From the NCBI GenBank assembly GCA_001244265.2, contig CDLV01000008.1:248001-312000 (forward strand): 64,000 nt of DNA, read 5' to 3'. The position numbers and the translations under genes were made by a program. The notes under the pieces are model-generated. The model did no database searches. It worked only from the letters and a program-made list of their open reading frames with translations, and was not told where the DNA came from. This DNA is from Microbotryum violaceum (Eukaryota). Shown here one piece after another: positions 1 to 64,000 of the stretch. How positions within the stretch are numbered: the stretch's first letter is position 1; every line of letters starts with the position of its first letter.

Positions 1-901
1 TCATGTGCGCGAGCCGTTCCGATTTACCGAACCTTTCACCTTGGGTAAACAGTCCACAGCAGGTCATTCATTCAGCCACGAGGCATTCCGGGGATCTGTC
101 GCTCCCCATCTTGACAGCCCAGCAACCCGATACAGCGTGAGATGAAGTGGTCTACGCTCATTAAATCGGGGAATACTGCGTGCGGTAGCTGATGAAAAGA
201 CTCTTGAGCAAGATCAGGGCTCCGAAGTCCGCAAAGTCGAATTCGATCAGACTGACTCACCGATATGGCGCTCCTGTCCTTGTGTGTGCATGGGAGGTTG
301 ATATCTTGAGACGGTCGGCTCACGGGGCGTACTGTCATGTGGCCTGCTTCTGCCGAATGCGGATGCAGTGCGGCAGTATCCTGGCATCAATCCAAAAGGT
401 GGTGAGCAATGCCGTTCGAACGCGCCTCGATCAGGAAAATCAAAGGCGAACAAGTACTGCTTTCGCTTACAATGCATCGACGTGGCACTCGCCTGCACTC
501 GCGCGAAGTTGAGGTACAGTGGAAAATTGCCCCGGGTTGTAGCCGGCCGAAGCGCACCTTCGCGTTCCCGAAGCTATGCATGCGTCAAGGGCGACCGATC
601 GTGGCGGTCTCGGGTGCTCAGGCGACTGCATGGCACGTGGTCCCTGTGCCTGAAAGATTGCGTGAACTTGGTGGTCGCTCGGGCTCCAGCGTATATATCT
701 CATACGTACCCCACGTTGCTCGGGGACGAACCACGCCGGAATTCCGACAGCGTGCCAGTAGCTGTGGACGCCCTGCAACTTCAAACGCTCGAAGCTTCAC
801 CTCGTCTTTCATAGCAAGTAGGTGTAAGAGAAAGACAAACGCCCGAGCTTCTCTCCACTACCGGGCAATCTGCCTCTCATCCATGCGCTTCATTGGCCCA
901 C

Positions 902-3505
902 CTATTTCCCATATGACCACCGCGACGCCAGCGACTCGAATGACGCGAAGCTAGATCCCGGATACAAGGGTTCGAACCCAATTCAGTACTATCTCGTTGA
1001 ACCAGCACAGGCTCGAGAGACGATGATGTAAGGTGCTCACACAGCGGGATCCGTACAATCGGGCATGGCGGCGCTATTGGTGACCTTCTTGGCCAACTGA
1101 ACGGTTCGTCCTTCGCGACCCCTTTCGAAGACGGCTAGTGACGAGGTATGAACATAGTTAGAGTAAACACACGAAGCATTCTTGTCAGTCATGTTATTAC
1201 GAGTGCCGTCGCTGTGGCATCCTTAGGTGAACGTTACTCACGCAGCTTTCCAAAGCCAGAATCATAGGTCACGATTTGATAATCCGTCTCTGCAACGATG
1301 AGAGCACGAGTCAGAACAAGGATCTACTGGCCGTATGTGAGCAGAAGGCTGATTGAGCTCACTGCTAAGCAACCAACTGCTAACCATCACCTGCGTCGTC
1401 CCATCGAGCAAATGCTTCTGTCGGTGCCACTGGCTTTGATCGGCGTCCTTGATCTCGGGATGCGTCGCGGTGAAGCCCGTGGTGACGATGCGGTCGGGGT
1501 ACTTGGTCATCGCGTCATGCTTGAGGTGCTCGGAATCCGACACGAGGTAGTAGACAATCTTTTGACCTGGTTTCGCGTATTTAGCCGCAAGTTGTTCCGC
1601 GCAGACGAAGAACCGTCGGTGCGACTCGACCGACATGTGCGAGTCGGCATCGGCGGATTTCTGGAGAGGCGAAAGACAAGTACCAAACCGAAGCCCCTTG
1701 GTCAGCCATCGACCATGTCGCCCGCTCGTTGAGCAACGGAGAGGCTTGTAACTCACCATATTGGCATCCCCTGTCCGGATCTGCATCGAGACCGAAAACA
1801 CGGAAGGGAGCACAAACAGCGACGAGTATTGTACCATGTAGCGCTGCGCGCTCGCCTTGGGCGTAAAGAGGTAGTCGGTCATGCAAGCGTAGACCAAGGC
1901 GTACTCGAACCCCTTGTCCTTGAGGATGGGTGCAATCTCGGTATAGTTGAACGAGCGAAGCGCGCCTCCTCGGTTCGTGTTGATCTGTGCAGATTTTTAG
2001 CGGCCGTTTCAGGACAAACTGCCTGGACCGACGAGCAAGCGCGGCAAGACGACGCTCAGACTACTGACCTCGACCCAACTGGGCTCGTCGCGATGTTTGC
2101 CCCAAACGGTATCGAGCAGGAACTCGTCGAGCGCCTCCATCGGGCGTTGAAAGTTCCTCAAGCTGATCTGCGAAGTCGGCTTGCCGAGCTTGGGGTGTGT
2201 TGCCTCGTTGGTGGTGAGGGTCAACGGCCGGCTCCAGTCGATATTTACAGCGTCGGCAAAGACCTCGAACGGCCAGTCGGCCCAGTCGACGAAGAAGGCC
2301 CGGTCCGTCAGAATGGCGTAGAGGAAGCTTGTGAAAAGGCCAAAGAATCTGAGTAGCGCCGAGGACAACATAGGTCCGTCACGCCAATTAGTCTCGGCCG
2401 AAAGCTCGGTGTGATGCGATGAGCACCTGGAGCTGGAACTAACCGATCTGCTGTGCCACCGCAGCTTTGTCCCTTCTTGCAAGAAGCAATCATGACCTTG
2501 GGTGGAATGACGCCATTGATGACATCGCGATGCATGGCTCCGTAGGCCTCTCCCCAAGGCGTGCCTTTGCATTCATGTGAAGGCCGGCCCGTTTCCCACT
2601 CCTGTACAAGAGCTTGATGCCTGTAAAATAAAACGCGAAGGAAACCTGGGTCGGAGCCCGTTGCGGGGGGATGACCTTCAGAGCAGCTTACTTTGCCTTG
2701 GACCCGGTCCTGTACTCCCCCGGCCCACTGCCGACCTTGATCATCGCCGGACCCCTCGTGATGGTCGGTTCAATTCTGCTCGATTTCGAATTGAGGCCGA
2801 TCGGTGTGCCGGCTTGGGACCGTGGCCTGGTTTCGATGATCCAATTTCGAATCCGTTGTTCATCCTGTAGGACACCAAAGACGTCGGAGTATTCCGACTA
2901 GATCAGTACCAACGAAAATTGCGTCGCATCATGCATGCAGAGCCCAGTTGCCGATCCACCTTGTTGAGTGTCCGCACCACGTTGAGCAGACTCTTGTGCG
3001 GAGGGTGCTCTTTCCACTGATATTGCGCGTAGAACTCTTCTTCGGATGCAAAATCGCCGACCACGTCCAAATTTTCCTCCTGTAGCACGGGCCCGAGTTC
3101 CTCCGCAACCAATTCCATCTCCGAGGTCAGCAATGACCGCGCCGCGATGACCAACGTGGCCACCACGAGCAAGCCGACCGCGACGAGGGTGACGATCTGG
3201 CAACTGTTGCACCGGCATGGAAATGATTGGTAGTGGTTTATGAGTTGGTACTCCTTCTTCTTCGAGCTTGACATCAAGAAACTCTCGCCATCAGAGTACC
3301 GCGGTTTATCGTCGACGCGTTCATAGTCGCTGCCACTGCCGCTGCCGCTGCCACTGCCGCTGCCGCTGCCAACCTCGCTCCCACTGTCGTTGTCGGCATC
3401 CGAATCAGATTCGAGCGATCGCCTTTGTTCGTTGACGTCGCCTTCCTCGTCTGTTGGGAGGAGTTGCGCTCGATGACATTCATCGTTGGTTGGATCAAAC
3501 GACAT
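902..3505 (-). CDS. Multi-exon type II membrane GT-B fucosyltransferase-like protein (NodZ/GT23/GT37-like)
   Basis: N-terminal TM (IVTLVAVGLLVVATLVIA). Motifs GGTADRL..LFTSFLYAILTDRAFF, VSMQIRTGD, YYLVSDS and a downstream SGFGK resemble the conserved alpha-fucosyltransferase motifs. GT-AG introns; last exon FASFESLASRWSYGK* ends at 902. Confidence 0.7.
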
Positions 3506-3605
3506 CGTGCCTACGCGATGGGTATGTACGTGTAAGGATGAGATCAGACATGATGCAGGGAGGTGTTGAAGCCATTCGCGTGGTTGGCATCCCTCGCGGG
3601 CGAGG

Positions 3606-3656
3606 CGCGCCGTTCTTATCGGCTCGACGCGCCGTTCTTATCGGCTCGACGCGCCG
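3606..3656. repeat. 22-bp tandem repeat (about 2.3 copies) upstream of the glycosyltransferase
   Basis: cgcgccgttcttatcggctcga twice, then cgcgccg. Confidence 0.9.
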
Positions 3657-4815
3657 AGGCTAGTGGGGCGTTCGAGGTCTTTTCTGCATCGCCGGTGTCT
3701 TCTCGATGGCTGCTGCGGCTGGGCTGTCTCCTGTTAGGACTGATGCGTGCTGTTACTGAAGTAAAGCTTATCACCGGCTCTCAGTTGACAACCTGAACCG
3801 ATTGATTTGCTGATGTTGGACGGAAGATTCTTAACAGTACGATCTTAGTAGGATGTACTTTATAGATGTCGTAGATGTAAGTTCATACTTCCCATCTATG
3901 TGTTTCCGATGTTGACCCCTTACTCGAAAGAAAAAAGGAGACGAGGGAAGGTCAAGTTTCGATAGGATCGGGCATCAAATGCAGGCGACTAAAATATTCA
4001 CCCGTTGATCGCCATTCCCGCGGGCAGTCGCGTTCTCGACTTCAAGAGAAGGCCCGGAAACGAGCCTCTGGACGAGAACTTTGCTCGTGCGCAGCACCCG
4101 TTCCTTTTAGCCGACAAATGTGTTGTTTGACGACGGCATGCGCCAGGGAGCGCGCCCGGTGGACGATCGGAAGCCCGGCGCGTGGGCGCGGGAGTCTCTG
4201 TGTGAGTGCTCCAATCCAAGCGCTCCGCACGAACTTTCTGATTCATGATGATTAACTTTTTTCAAAATCAATACCCTTCAGATGGGTCCCAGCCCGTTGA
4301 GTAGTCGAGTCCTGTATATCCTCAACATCAATTTATAAGGGGTGGTTTTTGGCCTTCGGCCTCCGTTTGAAACAATGAGTCGTGGGGTAGGTAAACTCAT
4401 TTGTGTGGATATTCAGGCCCTGAAGGATCGGCCCCTGAATTCACTGAAGGCCGAAGGGGCCAAATGCAAGTGCCCCGACATGTTCAAGAGTGCGCCCGAG
4501 TTGAGGCTCGGAGCAGTCTCGGCTGCTGATTTGCTTTACTTGATGACCGTTACCCTGTACTTGTGGCCTATTTGCTGTGCGCTTTGAAAAGTCTCGACGA
4601 TCGAGGCTGGTGCGGCTCATGCACGGGCAATATGGCGGGCTTCACAATGCCAAGCCGAGCCTTTCGGAAAACGCTCTTGGCTGGGTTTCGGCGAGAGTCT
4701 GCGAGCACATCGGGTTCGTAGCTCGTTCGTCAGGTCCGTTCTTCCTCCTCCTTCTTTCCTCACTACCACTTATCCATTTTTTACCCCCTTCTTCACCCTA
4801 CCTTCTCTGTACGAC

Positions 4816-6747
4816 ATGCACAAAGCTGTTGTCGTCGCTGTCGTCGCTCTCGTTGCTGGGGCCATCGCCCAAACTCCGCTCGCGGAGCAGCGCTTCAACT
4901 ACACAAACCTCGTGAGTTTTTTCCGATCGCGCGCCTGGCGCTCGCCCATCGCAGCGCCCATTCTCGAGCAACAGCTGACAGATCGCATCCCTTTTTGACG
5001 TTTTGATACATTTTCAAAGCCTTACCAAGCTGATTCCAACGATGGACCTCGAGGAAAGCAGCTGGGGTGAGTTGGCAGCGCTGTCCGAAGCGACGTCCGG
5101 TTCTTATTGAGGCGCGGACGGCCGAGCTCGTCAACCGTGAGGCGATGTTGAGGCATGGTTTGCTCAGCCGGCGCGCGCCAAGCTTTTTCGTTCGGATCCG
5201 CGTTCGCCACCGCTTCAAGCTGCCTGTTGTCTGCCAGAGTGTTAATCACTCACCCCTCCTGTTTAACCACGTGTATCAACATAGTTACAACCGATGCAAC
5301 TCGACAACCGAAGGTCAATCGTCTATGTGTCAAACATCCTACATCAACAGTCTCGACGACTTTTGCCTGTGGTGAGTTTCTTGGCAGATCGAGGCTCGGC
5401 GAGCGATCATCGCCCCCAGCGATCTTTCCAGAATGGCGATATACGAAACATTCACTTACATCAACTTTATACGTTTTCTCCTGCTTATCAAACGCTTCTT
5501 TCCAAAAGGGCCCCACCTTTGCCCGACAGCATCGTCGGTGACGTGGAGGGCGGCATGGTGGCGTGGTGCACCAAAGGCGGTCGGGGTACTCGCGTCATCC
5601 CTCCCGGTGCTCTGCAGTCGGTCCAGTTCATCAAAGTGAGATCAGGGTCTTATACTCATGGTAGCCAGAGTTTCCGTCAAGCTGATCCTTTTTTCCCTCC
5701 CGACAGACCCCTCATTATGTCCGTCTTGGCAAATCATGTTTATGATCGAACCTTGCTTTCGAAAGTCAACGTACCGAACTTACTGACGTGCTACCCCCAC
5801 CAAATCATCACAGGTTCAAGTGACGGGTTACATCAACCAAGCCATGATCAACATCGACGCCAATGATCGTGAGTCACCCAGCACAGTGTCAGTGTGAGAG
5901 CATTAGAGCATCAGACCAGCTCATATCGAATCTTCTTCAGAGGGTGGAGAGATGGATCCCCACGGTGCCGATCAGGTAAGCATCTTGGGCCCATCTTGTC
6001 TCTGTACGACATGGGATATGTTTATTAACGCTAAATACCTTTACTCTTAAACAGCGAGGTAACCCTCTCGGTGGCTTGTTGTTCAGTCAAGCGTTCAACG
6101 GCAACTCGACCACGAACTCGTCGACCCCAAGCGGAGCTTCGTTCCGCCAAGTCATCCAATGGCACAACTTTATGGGCGCCAACTACTTCTGCTTGAAGGC
6201 TTGCGACCCTAGCTGGGACGGGGGAGCGCGCATGTGCGAGCACGTCTACGACCGAGCCGGCTGTGACGTCAACGCCCCCGTGACTCGAATGAACGGCACG
6301 TTCCTCTCGTGCCTCGGTGACGACCAACTTCCCCCCGGCGTCTACATCGGCAGCAACGGCGGCAGGAGCACCTGGTACCAACCCGGCGAGGGAACCGAGC
6401 TCGGTAACCTCCCCTACTCCGTCTTTACCCCCGCTACCTCGTCGTGCTCGACCTTCCAGTCCGCGGCCGTGTTTGGTGGCTCCGCGACCGAATCCGCCAG
6501 CGCCGCGGCCAACACCTCGGCCTCTGCCTCGGGCTCGGCGGCAAACGCTTCCGTCTCTGCCTCCGTGACCGGTACCGCGACCGCGACGGCTGGTACGGCC
6601 ATGGTCACCAGCCCCCCCACCTCTACCGCCACGGGTGCCAATGCCGCCGCCGCGACGACGACTCGCGCGGCCTCGCCTGCGCGACGCCACGCCGCCCCTA
6701 TCGCGGCCCTCCTCGGCCTCGGTGGTTTAGCCATCTTCGTCATCTAA
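4816..6747 (+). CDS. Secreted, probably GPI-anchored mannoprotein (Cryptococcus MP88 / 'macrofage activating glycoprotein' family)
   Basis: Signal peptide MHKAVVVAVVALVAGAIAQ; spliced Cys-rich core YNRCNSTTEG..CQT..INSLDDFCLW, VAWCTK, GGEMDPHGADQRGNPLGG, FCLKAC, CEHVYDRAGC; Ser/Thr/Ala stalk; hydrophobic C-terminus. Confidence 0.8.
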
Positions 6748-7591
6748 GCGCATTTATGCCAACTGGACACTCTACGCACTATTAGCACTTAATGAACACG
6801 ATACGGATTTTTCATTTTGCACTTGTCTTGTCAGTTCTGGCCATCCTCTGCCTATGGAAACCGAATGAGCACCATCACTGACCCGTCGCTCCTTTACTTC
6901 GTTTGCAGATCGCTCTACTATCGTCGTGGCTTAGATGTTTCTCTCTTCTGGCGCGCACTCTTTGTGTGACGTAGGTTTTTATTTTTGTAACACTCTTCTT
7001 CGCAACTGTTCTTCAGGCCCCTGATACCTGTTCCGTCGAGATTTGGGTGCCGCCTCAAGACACCGTATCAGTCATCCAATGACGGTCGCGTTCGCAGACC
7101 CCCTTTTCGAAGAGTCTGTTATAAGAATATAAGTGTTGGGTAGTCCGGTGTACCTAGTAACCCGTGGAAATGTAATCACTGAAGCATCCCCCAAAGAACA
7201 CGACACTCGGTTGCCAGAGGATCATCAGCTCAGGGCGATCCGCGATCGGACATTCCCGCAAGCCGGGCTTCGACGGCTGCAATGGCGGCCGATCTGCTTG
7301 AGCGAGCAGCTGACGCAGGAACATCTGGTGGAATCAAAACAAGGAGAAGCTCAAGACTGTGATCACTGTGGGCATTGAGCACGCGACGGAACGAGTTCGA
7401 TTAAACAACGTGCTGCGATTTACGGCAAAGTGGTCCAACAATCGCGAATTACGAAACTTAGGGCTCTTTAAATTGAAAAATCCATGATGCAAAATCGATG
7501 ATGCCCTCCACGTCAGCAGCTTGTTACCACCTACCGTGGAGAGACCCCGATCGCAGGCCGGAAGAGATCGGCAATCGGGACCGGCTTGTAT

Positions 7592-7847
7592 ACATGTAAG
7601 GATATATCCTTACACATGAGTTAAGGTCAATACACAACCAAATCTGTTCATCTTGATATTGCAACATCAACATATAACTATTTCTGAATGGTGTCTGCAA
7701 GGACTACATGATAGCATGTGTATTGCAAGACTTGTAGTGATTCAAAATTTCTGTGTCCTTACCGCACCTCCCGTATCCTTACCGCACCCTCGTATCCTTA
7801 CATGTGTCGACATGTGTAAGGATACGCCCGCTCGCGCACGTGACATG
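7592..7847 (+). repeat. Left terminal inverted repeat (256 bp)
   Basis: Starts acatgtaaggatatatccttacacatg; pairs with 19452-19707. Confidence 0.95.
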
Positions 7848-8161
7848 CGTAAGGATACACTCGCGCGCAAAGAGCACTGGCTGCTGCTGGTGAATAATTG
7901 ACTCTTTCCGCACACCAGTGGTTGTCAAAGTATCGCCATGCCCATTTTTGCACTAAGTTTAGTTATACATACTATTGCTGACCGCTATCATGGCCCCTAC
8001 TGTACACTACATTAGTGATTGACAAGGCCAAAACTTCACTGGACCACTGGGGCACAACTTTGTGAGTCAAACTTGCCATCAACATGAATGTTCCCCACTG
8101 TGATTTCCTCCAGGAGCACTGCACCGCTGGAAAACATTGTAAGAGGAGAGCATCGTCAGCT

Positions 8162-9956
8162 CTATTGATCTACTTTTTTGGCGTTCCCGACACTCACTAT
8201 CTCGCATTCATGAAAAAAAGCCGACGCATCTTCCATCTTCCAGACACCTTGTCCTTCTTCAAGAGTCCCTTTGGGTGGTAGACTTGACACTTTAATGCCG
8301 ATATCGGGAGGATCGGAGGGCTCATGGTATAGACTCCACATTTCGTGCCACTGCCGCGTTAGCATTAGGTTGAAGGCTTGCAAGAAGTTCAATGACTCCT
8401 CTTCTAGCTCGTAGAAAAGAACGGAAACTAATCCGCCAGCGTTCCTGTCCCCTATCGGCCTAGCGAGAGAGCCTTTGATTGCGTCGAAATGATAGCATGC
8501 GGCCTCTTGCCCGTATCCAACCGTCGCGTTCGTAACGAAATGTGAATTGTTGATGTTGTACACTCCTGACCGAAGGCGCCAGACCATCTCTGGCATTTGG
8601 TCCGAAACACCGAAGCGTAGCTCAGCTGGGGCCAGTGAATGTTCCGGGTAAATATTGTTGATGTTGATCACAATCACACGGGGGAGCGAGGTGATTGAAA
8701 CGAATGCACCTAAGAGCCTCCGGGGCAATTGCGCTTGTGATGCCGACGGCCTGAGTTATTTGCCTCTGTGTACAATTTCAACGGTTGCCCAACGATTGAG
8801 GCGACGACGTCCGACAACGTTTCCAGCGAATGCGAAGGCAGGTGGAGACTTGAGATGAGAAGGGGCCAGTCAACCACAAACTGTCGTCTTGGGGACACCT
8901 CAATCTGAATGCAGTTGCAGGCAGTGCAATACCCGGCTCGTTGAAGATGTAATTCGACGAGAGTTCGGTCGGGATCATTCAACGTGACAGCACTTGGCAA
9001 AACCGGATGATCGACGGTGAACGAGTGAAGTGTCTCGAGCCAGGTCTGCCGAAAAAAGTGATGATTAGCGTCCAGTTTTGATCGTCTTGGGAGGGCGGGG
9101 TTCGCTAAGTGATTGACTGACTACTGGGCTACTATAACTCCCCCGCTTAAATGGAGTTGTAAAATGGCTTGACTGACTACTGGGCTACTATAACTCCCCC
9201 GCTTAAATGGAGTTGTAAAATGGCTTCCGCGCTCTTTCGACACCCCAACCACAGTGGAAATCATTCGTTCTCGTAATTGTGTGTATGCTTCAAATGCGTT
9301 CGCCGCCGGTTTCATATCAAACTTTCGAGCCATTGCTGTGTATTCGCGAATCGCATCCCATAGCTCGAGTGCCAAATATCGAGGGCGGAGCCTCAACACC
9401 ATCTCATCGCCAAGTGGAGGAATCACGTAGGCCGTATGGATGTTAAGGATATCCAAACACTGCAGCCATGGTTCCAATCCGTTGGCGACCGAGAGCAATG
9501 CGATAAGCTTTGAGTCAATCCAGCAAGAATTATCGCTCCACGGGCCTTGGATAATGACGACTGGCCCGTCTTCACCTGATCGAAGCCAGAAGTCTGCGTG
9601 GAGCTGCACAATCGTGCTACCGAGCGATGTCGACGTCGATGTCTTGGGCGGAGCGAATTTTACCCTTGGTGCAGATCTAGAGCCCTCTGGGAGCTTGTCA
9701 CTGGTGCGCTCGAGTGACGTCGACGTCGAAGCAGGTTTTGGCGTGGCGATTTCTACCTTTCTTGCAGATTTCGATGGCGCCAACTCCGACTTGGATGCAA
9801 CCATGGACAGGGGAATGTCGAATACGGACGTACATGTCCTCTTTGCCTCCGATTGTGATTCAGGTTCCGACAAGAGGAAGGCCAATCGTTTTCGAGGTAT
9901 CCGGTATTTTCGACCACTGGGGGCTTCCAAATTTCGTGCATTGTGCTGCGCAAGAA
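8162..9956 (-). CDS. 3' part of the transposon gene: USP/peptidase C19-like (USPL1-like) cysteine protease domain
   Basis: Cys box GPWSDNSCWIDS (Cys 9523-9525), CTAC zinc-ribbon-like motif, LPRVIVINI, His box WRLRSGVY..SHF (His 8540-8542), YHFDA (Asp 8483-8485), SVLFYE. In-frame intron 9177-9046; one frameshift near 8720. Confidence 0.6.
9113..9226. repeat. 56-bp perfect tandem duplication spanning a splice donor
   Basis: ttgactgactactgggctactataactcccccgcttaaatggagttgtaaaatggc occurs twice. Confidence 0.95.
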
Positions 9957-10047
9957 CTGTGAGACGGAGGATAAATCAGAGCAGGGATTCCGTCAGCCAG
10001 GCCTCAGCGACTCTCCACTCAGTCAACAGTCTGGGGCGGAGGCGTAC

Positions 10048-11477
10048 GTATTTGGGACAACTCCGTTTCTTCATTGAGCGCCCTCACAGCCATAGGGACA
10101 ACGGGGACTCGTCGCGATGGGCCGCTGAAATCTGAGCGGGGAGGAGTACCTTTCGATTTGGAATTGGACGTTTGATGGAGCTTGATGGAGCGATCCGTCG
10201 GGGAATGGCCTCGGATGAATTGCAATGAATTGAGGGCGTCAATCCAACGTCGTCTGATGATTCGCTCGAACTATGCTCGTCAGACGGCGGGTCAGGAATC
10301 TTGCGCTTGTGGGGGTATTCCTTGAATACCACATTTCGAATCGCCGGTCGTGTCCACCATTTGATCCAATTCTCTGACACAGAAAACTCGTCGATTGTGC
10401 GCTTTGCTATGGACTCAATCGATGCATGGGACTTCGCGTTGCGCATGGTGTTGACCAGCATTGCAAATCGTTCGCGCTCCGTTTGCGTACTGAGATGTCG
10501 GACCCCGAACCTCCTGACCTGCTCAATGAAGTGAAAGGCGCACCCGCTTGCCGCCTTCTCGCCAATCTGAATAGCCTCTGCAGTCCACTGTGACACCTGA
10601 TTGGGTGTGACGTTCAAGCGTCCCACATCTGCGGTCTTGCGTGCCACGTACCAATCCGAAATGGCTTGGCGAAGACCCGAAATCTGCGCGCTTGAATAAT
10701 CGACAACAAATGTGACTCCGTTGACGATGTCCTCCACGCTATAATTGGCCTCGTCAAGAATCTGAATAGGTGCGCAAAATGTCGACGGTAGAAGCCCGAT
10801 CGCTCGTGGTTGCCGACGGAGTACAGGATCGGAAACCAGCGACGAGCGCTTGGCGAATAGCAGACCGCGGCGAGCAACACCCAATTGTCGCGAAAGTAGG
10901 TGTTGTGAGCGTCGGTATGCCATCCCAAATTGCCTTCGACTAGCCGGTCGTCAATCGTTTCCGAGAGCCTCGCTTTCATCTGAGGAGTCTGGATGCCAAA
11001 TGACGTCTCAGAGTCGGTTAGCGAATTGGAGGTGATCTTCGACTTCGACCGCGACCCATCGTTCCTGGGTTGCTTCCGAGGGTCAGGATCGTGTATTTGC
11101 TCGGCAAGTGGCTGCCCTTGGCGCTGTCCTGGTATTTCGATGTACGCGAGGCAACCGGCATTGGCAACAGCTTCAATAGCTGACCTCAACGTGTCGGGCA
11201 GGGCTCCATTACGCTTACTGTGGCCCACTCTTGGTGCGTATCTCGAGATTGATCGAGTGCTGTCGAAAACAGGGCAAATCTCAGAGGCGGACGGCCGATG
11301 ACGAGGGTCCTGCGGAAATGCGGTCATTTGTCCCATGCGCAGCTCGGCGGCCGATGCCTGTGGAGCGGCTTTACGCAATTGTTGCAGCTCTTCCAGATGT
11401 TGCGGGGACGGACGCGACACCAGAGGCGGAGGATGCAAATGGTACCCTGAATGCCAGATATTTATTTCCCCGGGCAT
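10048..11477 (-). pseudogene. MULE-type DDE transposase core, disrupted upstream by the copia insertion
   Basis: HSGYHLHPPP (end of GCM/WRKY-type finger), FGIQTPQM, WHTDAH (D1), RWFPILYS, YRRHF, VVDYSSAQISG (D2), GCAFHF (CxxH), WIKWW, NSSEA (E); 1-nt frameshifts near 10750 and 10100. Confidence 0.8.
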
Positions 11478-11807
11478 TGTCGTTTGATATGTGTCTGTGC
11501 CTGTGGTATCTGCGCGGATGCGTGTGCGTTTAGTCATTAGTCACTTTGGTATTGTAGTTTGATCTGTTTAAGTTAGGGAGCGCGCGGGGCTTTCTTCCAG
11601 CGCGGCTGTTTACTCTTGATAGCTTTCTCATCACTCGCTCTACATTGTGGTCCTGACTTCTCGGCGTCGTGCACCCTCACCTATCGGAAGGTTAGTTACT
11701 GGAATACTTATTATCACTCGCTCTACATTGTGGTCCTGACTTCTCGGCGTCGTGCACCCTCACCTATCGGAAGGCTTTACTTCCGCGCTCGCATCTTTTC
11801 TGCGTTA
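11478..11807 (+). repeat. 5' LTR (330 bp) containing an internal 62-bp direct repeat (11630-11691 and 11713-11774)
   Basis: tgtcgtttg...tgcgtta; differs from the 3' LTR by 1 substitution and a 1-nt indel. Confidence 0.97.
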
Positions 11808-11819
11808 GGTTATGAGTCC
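11808..11819 (+). promoter_or_regulatory. Primer-binding site of the half-tRNA(iMet) type
   Basis: GGTTATGAGTCC directly after the 5' LTR and overlapping the gag ATG, as in Drosophila copia and Ty5. Confidence 0.8.
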
Positions 11820-14800
11820 AACGGGTAGCGTAGGAGGCCCGGGTCAGCAAAGCGATTCACATCGCACCACCAACATCGGAATGGACACCGAAACACACTC
11901 TACCGAAACGAGTGAACGTGGATTACATGTCCCAATTCTTCGGGCAGCCAACTATATGGATTGGCGTCGACGTCTGATTGGTCGTCTTGGGTCCAAGGAT
12001 TTGCATCTTTGCGCCTCGAGGCGGATGAGCCCGGCTGCGGAGGCTGTTCTCCAAGCCGCAATCGACGATCGATCGCGTGGCTTCCACTCGCCCCTCGAGC
12101 GGCTCGACTTCGCAGCTATGGACGCGAAGATCGCCAAGGAGCTAAAGAAGGAGGTTCGAACTCAAGCTGAAATCATTCAGTTTCTCGATGAGGCCAATCT
12201 TCGCTTGGTCAGGGGTTGTTACACGTCTTACGACATACTCGACTCGCTGAACACGTTCTACCTCGGAACGATGAGCGCTCAGATTTCCGCCTTGACGACT
12301 GAGCTCTATTCGCGCAAGTTCTCGTCTGGCGATCGTGGGCAGTTACTGCACCACTTGATCACCATTCATGGAATTTTGCAAGATCTTGAGGCGTGTGGCT
12401 CTGGGATGCCACCAGCTCAGCAATCGACGCTGATGCTCGATTCCGTCTTCGACTCGCAACACGAGTCGTTCACAAGCTCACTGCGTCGACCTCTGGCTCT
12501 ACCTTCGGAGATTGTTTCCGAGGCACGGTCTTACCAGTTCAAAGTCTCGCTGGCAAGTCGACAGCGAGCGATCGCCAACAAAGTGGTGACCAGCTCCGGT
12601 ATCCGCGATCCAAACGGAGTCGGTATCGGGAGCTCTCGAGGAAGAACCAGCAAGGTAAAGGGAATGGGAGTTCATTGCAACCAACGCGGGGGCTGCAGAT
12701 GACTTTGAACGGTTTTCCGGGCACACTGCATCGCTAGACCAGTGTCCCTTCGCTCCACACGCATGACAGGTAGAATCGGGAGGACGGCGATTTCCTTGAC
12801 CGTCGCGATTGCCTTTCTTGTGACGACTTCCGGACGCGCCATTGCTCAGTCGCCTGTTCCTGCGCTCGTTGCGCAAGGCGAATCGCAAAAGGGACCGCGT
12901 CGCAAAAGAGGTCACAAGAAAGGCAATCGCGACGGTCAAGGAAATCGCCGTCCTCCCGATTCTACCTGTCATGCGTGTGGAGCGAAGGGACACTGGTCTA
13001 GCGATGCAGTGTGCCCGGAAAACCGTTCAAAGTCATCTGCAGCCCCCGCGTTGGTTGCAATGAACTCCCATTCCCTTTACCTTGCTGGTTCTTCCTCGAG
13101 AGCTCCCGATACCGACTCCGTTTGGATCGCGGATACCGGAGCTGGTCACCACTTTGTTGGCGATCGCTCGCTGCTCTCGGATTTTAAGGAATCCCCGATT
13201 CAAGTCCAGATGGCCGACAACTCGCTTGGTCAAGCCATTGGATACGGGCGAATGTCTGTTAAGACTTCGCAAGGTCACCTTCTCAAATTCAAGGAGATGT
13301 ACTACCTCCCTGGATCGAGGTATGGTCTAATCTCAATGTCGTCGCTCCGCGCTGGAGGCGCGAAATTGGTTTATGGCCATGGGGGAGATACTCAACAGGT
13401 TTGGCTTGACGGCTCTCTCGTCGCCGAAACTGTCAAGACGAAGGCCAAACAACCAAGTTACGTCTTCGATTTTGAGATTGTCTCTCCACCCTCGCCTGTG
13501 CTCGTCGCATCTACCCGTGCTTCCGTTGGAGCTTCGCTCATGGAATGGCATCGGAACTTCGGACACATGGCACCCTCTTCAATTCTTCAACTCGTCAAAT
13601 CCAAGGCTATCGTTGGAATTCGTTTACTCGACAAGAAGATTGAAGACTGTGAGCCGTGCATTATCGCGAAGGCGCGCGCGGGCTCTCACAATCATGTCAG
13701 TCGAAAACCCGAACTTGTTCTTCAACGGGTTTCGATTGATCTGGGATTCGTCAACGATGACGATACCAATGGACGATCCATCTACATGGTTATCGTCGAC
13801 CAACTTTCAACCTATAAGTGGGCTTTTCCACTTGGTTCGAAGTCGGCATCTGAAGTCCTCGAGGTCTGGCGCGGCTTTCAAGCGCAGGTCGAGAGGCAGT
13901 CCGGTCAGAAGATCAAGTTTGTTCGTTCTGACAATGGAGGCGAGTTCGTCAACCAACTCCTTGGCGGCGAATTCAAGGCACTTGGCATCACCCATGAACT
14001 GGCTGCACGCTACACGCCGCAGCAGAATGGTCAAGTGGAGCGCGCGAACGGCTCTCTCTTCGCGCTCGTCCGTGCCATGCTCAAGGACTCCGGACTTCCC
14101 AAGAAGTATTGGTTCTACGCATTGGAAGCGGCTGTTTTCGTTTCCAACCGCGGTCCTCACCCACATCTCAAGGGCAAGACTGCGTTCGAGGTCTTCTTTG
14201 GCAAGCAACCCGACGTTTCGCATCTTCGCGCGTTCGGATCTACTGCCTACGTTCTCGTCCCCAAGGCGATTCGTAAGAAGCTCGATGACCATACTGTCAA
14301 GGGTACTTTCCTCGGCTATTCGGGGGAGTACAACTACAAGGTTCGCGTCGAACACGGTCGGTCTTTCAAGATCGTCGTCTCTTCCGATGTCACCTTCTCC
14401 GACAAGGCTCCTTCGATTGCGGACTCGGCTGTCGAGCCTCGCATCTACGAAGTTGAACCTCTACAGGAACACGAGTTAGTACACCAACTACCGTTTCCTG
14501 GCTTGGAGCAGATTCCGGTTTTACGGCCTGCTCCCCTACCCGAGGCAGGTTTGGCTTTTCAGCCTGCGCTCTTTCCCGAGGCAGAAGTTCCGGCTTTACG
14601 GCCTGCGCTCGTACCCGAGCTTGGTCCGGCTTTTCGGCCAGCTCCCGCTCCTCTTCCTCGTTTCCAACATATGGACGATGACGACGTTGCTCCTCCTCCT
14701 TTCCCGGCTGTCGGTCCATTGGCCGAAGACGCTGAAGTTGAAGAGGACCCGATCGATCATCGACGCGAGGAAGCTGTTGAGGCTATCGGCAGTGACGACG

Positions 14801-16598
14801 ACGACAGCCCTGCGGAACACGATCAACCATTACCTCCTGAGGATGGTTACGAGTATCGACCTTACCGTGTCGGCCGCAACCCTGGTGCGCTCGAGAACGT
14901 CGATGCAGGTAACATTTTACCGACTCGCCTGCGTGCTCAGCATCACACAGGCGCCCTTCGTGTCGTGTCTACTCGCTCGGTCTACCGTCATCCACCAGAG
15001 CTCATTGCTATGGTTTCGTCTCGTCACCCCCGCTTCCCAAGAATTTTGTGGAGGCGATGGCCTCTCCTGAGGCCAAACACTGGATGGCCGCTTCTGAAAA
15101 GGAGTTGGGCTCATTCAAATTGCACAAGGTCTTCAAGCTTACGAGGCTACCCACCGGGGCTCGCGCTATGGGCTATCGTTGGGTGTTCACTCGCAAAGAA
15201 GACGCTGAAGGCAATATCATCAGCTACAAGGCTCGGCTCGTTATCCAAGGCTTCGCTCAACGACTTGGGATCGACTACAACGAGACGTTTGCTCCTGTCT
15301 CGTCGATCACGACGATTTTGTTTCTCATTGCCATCTCTGCCGCTCTCGGACTCGTCCTCGAACAGTTCGACTATGATTCTGCGTTTCTCAACGGGATCAT
15401 GGAGGAGGATGTCTACATGAAGATTCCTGAAGGATGGACTGGTGGCTCTCAGCCCGGTCACGCTCTCAAGCTCCTTAAATCTATGTACGGCACCAAGCAG
15501 GCTCCTCGGCAATGGAACGCGGCTCTCCACAAGCTGATGACGGATCGCGGCTATACGCGCTCCAATGTCGATGCTTGTCTGTACTTCAAGTATCATGGCA
15601 AGTCGTTCGCAATCATCACTTTGTACGTTGATGATGGGCTTGCTGCATCGAACAACCAGGCTTTTCTGGACTCCGAGATTTCGGCTTTCGATGCGGTCTA
15701 CAAGCTCAAGCGACTTGGCCCGGTCAAGACGTTCCTCGGTCTCGAGTTTATTCGTACCAAGGATTTCATCTTTGTCCACCAGTCTAAGTACATTAGAGGC
15801 TTACTCGAGCACTACACGTTCGAAAGCAAGTCGAAGAAGCCGGTCGCGACTCCAATGGAGGATCGCGTCGTTTCGTCTTCTACTGCTCCGTTCGCCGACA
15901 TTCTCGTTTATCAATCGGCTGTGGGAGCGCTTCAATATGCTGCGCAACGTGTTCGTCCCGATATCGCGACTGCTGTTCGTGCGGTGGCGAAGTGCGTGGC
16001 TGCTCCAACCGAAGGAGACTGGATCTGCGTCAAGCGAATCTTTCGCTATCTTTCTGACACCGTCGACTATGGGCTACTCTACCGCGTAGGCGGTTCTACC
16101 AAATTCGAGGTGTACAGTGACGCGTCGTTTGGTTGCGATCACGACAACGGAAGATCTGTGGGAGCGTATGTCGTCATTATGGCTGGCGCTGCCATTTCCT
16201 GGAAGTCGAAGCAACAAACGATGGTCGCTTCTTCTACAGCAGAGTCTGAGACTCTGGCTGCTTCAACCGCAGCAAAGGAGGCTATCGGTCTTCGCAACCT
16301 GGCGTCCGAACTTCGCATCAATCAAGGTCAATCTACTGTTCTGCACGAGGACAACCAACCTTGCATCGATTTGGCGAAGAATCCCGGAGCTCGAGGTCGT
16401 ACACGCCATTGGAATGTGCATCATTTCTATCTACGCGAACGAATCGAGGTTGGCGATATCGATCTCCGCTACTGTCCGACCAATCTGAACACGGCCGACA
16501 TTTTCACGAAACCCCTGCCCAAACTCAAGTTCGCTACGCATCGCGAGGGACTCGGGATGGTCTCGCTGGCTACCTTGGCATGGGGGAGTGTCGTTTGA
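11812..16598 (+). CDS. Copia gag-pol polyprotein, interrupted by an inverted duplication and a frameshift near 15025
   Basis: LRAANYMDW gag start; [11 protein letters not shown] knuckle; WIADTGA protease; WHRNFGH..CEPC; SIDLG, SDNGGEF, NGQVER integrase; YKARLV, LYVDD RT; YSDASF, EDNQ, ADIFTK RNase H. Confidence 0.95.
12562..13173. repeat. 263-bp inverted duplication with an 86-bp spacer inside gag
   Basis: 12562-12824 is the reverse complement of 12911-13173; the same peptides appear in ORFs on both strands. Confidence 0.95.
16582..16588 (+). promoter_or_regulatory. Short polypurine tract
   Basis: GGGGGAG immediately before the TG of the 3' LTR. Confidence 0.7.
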
Positions 16599-16919
16599 TA
16601 TGTGTCTGTGCCTGTGGTATCTGCGCGGATGCGCGTGCGTTTAGTCATTAGTCACTTTGGTATTGTAGTTTGATCTGTTTAAGTTAGGGAGCGCGCGGGG
16701 CTTTCTTCCAGCGCGGCTGTTTACTCTTGATAGCTTTCTCATCACTCGCTCTACATTGTGGTCCTGACTTCTCGGCGTCGTGCACCCTCACCTATCGGAA
16801 GGTTAGTTACTGGAATACTTATTAATCACTCGCTCTACATTGTGGTCCTGACTTCTCGGCGTCGTGCACCCTCACCTATCGGAAGGCTTTACTTCCGCGC
16901 TCGCATCTTTTCTGCGTTA
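16589..16919 (+). repeat. 3' LTR (331 bp)
   Basis: Near-identical to 11478-11807 and followed by the TSD GGCAT. Confidence 0.97.
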
Positions 16920-17072
16920 GGCATTCCTCACGCTGCCCTCGGGCAATCGTAGCGGAGCACAGGATGTGCCTCATCGGTCCGTTACAGCTTGTGATTGGAC
17001 ACGGCGGTAACTCGTATGAAGGCCTCTCGGTAACGAGGCGAGGCGCGCGCCCGGAGGCTCGATTGGTTTTAA
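16920..17072 (-). pseudogene. Transposase segment upstream of the copia insertion (C-terminal half of the GCM-like Zn finger)
   Basis: Reads KTNRASGRAPRLVTERPSYELPPCPITSCNGPMRHILCSATIARGQREEC and joins PGEINIWHSGYHLHPPP across the TSD (one G-run indel needed); resembles GCM CPNCDGPLKLIPC...GEHDHPKP. Confidence 0.7.
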
Positions 17073-17374
17073 GGCAGTGGATTAGACTTAGTGTCTGAGT
17101 GGATTATAGTCTTGCGCGTGGGCCTATGCCTTCGCAAAGCAGACTCCCTTGTTTATCTTTTCTTTAATCACTCGTTCCTCGACTCTCGGTTCTGACACTG
17201 CGCTGCGTATCATCCTACCGCTGCCACCTCTATAGGTGGTGCACTTTTACATCAATATGCGCTCTCCCAGCCTGCTCAACAAACGGCTTCACTGAAAATT
17301 GATATTGTCCGCTTGCCTTTCTTAGTGTTGATGGTCAACTCTGAGGTTTCCTTGAAACCTCTCTTGGCGACTAA

Positions 17375-18574
17375 CGTGCCGATGATATTTACGCTGTTGG
17401 TGTCCATCAACTTTACGGAGACAGGACATTGTTTCGTCTACGAGATATTTTGGAAGAGGTTGCTGAGCTAACTGGCCTGGCTCTCCAAGGTATGCAAGAC
17501 AAGATTAGATCGGTTCCCAAGCAATGTTGACAGGCCACTCAGCCAGTTACTAACCGTTTAATTCGGCGACTTATCTGTGCCTTTGTACAGAGGACTCCTG
17601 CTTCGACTACTGGGTGGTTGACAACGCGGCTACGTCATCTACTCACTCGACTCCATGTCTTGCCTCCTGCCGGTACGACCAACTCGCAGCATTTACTGCT
17701 GCGACCGACTCTTCGGACAAGGTTCTCGGGTTGACCGACTTCGGACTCGACATCGACTCATTGCCAGCAGAAGCAACCATTACCTTGAGAGTGCGTATAG
17801 CTTCATGAGTTGACGGATTCTACGTCGTTGAGCTTTAGTCGCTGAGCTGACTCTTGATTGCAAATGTCACAGGTCTACGAGCACATCAAGGCTCGACTCC
17901 CATTCGTAAATATCACTACAAGACCTCAAGGCCGGGTGGATTCCCCTGTTCCAAGTGGCGCACCTTCTGCTTCCAAGCACGACTTGCTTGTCAGGGAAAA
18001 GCGTGAAGCATCTCCAGGCGACAGGATCACCGGCAATCTACGTCCGAACACCGAACCATATTCAACGGATGACAAGCTCGTCAACAGTGAAGATCATGCG
18101 AATTTACCAACATATAGTGAAGGAAGGACAACGATGACGGACTTGATGCTCGAAGCCTACCCACAAGAGATTGTTCTTGATCCTTGGCGGCCCAACGGGA
18201 CTTGGGGCGACGTCCTCATTGTTCGTATGGATCCAGGCTCGAGCGGTGGCTTGTCACACATGTGGGCTTTCTCGGCGTCATCATCTCGAACCGATTCAAA
18301 AGGGCGATGGAAAGGCCCGCGTTTGGATGCAAACGTCGAGTACAGCAAGTACAGCAAAAAACGTTGCATGGGCGTGTTCGTCTGTTGTGATCAATCATGC
18401 CCTGGCAAGCGTCGACCTCACACATCGCTGTCGACAGCGAGTAGGTCGAAGTTGTTTCAGGAGGAGACTCCACAGCTCGTCACAGGACGCCCCAAGAAGG
18501 CTGCAACCCGCAAGCACCTCGCTCCAAACGTTGAGGCCTACCATCTAGACAACACATGTGGCGTACCTTCAAGC
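17375..18574 (+). pseudogene. Spliced fragment carrying the N-terminal half of a GCM-like domain, in opposite orientation to the transposase
   Basis: GT-AG introns at about 17490-17590 and 17791-17871; motif HMWAF...YSKKRCMGVFVCCDQSCPGKRRPHT resembles GCM KKSCLGVVVC...C...RP; ends abruptly at TTAA 18575; the true start is uncertain. Confidence 0.6.
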
Positions 18575-19281
18575 TTAAGAGTCGTATGTTGATGCTTGGG
18601 AAGAATGGAGCGGTCCTTTGGAATAGCCTTGGGTTCTGAAACGCTTAGACGGGAGAGGTTCCGGAGCTAATGCTGGTGAAAGCGAGCCGACTTGGAGGGT
18701 AGAAGCGGAATTCACCCTCTCAACACTGCTTTGACTGCGCAGCGACGGCCAACCGGGATCGCTGTTCTGGGAGCACAGGAGAGGCATTGTTGACTTCTCT
18801 TGCTTGATGGTGTGGTGGAAGGGAGTGTCGTGGGCGAGCCGAGTGGAACAAGGTGAGTCATTGTCACGGTCGTCCTTGTGATCGTTGTGCTTATCGTCCA
18901 CATAATTGTCACAGTTCTCCTCGCAGTCCTCTGCGGACTTGATGCGATTAGGCAAGGCGCTTGTACGATCGGTGATAGGAAATTCTCCTGTTGGAGTCGG
19001 GGATTTCGATAGCCGCGGTGCGGACACCGTGCAGGTCAATGCTTCAGCTTGAAGGTCGCCAGAATCGTCCTGAGGATGCGCTGAGTTTGCCGACTCGGGG
19101 ACCGACTGGCCGTTTCCTTTCCTGATTCGACGATTGGTTCCTACCGTTGATTGGCGTTTGATGCTTGGGACTCTGAATCTCGACTTGGGAGTCCGCCATT
19201 GGGGCCGGTCTCCAGCTCCAGAACGAGTCCGAGCCCAGGGCCGGCGTCACGGTCGGGAAGTTGGCGGTTCCGCAATCTCAT
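18575..19281 (-). pseudogene. Degenerate low-complexity ORF inside the right arm of the MULE (possible second gene)
   Basis: S/P/D-rich reading frames from MRLRNRQLP (19281) to TAA at 18575, broken by stops and frameshifts; no recognisable domain. Confidence 0.3.
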
Positions 19282-19451
19282 TGATGAAAGATTTGAGTCC
19301 GTGCCTGCTGGCACAAAGCTGGAGGTCGCAATTGGCTGGTTCGCAAAATTCAAACAGTGCCACGGTGTTGACGTCGATGGGCGGTGTGGGGACAATTAGG
19401 TGAACAAATGTGAACAAAGGCTTCGAGCTGAGTGCGCCTCCTGTCGTTCCA

Positions 19452-19707
19452 CATGGCACGTGCGCGCGCGGGCGTATCCTTACACATGTCGACACATGTA
19501 AGGATACGAGGGTGCGGTAAGGATACGGGAGGTGCGGTAAGGACACAGAAGTTTTGAATCACTACAAGTCTTGCAATACACATGCTATCATATAGTCCTT
19601 GCAGACACCATTCAGAAATAGTTATATGTTGATGTTACAATATCAAGATGAACAGATTTGGTTGTGTATTGACCTTAACTCATGTGTAAGGATATATCCT
19701 TACATGT
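19452..19707 (-). repeat. Right terminal inverted repeat (256 bp)
   Basis: Ends catgtgtaaggatatatccttacatgt; pairs with 7592-7847. Confidence 0.95.
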
Positions 19708-19869
19708 GTCGTGGCCGAATCGGGACGGGCCCGGCTTGAATGCACGGCGTGTCATCGTGTACACTACATTGCAGGGGCGCTCTCAACTCCAGCGCGCTCG
19801 GACCTCTTTAGATTCTGACTTAGATTACCCGAGGCAGCGACTAGCGCGGCTCTCCCTCTCTTTTCCCTT

Positions 19870-20007
19870 AACGTTCCCTATCCTCTTCTACTCGGCATCT
19901 TCGTTTGCTCACTGCGCTGCTCCTCATAGTTTAGTGTAATACATTTCGAACGTTCCCTATCCTCTTCTACTCGGCATCTTCGTTTGCTCACTGCGCTGCT
20001 CCTCATA
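19870..20007. repeat. 59-bp direct repeat, two copies with a 20-bp spacer
   Basis: 19870-19928 equals 19949-20007 (aacgttccctatcc...gctcctcata). Confidence 0.93.
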
Positions 20008-20382
20008 CGGCGGCGTCCCGGGCGGCCGCGCCAGGTCGAGGTCAAACTTGCCTGAAACGGCGTGTCTCTGGCTCATTTGGCCCAGTCTAACGCGCCTTCG
20101 ATGGCTGGCCCTGCTAGCATTAGGCTACATTCAAGGTAGAGTGGGCGAATTTTCAAGGTTGGCCTATGACGATCCAAGCCAGCGTCGGGAGCACCTTCTT
20201 CTGCGTCTGACCAGTGTCCTCCGTCACATCACACGCCCCTCCGTCGTGCTCGGCTGCCCCATTCAGCCGGCCTGCCCTCGTCTGTTCCCTTTCCCCTCCC
20301 ACTATCAAGTCGCAGCAGCAGTTCTACTTCGCTCACACCACTACCTCGCTTCATTTCCTGGTGCGAATTATCTGTCCGTACG

Positions 20383-23276
20383 ATGCCAGCATCCGGCTTA
20401 AGCATCTCCTCGCATCACACCCCGATATTCGCGAGCAGCCAATGGACCCCGCGGAGTCCGACGTCGCTCAAGAGTCCAACAAAGCACCGCGAACCGACCC
20501 TGTCAAGCGAAGGTGGCCTCGCAATATCGTGCAACATCGACCACGACGGTGCTTTGTATTGGCCTATGAGCGGAGACATCAGTCAAGACTTGGCCCCGGG
20601 TGTCAGCTGGGACAAGGTGAGTCTCCCTTTGAGTGGGCGCGGGGTCCGTGCGAATTGAGATGGCGGGGGTGGCGCCTGCTGCCTTGGCTGCGTCATTCCT
20701 GGCACACCCGCCGAAGCCGAACCGCATGGGCCCGGTGTGATCGCGCTCTGGCCTCGACTTGGTATTGGAGTAGGAACTGATCGTCCAAACCGCTTTCGGC
20801 TATCTTGCTATTTACTCCTTTCCCCGTCATTTTGCGGAAGCAGGATGAGGCATCGTCCGTCCGACTGCGCAAGAAGCCCGAAGACTTTGTGCCCGCCTTC
20901 GACAGCGCCACGAGCCTTTCGAGCCGCATCGACAGCGTGCTCGACGTCTACGCCGATATGTACGGCGACTTCGACGAAGAGGAAGGCGACGAGGAGGACC
21001 TGTCGCACCATGTGGACATCTACGAGCACTACACCGCGCGCATACCGACGATCGACCTCGACGCCGAGGCTGCGATGCGCACCCCCGAGATCGCACGGGA
21101 TCGGCCCATGCAGCGCACGAGCCAAGTCATCTCCTCGCCCGCTTCCTCGGTGCGGCCGCCCGTCACCACCACCCTCATATCGCTCGAGGACTATCAGCCT
21201 CTCGACAACGCGCAGACGCGATCGTGGGATGAGCGCGGCAAGACAGGTCTCTACGGAGGGGGAGGCAGAGGCGCCGACGACCACGAGACAGGATGGGTCG
21301 GCGCTCCTGTTGCGGGGGCCGGAGTCGTGGCTCCTCACGGCGCCATCGAAGAGGATCTTTGCTACGACGACGAGGAAGACGACGAAGAGGACTACAGCGA
21401 TCACATGCATTACGACGACGAGGACGAGGAGGAGGACTATGACCAGTACATCAATCACACCAGTTCAGCGACGGCCCGAGATGGTCCGCGTTCATCGCTG
21501 TCCACCCCAAGCGGCCGCCACGCTTCACTTTCTTCGATGGGCATGAATTCGCTGCGACAGGCATCGGTCAGCTCGAACCGAAGGGCGTCCAACAAGTCGG
21601 GCAGGTCGGTCAGACAATCGAGCGAGGTCTCGAACGAGTCCGGTGGATACCTCGACTACCGTCAGTCCGGCTCCATTAGCGAGTCCATCAGCGCCGCCCG
21701 TCGCCGACACATGTCCCAGCAAGACAAGTCGGCCCACGCGGCCGAAGCGATCCAACAACTATCACCACTGTCTAATCCTGTCGTACGGGCCACATCGCCC
21801 AGCTCGGATGCAGCTTCGAAGGTCGACTTGCTCGAGGCCAAGCCCGCCAAGCCCGTCTGTCCGGTCTCCGAGGAGAAGCGCAAGGTACCGATCGCCAAGA
21901 TCCCGGAGACTCTCATACCGCTTAAAACGCGACCTCTAGACACAGATACGAAGTCGAATGGTACGGCCAAAGGCGGCAAATCCTCGTTCCGATGGGGCAT
22001 CCGATCCAAGAAGGCCCCGGTCATCTCCAACCCCATCCTCCCCGACGGCTTTGTCGAATCGCTCGGCATGGAGACGTTTGAGTTGACTCCTGGGTGTGCT
22101 GCTCCTAACCACCGAGGGAACGGCGTCGGGATTGGCGCGGAAAACAAATCCTCGAGCCCGGGGAAGCCACTGCTCGCTTCCTTTGTACCTCTGCCGGGAT
22201 CGAAGGCGAACAAGGGCCCCGCCCCACGATCTCGTAAGGTCCCCGGGTCAACAAGCGGCCCCGTCCGTGTCGGGTCGCCAATCCTGCAGTCCTCGTCTTT
22301 TGAAGGAGTTTCGACCGAGGACACGGCCACTCGGATGCCTATGCTCCGTCGACCCGTCTCGCCGACACCGGTCTCCCCAGTCGGTCCCCAGGTAGACCCC
22401 GTACCCGCTCCGCTCATCACTGTCGTTAATGGTCGGCCGAGCATGGGGGCTATGCGTCAATCCGACGTGAGTGCCGAGCTTTCGGACACGTTCCATCGGC
22501 TCTCGCGCAACTCCGAGTTGTCCTACACTCCCTCAAAGTCGTCGTCCATGGATGAGGCAGAACGAGCTCGTCGCGCGTACTTTGATGGACTGCGCCGCAA
22601 CACACACGAAGAGTTGTCGGCCAACACCAACACGAGCATCGCTTTCAACAGCACCTTGCATGCTGTCGTGGACACCTCACAGTCGCCGACCCCGATCCTG
22701 AACGCCCGAGCCGGCGAAAAAACTTTTACAAACCCTTGGGGAGCGGGAACGGCAGCAACGCACCAACGCACCTTCTCGTCACCCTCTCAAGCGAGCACCT
22801 CGGGCAACCAATATTTTTCGACTCCTCAAGCCTCGATCGGAAGCTTCGAGTCGGCCCCTGCCCCTGCTTCGACGTGGATTGCCTCGGAACGCATAACGCA
22901 CCGCAATTCGGAGGGCTCGATCTATTCGACCGACGGAGACGCGAACGGAACTGACGCCAACAACCGAGCCAGTGCGTACAGCGGCTACAGTTATGGATCT
23001 TACTACGACCAGACCCCGGCGTCTGAGATCCCCGCGGTCCCGATCGTGCCAATCGCTCCGCTCAAATTCGTCAAGCGGACGGATTCGCCGGCACAAGCGA
23101 TGGACCATGGCACTTCCGGACCTCCATTTGATGCTCGAGGACCGTCAAAAGTGAGCTTCAAAGTACCCTTCACCAACGAGACCTTTCACAACACTCCCGC
23201 CCAGATGGCTGGTCCGCCGCAGTGGAGGACCGCTCCTCAGATCGGCACGACCGGCTTCCGCAACCCCTTTGGTTAA
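20383..23276 (+). CDS. Uncharacterised Ser/Pro-rich disordered protein (about 890 aa, two exons)
   Basis: Exon 1 MPASGLS...VSWDK; intron gtgagt (20617) to cag (20843); long second exon with acidic tracts, APVISNPILP and a C-terminal FRNPFG*. Confidence 0.7.
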
Positions 23277-23580
23277 CATCAGTGGCACTACTAGAGTATC
23301 TGTTTCCATTACTTTTGTATAATCACGTTCGATATAGGTCTATAATGTCCCGTGTATCTAATCTAGACCCAGGCAATGCATCCATCATTCAGACGAAGAT
23401 TTTGAGCGAGTGGCGGTAGAAGCGAGCGGATTAGAATTGCCCCCCCCCCCCCCCCCTTGAAGAATAGCACGAGACTGGTCTGCAATTGCAATAGATTGTA
23501 ATCCGCACCGGCGCGCGTGTCGAGTCGCCCCCTGGAACTCAGCTGTGCTGCTCCCGTCTCTACACCAAGTCGCGTCGACG

Positions 23581-26500
23581 ATGCCACCTCGTCGCAAGGC
23601 CGCGGCCGTCGTCAAGCAAGAAGAAGAATCGTCTGATGATTCGGTACCACAGCCACCCACATCTCGTGGCGGCAGAGCGAGTCGCACAGTCGCTTCAACA
23701 TCGTCAGTAACGGGAATAAACAAGCCGCCTCGACGTCGTCCAGAGCTCGTTCGGCTCGATCCACTCGTGGCAAGAAGAATGTCGTCGAGTCTGAAGAGGA
23801 GTCTGAAGAGGAGGAGGTAGAAGGGGATAAGCAAGATCAGGAGGAGGAGGCGCAACACGTTCAACCTGTTGCGAAGAAGGCGACGACGGGGGGCGTCGCG
23901 CTGAGACGCGTCGATCAACCAACTCGACCACTTCCGCCTCGGGCAGCTCCAAGGCCACCACCGGGAGCAAGACTCGCACTTCGAGACAATCTGCCAAGGT
24001 CGAAAAGATGCCGGACGAAGAAGAGGCCGCTGATGACCACTTTGATGTAGAGGAGGAGGACGTCAAGCCCACAATCCCGGCGAAGCGCGCCGCGGCGGCC
24101 CCAGCTCAAGGCCGGGGTAAGAAGGTCGCGCCCTCTATCGTTTCGGACGAGGCGAGTGAAGCGGAGCAGGAGCTAGTAGAATCCGTGGAGGAGGACGAAG
24201 CGGAGGCAGAGGAAGTAGGGTCGGAGAATGAGGTTGAAGCAGACGAGGCCACTCTCCCTGCCGCTGCTCAGGCTCAAGCTCTTGACGAGCCCGTCGTCGA
24301 GGGGGCGGTTAAAGACGCTGACGAAGATGGAGAGGAAGCGACGCAGCGCCCACCTCCTTCTCAAGCATCTCGATCATCCGCTACACCAGCACCGACCGCT
24401 TACGATCTTGCGGCTCAAGCGCGTGCAGCTGCTCTCAATCACGCCGCGCTCGAGAAACAACGCGAGAAGGAACGCGAGGGCAAACCTAGATTGGTTATTC
24501 ATCAGCTTGTGCTCGAGGACTTCAAGTCGTACCGGGGTCGAGGCGTCATTGGCCCTTCCACAAGGTAGCCTAACGTCTGTCCAGTCTCGTAGGCTGGTCT
24601 TCACTACTAACACCGGCTCTGCAAATTCTTCAGTCCTTCTCATCGATCGTGGGACCCAACGGCTCGGGAAAATCAAACACCATCGATGCTCTGCTTTTCG
24701 TCTTTGGTTATCGTGCGACCAAGATGCGTCAGGGAAAGCTGTCCGAGCTTATCCACAATTCGGGCGTGGTCGTGCCGGAAGAATCCTCTACGAACCCGCT
24801 GGCACCCACGCAAGACGAGGCCGACGGAGTCGAGTACGAAGATGACGAGAGCGATGATGATGGTAGTTTGGGCAAGAAGAAGGGTGGCAAAAAGGGCAAG
24901 GGTAAGAAGAAGGATGCGAACTATGGTGCTGCACAAGAGGGCCTGATCGGGAGCTGCACCGTCGAGGTCTGGTTTCGAGAAATCATTGATCTGGTAAGCG
25001 CACCTCCAGCACAGCGGCCAAACTCTAACGTGTCACATGCTGATGACTTTTCTGATGTCAGCCCGGTCGTGATGACTTTACGGTCGTACCCAACTCACAA
25101 CTCATTGTTGCCCGCACGGCCTATCGCAACAACTCGAGTCGCTACACGTGAGTGAGAACACCGCTACAGGCGGGGTATCCCTAAATGCTTCATCCACTCA
25201 CAGTGCTCGTTTATCTTCGCAGCATCAACGGCAAAGTCTCGAGCTTCACAGAAGTGCAGACGCTCTTGAAAGCTCGCGGATCGATCTCGACCACAAGCGT
25301 TTCTTGATCCTCCAGGCGAGTGCAGAAGATTCCACAATACCCGCGATCAGACCTTATGCTGACCCGACGATGATTCGTAAGAATGTAGGGTGAGGTTGAG
25401 TCGATCGCCCAGATGAAGCCCAAGGGAGCGACCGAGCACGACGAAGGCTTGTTGGAGTACCTCGAAGACATCATCGGCACGTCAAAGTACAAGCCCGAGA
25501 TCGAGGCCGCGAATGTCGAGGTCGAGCGATTGAATGATGCTCGAGGCATCCAGCTGAACCGCGTCAAGCTCGTAGAACGAGAGAAAGGTGCGCTCGAAAG
25601 CAGGAAGAAAGAATGCGATTCCTACTTGCGCGACCAGAACGAGCTCGTGCACAACAACTCGGCCTTGTTCCAGGTCAACATTCATCAGGCCAGTTACAAT
25701 GCTGAGATCCACACCGCGGAGCTTCAGGAGGCGCAGTCGGGCTTCAATGCTGAGCTTGAGGACCAGACGGGGACGAAGGAGGAGGTCGAGGCGCTGCAGC
25801 ACGAGTACAATGAGATGGTCAAGGATTGCAAGGTCAGTTCATGGCTCTGTGGTGGCCCGATTTCCTGGTCTGACCTCGGGTCGCTCCCGCTCTTGTCACA
25901 GGACACCGAGAAAGCCACAGCCGAGATTGTCAAGCATTTAGCCGTGCTCGATCGCGCGGATGTGCAGCGTCAAGAGAAGAAGAAGTCGATGGTGACCAAA
26001 GTCAAGAAGTTGAAGAAAGTACTTGAAGAGGAAGGGCATTTGCGCTCCGAAGCCGAAACCTGGGTGAAGAATCACTCCGATACGATCACTCGCGTCGGCG
26101 GCGAGATGGAGAAGATGGAGAGCTTGCTTGAGAAGGAGGAGCTCGAACTTGAAAAGGTTCGCGACTCGCTCAAGGGCAAGACGGAGGTGTTTTCGGCGCA
26201 GATCGAGACTCTGCAAACGGAACTGCAGCCATGGGCCGAGCAGATCGGTGCGAAGCAAGCCGCTATCAACCTCGCTCAGAACGAACGCGACATGCTCGTC
26301 GAGAAGGGTGATACAGTGCGAATCGCCATCGAGGAAGCCGAGGCGTCGATCCACAAGTTGCGAAGCGACGACGAGACCAAGAGCGGACGACTGGCCGAAC
26401 TGAAGGCTGAGAAGGCCGAGGTCGAGGCGCAGATTGCCAAAGCCCAAAGCGACATCAACGTAAGTCCGGTCCGATTAGATATCGAATGAGTGCGCATTAT

Positions 26501-29315
26501 TTGACAGGCCAGACATTCTCTGACCGCGCAGGCGATGCAATCTCGAGACGCCAAGCTGCGAGAGCGAGCGACCGCGGCCAGGCAGAGGTCGGACGAGGCC
26601 AAGGCCTCGCAGTCGGCGAGTCGATCCCAAGGGGACACCCTCGCCACGTTGACGAAGCTCAAGGATCAAGGTCGACTCCCCGGCTTCCACGTGAGTATTT
26701 CCGTCGTGAATGCTGACCAAACAGAAGCTGACACATCTTTCGAATCAGGGTCGATTGGGTAACCTGGGCCGAATCGACGACAAGTTTGACGTCGCCGTTT
26801 CCACCGCCTGCGGAGGTTTGGACAACATCATCACCGACACAGTCGTGGTTGCGCAGCAATGCATCGACGTCGTTCGCAAGAACCAGCTCGGACGGGTGAA
26901 CGTCATGGCGCTGGAGAAGATTAAGGCGCGCCAAATGGACAAGATCGCCACACCCGAGAACGTACCTCGCTTGTTCGACCTCATCACGCCCAAAGAGGCA
27001 CGCTTCGCCCCGTGTTTCTTCCAGCTCTTGCAAAATACGCTCGTCGCTAACGATCTCGAACAGGGTAAGCGCATCGCGTACGGGAAGCAGCGCTGGCGCG
27101 TTGTGACCCTTGATGGCCAGCTCTTTGAGACGACCGGTACCATGTCCGGTGGTGGAGGTCGACCCGCGCGAGGCAAGATGAGCTCCAAAATCGTTGCGGA
27201 CGAGTTCACGCCCGAGGTCGTGGCTCGGTGTGAGAAGGAGCGCGAAGCTTCGTCGGAAGCGCTGCGCGTCTTCACGGAGGACAGATCCAAGGCCGAGCGC
27301 GAACTGTCAACGCTGCGCAAACGCCTGCCCGAGGTCGACATGGCCATCGACAAGATCAAGATGGACGTCAAGGCGAGCGACAAGCGTATCGCGGAAGCGA
27401 CTGCTCGACTCAAGGAGCTCAAGACCCAGAGCAAGCCCGAAGCGGGGGACCTCAAGAAGATTGAGCAACTCGACAAAGAAATCGCTTCCCTTTCGATGGA
27501 CCTCGAGAACCTCAAGTCCGAGACCAAGGGCATCGAAACCCAAATCACGGCTCTGCAAAATAAGATCCTCGAAGTTGGTGGTGTGCGACTGCGCGGTCAG
27601 CAGACCAAAGTGCAAGATCTCAAGTCGCAAATCGACCTCGCGAACGAGCGCTTGACCAAGGCCGAAGTCGGCAAGGCCAAGTCAGAGAAGGACGCCGCCA
27701 AGCTGACAAAGTCGATTGGCGCGAATCAGAAGGGGTTGGAGGCGGCGCAGCAAGAGCTCGAGGAACTGGTGCAGCAGATGCAAGGCGGCGACGAGGAAGT
27801 CTCGGCCGTTCGTGATGCGGTCGCCAAGGCTCAGGCCGTTCTGGAGAGCAAGACGGACGAACTGGCCGAGATGAAGCGCACGCTCGATGCCCAAATCGAA
27901 ATCATGACCCAGTTCCGCAAGCGCGAGGTGAGTTCCAACCCATCGCTCTTCGAATCCTGACGCTAGCGATCGACTAACAGTATGTAAGCACAATCCGACA
28001 GATGGAGCTGAAGCAGCAGGTCGATCAGCACACCAAGCTACTCAAGGAAGCGAACAACGCGATCGAGTATTGGTCCGAGAAGGTCGCGAACCTCGTGCTC
28101 AACGAGATCAACGAGGACGATGATGATGACGAAGAAGGAGAAGCTGGCGAGGGAGCGGTGCGCGAAAAGCCACCTCGGCCCGAAACCGAGCTTCATCAAT
28201 ACTCGGACGAAGAGATCGCAGAGCTTGATGTCAAGGTCCTCAAGGCCAAGATTTCGGCGCTCGAGGGTGCGTAAAGTCGCAATCGTGATAAGTCTGGTTG
28301 GTCACTGACTTGCTCTGGACCCATAGAACGAATCGCGCGATCGACGCTCGACCTCTCGGTCCTCAAGGAGTACGCGCGACGTGAGAAGGAATTCATGCAG
28401 CGAGCGGCGGATTTGGACGCGGTTACGAAGGAGCGTGACGCGGCGAAACAGTTGGCCGACGACCTGCGCAGTCAGCGCCTCCGCGAGTTCATGGGTGGTT
28501 TCGGTATCATCTCGATGAAGCTCAAAGAAATGTATCAGGTATGTCAGACAGCACAATGGGAGTCTGTCGCCTGGCTGACGTCAAAGTATTGTCGCAGATG
28601 ATCACTCTTGGTGGTAACGCGGAGCTCGAGTTAGTGGACTCGCTCGATCCCTTCTCCGAAGGCATCATCTTCTCCGTCATGCCGCCCAAGAAGAGTTGGA
28701 AGAACATCTCCAATTTATCAGGTGGTGAAAAGACGCTCAGTTCGCTTGCCCTCGTGTTTGCGCTGCACGTCTTCAAGGTCAGCTCGCCAGCTTTATGAAA
28801 CAGTGTTGAGCTATCTCTGACGCTCCTATCGACAACCGCCGTTCGCAGCCTACACCTCTCTACTTCATGGATGAGATTGATGCCGCTCTCGATTTCCGGA
28901 ACGTCTCCATCGTCGCCAACTATATCAAGGATCGGACAAAGTGAGTGCCACGCCTATCACTTCCTCCAACTACAGAGCTCGTCGCTAAACTAGACTACCT
29001 TTCGTCGATTAGGAACGCCCAATTCATCATCATCTCCCTCCGTAATGTAAGATGCGTTCCGAGAGGTGACTTTTCTCTGATCTCTCCACTGTACTGATCA
29101 CATATTCTACCGCCAACGTCGATTAGAACATGTTCGAGCTCTCGTCTCGACTCATCGGTATCTATAAGGTGGCCAATCAGACTCGTAGCGTCGCGATCGG
29201 TAAGCTCATCTACACGTCTGATCTGCCGCCTCGTCTAGACGCTGAAGTTCGAACTTGTACTTGTGCAGACAACAAGGAGCTCGCCCAGATCCAAATGGTC
29301 CCCGCAACAGCCTGA
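23581..29315 (+). CDS. SMC4: Condensin subunit SMC4 (multi-exon; several probable assembly frameshifts)
   Basis: LEDFKSY, Walker A GPNGSGKS, IDLDHKRFLILQ/GEVESIAQMKPK, hinge GRLGNLG and WRVVTLDG, LSGGEKTLSSLAL, Walker B YFMDEIDAALD. Confidence 0.97.
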
Positions 29316-31503
29316 ACGCCCTGCATTCATTGATATGTATCATCACCTGGGTCATTGACCATTCTCTATTCTCAGTCTCTCTTTCGACTTTCTGATCCAT
29401 CCCTGCTTTTTTGACACCTTGATTATTCTTCCCCCTGAGCCTGAGCCTTGATGTGCATTGTGGGTTCGATCTGCTTGTAATATATGGCGTTTCCCATCCA
29501 ATGAGGTTGAACGAATTGAAGGCCCAGCGGACGTCTCGGTCAATAGATGAGAAAACCGGCGTATTACATTCAAAAGGAAGCCAACGACATACATTCAAGA
29601 CCCAGACTCCTGATCGGAACAAAAGCTTTTCTCACACTTTGATCCCCCTTTTTTTAGTAGTCTTTCTCAGCCAAGTCCTCTATCAAAAACCCTACAGACC
29701 ATCTCCCCTTCACTCCACCACTCCGGCGATCGGTCTTGGCCCGTCTCCCGGTCAAGAAGCCACGTCACAAGCCCTATTTTGACGGGATTCGAGAGACCGG
29801 CGCATTATACCCGGCTGAAAGACTAAGCGACGGCGAATTACGGTCGACGGGGTTGCTTGTATTTGGTGACGGGTGGCCAAATTTGGTCGAGGACCAATTG
29901 CCCGATCTCAAAGAATACTGCGATAGGAACATGGTGCGATGAGCGCCAACTCCCTAAGACGATCGGAGCACACCTCAACAAGACCACCACCGAGCTACCT
30001 CCCTCCCTCCCCAACCCCTCGAAGAAGCCCTTCCGAACCACACCAGGCAGAAACTCACCTCCACCCGCTAACAACAAGAAGAATGCGATAAACAACCACC
30101 GCGGGATGGTGGCCTTTTGCGTCTCGCTCGGCTTGGTCGCCTTCTTGAGCGGGTTCGACTTGCCCGCTTTGTTGGCGAACGCTTGCGATCGTTGGCGTAA
30201 TTCGGTGTGAGAGGCGGCTCGGACCTGAGGGAAGAAAGGGTGGGGCGTTAAAGGTGGGTTGCGGTCGGGTACTAGGAGTGGGGGAGGGGGAGGGGCTCAC
30301 CATTTTGGTGAGAACGGGACGGGATAGGGGGAAATTAAGAGGTCGTTGGAGGCGCGCGTCGAGCAAGGACGGGCGTGAGTGGAGACGTGGCGTGGTAGGC
30401 GGTCCGTGCGCACTGCGTCGGGGAGGGTAGATCGTCATCGCAGGCATAGAGACAGGTCAAACTGAAGATAGGTCATTTGACTTGACACAACTTTAATTCT
30501 TGGACAGCACGGTATCAACTCAAGATATCAGCCCTCAAGACTTTACTGATCGCGCCAAGGTTTCTCCGAGTCGTCAAATGTGACCTCGCCTCAGATTGCA
30601 AACTTATTTAGTGGGTGGCGATCATGCAAGCTACGAAACACTCCACCTTACTCGTACTCGAAACCCCAACGACCCCCTCCCTTGCCTTGTCAGAGATGAT
30701 GAAGCTCGTTCGGTGGAACCAGGCCCCGAGCCGAGGTGAGCAAAGTCACGTGCCGTGCGAGTCTGCTCCAAAGTTCGTACGCCAGAATCAAGAACAGGAC
30801 CACAGCCTTCTCCAAACGAGGTTGGTTCCAGCGGGTTCATGTAATCGATCAACGCCCAAAAAACGAAGAGATATCAGACGGCAGATGTTGAAGCGGGATC
30901 CGTGAGGAACCGACACGCTACAAACGACCCGACCCAAATGGGGGTTTCTTTGCTCGAGCTCGTCCTCACCACTGACGGGCAATGAACGGTATCGCGATTA
31001 GGTAAGGAGCAGAAGTGAAGGCTGGTAAAGGAGGATGAGCTCGTCGTTGCCATTCCTCGTTACATCATCATGGGCGAGGTTGGGAAAATTGATGCACAAA
31101 CTGGTCCGTGGAGGAGGACGAGTCGACGTTGTTGTCTGCTGTTAATGTAGAAGGTGACGAGAGCGACAACTCATCTCATTAGACGTTCATTGCCGTGGCG
31201 AACGTTCACCGCCAACGATCGTCTCTTGAGATGAGTTGGTCGCTCGTGGAGGGCAGAAGCGACTGAGCGAGGTTCAGTGCGATGGTCCGTTTTGAGCAAT
31301 TGCCTGTTACAAATTGCGTCTCCGCTAATCGACAATATCGCCCAGCGGAAGGGTCTCCTTTTCGAAATGCCGGCTGCCCCGTCGGGTCCCTCTTGTGTTC
31401 CAGCTGGAGCTTCGCGCCTTCGCGCCACGACGATCCGTCCGTATTCTTTGCCACTGAATCAGTCTCGCATGTCGGGATCGTACCCACGACGCTCTACGAC
31501 GAC

Positions 31504-33586
31504 ATGGCGTTCTCTACCCCTCTTGCTTCGGCTCCCCCGTTCACACTGATCGCGTCGACCTCAGCACTGCAGATACCCCCTTTGTCGACTCCATCCATGA
31601 GCTCCCAGTCAGGGCCGAGCTCTGTCCCTGGCACGATCGTACCCACTATCGGCGAGGATCGACCTCTCAAACAAGCACCCCCTCTCTACACCTACCTCAA
31701 ACAAGTCCGACTGCCACACGGACACTCGCTCCCTGCTTCCGAATCGACTTCGGCTCAAGTGTTGAGGATGACCTTGCATCCACATCGGTGTGAAATCGCG
31801 CTCGTGGACTTGCACTATCATACAGAGGAAGAGAGGACGCGGCATGCGGTACCGACTCGGGTCTGGTTCGACGCCAGCTGGATCCAGGAACTCAATGTGG
31901 GGCAACTTCCTTCGTGGCGATAACCCTCCTGCTCTCTCCTCCGAGGCTGACGAGCTGGGTGGTCTTTACTTCTGCACAGCTTGACATTGAGCATTTGGTC
32001 GACGAGGATGGTGACCCCGTGGAGGGATCCGAACTCGTCATTTCGTTCAAGCTACACTTGCAAGACGGTGAGCACCGAGAACCTTCTCTCCTCAACTTTA
32101 GATCAAGCCCATGCTTACGGCCCGCTCGAGTGGGTCTGCGCAGGCGAAACCATCTGGATCCATTGCCAAGTCGACACGAGGACAACGATGCGTCACGAGT
32201 GGCATTACTTTGAGACTCGCACCAAGCGACGGCTCAAGAGATGGTCCGACAACGTTCCGTTCCCGGCCACGATTAGGTTCGTCACCTTTCTCTCTCTCTC
32301 GTGATCGAAAGCTTCTTGGTCCTCAACACTTGGCAAGTGGAGAAATTTAATGCTTGGAATACTTTGAGGTCTGCAGCCCACGTGGAGCTTGGGCCATCCC
32401 ACCACCCGGGACGTCGCTTTACTCGATCACACCCCCACCTTGGTACGACCCGGACGACATGCGCACATGGACCTATTCGTTCCCTCCTCTCGATTCGGAC
32501 GAGTGGCAGATGTTTCTGAAGAAAAAGGGCAATGTGGAGCAAGCCGCTGGGGTCCGGAGTGCGCCATCACCGAGAAAGCAACGAGCGCCGCCCGTTCGGC
32601 CTGACGCGCTGGTCTTGCCCAAGCGCAAAATCAACAAGCGCAAGTACAGTAGTAAACGCGAAGGGAAAGCCGTGGCCAAGCGTCTACCTGACGACGACTC
32701 GGACAAGGACGACGCCGACGCCGACGATCTTTACGTTGACTCTACGGCCTCGAAAAATTCAAAATTGACCGCCTCGCTCTTCGAGGTTGTCGTCCAAGCG
32801 CGACTCGTGCCCACCACAACTTCGACCTCGTCGATCCAGGGCCGACGAAAACCTGTTTCCACAAGTTCTTCTTCAAGAAGCGCCAGTAACGACAATGCGG
32901 CGGATGCAGAATCAGAGCGTTCGAGAACCCCAGCAAGTCGAGGTCGGCCACCCCCGGCTTCCACGTTTGACCCTGATTCATTCGCCTTCATTTCGAATGG
33001 TCATCGACGATCGGATAGGACGTCCAGGAAGTCACCGAATTTGGCCAAAGAATATTCCCGTGAGGTGCAGTTGGCCGAGATGGTCCAACGAGTCGAACAA
33101 GCCGAGGAACGGAATGCCCAACTCGAACGTGAGGTCGAAGAGCTCAAGGCTTCATTGCAGGCCAAAGATCTTGAATTGGCTCGTGGTCCAGGGATCGCAG
33201 CTAACAAGGAGGGGCAGCATACGCTTGAATTGGAGGCTTTGACCGTTGTGGTCGATGCAGGGGCGCGAAGGGAGGCGGATCTCGAGCGAAATTTACGTCA
33301 GCTCAAAGAGCTTGTCAAGGAGAAGGATCTCGAACTGGAACGGGGTCGAAAGGAGATCGAGATGCACGTCTTGAAGTGGGAGAAGAGAGACGGGGAAATG
33401 AACGTTGTCGAAGAGAAAGAGTCGGACGTGTTGGACAAGCGACTCGACTCGCTCGTCGTGTTGGGATCGTCGACGGCTACAGGAAGCTCCGATCCGGGTC
33501 TGGCCGACTTGATGAAGGTGAGAGACGAGATCGATGAGAAGCCGCAGCAAGCTCGTGCAGAATTATGTGCTCGAGGTCATTTGTAG
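31504..33586 (+). CDS. Uncharacterised multi-exon protein: small globular N-terminus, S/K/R-rich linker, C-terminal coiled coil
   Basis: Consecutive frames linked by plausible GT-AG introns (about 31897-31979, 32069 onward, 32277-32376); heptad-rich C-terminus LAEMVQRVEQAEERNAQLEREVEELK; exon ends uncertain. Confidence 0.55.
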
Positions 33587-34107
33587 AGTAGCCAGTACTG
33601 CATTTATTTTTAAAATATACTCGTACCTGTGAATGGCGTGCCTGCTGCCGAGGCAGCTGTGAGAACAAATCCTGCCCACACTTGAAGTGATCGGTGCCGC
33701 GGCACTGACCTCGGCGGGCGGTCTGCTCGGCTGCGGACGGGTTGAGCATGAAAGCGCTCCCACCGGACGGCAAGCGCGGGGAGGCGCTGGGTCTCGCAGG
33801 GTCGCGCGGAGAGTCGCGGGGTGTCCGCGGGCCGCGCAATCCAATTGCTTGTTGCCATCATTCCTTCTTTCGCTTATTCACACCTCTTTGGTTCTCATCT
33901 CGAACAGCAGACGCTCAGTTCGTAAAATCGTCGACGTCGCCCCCGTCGCATCCCTTGCTCCTTGACTCTAGCTAGCCAAGTCCGAGCTCCACCCCATTTA
34001 ACCGGCTACTACCACGGCCTTCGATCTTACCCGGCTCGTTCCTCCGCAAAACTCACGCCTTCGCAGCTCTAGCACCTCTCCCCCTCCTTCCACCTCTACA
34101 AGAAACC

Positions 34108-35618
34108 ATGTCCTCGCCAGCGGTCTACATCGCCGCCGGTCGACGTACCGCGTTCGGTGCGTTCGGAGGCAAGCTCAAGTCGTACACGGCCGCTCAACTG
34201 GGTGGGATCGCCGGTAAGGCCGCTTTGGCCGATCTGCCCGAGGGGACAAAGGTCGATTCCGTTCATTTCGGGTCAGTACGGCGTACTTGGTTCGCTTTAG
34301 AGGGTCCAGTGCGCTCTCTTGAGAAAGACGGTTACTGCACCCTGTAAAGCCTCCAGTGGAATGGTCCGTGCAGCGCTGACGTAATACCACCCGCTACATT
34401 GGCGCACCTACTTTCTTTCATCTTCCTCTGGTACAGTGCCGTGCTTCAATCCGACCCTTCAGGACCTTACCTCGCACGACATGTCGGTCACCTTTCCGGT
34501 CTGCCCGTCGATGTCCCCGCTTGCACCGTTAACCGGTGAGTCTCATCTCCGTACGGGTCCCGCCTTTCGAGGCTGTTCGACCTCCACACGCTCGGGAAAG
34601 GTTCGGTGGGATGGAAGATGAAATGATGCGAAAAATACTTTTGATCCTGATCGACTAGTATGATTGCACCCTCCCATGCAGTCTCTGCGGTTCGGGTTTC
34701 CAAGTCATCATCAACGCCGCACAAGAGATCAAGCTCGGAGAAGCGGACGTCGTCCTAACCGGTGGTGCCGAGTCCATGTCACTCGCGCCTTACACCCTCT
34801 CCGGTGCATCCCGCTGGGGAACGCGGTACGGCGTCGACCTCAAACTCGAGGATTCCCTCGCCGCCGCTTTGACCGATCGAGTTCCGAACCCTACCCCTAT
34901 GGGTGTCACCGCGGAGAATTTGTCGGACAAGTACGGCATCACGCGCGAAGAATGCGATGCCTACGCTCTCCAATCCCAACAACGATGGAAAGCCGCTCTC
35001 GATGCCGGAGCTTTCAAGAATGAGATCACGCCCATCTCATTACCTTCGCGAAAGAAGGGAGCACCTTCGGAAGAGTTCACGCAGGACGAACACGCTCGTC
35101 CTCAATCGACGCTCGAGTCACTCGCGAAATTGCCTTCGGTGTTCAAGAAAGGTGGCACCGTCACCGCAGGTAACGCTTCGGGGATTTGTGATGGTGCAGC
35201 AGCGAACGTAGTCGTTTCCGAAACCGCGTTGGGAAAATACGGTATCAAACCTCTAGCACGTGTCTTGGCGACCCATGTAGTCGCCGTCGAACCTACCATC
35301 ATGGGTATCGGACCCGTCGAAGCTGTTCGAGGCGCTTTGGCCAAAGCGGGTCTCAAGATCGAGGATATCGATCTCTTCGACATCAACGAAGCGTTCGCCG
35401 CGCAATGGCTTTCCCTTCAACGTGAACTCGGTTTACCCAATGACAAATCCAACGTCTTTGGTGGAGCGATTGCGTTGGGTCATCCTCTTGCTGCTTCGGG
35501 TGCGAGGATCGTTAATAACCTCGTGCACAATTTGCATCGCTTGGATAAGAAGTACGCCGTGGGGGGTGCTTGCATTGGTGGTGGGCAAGGTATTGCTATC
35601 GTTTTGGAGAGGGTTTGA
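34108..35618 (+). CDS. 3-ketoacyl-CoA thiolase, ACAA2-type
   Basis: RTAFGAFGGKLK, spliced TVNRLCGSG (catalytic Cys), GGAESMS, VTAGNASGICDGAAA, NEAFA, GGAIALGHP, CIGGGQG. Confidence 0.95.
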
Positions 35619-36004
35619 AGCAAAAACCCTAGGGCTTCGCACGAAGGAAGATAGACGTGGGTTCTTGCAGATGTACTTGTCCCAAAAAAACAGAATATGA
35701 AAGAAGATGCACTTCACTACTGAAAAACGCAGTCACTACTATGCGGTGGAAAGGGGGATACGAGGGGGAGGAAGGAAGAAGAAAGTACATGCAGATACGT
35801 TAATGCTACCTAAACTATACAGACCGAGATGGGAAAAGGTGGGGAACTATGTACAACAGGAACTTGGTCGATCCAAGGAAGACAACGGGGACGCGCGGTT
35901 TCCAGGAGCGTGGAATGAGTATATCGAGGCGTGCGCGTTGAACTCCAAAGCGAGAGTGAAGTATGATATAAACATGTTATGGTGGAGGTAGAGCTTTGCG
36001 TCAA

Positions 36005-37396
36005 TCATACGAGACCGTAGGTGTTGAGATGGGGCGAGTTCGAACGGATCACGTGGAGCCCTATCGGCGAGGTCGCGTCCGGCTCCATATCAATCTTGCC
36101 GCTATCGTGACTTGTATGCGAAGAGGTCGGAGGTCGACGCATGATCGGGCTCGGTTGACCCGACACGAACGAAGGCAGTCCTCCTTCCTTCGTATCGCGA
36201 CTATCGATTCCGATGTGGATGGGGAGTCCGAGCGTCGGCGTTGCGGCGAAGAGTTCTCGAAGGTCCGCCCGCGAGTCGAGGTTGACAAGCAGCGAGATAA
36301 GGTACATCGAACAGAGTGGAATTTGGAACGCAAGGGTACTGTTCCTACGCGTATCGGAGAAAGCGAAAGAGAAATCGAGAATGGCGCCGATCAGAGCAAA
36401 GGTACTGGTGTACATCGCGCTGTGGATCGCGAGCTTGATGAGGCGGCGCATGACCGAATCGGTCCTCGATCTCTTGTCGCCGACCATGCGCGCTCGGTAC
36501 TGGTTGATGAGCGCGACCGTGATGGTGAGATCGACGGTACACGTGGCCCAACAGTACGTTCCCATGCTCTTGTTGAAGTCGAATGGTCCGATCGCCTCCG
36601 TTCCTTTGCTACGTGAAAGGAACGACAGGATCGTGTAGAGTAGAACGGCGACGAAGTTCATCGCGACGCAGAGGCCGATAAAGGTCATGTAGGCGATTCG
36701 CGCGAATCGTTTCGTGAAGAGCTGTGAATTCAAATATGGGTTGGGTAGGAGCTTGTTTAGTGAGCGTGGGTGAGCACAAACGCCGCGCTCGAGTCGAAAT
36801 TGCGACCGACCGAGCTAGCGCGCCGAGCGAGGTAGAGTTGGATCATGGACCCCACCAAGCCGACCGGAACGAGGGAGAATGCGTCGACAATCGTCTGTAT
36901 TTCCGAGCAAAGCCAGAAGTGGAGAGAGGATACTGTCAGCCGACTGCTCCCCTCGGCGCAACGAAATAGTTAGGAGCAACCGGCAATGCCATTGGTGCTC
37001 GCCGAACTCGAGCGGGCCGCTCGGGTAAAATGACGAAATTGGCGTCGGAAGCGGAAAAACAATCGCCCACGAAGCTAAGCGCGAGCTCACCTGACTGTAC
37101 AGAACGTCCGCGGCCCGTTCTTGACTGGTCATGTAGTGCCATGTGCTCCAGTAGTTGGACCCAATGTCGATCAAGCTGAGCGCCATAGCGCTCAAGAGCA
37201 ACAAGCGCAGGCGCCACCCGTCGGCCCTCCAAGCCGACGACCGGACATATCGGAGGAAGAGGCTCAACGCAAAGCCGCCGAGGTAGACGTCGAGTAGCAT
37301 TCCGAGCACGAACGGTCCCAACGACCCGGTGGCAACGGCCTGGGTGGCGACATACTGCAACACGTCCGTGTCGGACGGTCCTGCATCCCCTGCCAT
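36005..37396 (-). CDS. DUF6534-like multi-pass (7TM) membrane protein, copy 1
   Basis: LGPFVLGMLLD TM1; DLTIT..L, TDSVMRRLIKLAIHS..YTS, LCSMYLISLLVNLDSR..LR C-terminal pattern; introns. Confidence 0.8.
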
Positions 37397-38986
37397 GGTC
37401 GCGCTTGACGCCGAATTCGAGCTATTGCTGAATGTCGACGCCGACGACGTGATGATGCGCGCCACTGCTGCTGTAGGTGCGCTTGGCGCTATGATTGCGT
37501 GATCGCAGCTGGTGCTAAAGTCGAAGCTTGGGAAGTTAAAGGCACGTCCGAATTGGAAAAGTAGGAAGTTCAGTATAGTGTGATAGAGCGAGGGAGAGGG
37601 AGAGGGGCAATGACAGGCGGCGGGCGACGGGCGACGGGCGAGCACAGGAGGAGAGGTCACGAGGAGGAGAGGTGATCGAAGAGCCAGACTCGAAATTGAG
37701 AGTGATCGAGTGGCCCTGGCGACTGACTCCCGGCGAGTCCCTGGCGTTCCGAGACGCGTGCCTGAATTCACGCGCCTGAGGCCTGCGCAGGCTGGGCCCC
37801 CTGAATAGCCCGGTGTATTGTTGGAACCCGAGCCGGCGAGCTCGAGACGACCGCCTGCGGCCCAGTGATCTTAATCTGGAAATTCTCACGACCTTGTCGC
37901 CCGCCAGTGCCAACACTGCCCGTGCGTGACTGGATTGGCGATCGGCGAGAGCCTTCACTCGTACCTACTGTAACGGCTCGACCATGTTTCTGGTAGGATC
38001 GCCGTTTGAGGCAAGAGACAACCAGGGGCCAATCTAGCCGTGCACTGCAATATTGGTTCCCTCGACAACATGATTCAGGTGCTACCAATTACTACCCTTT
38101 TATATTCAAAGTGTCGATCCGCGACCCGCGTACCTATCGCTGTTTTCGGGCCGCCCATAATGAATAACACAGCATACTTCGAGTCTGTCGCACCTGCCTG
38201 TGGTGTCGGTGTCCCGATCAGAAGCCATGTACAACCATTTTTGCATTTCCTGCACCACATAAATCGAGCTCGGCCCGAGTAAGTTTGTCAAGCTGTTCAG
38301 TGCTGTGGAACTGATGAGCGGTGTGTACAACTTAATTCGCAAGCGTGTAGGTTTTTCATGACAAGTCTTCCACAGAGCTCAGGCGTAGTCCCGCTTTCGT
38401 CGAGGCGCGGGCGCGGGCGCGGCTTGGCAAGCCTGATGGCCGGGGTGGGCCACTCTGCTAGAAATCATGCAGACGCTTCAATCCTGTGATATTTGAAGTT
38501 TATCATCCCGTTATTTTGATGTGTTAGAGTGGCTGCTTGTAATCGGGGGATGGTTTCATTCGATGTCACCCATTGTATGACGCTGTAGACGGTGATGCCG
38601 CCGAGATCGGCGCCATGGGATTGACGATGACGGTGAACGCTTCGCAGGCCCAGCGCAGGGGCTCGAGTAGCGCGCCGGCAAGCTCGGCAGGAGTTGCTAT
38701 GATCGTCGAATACTCGCATCGGCAAGAATAGTGGACATTGATCAGAGCTTGTACCAAACTCAAGTGTGACGCATAACCTACGCACCGTTTAGGAGGTCCG
38801 ACCTAGACACGGGCCAGCACTTGTGTGCATGAATTTACAATCATGCGGAGCCTGACATGCAGAACAACATGCGACCGGGACCACGTTCTGTCAACTATCA
38901 CATTGCTTGCAGGTCACTCATCCATAATAGTGTTACAAGACGAAAAAGTATAGGCGCTTGCTTCATGCGATGGATCATATCGCGTG

Positions 38987-40302
38987 TCATGTAAAATGTG
39001 ATGCAGACGAACGGAAACGGCCCCAACTTGACCCTGAACCGATCTTGCCGCGCTCCTCGCTTCCGTAGGCTTGCTTGGTTCCAGGCAGCGGGCTGGAACG
39101 CGCTGAAATAAACGAAGGCAACCCCACCTCGGTCGTACCGCCCCCACTCAGTCCGTTGACCGCATCGTCAGGAAGAATCGGTGTGCTCGTGAAGAGTTTT
39201 CGGAGGTGGGACCGCGAATCGAGGTTGACGAGCAGGGAGATCAGATACATCGAGCCCAGTGCACATTGAAACGCGTACAAGATGGACTTGCGAACGTCGC
39301 TGACTGAGAACGAAAACTCGAAGACGGCGCCGAGCAGCGCAAATGTACTCGTGTACATGGCGCTGTGGATCGCCAATTTGATGAGACTGCGCATCGCAGA
39401 GTCCGTTCTCGAACGCGGGTCACCGACCATCCTTGCTCGATATTGGACTACGAGGGCGATGGTGATAGTCATGTCAGTGACGCAAGTTGCGCCACAGTAC
39501 GCCCCTAAGCTCTTGTTGAAGTCAAAAGTTCCGATGGCATCCCTCCCTGTTGCACGGCAGTGAAACGAAAGCACAGTGTAGAGTACGCCTGCCGCCATGC
39601 TGAACCCGATAGAGAGGCCCAGGAAGACGAAGTAGGCCATCTTGTTGAACCGGTTCGTGAAGAGCTTTTTGGTAGCATCGTTGGAGCGCGGGGTGGTGGT
39701 GGGGGCGGGGGGAGCGTGAGTCAGCTCAGAGCCTCCATGCTCAAATCCTCCATGCCATATCGGCGGTCTGGTGATTCCTGAACAGCCTAAACTTACCGAG
39801 CTTGCGCGGCGCGCCAAGTAAATCTGTATCATAGGTCCCATTAACAGTCCAACGGGGACGAGCGACAAAGCATCGACTACGGTCTATTAAGTAAGGAGGT
39901 GCCGATGTGGTAATTTGTGTCATCAGCGCAAGCATCTACTGCCGAACTCGCAGTGGTCTGGAGCCGAGAGAGAAAAGTCCGTACCTGTCCTTCCACATCC
40001 GCGGTTGTTCGGCTTTGTCGTATCGTGTAGAACCATGTGCTCCAGAAGCCAAATCCGATATCCACCGTGCTAAGTACCACTGAGGCCACGAGTAGTAATT
40101 GAAGACGCCATCCGTCCGCTTTCCAAGCTGCCGACTGGACGTATCGAAGGAACAAGCTCATCGCGAAGCCTCCGAGGTAGATGTCCAGTAGCATACCCAG
40201 AGCGAAGGGTCCCCAAATCCCGGTTGCTATGAATTGTTCTGCCACATACCGTGGCACGTCCGTTGCGGAGGGCCCCACTGTCCGATTCATCGAGTGCTCC
40301 AT
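38987..40302 (-). CDS. DUF6534-like multi-pass (7TM) membrane protein, copy 2
   Basis: Close paralogue of copy 1 (GPFALGMLLDIYLGGF, TDSAMRSLIKLAIHSAMYTSTF, MYLISLLVNLDSR) with a shared intron position after the first exon. Confidence 0.8.
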
Positions 40303-40989
40303 GGCGAAATTCCCGGCGGCAGTGGCGAGCCACAAGGACCGTCAGTCGTCCTTGCAGGCAACTTGAGGCAGCGAGTTATCAATCGGGCTTGAGGTATGCG
40401 AGTCCAGGGCAGAACCGGTTCCAAAGGTCACACGAATAGTAAACATGAAGACACAAGTACACGGAAAGTCTACCGAATGTACAGTCGTACCACGAGTCGC
40501 CGCCAGCTGGAGGAGCCAAGTTGCGTCGAATTCGGCTTCGAACTCGCGGTCTCGAGCATTGGGAGCCCGGCCAAGACTTTTTAACTTTGCAATCTAGAGC
40601 GTCCGCGGAGTTAGCACCTGCTCCCCGGGCAAACGCGTCGAGGGTTGCCTATGGTGCTAGAGCTGAATAATTACAAAAGGACTGAAGACTCGTGTGAAAG
40701 ACCGATCATCCGAGGGGATTTAGGGTCTGTAGTACGATCGAAAACACATCGTTGCTCCATTGCACGCTTGGAGAGGAGGGAAGAAATACCTCGGAACTTG
40801 ACAAGAGTAGTACTGACCCATCAAGGGGACCGACTACCCCCAATAAAACCTCATATCAAGCGCCGAATTCAAGTACATCTGGATCAACGTTGTTGGCATC
40901 ACGAAACCAATAGGGGGATCGACCGAGCCACGACGAAAGGCTCGACAAAGCCGATGATGCCAAAGCGTTGACATTTGGATGGCGGTCTC

Positions 40990-42587
40990 TCACATCTCGA
41001 TGCGGACCTCTTTTCTAGAGCAAGAATGCTTCAAATCCATCTCTTCGTCTTCGTCGGAACGAGGATCGCCGAGGGTTTGCATTCGCACGAGCTGAGGCGT
41101 TGGGACGCGAACCCGGCTGGCGGACGTGACGAAGGGTGGCGGCTTCGACGAAATGCCGGCGCTATTGTTCGGGTAACGTGTGCTGTAGACTCCGGGGGAC
41201 GAGCTATCGTTGTTGCTATAGCCGTCTGTTTTCTCACGCAAACCTTGACGAGAGGCGAGGGTGACGAGGAAGGAGATGAGGTAGAACGAGGACAGGGGTT
41301 GGTAAAACGCACCGGTCGAGTTGATGAGGAGCGAATCATCCGAGAACGAGTCCGAAAGGATCGCCGCGATCATCGCAAAGGTGGCGGTGTAAGAAGCCGT
41401 CTCGATCGATAGGATGATGACGCTGTGGAGCATCGAGTCGGTGCCCGAGTTGAAGCCGGCGATTCGTTTGTACAGCAGGAGCGAGAGAGTGACGGTGAGG
41501 AGAACATCTATGATACAGCAGCACCACAGCCATAGTCTAGGGCTCGCCCACAGACCGAGATTTAGCACATGTGCTACTATTACATACGTGTTCCTTGTTC
41601 GAGCAGACTCACCCGTTTGCTAACGTGAAGGACAAGCCTGGTGGTGGCGTCACGTTGTTGCGCAGCATGAACGACGCGGCGACGAAGAGCCAACTTCCGA
41701 TGAGGCCACCCACGATCAGCAAAGATGCCATTGTAATGAACAAGCTTCGATAGAGGCTATTATCGAAGAGCTGGTTGATAAAGATGAAGTATCTGGTGTT
41801 AGACACGTGTTCGGTACTGTAACAAGTCAGTGCTTACCGAGACCGCCCGAAGACCGAGAAAGCTCTGAACGAGCGCCCCAACGATACCGGCGGGCACAGT
41901 AGCGAAGCAATCTGCGAGCGTCTGAAAGACGTAGAACACAACTTAACTTCCGGGTCCAAGCCTTAGGTAACTTCGGCAAAAGCCCCCCTCGTGTGCCTTC
42001 CCGGCCCGCCACCTAGGTTCTGGCGATTTGGTGTGCATACTCACCTGAGCATACAGGGTATCGACGTCACGACGTTGGGAAGTGCCATAATGGAATATCG
42101 AACCAAATGTGATACTATCGGAAATATGCACCAGCAAGTAGAGGTCGAAGTCAGATTGGGTAATCTTCCCGGTCGGACCGAGAAGGACTGCCAATCGCAA
42201 CGTACGCCGCTTGGCCCGTGGCGGCGAACACGACGGCCCATAGCCACAACTTGATCCTCCTCGAGTCGGCCTTATACTGCGCGCCTGTGACGTATCGCAC
42301 GAGCAACGATAGCCCGAATCCATAGAAGATGAGCTGTACCATCCACCCTGTCGAGAATATCTGTCATCGGCAATCAGTACTCTTCGGCGTGGGACTACCA
42401 CTAGCGTCACGAACGTCTGCTCCGAGTCGGTTGCTCGAAACTAGCCGCAAAGGCGCGAATTGCCGCCTTGCTCCAGGAGCATGAGGAGGTTGGACCTACC
42501 GACAAACACAGGTCCTAGACTTGCTGTAGCGATGCTCTGAAGGGCGACGGGACCGGCATTCGGGTCGTTCCCGGGTGTGTCCGACAT
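40990..42587 (-). CDS. DUF6534-like multi-pass (7TM) membrane protein, copy 3 (diverged)
   Basis: IATASLGPVFV/G, GTSQRRD..LY, DVLLTVTL..LL..RIAGFN..TDSML, ETASYTA, LSSFYLISFLVTLASR..LR. Confidence 0.75.
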
Positions 42588-43692
42588 GGCGCTTAGTTGC
42601 CCTTTAGCTGAGTTGGGCGAAAGAACTGCGTGGTGGTGTGAGTGGTCGAGGGTCGGCGAAATTTCCCGGACGAGTCCAACGTATCGAAAGGAGGTCGGAT
42701 ACACACCAGCTTCAAGCTAGTCTGAGAGGAGACAGCGGAGGGAAGGAGGGAAATACGAAGAAGCGACGGCGTCGACGGGTGGGGGGGTCAATCGAGGGAA
42801 AAAAGCAACTCTCGGGCCGAACCGAGGATTCGCCGAAGGAGAGCAATCAAAGACCTTCAAACACAGCCAGAGTCAGCGCCCGAGGGCTAAGATCTAAAAG
42901 TAAGACGCGGTTTGACTAGCTAAATCAGATCCGTGAGTGCTAGCGATATTTTGGGAAGCCCCACTCTTTTTCCTTGTTCTGCGGGACGACGAGCCGCCTC
43001 CCGTTGCAACTTAGGAGACCCTGCACGGTTCGTGCGCTCCGGGTTGTTTGCCTGGTTTTCAGGACGGCCGAGGACCGAGGCACAGAAGTGGAACAGAGCG
43101 ACCCTTCAAGCACTGCAGAATCACTCCTCGGCTAACATTTTTTTGCGCCGTGTAGTCGCTTCCTCGAAGGAACGCTTGGGCCATGTGAAGCGTATCGCAC
43201 CGTCACACCCGCCGGAAACACGACGGCAGACATCGCCGAATTCGTTAGGAGAGGAGGGCTCGTGCGCGCATAGCCAGCGACACGTCAGGGACAAAAAGGA
43301 GCCACATTTCCGATCCAATCGAAGCCGCACCGGACCGGTGATAAAAGCGTTTACAAATGGGCACTGTTTTCTACAGAGCTTTCACAATCATAATCAAAGT
43401 GTGGAGACCTCACCGGCGCAAATTTGTCCGAGGTTCAAATCCCAAGCTGGTTTCCGCGCCGCCTAGGTCGAGGCAGCGGACTCACGCGAGCCGCGTCGAC
43501 AGGCGGATCTGCGTCGATTCTCTCGTTGAGTGAGACAACGCGCCTTGACTCGCCTGGACAGCTTTTGACATCTCGCCACATCGCCCGCGTCTTGCCTCTC
43601 GTATCTCTCGCCACTCACGCCACTCACGCCACCCGCGTCCAGCTGCGACTTCCACCCACTGATTTGCACCCCATCACCCGACCCATCTCATC

Positions 43693-45325
43693 ATGTCGTC
43701 GCAACAGTCTCAGGTGCCCGAAGAGGACGAGCAAGCCTCGCATGGGCTGCCGACCCCCGTCACCGCTCTCATTGTCAGTTGTCAAGACCACAGGCGCACC
43801 ACACCTTTGCACTTCTCGGAAAACCTACTAATACCGTACAAACTATCTCTTTTCAAACCCCCCATCCAGGCTCATGGTATCTCGGCCAAGGACTGTGACA
43901 AGTTGAAGGACGCAGGTTACAACACACTCGAGTCGATTGCCTACACACCCAAAAAGATGCTGCAGCTCGTCAAGGGAATCTCAGAAGCCAAGGCAGAGAA
44001 GATGCTCAAACTGGGTTCGTGACATGTTACAAAGCTGCTTTGGTAGACCGCCAAGAGTGCTACGTCCTTGGGGGGTCGTGAAGTTTTGACGTTGTGCACG
44101 CACTAACCTTCCAAACATTCGCCATCGTCAGCGTGCGACCAGATCCCTATGGGCTTCACGACCGCAACCGAATTGTAAGTCTGTCACACACTGGTGGAGC
44201 TTGACATTGCATATACTCGGTTGGTACTCAACGATTGATATCACGCGACGGCAACAGCCACGCCCGACGCGCCGATATGGTCACGATCACCACGGGCTCG
44301 ACCGCGCTCGACAATGTTCTTGGAGGTAAGCGACAGTCGCCGCAGTCGGCCCCGATGACGAACTGGAAGCGTCGGACTGACCATACTGATCCTTATCTTC
44401 TGCATATAGGCGGTATCGAGACGGGCTCGATCACCGAGCTCTACGGCGAGTTTAGAACGGGAAAGAGTCAGATCTGTCATCAGCTCGCGGTCACGTGCCA
44501 GGTGAGCTTGACGTCGCTGTCCTGCCAGCAAGGTCACGTCTGTACTTGTTGCTGATCCTCGTGTCCACCTTTTCCTTATAGCTTCCTTGCGATATGAAGG
44601 GTGGTGAGGGCAAATGCCTGTACATCGACACCGAGGGAACGTTCCGACCAGCGCGTCTGCTCGCGATCGCCGAGCGCTACGGCATGAACGGCGAGGATGT
44701 GCTCGACAACGTCGCCTACGCCCGTGCGTACAACGCCGATCACCAAGCATTGCTGCTCATTCAAGCGGGTAGCATGATGGCTCAATCTCGGTCAGTCGAG
44801 CCCGATTCTCAATCGACGCTGCGATCACGTGATGGCTGATCGCCGTTTACTCGCTGGCGCAGTTTCTCCCTCATGATCGTCGACTCGGTCACAGCCCTGT
44901 ACCGCACCGATTTCAGTGGTCGAGGCGAACTCAGTGCTCGTCAGATGCATCTCGCCAAGTTCTTACGCTCCCTTCTCAGGCTTGCCGATGAAGTGAGTTT
45001 TAGCTTTTGTTTCGGCTGTCCTTACTAGGCGACTCAATGCTCACACTCTTCACCTTCGGTCTTATAGTTTGGTATCGCGGTCGTCGTTACGAATCAAGTC
45101 GTCGCCTCGGTCGACAATGCCCCGGGTGTGCAAGGTGATCAAAAGAAACCCATCGGTGGGAACATCATGGCTCACGCGAGTACGACGCGTCTCTCATTAC
45201 GCAAAGCTCGTGGTCCCGAACGCATCGCCAAGATCGTCGATTCGCCTTGCTTGCCCGAATGCGATGGCAAATTTCAAATCACCGCTTCGGGCATCTCTGA
45301 CGTTGATGGGAATGACGACGATTAG
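43693..45325 (+). CDS. RAD51: DNA recombinase Rad51
   Basis: [62 protein letters not shown] (Rad51-type rather than Dmc1-type), [17 protein letters not shown]. Confidence 0.95.
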
Positions 45326-45672
45326 AAGAGTGATTCCGATCGTCTCGTGCCTTTTTGATGAAATTCGTGTCCTATCACGAATAACCCTGCATTTACTTTT
45401 TTCCTACCCCCTCGGGTCCTTCCTCGCATATGTAACCATCATCGTTCATTTGTACACATTACGTAGCTCAAGTACACTCGTTTCCAATTTCGTATACTCT
45501 TATCTCGCTCACTTTGCCCACCAAATTGTCAAGACTTTCAGGCAGACACACAGCGCCCGAGTGATTTAACTACTTGCACGTGGATTGAAAACAAAAAAGA
45601 AGGAGTCGTACAAAGAAAAAAAGGAAAGGCAAACAAAATCAGAACGAGAGATTGCTCCAGCCCTCTACCCCC

Positions 45673-48600
45673 CTACCATGGGTTCTCCCTAAAGCTGACC
45701 GTACTCGCATTACTCCCTGCCGTACCACCCCAAACGAAAGGAGTTCCCGCTGGATCCGGAACGACTTTCTCCTCTCTTCCGTTCGTAGACACGGTTTTGG
45801 GAGGAGTCTGCATCGTCCATTGAGACATCAGTTCACCACTGAGGTCGTTGGCAAAGGTGATGGTTGGTTCGGAAGCTGCCAAACTCGTCCTTCTGACGAT
45901 CGGTGTGGTAGGTGATCCCCAACCTTGATCTTCGAGAAGAACTGGGGGAGCGGGATCAAGTGAAGAAGGGGTCGTCGATTCATCTGCCCATCGTCGTCGA
46001 AGTAATTCCCGAGGATCCAACGTCGTATCGAGGTTCGTTAGATCGGTTTGAGGACGCGAGAGGGCGATTTCGATCGCGGGCGAAGGCGCATCTGTTCCTT
46101 CACTTTCGGTTGTACGAGTTCGGCTGTGCGGAGGGAAGGGTGTGGAAGGGGAGGAGGAAGGGGATGATGGGGATCCTGCAGGTAGTTGGGCGACTTCGGC
46201 TCGGATCTTGTTGAGGTCGAAGCCGGAGGGAACGGCGGGCGCGGCGGTCGTCGATGGTTCAGAAAGGGCAGGAGAGTCTCCATCGTGGGTTGAGTCGCTA
46301 CCATCGACGGTGGAGATGGACAGGGAGCACCGATTCGCCCTCTTGGACGTGAGGTCTCCAACACCGATATCCCCCGTATCAGACGACGCGCGATCAACCG
46401 AAGTCGAAGACGACGACGAAAGTCTCGGCGGTAAATCATCATATTCATCCTTCGACTGAGCTCTCGACATCGGCACCGAATTCGTCGGTGCCGACTTCTT
46501 ACTCCTCGAGAATAACCCCAGTACCTTCTTTCGCGATTTGCGTTCAAGTCGCTCTTGTTCTTCCGCGGCGGTGAGGACTTCGCGATCGGGCGCATCGAGT
46601 TCCATCTCTTCGGGTTCATCGAAGTGATCGGCGGTGACTTTGAAGCCGACGTATTTGAGCAAATTCGGCATCAAGGTACGGTAACTCATGTGCCCCATCA
46701 GGATATCGGTAATATCGACATTTTCGAGATCAGGGACGTGTTCGATCGGTCGTAGTCCAGCGACGGTTTGTAAACCTCCTGAGGTCGCACGGAACAAATA
46801 CCCGAGCACCCAATCGTTCATCGCGAAAGCATTAACGAATCGACCGGCGACGATTCCTCGAACTTGTCGCCACACCTTCATCGACGCCGTCACAGTCGCA
46901 CCGAAAAGATACACCTCTTGAACGACACCGAACGCATTCGCCTTTGCTAGTTCGACGAGGGCGTAAAAGATGACACGCGCGCCGAGCGAGAAGCCGACGA
47001 GGGATACGGGCCTCACACCGAGTTGTCGGTTGATGAGGATATCGGCGAGTACAGCACCGGCTTGGCGAGCGCGATCGAGAGCGTTCGACCAAGGGTTGTC
47101 GATGAGATAACTCAGTTTAGTGAGCACTGCATGAAGACCAAGTATCCTCAATCAGCTGCAAGCGCACATAGATCGTACTAGGTCCCAGCTCACTCACTCA
47201 TGGGCCACTGCAGCGCGCTCATCAAAGCCGTCATCACCGTCAAGGCCAACACCTGCTGCCCCGCCTGAGTCAGCACCTCAGTCGACAAGATCTTCAACGC
47301 ATTCCCCGTATCCCCCATCATCTCCGGTTCCCATAACACGGAGAACACGTCCCCCATCAACGGATCAAGAGGACTGAACGGCAAGCGCACGTCATCGAGT
47401 GGCCCATTCATGAAGCCCGGGATGGTGATGAGGAAGTTGACGCGCTTATTGTTGTGCAAAGGGAGGAACTCGAAAGTCTTGACATGGCGAGTACGTTTGG
47501 CCATGGCTTTACCTCCGATCGTCGCACCCGTCAAGGTCGCACCCGAGGATATGATCGCTGCTCCACCCGCGCCAGCAAGAAAACCCGTTGTCCCGGACAC
47601 TCCAACCGTCGTTAAAGCTGCTCCTAGACCGGCACCAATGACTGGCGCAAGTAGACCGGCTGATAACCCAATAACGAGTCCACCACCGAGCGTCGCCAAT
47701 CCCATCATGACGTATCGCTTGTTCTGCCCCTTGACTCTTCGTTCCTCCAGCACCTCGAGATGTTCCTTTTGCTTGACGTTCTCCTGAATCTCAAGCGCCT
47801 CCGTGAGTCGACGCTCGAACCGAACGACGTCGATCCATTCCAACCCGAGCTTGTCCGCGATCATGCACAAAAGAACGCGTGACCTCGCATCATAAACCGA
47901 GTCGGCAATTAAGGACAGGAAAAGGTCGCACAAGATCGTCCACCGGATATCGAGGGTGATCTCCTTGTCCGCGGTCGAAAGTTTGGTCGTCACACCAGGG
48001 AGGGAGGACGGCATCGGCTGCAGAAAGTTGTCGGGTTGATGCATCGAGAGTGATGGTGAGGAAGGTTCCTCTATTGGGACGGCTTCGTTTTCGTCGGGTG
48101 CAACGAGGGCGATAGCTGGTGCACCGGCGGCGACGGTTTGTGAAGGCAGATTCGGCGGGGGTGGCGACGACGCGGAAGGGGCATCGTTCACTTCGCTATC
48201 TGCTGTTGTCGTACGACTCCGTGTCGTCGGACTGTCTAAAGCTCCTCCAATATCACCCTCGGCGCCCTCAAAAGCTCTCTGCCGACTCGATGGCGAGCCT
48301 GGAGGCGAAAATCGAGGCGAGAGCGCTTTGGGCGACCCAAGAGATCGAAGTGAATGGGCCGACGACGACCGCGAAATGCGGGTGGGCGAGGAAACAGGCG
48401 ATCCAAACTCCTCAGCGAAAGCTAGCGGATCCCTCCGAGCAAGACTGGCCCGTCGTTCGAGTTTGGCCACCTCGCGCGCGACTCTGCCTTCACGTTCGAC
48501 CCGGAGATGCTCCTGCCGTGTCGCCTCGGCTTCAATCTCTAGCCGCTCGGCTTCGGCCTGTTCCTCTTCTTGAGCTTTCCGTCTCGCTTCTTCTTCTTCT

Positions 48601-49580
48601 TTCTTTCGCCGTGTCTCTTCCTCCTGCGCCCTTTTTCGCTCCTCCTCTTGCTCCGCTTCGTGTTCTCGTCGTTGCTGTTCGAGTTTCTCCTCCTCGGCCT
48701 GAGCGGCCTCGGGATCGTATTCGGGGTTAGTGACGGTATAGGTCGACATGAGAGATGGGGTGAGATCCTCGGCGGTGACGCCGTGTTCGGCAAGTTGTTC
48801 AATCATGCGTTGTTCTGTCGGACCGTAACCAGGATGAGTACGAGGGAGTAGAAGCTCGACTTTTTTTAGCTTGTTGGCAGACTGACCAGCACCATCGACC
48901 TCCATATGGCGATACAACCTCCCCATGATCTTGTTGGACCAGGTCTTGCAACTCTCCCTCGCAGGTGCAAGTTCGGGTGCGCCTTTGGAAGCAAGCACGA
49001 GGGTCTGTACCATTTCGCGCGCAACGAGGCGACATAAGCCGACGTAAGCGATCCTCTGCCCCTCGGTGAGCAAGGTCTTTGTCGTTTGCATCTGCGACAG
49101 AGGTGTCATGCCTTTATCCTGATTGAAGAGGTACTGGGTGCGCATCGATATTTCATCCTCGTCGGGATCGTCGTCGAGTTCGAGACGGGTGTAGTCCATC
49201 TCGTCGAGTTGCTCCTTCTCCTTCCACGCCTGTCCGCCGCTGTCGACGTCGATGAGCTTACCGGTGGCGTTGCCCCCTCCCGCGCCACCTGCGATCATGG
49301 ACGCGGTCGAAGCTGAAGCCGACGGACCTGGGCCATTGGAATGATGGGAAGAAGACGTCGAAGCAGACGACGAGGAGGGTGCGATCCACGCATCATGGCG
49401 TTGGACCGTGGTCGGTAAAATGCGATGATGGCTCCACTGCGCATTGCGGCAATGAGGCGCACGAACGTCGTCGTCATAGTCGTCGCGATGGCGTAGGGAG
49501 GATACACTTGTGCCGGTCGAATGAATGACGGGCATATCCTGCCAGTCATCGTCGTCGAGGTCGTTCCATTTCGTCGTCAT
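45673..49580 (-). CDS. DUF726/TMCO4 (yeast Mil1-like) alpha/beta-hydrolase-fold membrane protein
   Basis: LLTEGQRIAYVGLC, LDIRWTILCDLFL..YDARSR, Gly-rich TM GLATLGGGLVIGLSAGLLAP, RPVSLVGFSLGAR, DWVLGYLFR; introns near 48888-48822 and 47198-47127. Confidence 0.9.
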
Positions 49581-50692
49581 CGTGGTCACGCTGGCCTACG
49601 AGCGAGCGGGCACAGTCACACGGTTAAAGTCCCTTCCCCGGTCCGGGCTTCCCAGTCTCCTAGCGACGTGTGCAGCAACGCTATGAGCTCAGACCCCACT
49701 AACTGTGGATGAAGAGAGAAAGTGTGAATGTCAGAGGAAAGGTTCCGGTCGCTCAGTGCGGGTAGGAGGGATCGCTTCAGTGCAAGTGAACCTCTCAACC
49801 TGAGGCTGGGCGGGTGGGTGTAGCACTACAAATCAGGCTCGCTACTCGGTACTGACCCCACGCTGATCGCTCTATCCGAGCCCCGAGTGACTGTTCGCGC
49901 GGCCTAAGCCTCCAGCCGAGCCGGTCCAGCCCGACCAAGGACAGAAGGTGGGGGGCGAGTCGGGCGAGACGAAGGACAGGACCGGCGCCGCGATCCGACT
50001 TGCGGGTGAACGCGATCGGTGCGACCGGTGCAGCGGTGCTTTTGCGACCTAGCTGACGATGACGATCCCGGGTCAGATGACGACACCTCCCTTGTAGCGG
50101 ATCGTAGTTGTGAGTCCCAACGGAGGAGTCGGGGTGTTGTGCCACGCTGTACAAGCCGCCGATGTGAGCCTACAAGCACGAGCAGAGCGGTCGCATCTCT
50201 CGACCTTGCCCCGCGCGGCCGGCGCCAATCGGTAATAGTAATAGTTCCGGCAACGCTAACTCGACCGTTATTAGCAATCTGCCCCAGTCGCGCTCGGCCG
50301 AGCTGAGCGAGCTGAGCGCGGTTACTTGGTCGAGCTTGTTGTACTGCTTGCTGTAAGCCCAACACCTCTTACGATCGACGACCACTCGCGTGCGCGTGCA
50401 TTATTCACCCTCGCAGCCCGCTCTAGCTCTGGCTTAGGCTCAGGTCCATCGAGTACCGTCATCCTCAAGCGTGGCTGCTGCACACGCCGCCCACCCGAGT
50501 TGACGCCGACGCTCTGCAGCAGGCTCACGCGACACACCACCACCAGCCACCACCGGCACACCGCACACGCCACGCTCAGCAAGCCGTCGACGCCACTCGC
50601 TCCCACTCGCTCCCACTCGCTCCCACTTGTACCCGCCCACCACCCATCTCGCTCCTCCACCTCGGCTACACCCGGCCATCTTCGCCTCCACC

Positions 50693-52059
50693 ATGTCCAA
50701 GTCGTCGGCCATGTCGCAGAAGCGCATCGCGCGCGAGCTGCACGACGTCGCCAACAAGTCCGAACTCCCTCAAGGCTGCACGTCAGTGGGCGCCAACTCG
50801 GACACATGGCCTCTCCTTCATCTTGGCTGACCCACAGTTTTCGATGGTCTGCACAGCGCCGGACCGGTGTCGGATCGGTCCGTGTACGAGTGGGAAGCCA
50901 CGATTGGTAAGACCCTTCTGAACCGGGCCACCGAGATGCCTCGCCGAGTCAAGCACAACTGACCCCCCTGCTCCAACCCTCGTGCTCATCCGTTCAACAG
51001 AAGGACCGGTCAGTTCAACAGTACTCTACAACTCCTACTCCGCCCTCCCTTGTTCGGCACTGGCACCTGACGAAGCACTCCTTCCTTCTCTCTCTCCTTT
51101 AGCCCGGATCCGTACGTCGCAGCAGCGACCGAGCCTACAAGGAACAACGTACTGATCCAACCCATCCCTAACCTACAGGCCTACGAAGGAGGCATCTTTG
51201 ACCTGTCCATCGTCCTGCCGCCGGACTACCCGTTCCGTCCGCCGAGGGTCACCTTCCTCACAAAGATCTACCACGCCAACATCAATACCCAGGGAGGAAT
51301 TGTGAGTAGACGCGCAGATAGCAGATAGCAATCTTGACTTCAATCAAAAGCTGACACGTTCTTGAACCTCCACACAGTGCCGTCAGTAGCTTCAAAGTCT
51401 TTCGTCGGTTTGACCCCTTAGCGAGGACTGAGCGTCGAATCTACATCTGCTCACAGTCGATATCCTCAAGAACCAATGGTCACCAGCTTTGTGCGTTGTC
51501 CCAAGCCTCAGAGTTGCCTTTTCAAACGTCGTATCGCTGACTCACATAAAATAATCTTTCTCTCAGATCCATCATCAAGGTACTTCTCTCCGTGTCGTCC
51601 CTTCTGGCGGACCCGAATCCACGTCAGTCCCTACCCCATATCTTGTGCCCTGCCCTGCCCAAGCCTTTTGACATCGTTCCACGTTCCATTCATTTTTTTT
51701 AGACGATCCTTTGATGCCCGAGGTAGGTTTTACAACGTATTTATAGCGCAAAGCATGGTCGCCGTCTGACGCTCGTCTTGATCATGTCTTGACGTACAGA
51801 TCGCGCAACGCTTCCTCAAGGATCGGAAAGGGCATGACAAGACCGTTCGGGAATGGACCAGTGAGTTCCACGCTGTCAAGACAATCATCGAAAATGTCCT
51901 CAAGCACCACGACTCACACGAACGAGCTACATTCACTTATCCGCAGAGAAACACGCGCGCCCCAAACCGATCGAAACGATCGAACTCAACGACGAGACCA
52001 AGGCGCCCAAATCCAAGAGCAAGAGCAAACAACCTATCGAGGTCATCACCATCGACTGA
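50693..52059 (+). CDS. Ubiquitin-conjugating enzyme E2 (Ubc4/5-like core with a C-terminal extension), many micro-exons
   Basis: Spliced: KRIAREL...[91 protein letters not shown] plus a tail. Confidence 0.92.
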
Positions 52060-52408
52060 TTGGACGTTGGATCGGCTGCTTCTCATTCCCGTTTGCACCC
52101 TTTCGGACATTTCTTGCATCCCCTCGTTGCTTTACGTATTCTCTTTGGCCTTTTGTCACTTGTACCACCCTTGCGCGAACCCTTTTTTGCAAATTATCGA
52201 TTCCCTGTCATCTCTCTCCTTGCTTTGCGTGCCGTTTGTATCTTTCGGGGGGGCATGGGGTCACCTTTTCGCGTTAATCGGGTACGATAATGATATTCCT
52301 TTCTTCCGCTAAGCCAAGGATTCTACCTAGATGATCCCGACGACTCATCCCCTCCTCCCCCCCAAGTCCTCCCAAAACAGAACCTGATCCCCACCCCTTC
52401 TTCCTTCA

Positions 52409-55400
52409 CTACCACACCTTTTCCGTCTTCGATCCCCCCGCTTCTGCAGCCTCCGCCATCGTTATCCCCGAAGTCGAACCCGAACCCGACATCGCAAAGA
52501 AACTCGAATTCGAAAATTCCCCCGATCCAGAACCGAAGAAAGCCTCCTGCTGCTGTGTGAAAGCCGAAGCCGAAAAAGAAGAAGATGAAGATGATAATAA
52601 AGCAGAGACGGCTTTTTCTTTTCCTTTGCCTATGGAATTCGTAGCTCCGAGGGGTGTCTGGGCATCGTCGTGGTGGGAGGTGGTTGGGTTGTGCCACTGT
52701 ACGTGGGTTTTGGCGAGTTGCTCGGCTTCCTTTTCGGGGAGTATAACGGCTTGTAGCCATGCGAGAGCGACTTCGGCGCGGGCGGTGTTGTAGGTCGCGT
52801 CTGAGGAACACGGGATCCTATCAGTATGGAAGGAAGTTTGCTTCATCAAAGTAACTGCAACCCCAGCCCGTCACTCACAAGAAGGATCGATCTTCCTCCT
52901 CTCCGCATCAGCTTTATCCCTCTCCTCCTTCCAACTACCCGTCACGTTCCTCTTCCCCTTGGCCTCCTCCCCCTCCTCCCCATCCATAATCTCCTTCGCC
53001 TTACCCATCCCCAAGCCATTCTCCAACCCCAACACCTTCCTCCTCTCCCCCACCGCACCCTCTTTCTTCGCCACGAAAGCCAGTCTCTCCCTCTCCGCCT
53101 GCCTCACGAGCGCCTCCACAAATTCCGTCGAAAAGAACCCACACACCTGATGCAAACAAGCCAATTCGTCCTCCCCCCGCGCCAACTCCACTTCCGTCAT
53201 ATCCAAATCCGGTGCTGCGATTCCCGAACTCTCCCGAACGATTCTCCAAGTCGCTGAAAGACGTTCGAGTACTTCGGCGTATTCGGACATGGTTAAAGAA
53301 CGCGCGGGCAGGAAGATGGGGTAACCTTCGAGATGGTCCATCAATCGTACGGTGCGAGCGTGGGCTTGGACTAGCGTTTTGAAGTCGCCCAACAGGAGGT
53401 GAATCAAGAGGACGGTGAAGTGGGATTCGATGATCAAAGGATGGTAGGTCGTCAATAGGGTTGGAGCAGGCATGGGCACATCTTGATGACGACGTTGTCG
53501 TTCAAGACGACGAGGATCGGCGTCCCTTGTTCGTTGGGCCAAAGCACGATGGTGGATCAACCTTCGACCACGGAAGGTCAACGGTCGATCGGTTTGTTTC
53601 GCGCCTAGAGTAGGTCGTTGTCGATCTTCTTCCTCCAACGCGTTGCCCGGCGGTGCTTCCCACACTTTAAAGTAAGCCAAGAAACGCTCGTGATCGCGCA
53701 CGCTCTTGCGCAAAAGGGTCGTCACCCGTTCGCGCAAGGACGCCTCCCCCATCCCAACACGATATCGCGCCTGTTTCTCCGGCGAGGCGTTGCCGTATAA
53801 ACCACCAATCTCATCCGCCAGTACGATGCCGACGTTACGGAGGGTCAATTCACCGCCTTCGTTCGAGAGCCCTCCTTTAGGTTTCTGCACGCCTTCAACG
53901 TCCAAAGCGGCGTCCTCCATCAACCGACACGCATGATGGAAGTGAGCCATCGCTCGATGGAAATACATTTGTCGCTCGAGGTCGTCACCCGGTTCCTTAC
54001 CCACCGTCGACGAAGGATCCGATGTCGGAGTCGTCGGTACAGCATTTCCATTCGATCCCAATATTGGAGCCATATCCACCTCATTCCGGTCCCCCATTGG
54101 AGCAAGCGAAGTTTTACCTTTCTTACCCCCCATTTTCCCATTCTTGCCTCCCTTCTTCTTCTTCAAATTTCCACCTCCAACCTGCACCTCCGCACGATGT
54201 TCCTTCTCCTTCCTTATCGCCTTGGCTTCCGTCAAAGCTTGAGTAAAGTTGCGTACGGCCGAGACGTAATCCTGCTTAAAGCCATGTACGACCCCTCGAG
54301 TACGATAGTATTCCAATCGATGTGGGTCGCAAGCGATCAAGTGATCCAACTGGGTCGTATCCGTCGAACTCGCGAGTGTGCGAGAAGGGATCTTCTCGTG
54401 ATGAAAATGGACGTAAAGCGCATCGAGGTTATCAGGTTCTTGTTTGAGCACTCGTTGAGCCAAATCATCCAGTCCGGTAGCGCCTTGCATGATCGCGACC
54501 GAAGCGGCGATCTCGTCGATTCGATAAGCCTCGGCCAACTTGCTCACGGCCAATACTCTTAAGCGATGTTGTCGTACGGCGGACATGCCCGCATTTCGAC
54601 CGCCTCCTTCCGGACAAGCGGATAAAGGTGGTGCACCACCCCCCGAACCGAACGAGCCTAACGCAGCGGCGGACATGCCAACGGCGGCGCGAACGGCTAG
54701 ATCAGAAGCATCGTCGACTAGCTTGCGAATTTGTGAGACCCCTCTAAAGACAGCTGGATCTATTGGAGAAGGTAGATGGGAGTTGCCCGCTTCTTTTTCT
54801 CCACCGCCTCGGTTCATTTGGGGTATTGGTGAAGGCGAAGGGGAGCGACGACGTTCATGAGGTCCGGCTGCGATCGCATGAAATCGAGCTCGGTCCATCG
54901 TCGGGGTCGATGAAGGGGGTTCGACGAGGCCACGAACGGTCGGGAGTGCGGATTCGTCGCAGTTCACGGTTAGGAGGGTGTCGAGTACTTCGTGGGGAAG
55001 CTGTAACCAGGGCCCCTGTGAAAATGAGGTGGGGTGTGTGCCCGAAACGAGACTCAGTTTTCTGGTCTGGGCAGAGGACACGCAGCAGAATGGTAGAACG
55101 CACATGGTAAGACGAGATGTACTGTTGATGTGCGAATCAGGCGATGATCGCGCAAAGAAAGAGTCAGCCCCACGTGATCTCCGGAAGGTAGGTCCGCGCG
55201 CAGACGACCAAAACGACAGCTCAACCGGACCGTTCCCAGCGCCACTAGCAATGCAGCCTCACCTTCATATGCTTATTCCTCGAAATCTTGAGTACGTGGG
55301 GTGCGGAGGCGGCCTTGTCCTGTTGTAGTTCCTGCTCACGAGCGGCCGCCGCGGCCTTCTTCTGCGCTGGTGTCTTGCGCTTCTTCTTCTTGGCGGCGGC

Positions 55401-55529
55401 CGTCGTAGAGGTCGTACCATCGACCGTGCGAGTTCCATTTTGCGCGTTCGTATTCGATCCTACTTCGTTGTGAGTCGACGAGTCAGAGTCGCGCTCTTTG
55501 TTGAGGTTCGGACGAGGTTCGGACTCCAT
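52409..55529 (-). CDS. Conserved fungal helical/TPR-like protein
   Basis: LKISRNKHMK..GPWLQLP, PIDPAVF, RKLVDDASDLAVRA, KLAEAYRIDEIAASVAIMQ, TPR-like YYRTRG..DY..AV.NFTQAL, TYHPL, GYPIFLPARS. Confidence 0.75.
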
Positions 55530-55974
55530 CCTGAGGAGCGTGACCGGTAAGATATCTTTGAGCTCGATAATTGTGAGGTGTTACTATAAGATGGGGTAAG
55601 CAGAGAGGGTGATAAAGCGACGTATGGATCAAACCAGGTTGATCGAATCGGTCGGGAATATAAGGGGCATCGCCCGGCGGCGAAGGTCGGTCGGTAAAGG
55701 CAGGAAGGAGCGAGCGAGCACCACGAGCACCGGCACGAGACGGCGAATCGATCACGGCAAACGCGACTGTATGCGCTTAGCCTGGCAAGCTTTCCGTGCC
55801 CAGAGGAACCTCCTACGCGGCGGCCTTGAGAATGAGTGCAACATAATGTAAGGGCTGGCAGCGTTTCAAGCAGGCCTTCTATTCCCATCAATACTGTCGA
55901 ACAAACCGAATAACCCCGAGTACAAGCACTTAAACTCTCCAAGCCGCAGCGACCGAGCCCCCCACCCCGCCCGA

Positions 55975-57968
55975 TCAATAATTCCGATCCCGATTCGCCA
56001 GCGGACTCGACTCAAACGGCTCGCTCTCAAGCAGTACACCACCGTGCAGCGTATCCAAGTTGTCCGGACCAAGCATGCGGAAGTTCTTGGTCGCTCCTAA
56101 ACCGGCGGCGAAACTATCGTCCTCGTCAGCCATGGATTGATTCGCAACGGGCGCCGCAGCAGGTCGCATCCCGAACAAGGTGTCTTCTCGTCCATCGAGG
56201 CCTTGAATGGCGTTGGCGTTCGGCGCACCTCGTCCTGGAGCATTGAACGCATCCCTACGTTGCCCATGAAGTGCAAAAGGGGCCGCAGCGGGTGGTGCAG
56301 CTTTGGATAGGGATGCTGCCGGCCCACTCGTCGGTAAATCATCCGTGAACGAATCGTCCTGAATGCTGACACGCTGCGTCCCAAAGTCATCGCCATCATC
56401 GACGATCCGCGCGAAACTGGTCTCGTTTAGTAAATCATCGATCCGCGCAGTCGTACCCCCTCCAAATTCAGCGAGCAAGGTCCCTTTACCCAATCGAGTC
56501 GTTCCGAACGGCTTGGACAAATCAAGACTGTCCCCCTCGTCCTCGAGCGCTTCTTCTTCGAACCCCCGGCGCGATCCTTCACTCGGGCTCGGCGCAGGTA
56601 GTTCCTCACCCATCATAAGGCGAGCGGTGTACTCTCTCATGATCAAAGGTGGCTCCAGAGGTGAGTCGTGCAGGGCCGAGTAGACATCTTTCGTCATCCG
56701 CTGCGCCGCTTGCTTTGCCGGTACTCGGGACGGGGCCGGCGACAACAGGTTCAGAGAAGCCAGGGAACGGTTGCCAAGTGGTGCCGGGGACGAGGTCTTG
56801 CTCGCCGCGACGCGATCGACGGGTGCATCCCACCCAGACTCATTCGCCATGTCGCCCTGCCGCTTGATCGGAGACGCGAATGCAGCCAGTGACGTGTTGG
56901 AGAGATCGACCAACCCATCCCAGTCGCGCGGTACGTCCGTCGGCCTCACCAAGCGTACCTTGCCGCGTCCGGGTGTCGACGACGACGGCCTAGGCGAGCC
57001 GATGTTCTGCTTCAAGATCTTTTCCAACAAAGCGGGGTGGGGTTGTGAAGCGGCAGTCGAGTTGGCCGGAGTCGGGGACGCCGAGTGGTGATGCAAAGGT
57101 TGTTTGAGCTTACGCAGCGTTTCTGGTGAGGTCGTTTCAAAATGGATCGACGACATGGATGGGGAAGGCGCTTCCAGCACCGTCTCGGCCACGGTCTTGA
57201 ACCCCACAGTGGCCGTTTCCCACTCGGGTGTCGGCACATCGGGGGAGTCGGGGGGTAGATCACCTAATCGCACCCGTTGGACGCCGCTCGAGATGTGATC
57301 AACCCCGATCGTCGTGGTATTCGGTCGTACTTTGTGAAGATCGGCCTGCAGTGACTGGAATGGCGACATGTCGTCACTGAGGACGGCCTTGTCCTTTTTG
57401 AGATGAGCCGGCGCCGAGGCTTTCGCCGTGGAGGTCGTGGCTTGAGGTGCTCGGGGCGTAGCATGATTCGACGACTCGGCCGAGACTGCCGAGGCGCCTT
57501 CGTCGAAGGAAAGCGATTGATTCGCCGCTCGTTGCGATAGACTATCGTCTCGGCTCGCCGACTCGTCGTCGTACAGGAAAGGATCGGTGAGCTTAATCCT
57601 CGCCGCGTTTTCGAAGAAGGGCCGCCAAAACTGTGGGGCGAGATGATCGATACGCGGTCAACAATGCGACCTGGCGGTGCTCCACAGACCAACCAACGCG
57701 TCGCGGGGAAAGAATGGCTCACCTTCACGGACTCGTAGATGCGACGACTGTTTTCGCCATGTTGTTGGACGGCGGGGAGAATGCGCCCGATGACGACCTG
57801 GTTGCATTTGTCAAAGTTCTCCTCGATCCGTTGCAGCAGCAGGACCATGTTTTGGTCGATCTGGTCGCTCGCGGCTTGCACGTCCGACAGCGTCAGCCGC
57901 ACGATTTCCTCGGGGCGAAGCATGACAGGGTTGTTGGCATCGTAGAAGAGGCGGCTTCTTGTAGACAT
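55975..57968 (-). CDS. ASK1: DASH/Dam1 kinetochore complex subunit Ask1
   Basis: DQIDQNMVLLLQRIEENFDKCNQVVIGRILPAV..H...SRRIYESVK/FWRPFFENAA matches the Ask1 N-terminal domain; WDGLVDL motif; long disordered tail. Confidence 0.85.
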
Positions 57969-58650
57969 GTCGAGTTGATGGTTTGGGGATCACGTTGATA
58001 GCACCAGGTTAAATGATGGGCGGGTTCAGGCGATGACGGATGACGCGGATGACGGATGACGCGCTCAGCTGAGAGGTCGCGTAGTCACACGCCAAGTATA
58101 TACGGTCGCTGCGTGGAGCCGACTTGATGGGTACGTTGGACTGTGAGTTGATGCGGAAAACGACTGAGCTGATGAAGTGATGTAGCAGAGCGGCAAGGGC
58201 GCGCAAATGAGGAGGGAACCACGCGCGTCGACGCTTCTCGTCGCGTCTACCCGGAAAGCTCACGAAAGCTCACGCGCTTCACGCGTCCGAGCGACGCTGA
58301 AAGTTGCCCGACCGAAAGCAGGCTCTTGGTTGTGAAGCGTTCTTCAACGCACATGAGGTACAAAGGGACTGGAGGAAGTATTGATGAAAGAGAAAGTACA
58401 CATGATAATGGCAACATTCAACAAACTTGAGAGCTACACAACTTTCCCTAGGACGGCGGCAACTTAGGCGGTCGGCAGCGAACTGGGTCGAATCGCTTTT
58501 GGAAAGCACAAGTTTAGAAGGAGCCAAAAAAAAGTGCAAGAACCGGCGCGTTCTTTAGGAGCGAGAACGATGCAGCAGAACTAGGTGAAGAATAAACGGG
58601 TGGCCCGCGTCGGGAAGAAAACGAAACTAGCCAAGATGAGGAGTCCACGC

Positions 58651-60065
58651 TTAAAGGATGGCGGTGGCGGGGCCAGCGACCGTGTTGGAGTCCGAGAGCG
58701 TCTTGGACGAGGTCGTGATGACGATGTAGGTAATGCCCTCGAGACCCTTGGGGATATCGACGCGGTCCTTGCCATCCTTGCCGTGCTTGACGGGCTCGAT
58801 GATGGTGGCACCACCGTTGAGGAAGGCAGCGTAGAAGCCGGTCTTCTTGTCGCCCCTGTAGTTGAACTGAACCTCGGTGGTGTGGCCAGCGCGGGGGGTG
58901 TTCTCGATGGAGAGGCTGGGGAACCTCTGGATCGACGAAGGGAGAGCACCATTCTTGCCGCAGGTGTTGGGCTTGATGAAGCCAGCAGCAAGCCTGTTGA
59001 GCGAGGGGCGGAAAAAGCGCTTGGTCAGCGTGGACAAGATGGGCGCTCTGCAGCAGCGCGTGAAAGAGGTGCGGCAACTCACGAGTAGACCTGGGCGTAG
59101 TCGAGTGAGGTCTCGAAGGCAACGGGGAAGCCCGAGTCACCGGAGAAAGTGTTCAAGATCGCGGTGTGGCGGGCCTCGATGGTGAGGATCGAGCCGGCGG
59201 CGGCGAGGTAAGCCTTGGACGAAATATCGGGAGCGGCACCGAGGTACGCCGCCGTGCCGACAGACTCGAGGATGCGCGCGGTGGCGACGAACGTGTAGAC
59301 GTTTGTGAAGGCGACCTTGAAGTCGTACTTGCACTGCGACACACCGGCACTGCCAAGGGCGCCAGCGAGGAACTTGACGTGGTCCTTCTCCTGGATGGCG
59401 ATTTTCTGGATGTTTTTGAAGACCTCGGGGCCGAAGCCGGCCTTCTTGAAGTCCTCGGGGCGGAACTTATCGAGACCCTGGAAGTAGAAGTTCTTCTCGA
59501 GGTGCTGTTGTAATGGGAAGATGAAGAGCAGAGAAGGTTAAGGAAAGTCGAAAGGGGACGGAGGAAGACGAGAGAGGGGTGATCAATTGACTGCGCAGCA
59601 GCCAGGGAGGGCAGTGGTCACGCGTAGAGAGCTTACCTCCAAAGTGAGAGCTACGACGTGATGAAAGGGGAAAGTGAAGTTACAGGTTAGCTAACCTTCA
59701 TGTGAGAATTCGACAAATGCAAGAGTGATGATGATGTCTTTGTCGCGCGATGCGCGGCGGGCGTCGGCGTGTCGACCCTCGTTGAACACTCGGGCCCACA
59801 GCGAGCACAAACTGGGGTTACGAGGCGCCCAGCTAGGGGCCCGCGCTCGAGTCGGGACCTTGGCGGAGATGGCGAACGAGAAACGTACAAACGTACGATC
59901 GAGGACAAAGCACCCGAGAAGGGAAGTAGACTAACCATAGTTGAGGATCTCCACATCGGTGGGACCACTGGCACGCTTGGTGATCTGGGCCATGCGCTCG
60001 GTCGAGGCAGTGACAGGGGCGATGGCGGCGAGGGCCATGACGGCGAGGGCGAGGACTGAACGCAT
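58651..60065 (-). CDS. Secreted Rds1-like ferritin-fold (Ferritin_2) stress protein, copy 1
   Basis: Signal peptide; TDVEILNY/ALTLE/HLE..FY, EKDHV, LESVG.AAYLG, SILTIEARH; 14-nt micro-exon near 59637-59650. Confidence 0.9.
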
Positions 60066-61554
60066 CTTGATTTAAGGAGTGTGGGTGTTTGGATAAACGA
60101 GTGTAGGTGGTGCTTAAAAGCGGGAATGGGAGTCAAGTCGAACTGGATATGGAGAAGAGGGAGAGAGAAGAAGAGGTCCCGGATGTCCCGGACGGTCGGG
60201 AAACATAATTTGCCTCGATCACAGTCTGTTGTTGTCTGTTGTTGTGTCCGAATCGCCATTTGCTTAGCTCGATTCCCAAGCACGCTCAACCTAGCCCGAG
60301 TCCTGAATCTAGAGCGGTCTCCCATCGTATGATCCCTCGAAGGCATGGCATCTGCAGGCAATCGAATTTAGGCTCGGCTCCTCGTGCCAGATCGAACGAG
60401 CCGACGCGACGTGTGGTGGCCCCTGCGGCCCTGCGAGCTTGTAATTCAACATTTTGACGCGATTTGGCTTCAAATCCTGATCGCCGCCCGACGCGCACGG
60501 CGCACGCGGCGCACCGGGTGGGGGCCGGAGGGGACTTTAATTGAAATTGGTCGGGGGCCCCCCGGCCGGCGGACAGAGGTTCTTTACCCGAAGCACATTG
60601 TTGAGCGCCGAGTGACCGGTCAGCCGTAAGTACTACTAGTGAGATGTGACCGCACGGAGCCGCCTGATAAGAGAGCACCATATATTAGGTATCGAAATAG
60701 CCGAACTTTCACGTCAAACGTCATATTCTTTCCTCGGTGGCTCGCACGGGGTCGTTCGCGCACTCTTGGTCTTTCTGACGTTTGAAGCTCGACCGAGAAG
60801 CATCGACGCTCCCAACTCTCGCACGCGAACGCCGAAGGTGCACAACACCTACAACGCGACAGAAAATATAAAGATGCCAGGTACCTGCCTCAAAGTTTCT
60901 ACTGTCGCATTGGGAATAAGCATTGCTTTCGGAATCAAGCACAGGGCTGCCCGCTGCCAATTATTAATTTCATTCAGCTTTCATTTCCTGGAATCTCGAA
61001 GATCGTGCGCTGCACCTCTAATCTCATTACGCGATGCGATCGACCATGAAAAAATTGAGACTCTACCTATCTATCTCATCCAGACTGTCAGCACAGGTTG
61101 CTCCCGTGCCGTGTCGGCGAGATTAGTCGGCGCCTCCGCGTGAGTCCGCGAGGTCCGGCCGGCTGCTGTTGCGCTAGTTGGGGACGGACCCCTAGCCTCA
61201 CTTTGTGCTTTTTCCCTCATCAGGTGCGAGGTTTGTGTCCTTTACCGCCCACCGCACTTCGTTCGGTACCAGACCTGCCAGCGGTCGGACAAGCGCTTGT
61301 AGTGAAAATTCCGCATTACGGCACTTTTTGGGGGGTGCCTAAGCGATCGGCATCCGAAGCATCTGAGAAGAAACGTGGGGCAAATCCCAGTACTGGAATA
61401 GGATGACGACGAAAGTCAAAAAAAATCGAATCTTGTGCTACACTAATGAATGACGAAGGTCCGAGAAGCAGCACATTATCTCAACATGACCTAATGCGAG
61501 ACCGTCCGTCCGCGACGGCGGTGGATCCTCCATGTACAATACGCGATGGATCGA

Positions 61555-63081
61555 TTAGAGGAAGAGGAGGGCGGGGCCAGCAACGGTGGAAGCATCCGTG
61601 AGACCTGCCTTGGACGAAGAGATGAAAAGGTAGGTGGCGCCTTGGAAGCCGGAGGGGACGTCGATACGGCTGATACCGTCGGATCCGTGCTTAACCGAGA
61701 CCACGGTCTGGACGCCGCTGAATAAGAAGACGGCGTAGGCCTTGCCGCCGGCCTTTTGCGCGAACTTGACGGCGATCTGGTGGCCGGCCCGAGGTACCTT
61801 GGTAACGACGTTCAAGACGGGGTACGCCTTGAGGCCAGGGGGGAGAGGCTTCTTGGCACCACACGTGCCGGGCTTGATCATGGGGGAGGCGAGCCTGAGG
61901 TGAGTCGTATGGTTCGGGTTGGCCTATGCGACATCATGATAAATCGGCAACCCAATTCAAGGGTATGACTTACGACCAAACCTGATTGAATTCAAGCGCG
62001 GTCTCGAAGGGGGCGGGGAAGCCACTCTGGCCCTCAACCTCGTTCAAGAGCGACGAGTGGCGGGCCTCGATCGTCAAGATGGATCCAGAAGCGCCAACGG
62101 CGGCGGGAGTCGAGAACTTGGGGGTCGCGCCAAGGTAGGCAGCGGTACCTACGGTCTCTAGAACGCGAGACATATGGACGAACGAGTCGACGGATGCGAG
62201 CGCGGCGCCAAAGTCGTACTGGCAAGGCGAGACGGCGTTCTTGCCGAGGCCACTCGCGAGGGCGGTGATGTGATCTTTCTCTTGGATACCGATGGTCTAG
62301 ATGCGGCTATGCAGCTTCTTAGAGTAACCGGCCTTGACAAAGTCTTCAAACTTGTACTTGGCAAGCCCTTTGAAGCTGCAGATGCAGGATGCAGTGGACA
62401 CAAGCGAGCCGACGGTGAGAGCGCGGACAGAGGAAAAGAGCGGAACGGAGGCATCGAATAAGTCACATGTGGACAGGTACGGCGATACACGGTGCGCATA
62501 AAGTAGATGACGTACAAGAAGTTCTTCTCGAGGTACTGTGAGTGAGAAGACAAAACAGCCAAGGCAAAAGTAGGATAACGGTCAGAGCTGATCGAAGAAA
62601 CCGCGGGTTGCTCAGCAACTGCGCAGCCGCTGATGCCGAGGCACTGGCAGCCCGCAGGCAGCGAGTTAGACCGACTTCGAGCGTGAGAGCTGTGCGCAAT
62701 CAAGGTGGATTTGATTAGTAAGATGGACAAATCGAGTCCGATTGACCGCGTTGGTGTGGGTGCTGTGCGATCGCCGACGGCAAGGAGACAGAGGGGTCAA
62801 GTATGCCCTTTGGCGCGCGGGCGCGTTCAAGATTGGGCCTAGCAGATGGGCAGCTACTAGGGGCGGGCGGCGTACCATGGCCGGAAGCAGCGGTCCACTA
62901 TGCTCAGGTGCCCTGTTCTTAAAGACTCTACCTGATTACCAAAGTTCATGATCTCGATATCGGTCACCTTGGTTGAGCGCTTGGTGATCTGGATCATGCG
63001 CTCCTGGGAGTCGGTGGTGCCGGCGGCGGCGGGAGAAATGGCGGCGAGGGCCAAGACAGCCAGGGCGAGAACGGAACGCAT
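61555..63081 (-). pseudogene. Rds1-like ferritin-fold protein, copy 2, with an in-frame TAG
   Basis: Paralogue of copy 1 (MRSVLALAV, TDIEIMNF/ALTLE/YLEKNF, EKDHI, LETVGTAAYLG, SILTIEARH) with a stop codon at 62297-62299 where copy 1 has CAG. Confidence 0.75.
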
Positions 63082-64000
63082 GTTGACGATGAAAATGAGT
63101 GTGGGTGGGCATTGAAAAACGAGTGTGGATGGTGCTGGAAGCGAGCCGAAGAACAGTCAGTAGTGCAGAAGAGGCGAAGGTAAGAGCGAGAGAAACGATG
63201 GCTGAAGCAGCTCAAAGAAGAATGTTCGGAAGCCGCTGGAGCGAAGTTTTCGGAGCCGACGATGGCAACACGCCTTGGATCAGCACAATCGCCGCTTAAG
63301 CTCTCATTGATAACCTTGCCCTTGCGCAGGACGGCCTTTGGCGAACGCCTAGCTCTAGGAAGCGCTACAGCTTCGCACCATTCGGAATAAGATTTGCTAC
63401 TCACAAGCGATATGTTCCGGTGTATATCATCGATATACGTACACGGTACAGATAATTTTATGCAACAACTTTTCGTCGGCCGCGATTTGCACATGGACTT
63501 TGCCCGCGCCGTCGAGCCGCGATCTGTTCGTTCAACCGAGACGATGACTGCCGCGAGCTTGATTGCCGCTGGCCACTTTCCGTCGGTCAGCGTAATAGTC
63601 CGCTGTCCGAGTTGCACCGAGTGGTGGATGGTCCCATGAGAAGAAGCTGCTTTCACTTTGGTTTTAGCGCGAGGGAACGGCGCCCGGGTGAGCCAAATGC
63701 GTGACAAAAAAGACCTAAAAAGATTGGCCCCCACTTTACGCGTCGAAGCGGGTGACACTGGCCCGCGCTCGCCTGCACGCGGTGAAGGCACGCAGTAGGC
63801 AGAGGGCCTTCTTAACGTTGCATAATCATGTGTTTCAGATGATACTGGACCTTCCTATGGGAAACGATAGATATCTAATACCTGGATATCATGACCCAAT
63901 AGTAGTAGTAGTCTAGATCTGCCTCCCTGGAGGCTTTTCGTTTCAGTGTGGGCTTGTGAAAATCCTCCCCTCGGCTCTACTCAGGTTCTCAGCCAAAATC

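Follow-up and report, generated by a model that had tools for sequence, protein, structure and literature searches.

A degenerate, probably Mutator-like transposon copy in Microbotryum violaceum and the USP-ordered C-terminal domain of its relatives

Structure of the element

We analyzed a 64,000-nt stretch of the Microbotryum violaceum assembly GCA_001244265.2 (contig CDLV01000008.1, positions 248,001–312,000; hereafter the window) and found that it holds a single transposon copy of the DNA type, which is dead and extends beyond the open reading frames first noticed (Table 1). Alignment of the window to itself by blastn identified a pair of 264-nt inverted repeats with 97% identity as the outer limits of an element spanning approximately 7592–19707, instead of the extent of 8162–17072 proposed in a previous sequence-only reading. 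Without a nested copia retrotransposon its length is roughly 6.7 kb. The terminal inverted repeats (TIRs) end in the palindromic ACATGT, and 5 of 10 positions match in the 10 nt beyond their ends. The exact 9-mer AATCGGGAC occurs twice in the window, each time separated by 10 nt from the well-matched end of the adjacent TIR. It is a candidate target-site duplication, although an ambiguous one, since an imperfect direct repeat of ~23 nt, longer than the 9-mer, is also common to both flanks.

The five minus-strand ORFs of the sequence-only reading (10614–11540, 10084–10950, 9121–9975, 8710–9120, and 8162–8755) and the motifs that they carry were recovered, with codons at 10913–10911 (D of HTDAH), 10701–10699 (VVDYS), 10542 onward (CAFH), 9525–9523 (Cys of WSDNSCWID), 8928 onward (CTAC), 8686 onward (LPRVIV), 8542–8540 (His of SHF), and 8485–8483 (Asp of FDA). 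Its splice-site letters were likewise correct (GTACGC from 10047 to CAG ending at 9957; GTCAGT from 9177 to AG ending at 9046). The gene limits were not. Coding does not end at 8162 and continues via a third intron, missed in the sequence-only reading, to a stop at 7972–7974, and the relative P0007 reads ...HECEI/CSWRKSQW..., consistent with the last exon. Nor does the gene start at the finger near 17072, as residues 1–342 of the relatives lie inverted on the plus strand.

Table 1. Features of the transposon copy and its nested retrotransposon, in window positions.
Feature	Position	Strand	Basis or remark
Candidate 9-bp target-site duplication, left copy	7573–7581	.	Exact 9-mer
Left (3'-side) TIR	7592–7855	+	Window self-blastn
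Last coding exon, CSWRKSQW...GQQ	7975–8126	-	ORF 7972–8169
Third intron, GTGAGT...AG, 71 nt	8127–8197	-	Joint 8126/8198
Exon with two zinc knuckles, LPRVIV, His box (SHF), Asp box (FDA); 1-nt deletion at 8704	8198–9045	-	ORFs 8710–9120, 8162–8755
Second intron, GTCAGT...CAG	9046–9177	-	Joint 9045/9178
Exon with basic block GRKYRIPRKR, Ser/Pro/Lys-rich linker, Cys box WSDNSCWID	9178–9956	-	ORF 9121–9975
Proposed first intron, GTACGC...CAG, 91 nt, retained in RNA-like contigs	9957–10047	-	Sequence; contigs
Transposase core remnant: D1, D2, CAFH, and W kept; Glu segment deleted at 10317/10318; 1-nt deletions at 10199 and 10763	10048–11477	-	tblastn of P0001
Nested Ty1/copia LTR retrotransposon	11478–16919	+	LTRs, target duplication, Pfam domains
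Second Cys/His finger, CPITSC...32 residues...HLH	16925–17031	-	tblastn, P0001 residues 341–377
Inverted 5' gene part (residues 1–342 of relatives), including first Cys-rich finger CMGVFVCCDQSCPGKRRPH	17331–18535	+	tblastn of P0001
5' subterminal region	18536–19443	-	Contains 223-codon open frame 18575–19246
Right (5'-side) TIR	19444–19707	-	Window self-blastn; aligned with left TIR
Candidate 9-bp target-site duplication, right copy	19718–19726	.	Exact 9-mer

Lesions of the window copy

The copia insertion noticed earlier was confirmed by its LTRs (11478–11807 and 16589–16919), a 5-bp duplication GGCAT (11473–11477 and 16920–16924), and Pfam matches to RVT_2 (E 2e-59), rve, gag_pre-integrs, Pol_BBD, and SH3_retrovirus, integrase domains among them. 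The insertion is young, with LTRs one substitution and one indel apart. Contigs of three sequencing runs (X1, X16, and X18) connect 11471 straight to 16918 onward and thus represent the empty site. After excision in silico the second finger runs on into 11477, reading ...REEC directly followed by PGEINIWHSGYHLHPPP.

Residues 1–342 of P0001 matched the plus strand by tblastn with two intron-like gaps, in the orientation opposite to the remaining gene. Five relatives (P0001, P0003, P0004, P0011, and P0012) read NVE/RPSDELPP uninterrupted in one chain. Residues 378–617, 610–741, and 917 onward of P0001 mapped to the window core by tblastn and residues 742–916 were absent. A segment of 530–598 nt is missing between 10317 and 10318, where contigs of X18 carry 530 and those of X16 598 letters; the catalytic Glu, previously read as an NxxE motif of the window, falls in this segment and is lost. 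The 1-nt frameshifts that had been assumed are real lesions: there are three deletions, and contigs of all four runs (X1, X16, X17, X18) have an additional G after 10199 and an additional T after 8704, while two of the four have an additional G after 10763. Finally, a 56-nt exact tandem duplication (9113–9168/9169–9224), absent from the DNA-like runs X1 and X16, is the sole reason why the second intron has 132 nt here, against 76 nt in copies lacking it. Because of the copia insertion, the inverted 5' end, the lost Glu, the three frameshifts, and the duplication, the window copy cannot work. Other copies, seen in contigs of the runs, do not have the lesions of the window. One X18 contig joins sequence like 19010–19039 to 9862, as expected for an internally deleted copy.

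Family range and transposase

The Cys-box ORF 9121–9975 matched five proteins (four from M. silenes-dioicae, one from M. saponariae) with 82–95% identity, and a profile search likewise yielded five proteins, all from Microbotryum. The transposase part matched nine proteins, all from M. silenes-dioicae. The transposon family has thus so far been found only in proteins of Microbotryum (anther-smut fungi).

In P0003 the putative catalytic series is D550-71-D621-53-C674xxH followed by W736-29-E765, and the catalytic Glu motif of the relatives is TNAVES. Muta1 of Aedes aegypti has D214, D283, W401, and E419 (PMC5499845; cited articles are used in excerpt throughout). The D–D and D–E spacings of 71 and 144 residues are thus close to those of Muta1 (69 and 136), whereas W precedes Glu by 29 instead of 18 residues and C(2)H follows the second D by 53 residues, outside the 15–45 quoted for MULE and hAT transposases (PMC5499845). 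Features in common with the characterized MULE transposases and their elements (Muta1, MuDR, and the fungal Hop/Mutyl) are an N-terminal zinc finger combined with a DDE core, C(2)H, a W ahead of the Glu, and long TIRs that end in a palindrome (PMC5499845, PMC6446971). Unlike characterized MULE transposases, the protein is below Pfam detection and has an extra C-terminal domain of ~440 aa; with ~1,500 versus 504 residues it is also about three times longer.

The element is best read as Mutator-like, as had been proposed, based on the long TIRs, the D-D-C(2)H-W-E series with its Muta1-like spacing, and language-model neighbors: among the ESM Atlas matches listed for the transposase part, most named neighbors carry PF10551 MULE (scores 0.89–0.94). 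A transposase of another cut-and-paste superfamily, hAT or a relative, would be compatible with the lack of a Pfam MULE (PF10551) match and with the ambiguous target duplication, and (C/D)(2)H and W occur in hAT and MULE alike (PMC5499845). We consider this improbable, given TIRs of 264 nt, which are typical of MULEs (PMC6446971), a candidate duplication of 9 and not 8 bp, and the named neighbors among the matches listed, most of which carry MULE, ZSWIM1-3 RNaseH-like, or FLYWCH families and none of which is hAT; Pfam hAT families did not match either. The fingers matched no Pfam zinc-finger family, GCM included, and the earlier description of a GCM-like finger is not supported.

The C-terminal domain

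Within the C-terminal domain of ~440–500 aa, motifs with Cys, His, and Asp are conserved between two subfamilies of ~50% identity. The His and Asp motifs are present in 10 of 10 relatives holding that region. Of the seven relatives that reach the region of the Cys box, six have SCW[IL]DS, P0008 being degenerate there. The candidate triad is spaced by 284 (Cys to His) and 19 residues (His to Asp). USPL1, a SUMO-specific, divergent USP (MEROPS C98), has the same Cys...His...Asp order with spacings of 220 and 16 residues and also has Phe after the His (PMC8983731). Further USPL1-like traits are a helical region that follows the Cys and a zinc site that separates the Cys box from the His box (PMC8983731).

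Unguided hhalign of residues 15–290 with 42 viral USPs (10 of 10 checked were PF00443) returned one collinear alignment in USP motif order, pairing Cys with Cys, DA.EAY with QnDa.EF, CTAC with CTKC, H..C with C..C, and LPRVIV with p.vLII; its score of 16.1 was also reached when columns were shuffled (14 of 100) or blocks were shuffled (30 of 100), and is thus not above chance. SHF paired with GHY only once the template was restricted to its C-terminal part, and 9 of 100 shuffles attained the score of 12.4 obtained there; with an unrestricted template the His/Asp segment aligned to the wrong region, as did the whole domain (probability 0.4%). Every named ESM Atlas neighbor among the matches listed for the domain was UCH/USP at 0.90–0.93, scores that, according to the tool itself, 4 to 10 of every 100 shuffled proteins also obtain, and 15 of 30 neighbors had no family. 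Pfam MULE, UCH, UCH_1, Peptidase_C98, and zinc-finger profiles had no match at E<=1 in five relatives or at E<=10 in eight members, and PDB sequence searches returned no USP. Two AlphaFold runs yielded no confident model (pLDDT 29.8 and 33.1), so that a USP or papain fold could not be predicted, and Foldseek with the first returned nothing at E<=0.001. The second zinc knuckle is H-x3-C in place of the C-x2-C of USPs.

The earlier designation as a USP-like protease therefore stands in part. Motif conservation, the order of the motifs, and the UCH/USP neighbors support a conserved Cys...His...Asp domain predicted to be collinear with USP proteases; fold and significant profile scores did not follow. 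The domain may instead be a family-specific accessory module, e.g., a zinc-binding one that contacts DNA, chromatin, or proteins and is similar in role to the second ORFs of other MULEs, with Cys, His, and Asp structural or coincidental. Failure of all profile and structure methods to assign a peptidase family and alignment and neighbor scores within the range of shuffles would fit such a module. We regard it as rather unlikely, considering that the Cys box, DA.EAY, CxxC, second knuckle, LPxxL, H-F, and F-D are in register with USP motifs in an unguided alignment, that the triad is kept across subfamilies, and that its spacing resembles that of USPL1. Very low identity is also normal in this group, as USPL1 shares only 14–16% with canonical USPs (PMC8983731). 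Capture of a host gene fragment by Pack-MULE-type transduplication, without function for the transposon, has precedents in that MULEs often take up sequences of their hosts, and those of plants have acquired Ulp1 in this way (PMC13317346, PMC6446971). It is very improbable here: a phmmer search of 1.84 billion representatives with the domain found no host-type homolog, all five matches being copies of the family, the domain and its motifs are kept in both subfamilies and in the transposase-less deleted copies P0008 and P0016, and RNA-like contigs show two introns removed from it.

Splicing and the question of a fusion

Contigs of the four runs were compared, of which X1 and X16 are DNA-like and X17 and X18 RNA-like; we infer from an automated guess and the GT..AG joints that the latter two are RNA-derived. 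The second intron is used exactly as had been proposed: contigs of X17 (depth 86, side 255) and of X18 (depth 107.5, side 53) contain joint 9045/9178, which skips 132 nt with plus-strand ends CT..AC and is lacking in X1 and X16 contigs. The third intron is represented by joint 8126/8198, which skips 71 nt with the same ends and was likewise found in the contigs of X17 and X18 but not in those of X1 and X16; it is weaker than the former because its shorter side has only 29 letters.

The first intron, at which the sequence-only reading joined transposase and protease in frame, is crossed unspliced in X17 (record 13, 9872–10316) and X18 (record 21, 9860–10316), with 10199 as the sole gap. Joint 9956/10048 is absent from the contigs of all four runs, and the contigs spanning 9957–10047 intact have depths of 83.7 (X17) and 287.4 (X18), whereas in these same runs the second intron was assembled both spliced and unspliced. 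An in-frame TGA at 10021–10019 lies inside the proposed intron. Given its retention in RNA-like contigs and this stop, the fusion, a claim that had been made dependent on support for this junction, is not supported. In the dominant RNA seen, which retains the 91-nt segment, the transposase frame ends at 10019 and the protease-like domain is in a different frame; a fusion protein would require a minor or regulated splice, of which none was seen in the contigs, and assembled contigs may conceal a minor spliced form.

A single polypeptide of zinc fingers, DDE transposase, and USP-like protease, made by removal of the 91-nt intron, with the unspliced RNA as a possibly regulatory retained-intron form yielding transposase alone, is nevertheless a serious, if not the favored, possibility. 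Removal of 91 nt restores the frame, and the downstream frame opens only seven codons ahead of the proposed acceptor. Seven annotated gene models from two Microbotryum species bridge the region in one chain (P0001, P0002, P0003, P0004, P0005, P0012, and the deletion form P0008) by four different junctions, and P0001, P0005, and P0012 use 10047–9957 exactly. Against this reading, three other junctions are chosen in P0002, P0003, and P0004, as expected from ab initio bridging, and at one locus the annotation has a pair of neighboring genes, P0012 and P0017. Compared with GTCAGT and GTGAGT, both of them confirmed, GTACGC is also a weaker donor. Within the downstream frame, in which the first Met lies at 9804–9802, the first ~50 residues, including GRKYRIPRKR, precede this Met, yet GRKYRIPRKR aligns with GKNYRVPRKR in the ~50%-identical subfamily; this conservation suggests that translation enters from upstream and favors some form of fusion.

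Interpretation and comparison with other transposons

We favor, with a probability of about 70%, the reading that the window holds a dead copy of a Microbotryum-only, Mutator-like DNA transposon family whose relatives carry a USP-ordered C-terminal domain, with RNA that is mostly unfused. On one strand and in overlapping RNA contigs, intact relatives encode an N-terminal region with two Cys/His fingers, followed by a DDE-type core (D, D, C(2)H, W, E). Behind a linker rich in Ser, Pro, and Lys comes the ~440–500-aa domain, in which the conserved Cys, His, and Asp motifs, both zinc knuckles, and an LPxxL strand are arranged as in USP-type isopeptidases. The transposase would cut and paste the element, and the extra domain would most likely be a papain-like, USP-type isopeptidase for ubiquitin or ubiquitin-like proteins that serves the element. 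It could, for example, free the transposase or chromatin factors of ubiquitin or SUMO, and would then have counterparts in the Ulp1, OTU, and VTD domains that other transposons carry.

Motifs of C48 peptidases are ordered His-Asp-Cys, whereas those of the Microbotryum domain follow the USP-like order Cys, His, Asp with zinc knuckles between. Plant MULEs with Ulp1 (C48), i.e., Kaonashi/KI-MULE and Vandal VANC-Ulp1, are otherwise comparable in that Mutator-type elements combine a transposase with a ubiquitin-like-peptidase kind of domain conserved over time (PMC13317346). The Microbotryum element differs from them in its basidiomycete host and in a domain for which no host donor gene was detectable among the 1.84 billion representatives, from the non-TIR Vandal/KI elements in its long TIRs, and from the separate VANC-type gene in that its domain follows the transposase on one strand and shares RNA contigs with it. 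Helitrons and Helentrons also encode papain-fold ubiquitin peptidases, OTU and VTD deubiquitinases, in or next to their transposition protein (PMC9741609); the papain fold is only a candidate in Microbotryum, and its element is of the DDE cut-and-paste and not the rolling-circle type. VTD activity was demonstrated biochemically, whereas that of the Microbotryum domain is a prediction. VTDs have an invariant Asp-x-His, in contrast to the His that precedes Asp by 19 residues here. For OTU and VTD domains a role in shielding proteins needed for transposition was proposed (PMC9741609).

Element structure and decay

Self-comparison of the window delimited the element by two inverted repeats (table), which give a size of about 12.1 kb, or about 6.7 kb once a nested copia retrotransposon is subtracted. 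Long terminal inverted repeats (TIRs), often of hundreds of bp, and target-site duplications of 8–11 bp are described as typical of Mutator-like elements (MULEs) in PMC6446971, and the repeats found here have that length. An exact 9-mer, AATCGGGAC, occurs in the window only at two sites, each 10 nt outside the well-matched TIR end, with five of the ten intervening positions matching. It could be a 9-bp target duplication next to TIRs whose outermost bases are imperfect; this reading is left ambiguous because a longer, imperfect repeat of ~23 nt is also common to the two flanks. Just outside the right end lies an exact 59-nt direct repeat. The 5' subterminal region contains a 223-codon open frame without counterpart in the annotated relatives, which may be an upstream exon missed by annotation, a small second gene, or a chance frame.

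Coordinates of the element, its gene and the nested copia (window positions)
Feature	Position	Strand	Remarks
TIRs	7592-7855; 19707-19444		264 nt, 97% identity
9-mer AATCGGGAC	7573-7581; 19718-19726		candidate target duplication
59-nt direct repeat	19870-19928; 19949-20007		starts 79 nt apart
223-codon frame	18575-19246	minus	
P0001 residues 1-342	17331-18535	plus	tblastn
P0001 residues 341-377	17031-16921	minus	tblastn
P0001 residues 378-741	11474-10384	minus	tblastn
P0001 residues 917-1561	10320-8165	minus	tblastn
Apparent inversion breakpoints	17031/17032; 18535/18536		
Transposase-side ORFs	10614-11540; 10084-10950	minus	
Cys-box ORF	9121-9975	minus	
Further downstream ORFs	8710-9120; 8162-8755	minus	
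Transposase D codons	10913-10911; 10701-10699	minus	
CAFH	from 10542	minus	
22 residues PVSENWIKWWTRPAIRNVVFKE	10384-10319	minus	
Transposase frame stop	10021-10019	minus	10199 G restored
Proposed first intron	10047-9957	minus	GTACGC to CAG
First downstream-frame Met	9804-9802	minus	
WSDNSCWID Cys codon	9525-9523	minus	
56-nt tandem duplication	9113-9168/9169-9224		exact
Second intron	9177-9046	minus	GTCAGT to AG
CTAC	from 8928	minus	
LPRVIV	from 8686	minus	
SHF His codon	8542-8540	minus	
FDA Asp codon	8485-8483	minus	
Third intron	8197-8127	minus	donor GTGAGT
Stop past third intron	7972-7974	minus	
copia insert	11478-16919		
copia LTRs	11478-11807; 16589-16919		330 and 331 nt; 1 substitution and 1 indel apart
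LTR-internal tandem duplications	11630-11809; 16741-16921		~83-84 nt
copia inverted pair	12562-12829; 12906-13173		268 nt each, 76 nt apart

The minus-strand ORFs, transposase motifs and downstream motifs listed by the sequence-only reading are all present at the positions in the table. The gene model P0001 (1561 residues), one of the Microbotryum relatives carrying P handles, was mapped on the window by tblastn; its residues 742–916 have no counterpart there. An NxxE motif had been taken for the catalytic Glu of the transposase, which it is not, because the triad Glu (within TNAVES) belongs to these missing residues. Since residues 1–342 lie on the opposite strand here and the sequence ...NVE/RPSDELPP... 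across this boundary is continuous in one chain in five gene models (P0001, P0003, P0004, P0011, P0012), the 5' 1.5 kb of the window copy appears to be inverted, unless the assembly is wrong. Both breakpoints lie at GAG followed by (A)GGCCT; the inversion may have arisen through this short, partly palindromic stretch that they share.

Contigs of four public sequencing runs (X1, X16, X17, X18) were compared with positions 7900–11477 at 90% likeness. The 1-nt frameshifts that the sequence-only reading had to assume proved to be real lesions of the window copy: all four runs have one more G behind 10199 and one more T behind 8704, and the X1 and X16 contigs also have one more G behind 10763. The exact 56-nt tandem duplication of the window is missing from X1 and X16. 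Between 10317 and 10318, X18 has 530 and X16 598 letters of a segment deleted from the window, and the 68-letter difference may be a further spliced intron. With its 1-nt losses, duplication and deletion, plus the copia and the inversion, the window copy is beyond function.

Transposase and superfamily assignment

At E ≤ 1, neither the nine window ORFs nor P0001–P0005 matched a Pfam MULE (PF10551 or PF00872), hAT or zinc-finger family, and PF10551 had no match in the two viral records searched. A word-based search with residues 270–860 recovered only nine proteins, all from M. silenes-dioicae. At the motif level, the relatives hold a DDE triad with (C/D)(2)H and W, arranged in P0003 as D550-71-D621-53-C674xxH677...W736-29-E765; the E is missing from the window copy. 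The first D is present in 9/9 proteins holding the region, the second in 6/9 (N or A in three degenerate copies), C..H in 8/8 and NAVES in 6/7. The C(2)H motif lies 53 residues past the second D, against a quoted range of 15–45. PMC5499845 gives D214, D283, W401 and E419 for Muta1, and describes the (C/D)(2)H motif and W as common to MULE and hAT. Most named neighbours listed by the ESM Atlas (scores 0.89–0.94), which by the tool's own description are a lead only, carry PF10551 MULE, with ZSWIM1-3 RNaseH-like, FLYWCH or SWIM domains. The long TIRs, the motif series with C(2)H and W, and these neighbours point to a Mutator-like class.

The zinc finger had been described as GCM-like; at E ≤ 1 neither a GCM, WRKY, FAR1 or FLYWCH profile nor any other zinc-finger family in Pfam matched, and the description found no support. 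The second finger has the pattern C-x4-C-x32-H-x-H (CPITSC...HLH), which is presumably compatible with the WRKY-GCM1 superfamily. In the gene models P0001 and P0011 an intron removes 22 residues (PVSENWIKWWTRPAIRNVVFKE) that contain the W of the MULE/hAT motif. This 'intron' looks like an annotation artefact, because an X18 contig (10318–10708) retains these residues without a gap.

Distribution and conservation of the C-terminal domain

The domain was recovered from Microbotryum only. The Cys-box ORF matches five uncharacterised proteins at 82–95% identity, four from M. silenes-dioicae and one from M. saponariae, the longest having 1561 and 1513 residues. A phmmer search with P0001 residues 1120–1561 against 1.84 billion representative proteins gave five matches, all copies of the family and three of them from a second subfamily (46–53% identity). 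A profile search at E ≤ 10, set for weak USP matches, likewise returned five proteins, all from Microbotryum and all family members.

The candidate Cys-His-Asp triad of the sequence-only reading is conserved in homologues at the motif level, its catalytic role being putative. The Cys box SCW[IL]DS occurs in six of the seven relatives reaching it (P0008 is degenerate there), and the His box H[FC] and the box FD[AT] in 10/10 proteins holding the region. Cys and His are 284 residues apart, His and Asp 19, and Phe directly follows His. Putative zinc knuckles, C-x2-C (CTAC/CSAC) and H-x3-C (HKRNC/HKSDC), are found in both subfamilies and in eight of the ten proteins with His and Asp boxes.

Evidence for a USP-type fold

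The proposal of a USP/USPL1-type protease draws on triad motifs and on motif order and register; profile searches gave no match, and fold prediction gave no usable model. No Pfam match to UCH (PF00443), UCH_1 (PF13423) or Peptidase_C98 (PF15499) was obtained at E ≤ 10 for 8/8 members, and searches of the PDB by phmmer and by profile (hmmsearch) returned no USP. Two AlphaFold2 runs with eight and seven aligned relatives reached pLDDT 29.8 and 33.1, and the models are unusable; Foldseek with the first of these low-confidence models gave no match at E ≤ 0.001, its top entries (MscS and antibody chains) being noise. All named domain neighbours listed by the ESM Atlas are UCH/USP (0.90–0.93), the other 15 of 30 having no family.

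A USP reference was assembled with a degenerate pattern for the USP Cys-box motif. It found 120 viral loci with 94 ORFs of 280–700 aa, of which 42 were retained at <55% mutual identity; 10/10 tested were PF00443 (E 1e-44 to 4e-65). The hhalign query was a nine-sequence family alignment, which is shallow (Neff about 1.5). Aligned over the whole domain with the 42 viral USPs, it gave a probability of 0.4%, on the wrong region. Residues 15–290 yielded one collinear alignment (family 29–279 to USP 11–238) at a non-significant score of 16.1, equalled by 14/100 column shuffles and 30/100 block shuffles. In it the candidate Cys falls opposite the catalytic Cys, DA.EAY opposite QnDa.EF, CTAC opposite CTKC, H..C opposite the second C..C, and LPRVIVININ opposite p.vLII.LKR. 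The His/Asp segment fell on the wrong region of the USP template; SHF paired with GHY only when the template was trimmed to the final 94 positions, and the score, 12.4, was equalled by 9/100 shuffles.

PMC8983731 gives the USPL1 triad as Cys236, His456 and Asp472 with Phe after His, a zinc site in the fingers with four Cys ligands, and only 14–16% identity to other USPs. The Microbotryum family has the Phe after His in common with USPL1, with its own 284- and 19-residue spacings, whereas its ligand set (C-x2-C and H-x3-C) differs from the four-Cys ribbon. Motif order and register, at scores below significance, make a USP-like fold the most likely single explanation of the domain, with somewhat better than an even chance.

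Other cysteine peptidase folds were compared by their known spacings, Asn box and triad orders. Calpain or papain was rejected on spacing and on the Asn box, transglutaminase or PNGase on a Cys-His spacing far too long, and Ulp1, OTU and Atg4 on a different triad order. VTD deubiquitinases, found like OTU in Helitrons and Helentrons, have an invariant Asp-x-His (PMC9741609); in the Microbotryum domain this motif is absent, and the conserved Asp comes 19 residues after the conserved His. The window contains no host USP gene.

Splicing and the fusion

Runs X17 and X18 are marked 'RNA?' by the tool's guess, and we infer their RNA nature from the joints described below; X16 is marked likewise but is DNA-like with introns kept, and X1 is DNA. 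Minus-strand GT..AG joints occur in X17 and X18, and not in X1 or X16. The splice signals proposed for the first two introns are present in the window. The second intron is removed exactly as proposed (joint 9045/9178; depths of 86 and 107.5, sides of 255 and 53 letters in X17 and X18). A third has its joint at 8126/8198 and is weaker, with a 29-letter side at 90% likeness; past it, the frame reads CSWRKSQW... to a stop, as in the relative P0007. Joints 10916/10983 and 11121/11219 were set aside for low depth and non-canonical sites.

The first intron had been proposed to join transposase and protease in frame, which the contigs do not support: it is crossed without a joint in X17 (record 13, 9872–10316) and X18 (record 21, 9860–10316, then the 530 letters, then 10318–10708), the only gap in each being at 10199. 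With the 10199 G restored, the transposase frame ends in ...VRALNEETELSQIRTPPPQTVD at a stop, and the open frame of the Cys box, from 9975 on, is a different one. Because the first intron is unspliced, the stop lies within it and the downstream frame differs, the RNA seen encodes no fusion. In X17/X18 the second intron was assembled both spliced and unspliced, the first only unspliced, and contigs may conceal a minor spliced isoform.

Gene models do not settle the fusion. Seven cross the first-intron junction: P0001, P0005 and P0012 use the junction proposed, P0004, P0003 and P0002 each use a different one, and P0008 comes from the second subfamily. The annotation splits one locus into a pair of genes, P0012 and P0017, the latter beginning at the first downstream-frame Met. 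Upstream of that Met lie a GRKYRIPRKR block and its surroundings; their alignment with GKNYRVPRKR in the subfamily of ~50% identity favours some translation entry upstream. We consider it rather doubtful that the fusion is the main product.

Deleted copies and a proposed mode of action

Two subfamily 2 proteins, P0008 and P0016, are internally deleted: they keep their N-terminal region and the complete domain but no transposase. Several RNA-like contigs break at 9860–9862, and one of them continues into sequence like 19010–19039. Such deleted copies, and the contig joining that sequence to 9862, are as expected of non-autonomous derivatives. Two contigs breaking at 9860–9862 continue into 28 letters not found in the window.

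The anatomy and lesions of the element, its narrow distribution, the conserved motifs and two introns are shown. In the proposed mode of action, the transposase would move the element, and the downstream domain would serve it as a Ub/Ubl isopeptidase, produced from a frame of its own or, for a minority of the transcripts, fused to the transposase. We give a probability of roughly 0.3 to the full reading: a Microbotryum-restricted Mutator-like transposon with the first USP-class (C19/C98-like) ubiquitin or SUMO isopeptidase known on a cut-and-paste element, in which the cell would make the fusion or plain transposase depending on whether a 91-nt intron that holds an in-frame stop is spliced out or kept. 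Such a splice-controlled switch would be reminiscent of the P element, which is regulated by intron retention. The domain-only deleted copies would permit a test of action in trans.

Several transposon classes have independently gained ubiquitin/SUMO peptidases, among them Ulp1 in plant MULEs and Ginger. Ulp1 in plant MULEs is described in PMC13317346. Our literature search found no description of a transposase with a USP/USPL1/PF00443 domain; supplementary TE libraries of Microbotryum papers may list the family, and one such paper (PMC10502011), in the part available, names only 'TIR elements', which average 0.42% of base pairs. Ubiquitin-system peptidases on transposons are known already, and a USP-type one on this element would be new if the fold holds. 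It would then be one more independent acquisition, by a Mutator-like element of tractable fungi with many sequenced genomes, and would extend the USP fold by a very divergent branch. The family proteins are in public databases already, unannotated.

The nested copia

The insert is a Ty1/copia LTR retrotransposon by its LTRs, a flanking 5-bp target duplication (GGCAT) and its domain order, with the Pfam domains gag_pre-integrs, rve and RVT_2 (E 2e-59). Contigs of X1, X16 and X18 have the empty site, joining 11471 directly to 16918 onward. Each LTR contains an internal tandem duplication. In the interior, two oppositely oriented copies of a 268-nt segment (99% complementary) break the gag/pol frame. 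In three M. silenes-dioicae models (P0013, P0014, P0015), gag, integrase or RT domains of copia type are fused to this transposase, so other copies of the family also carry a nested copia, in P0014 at another position.
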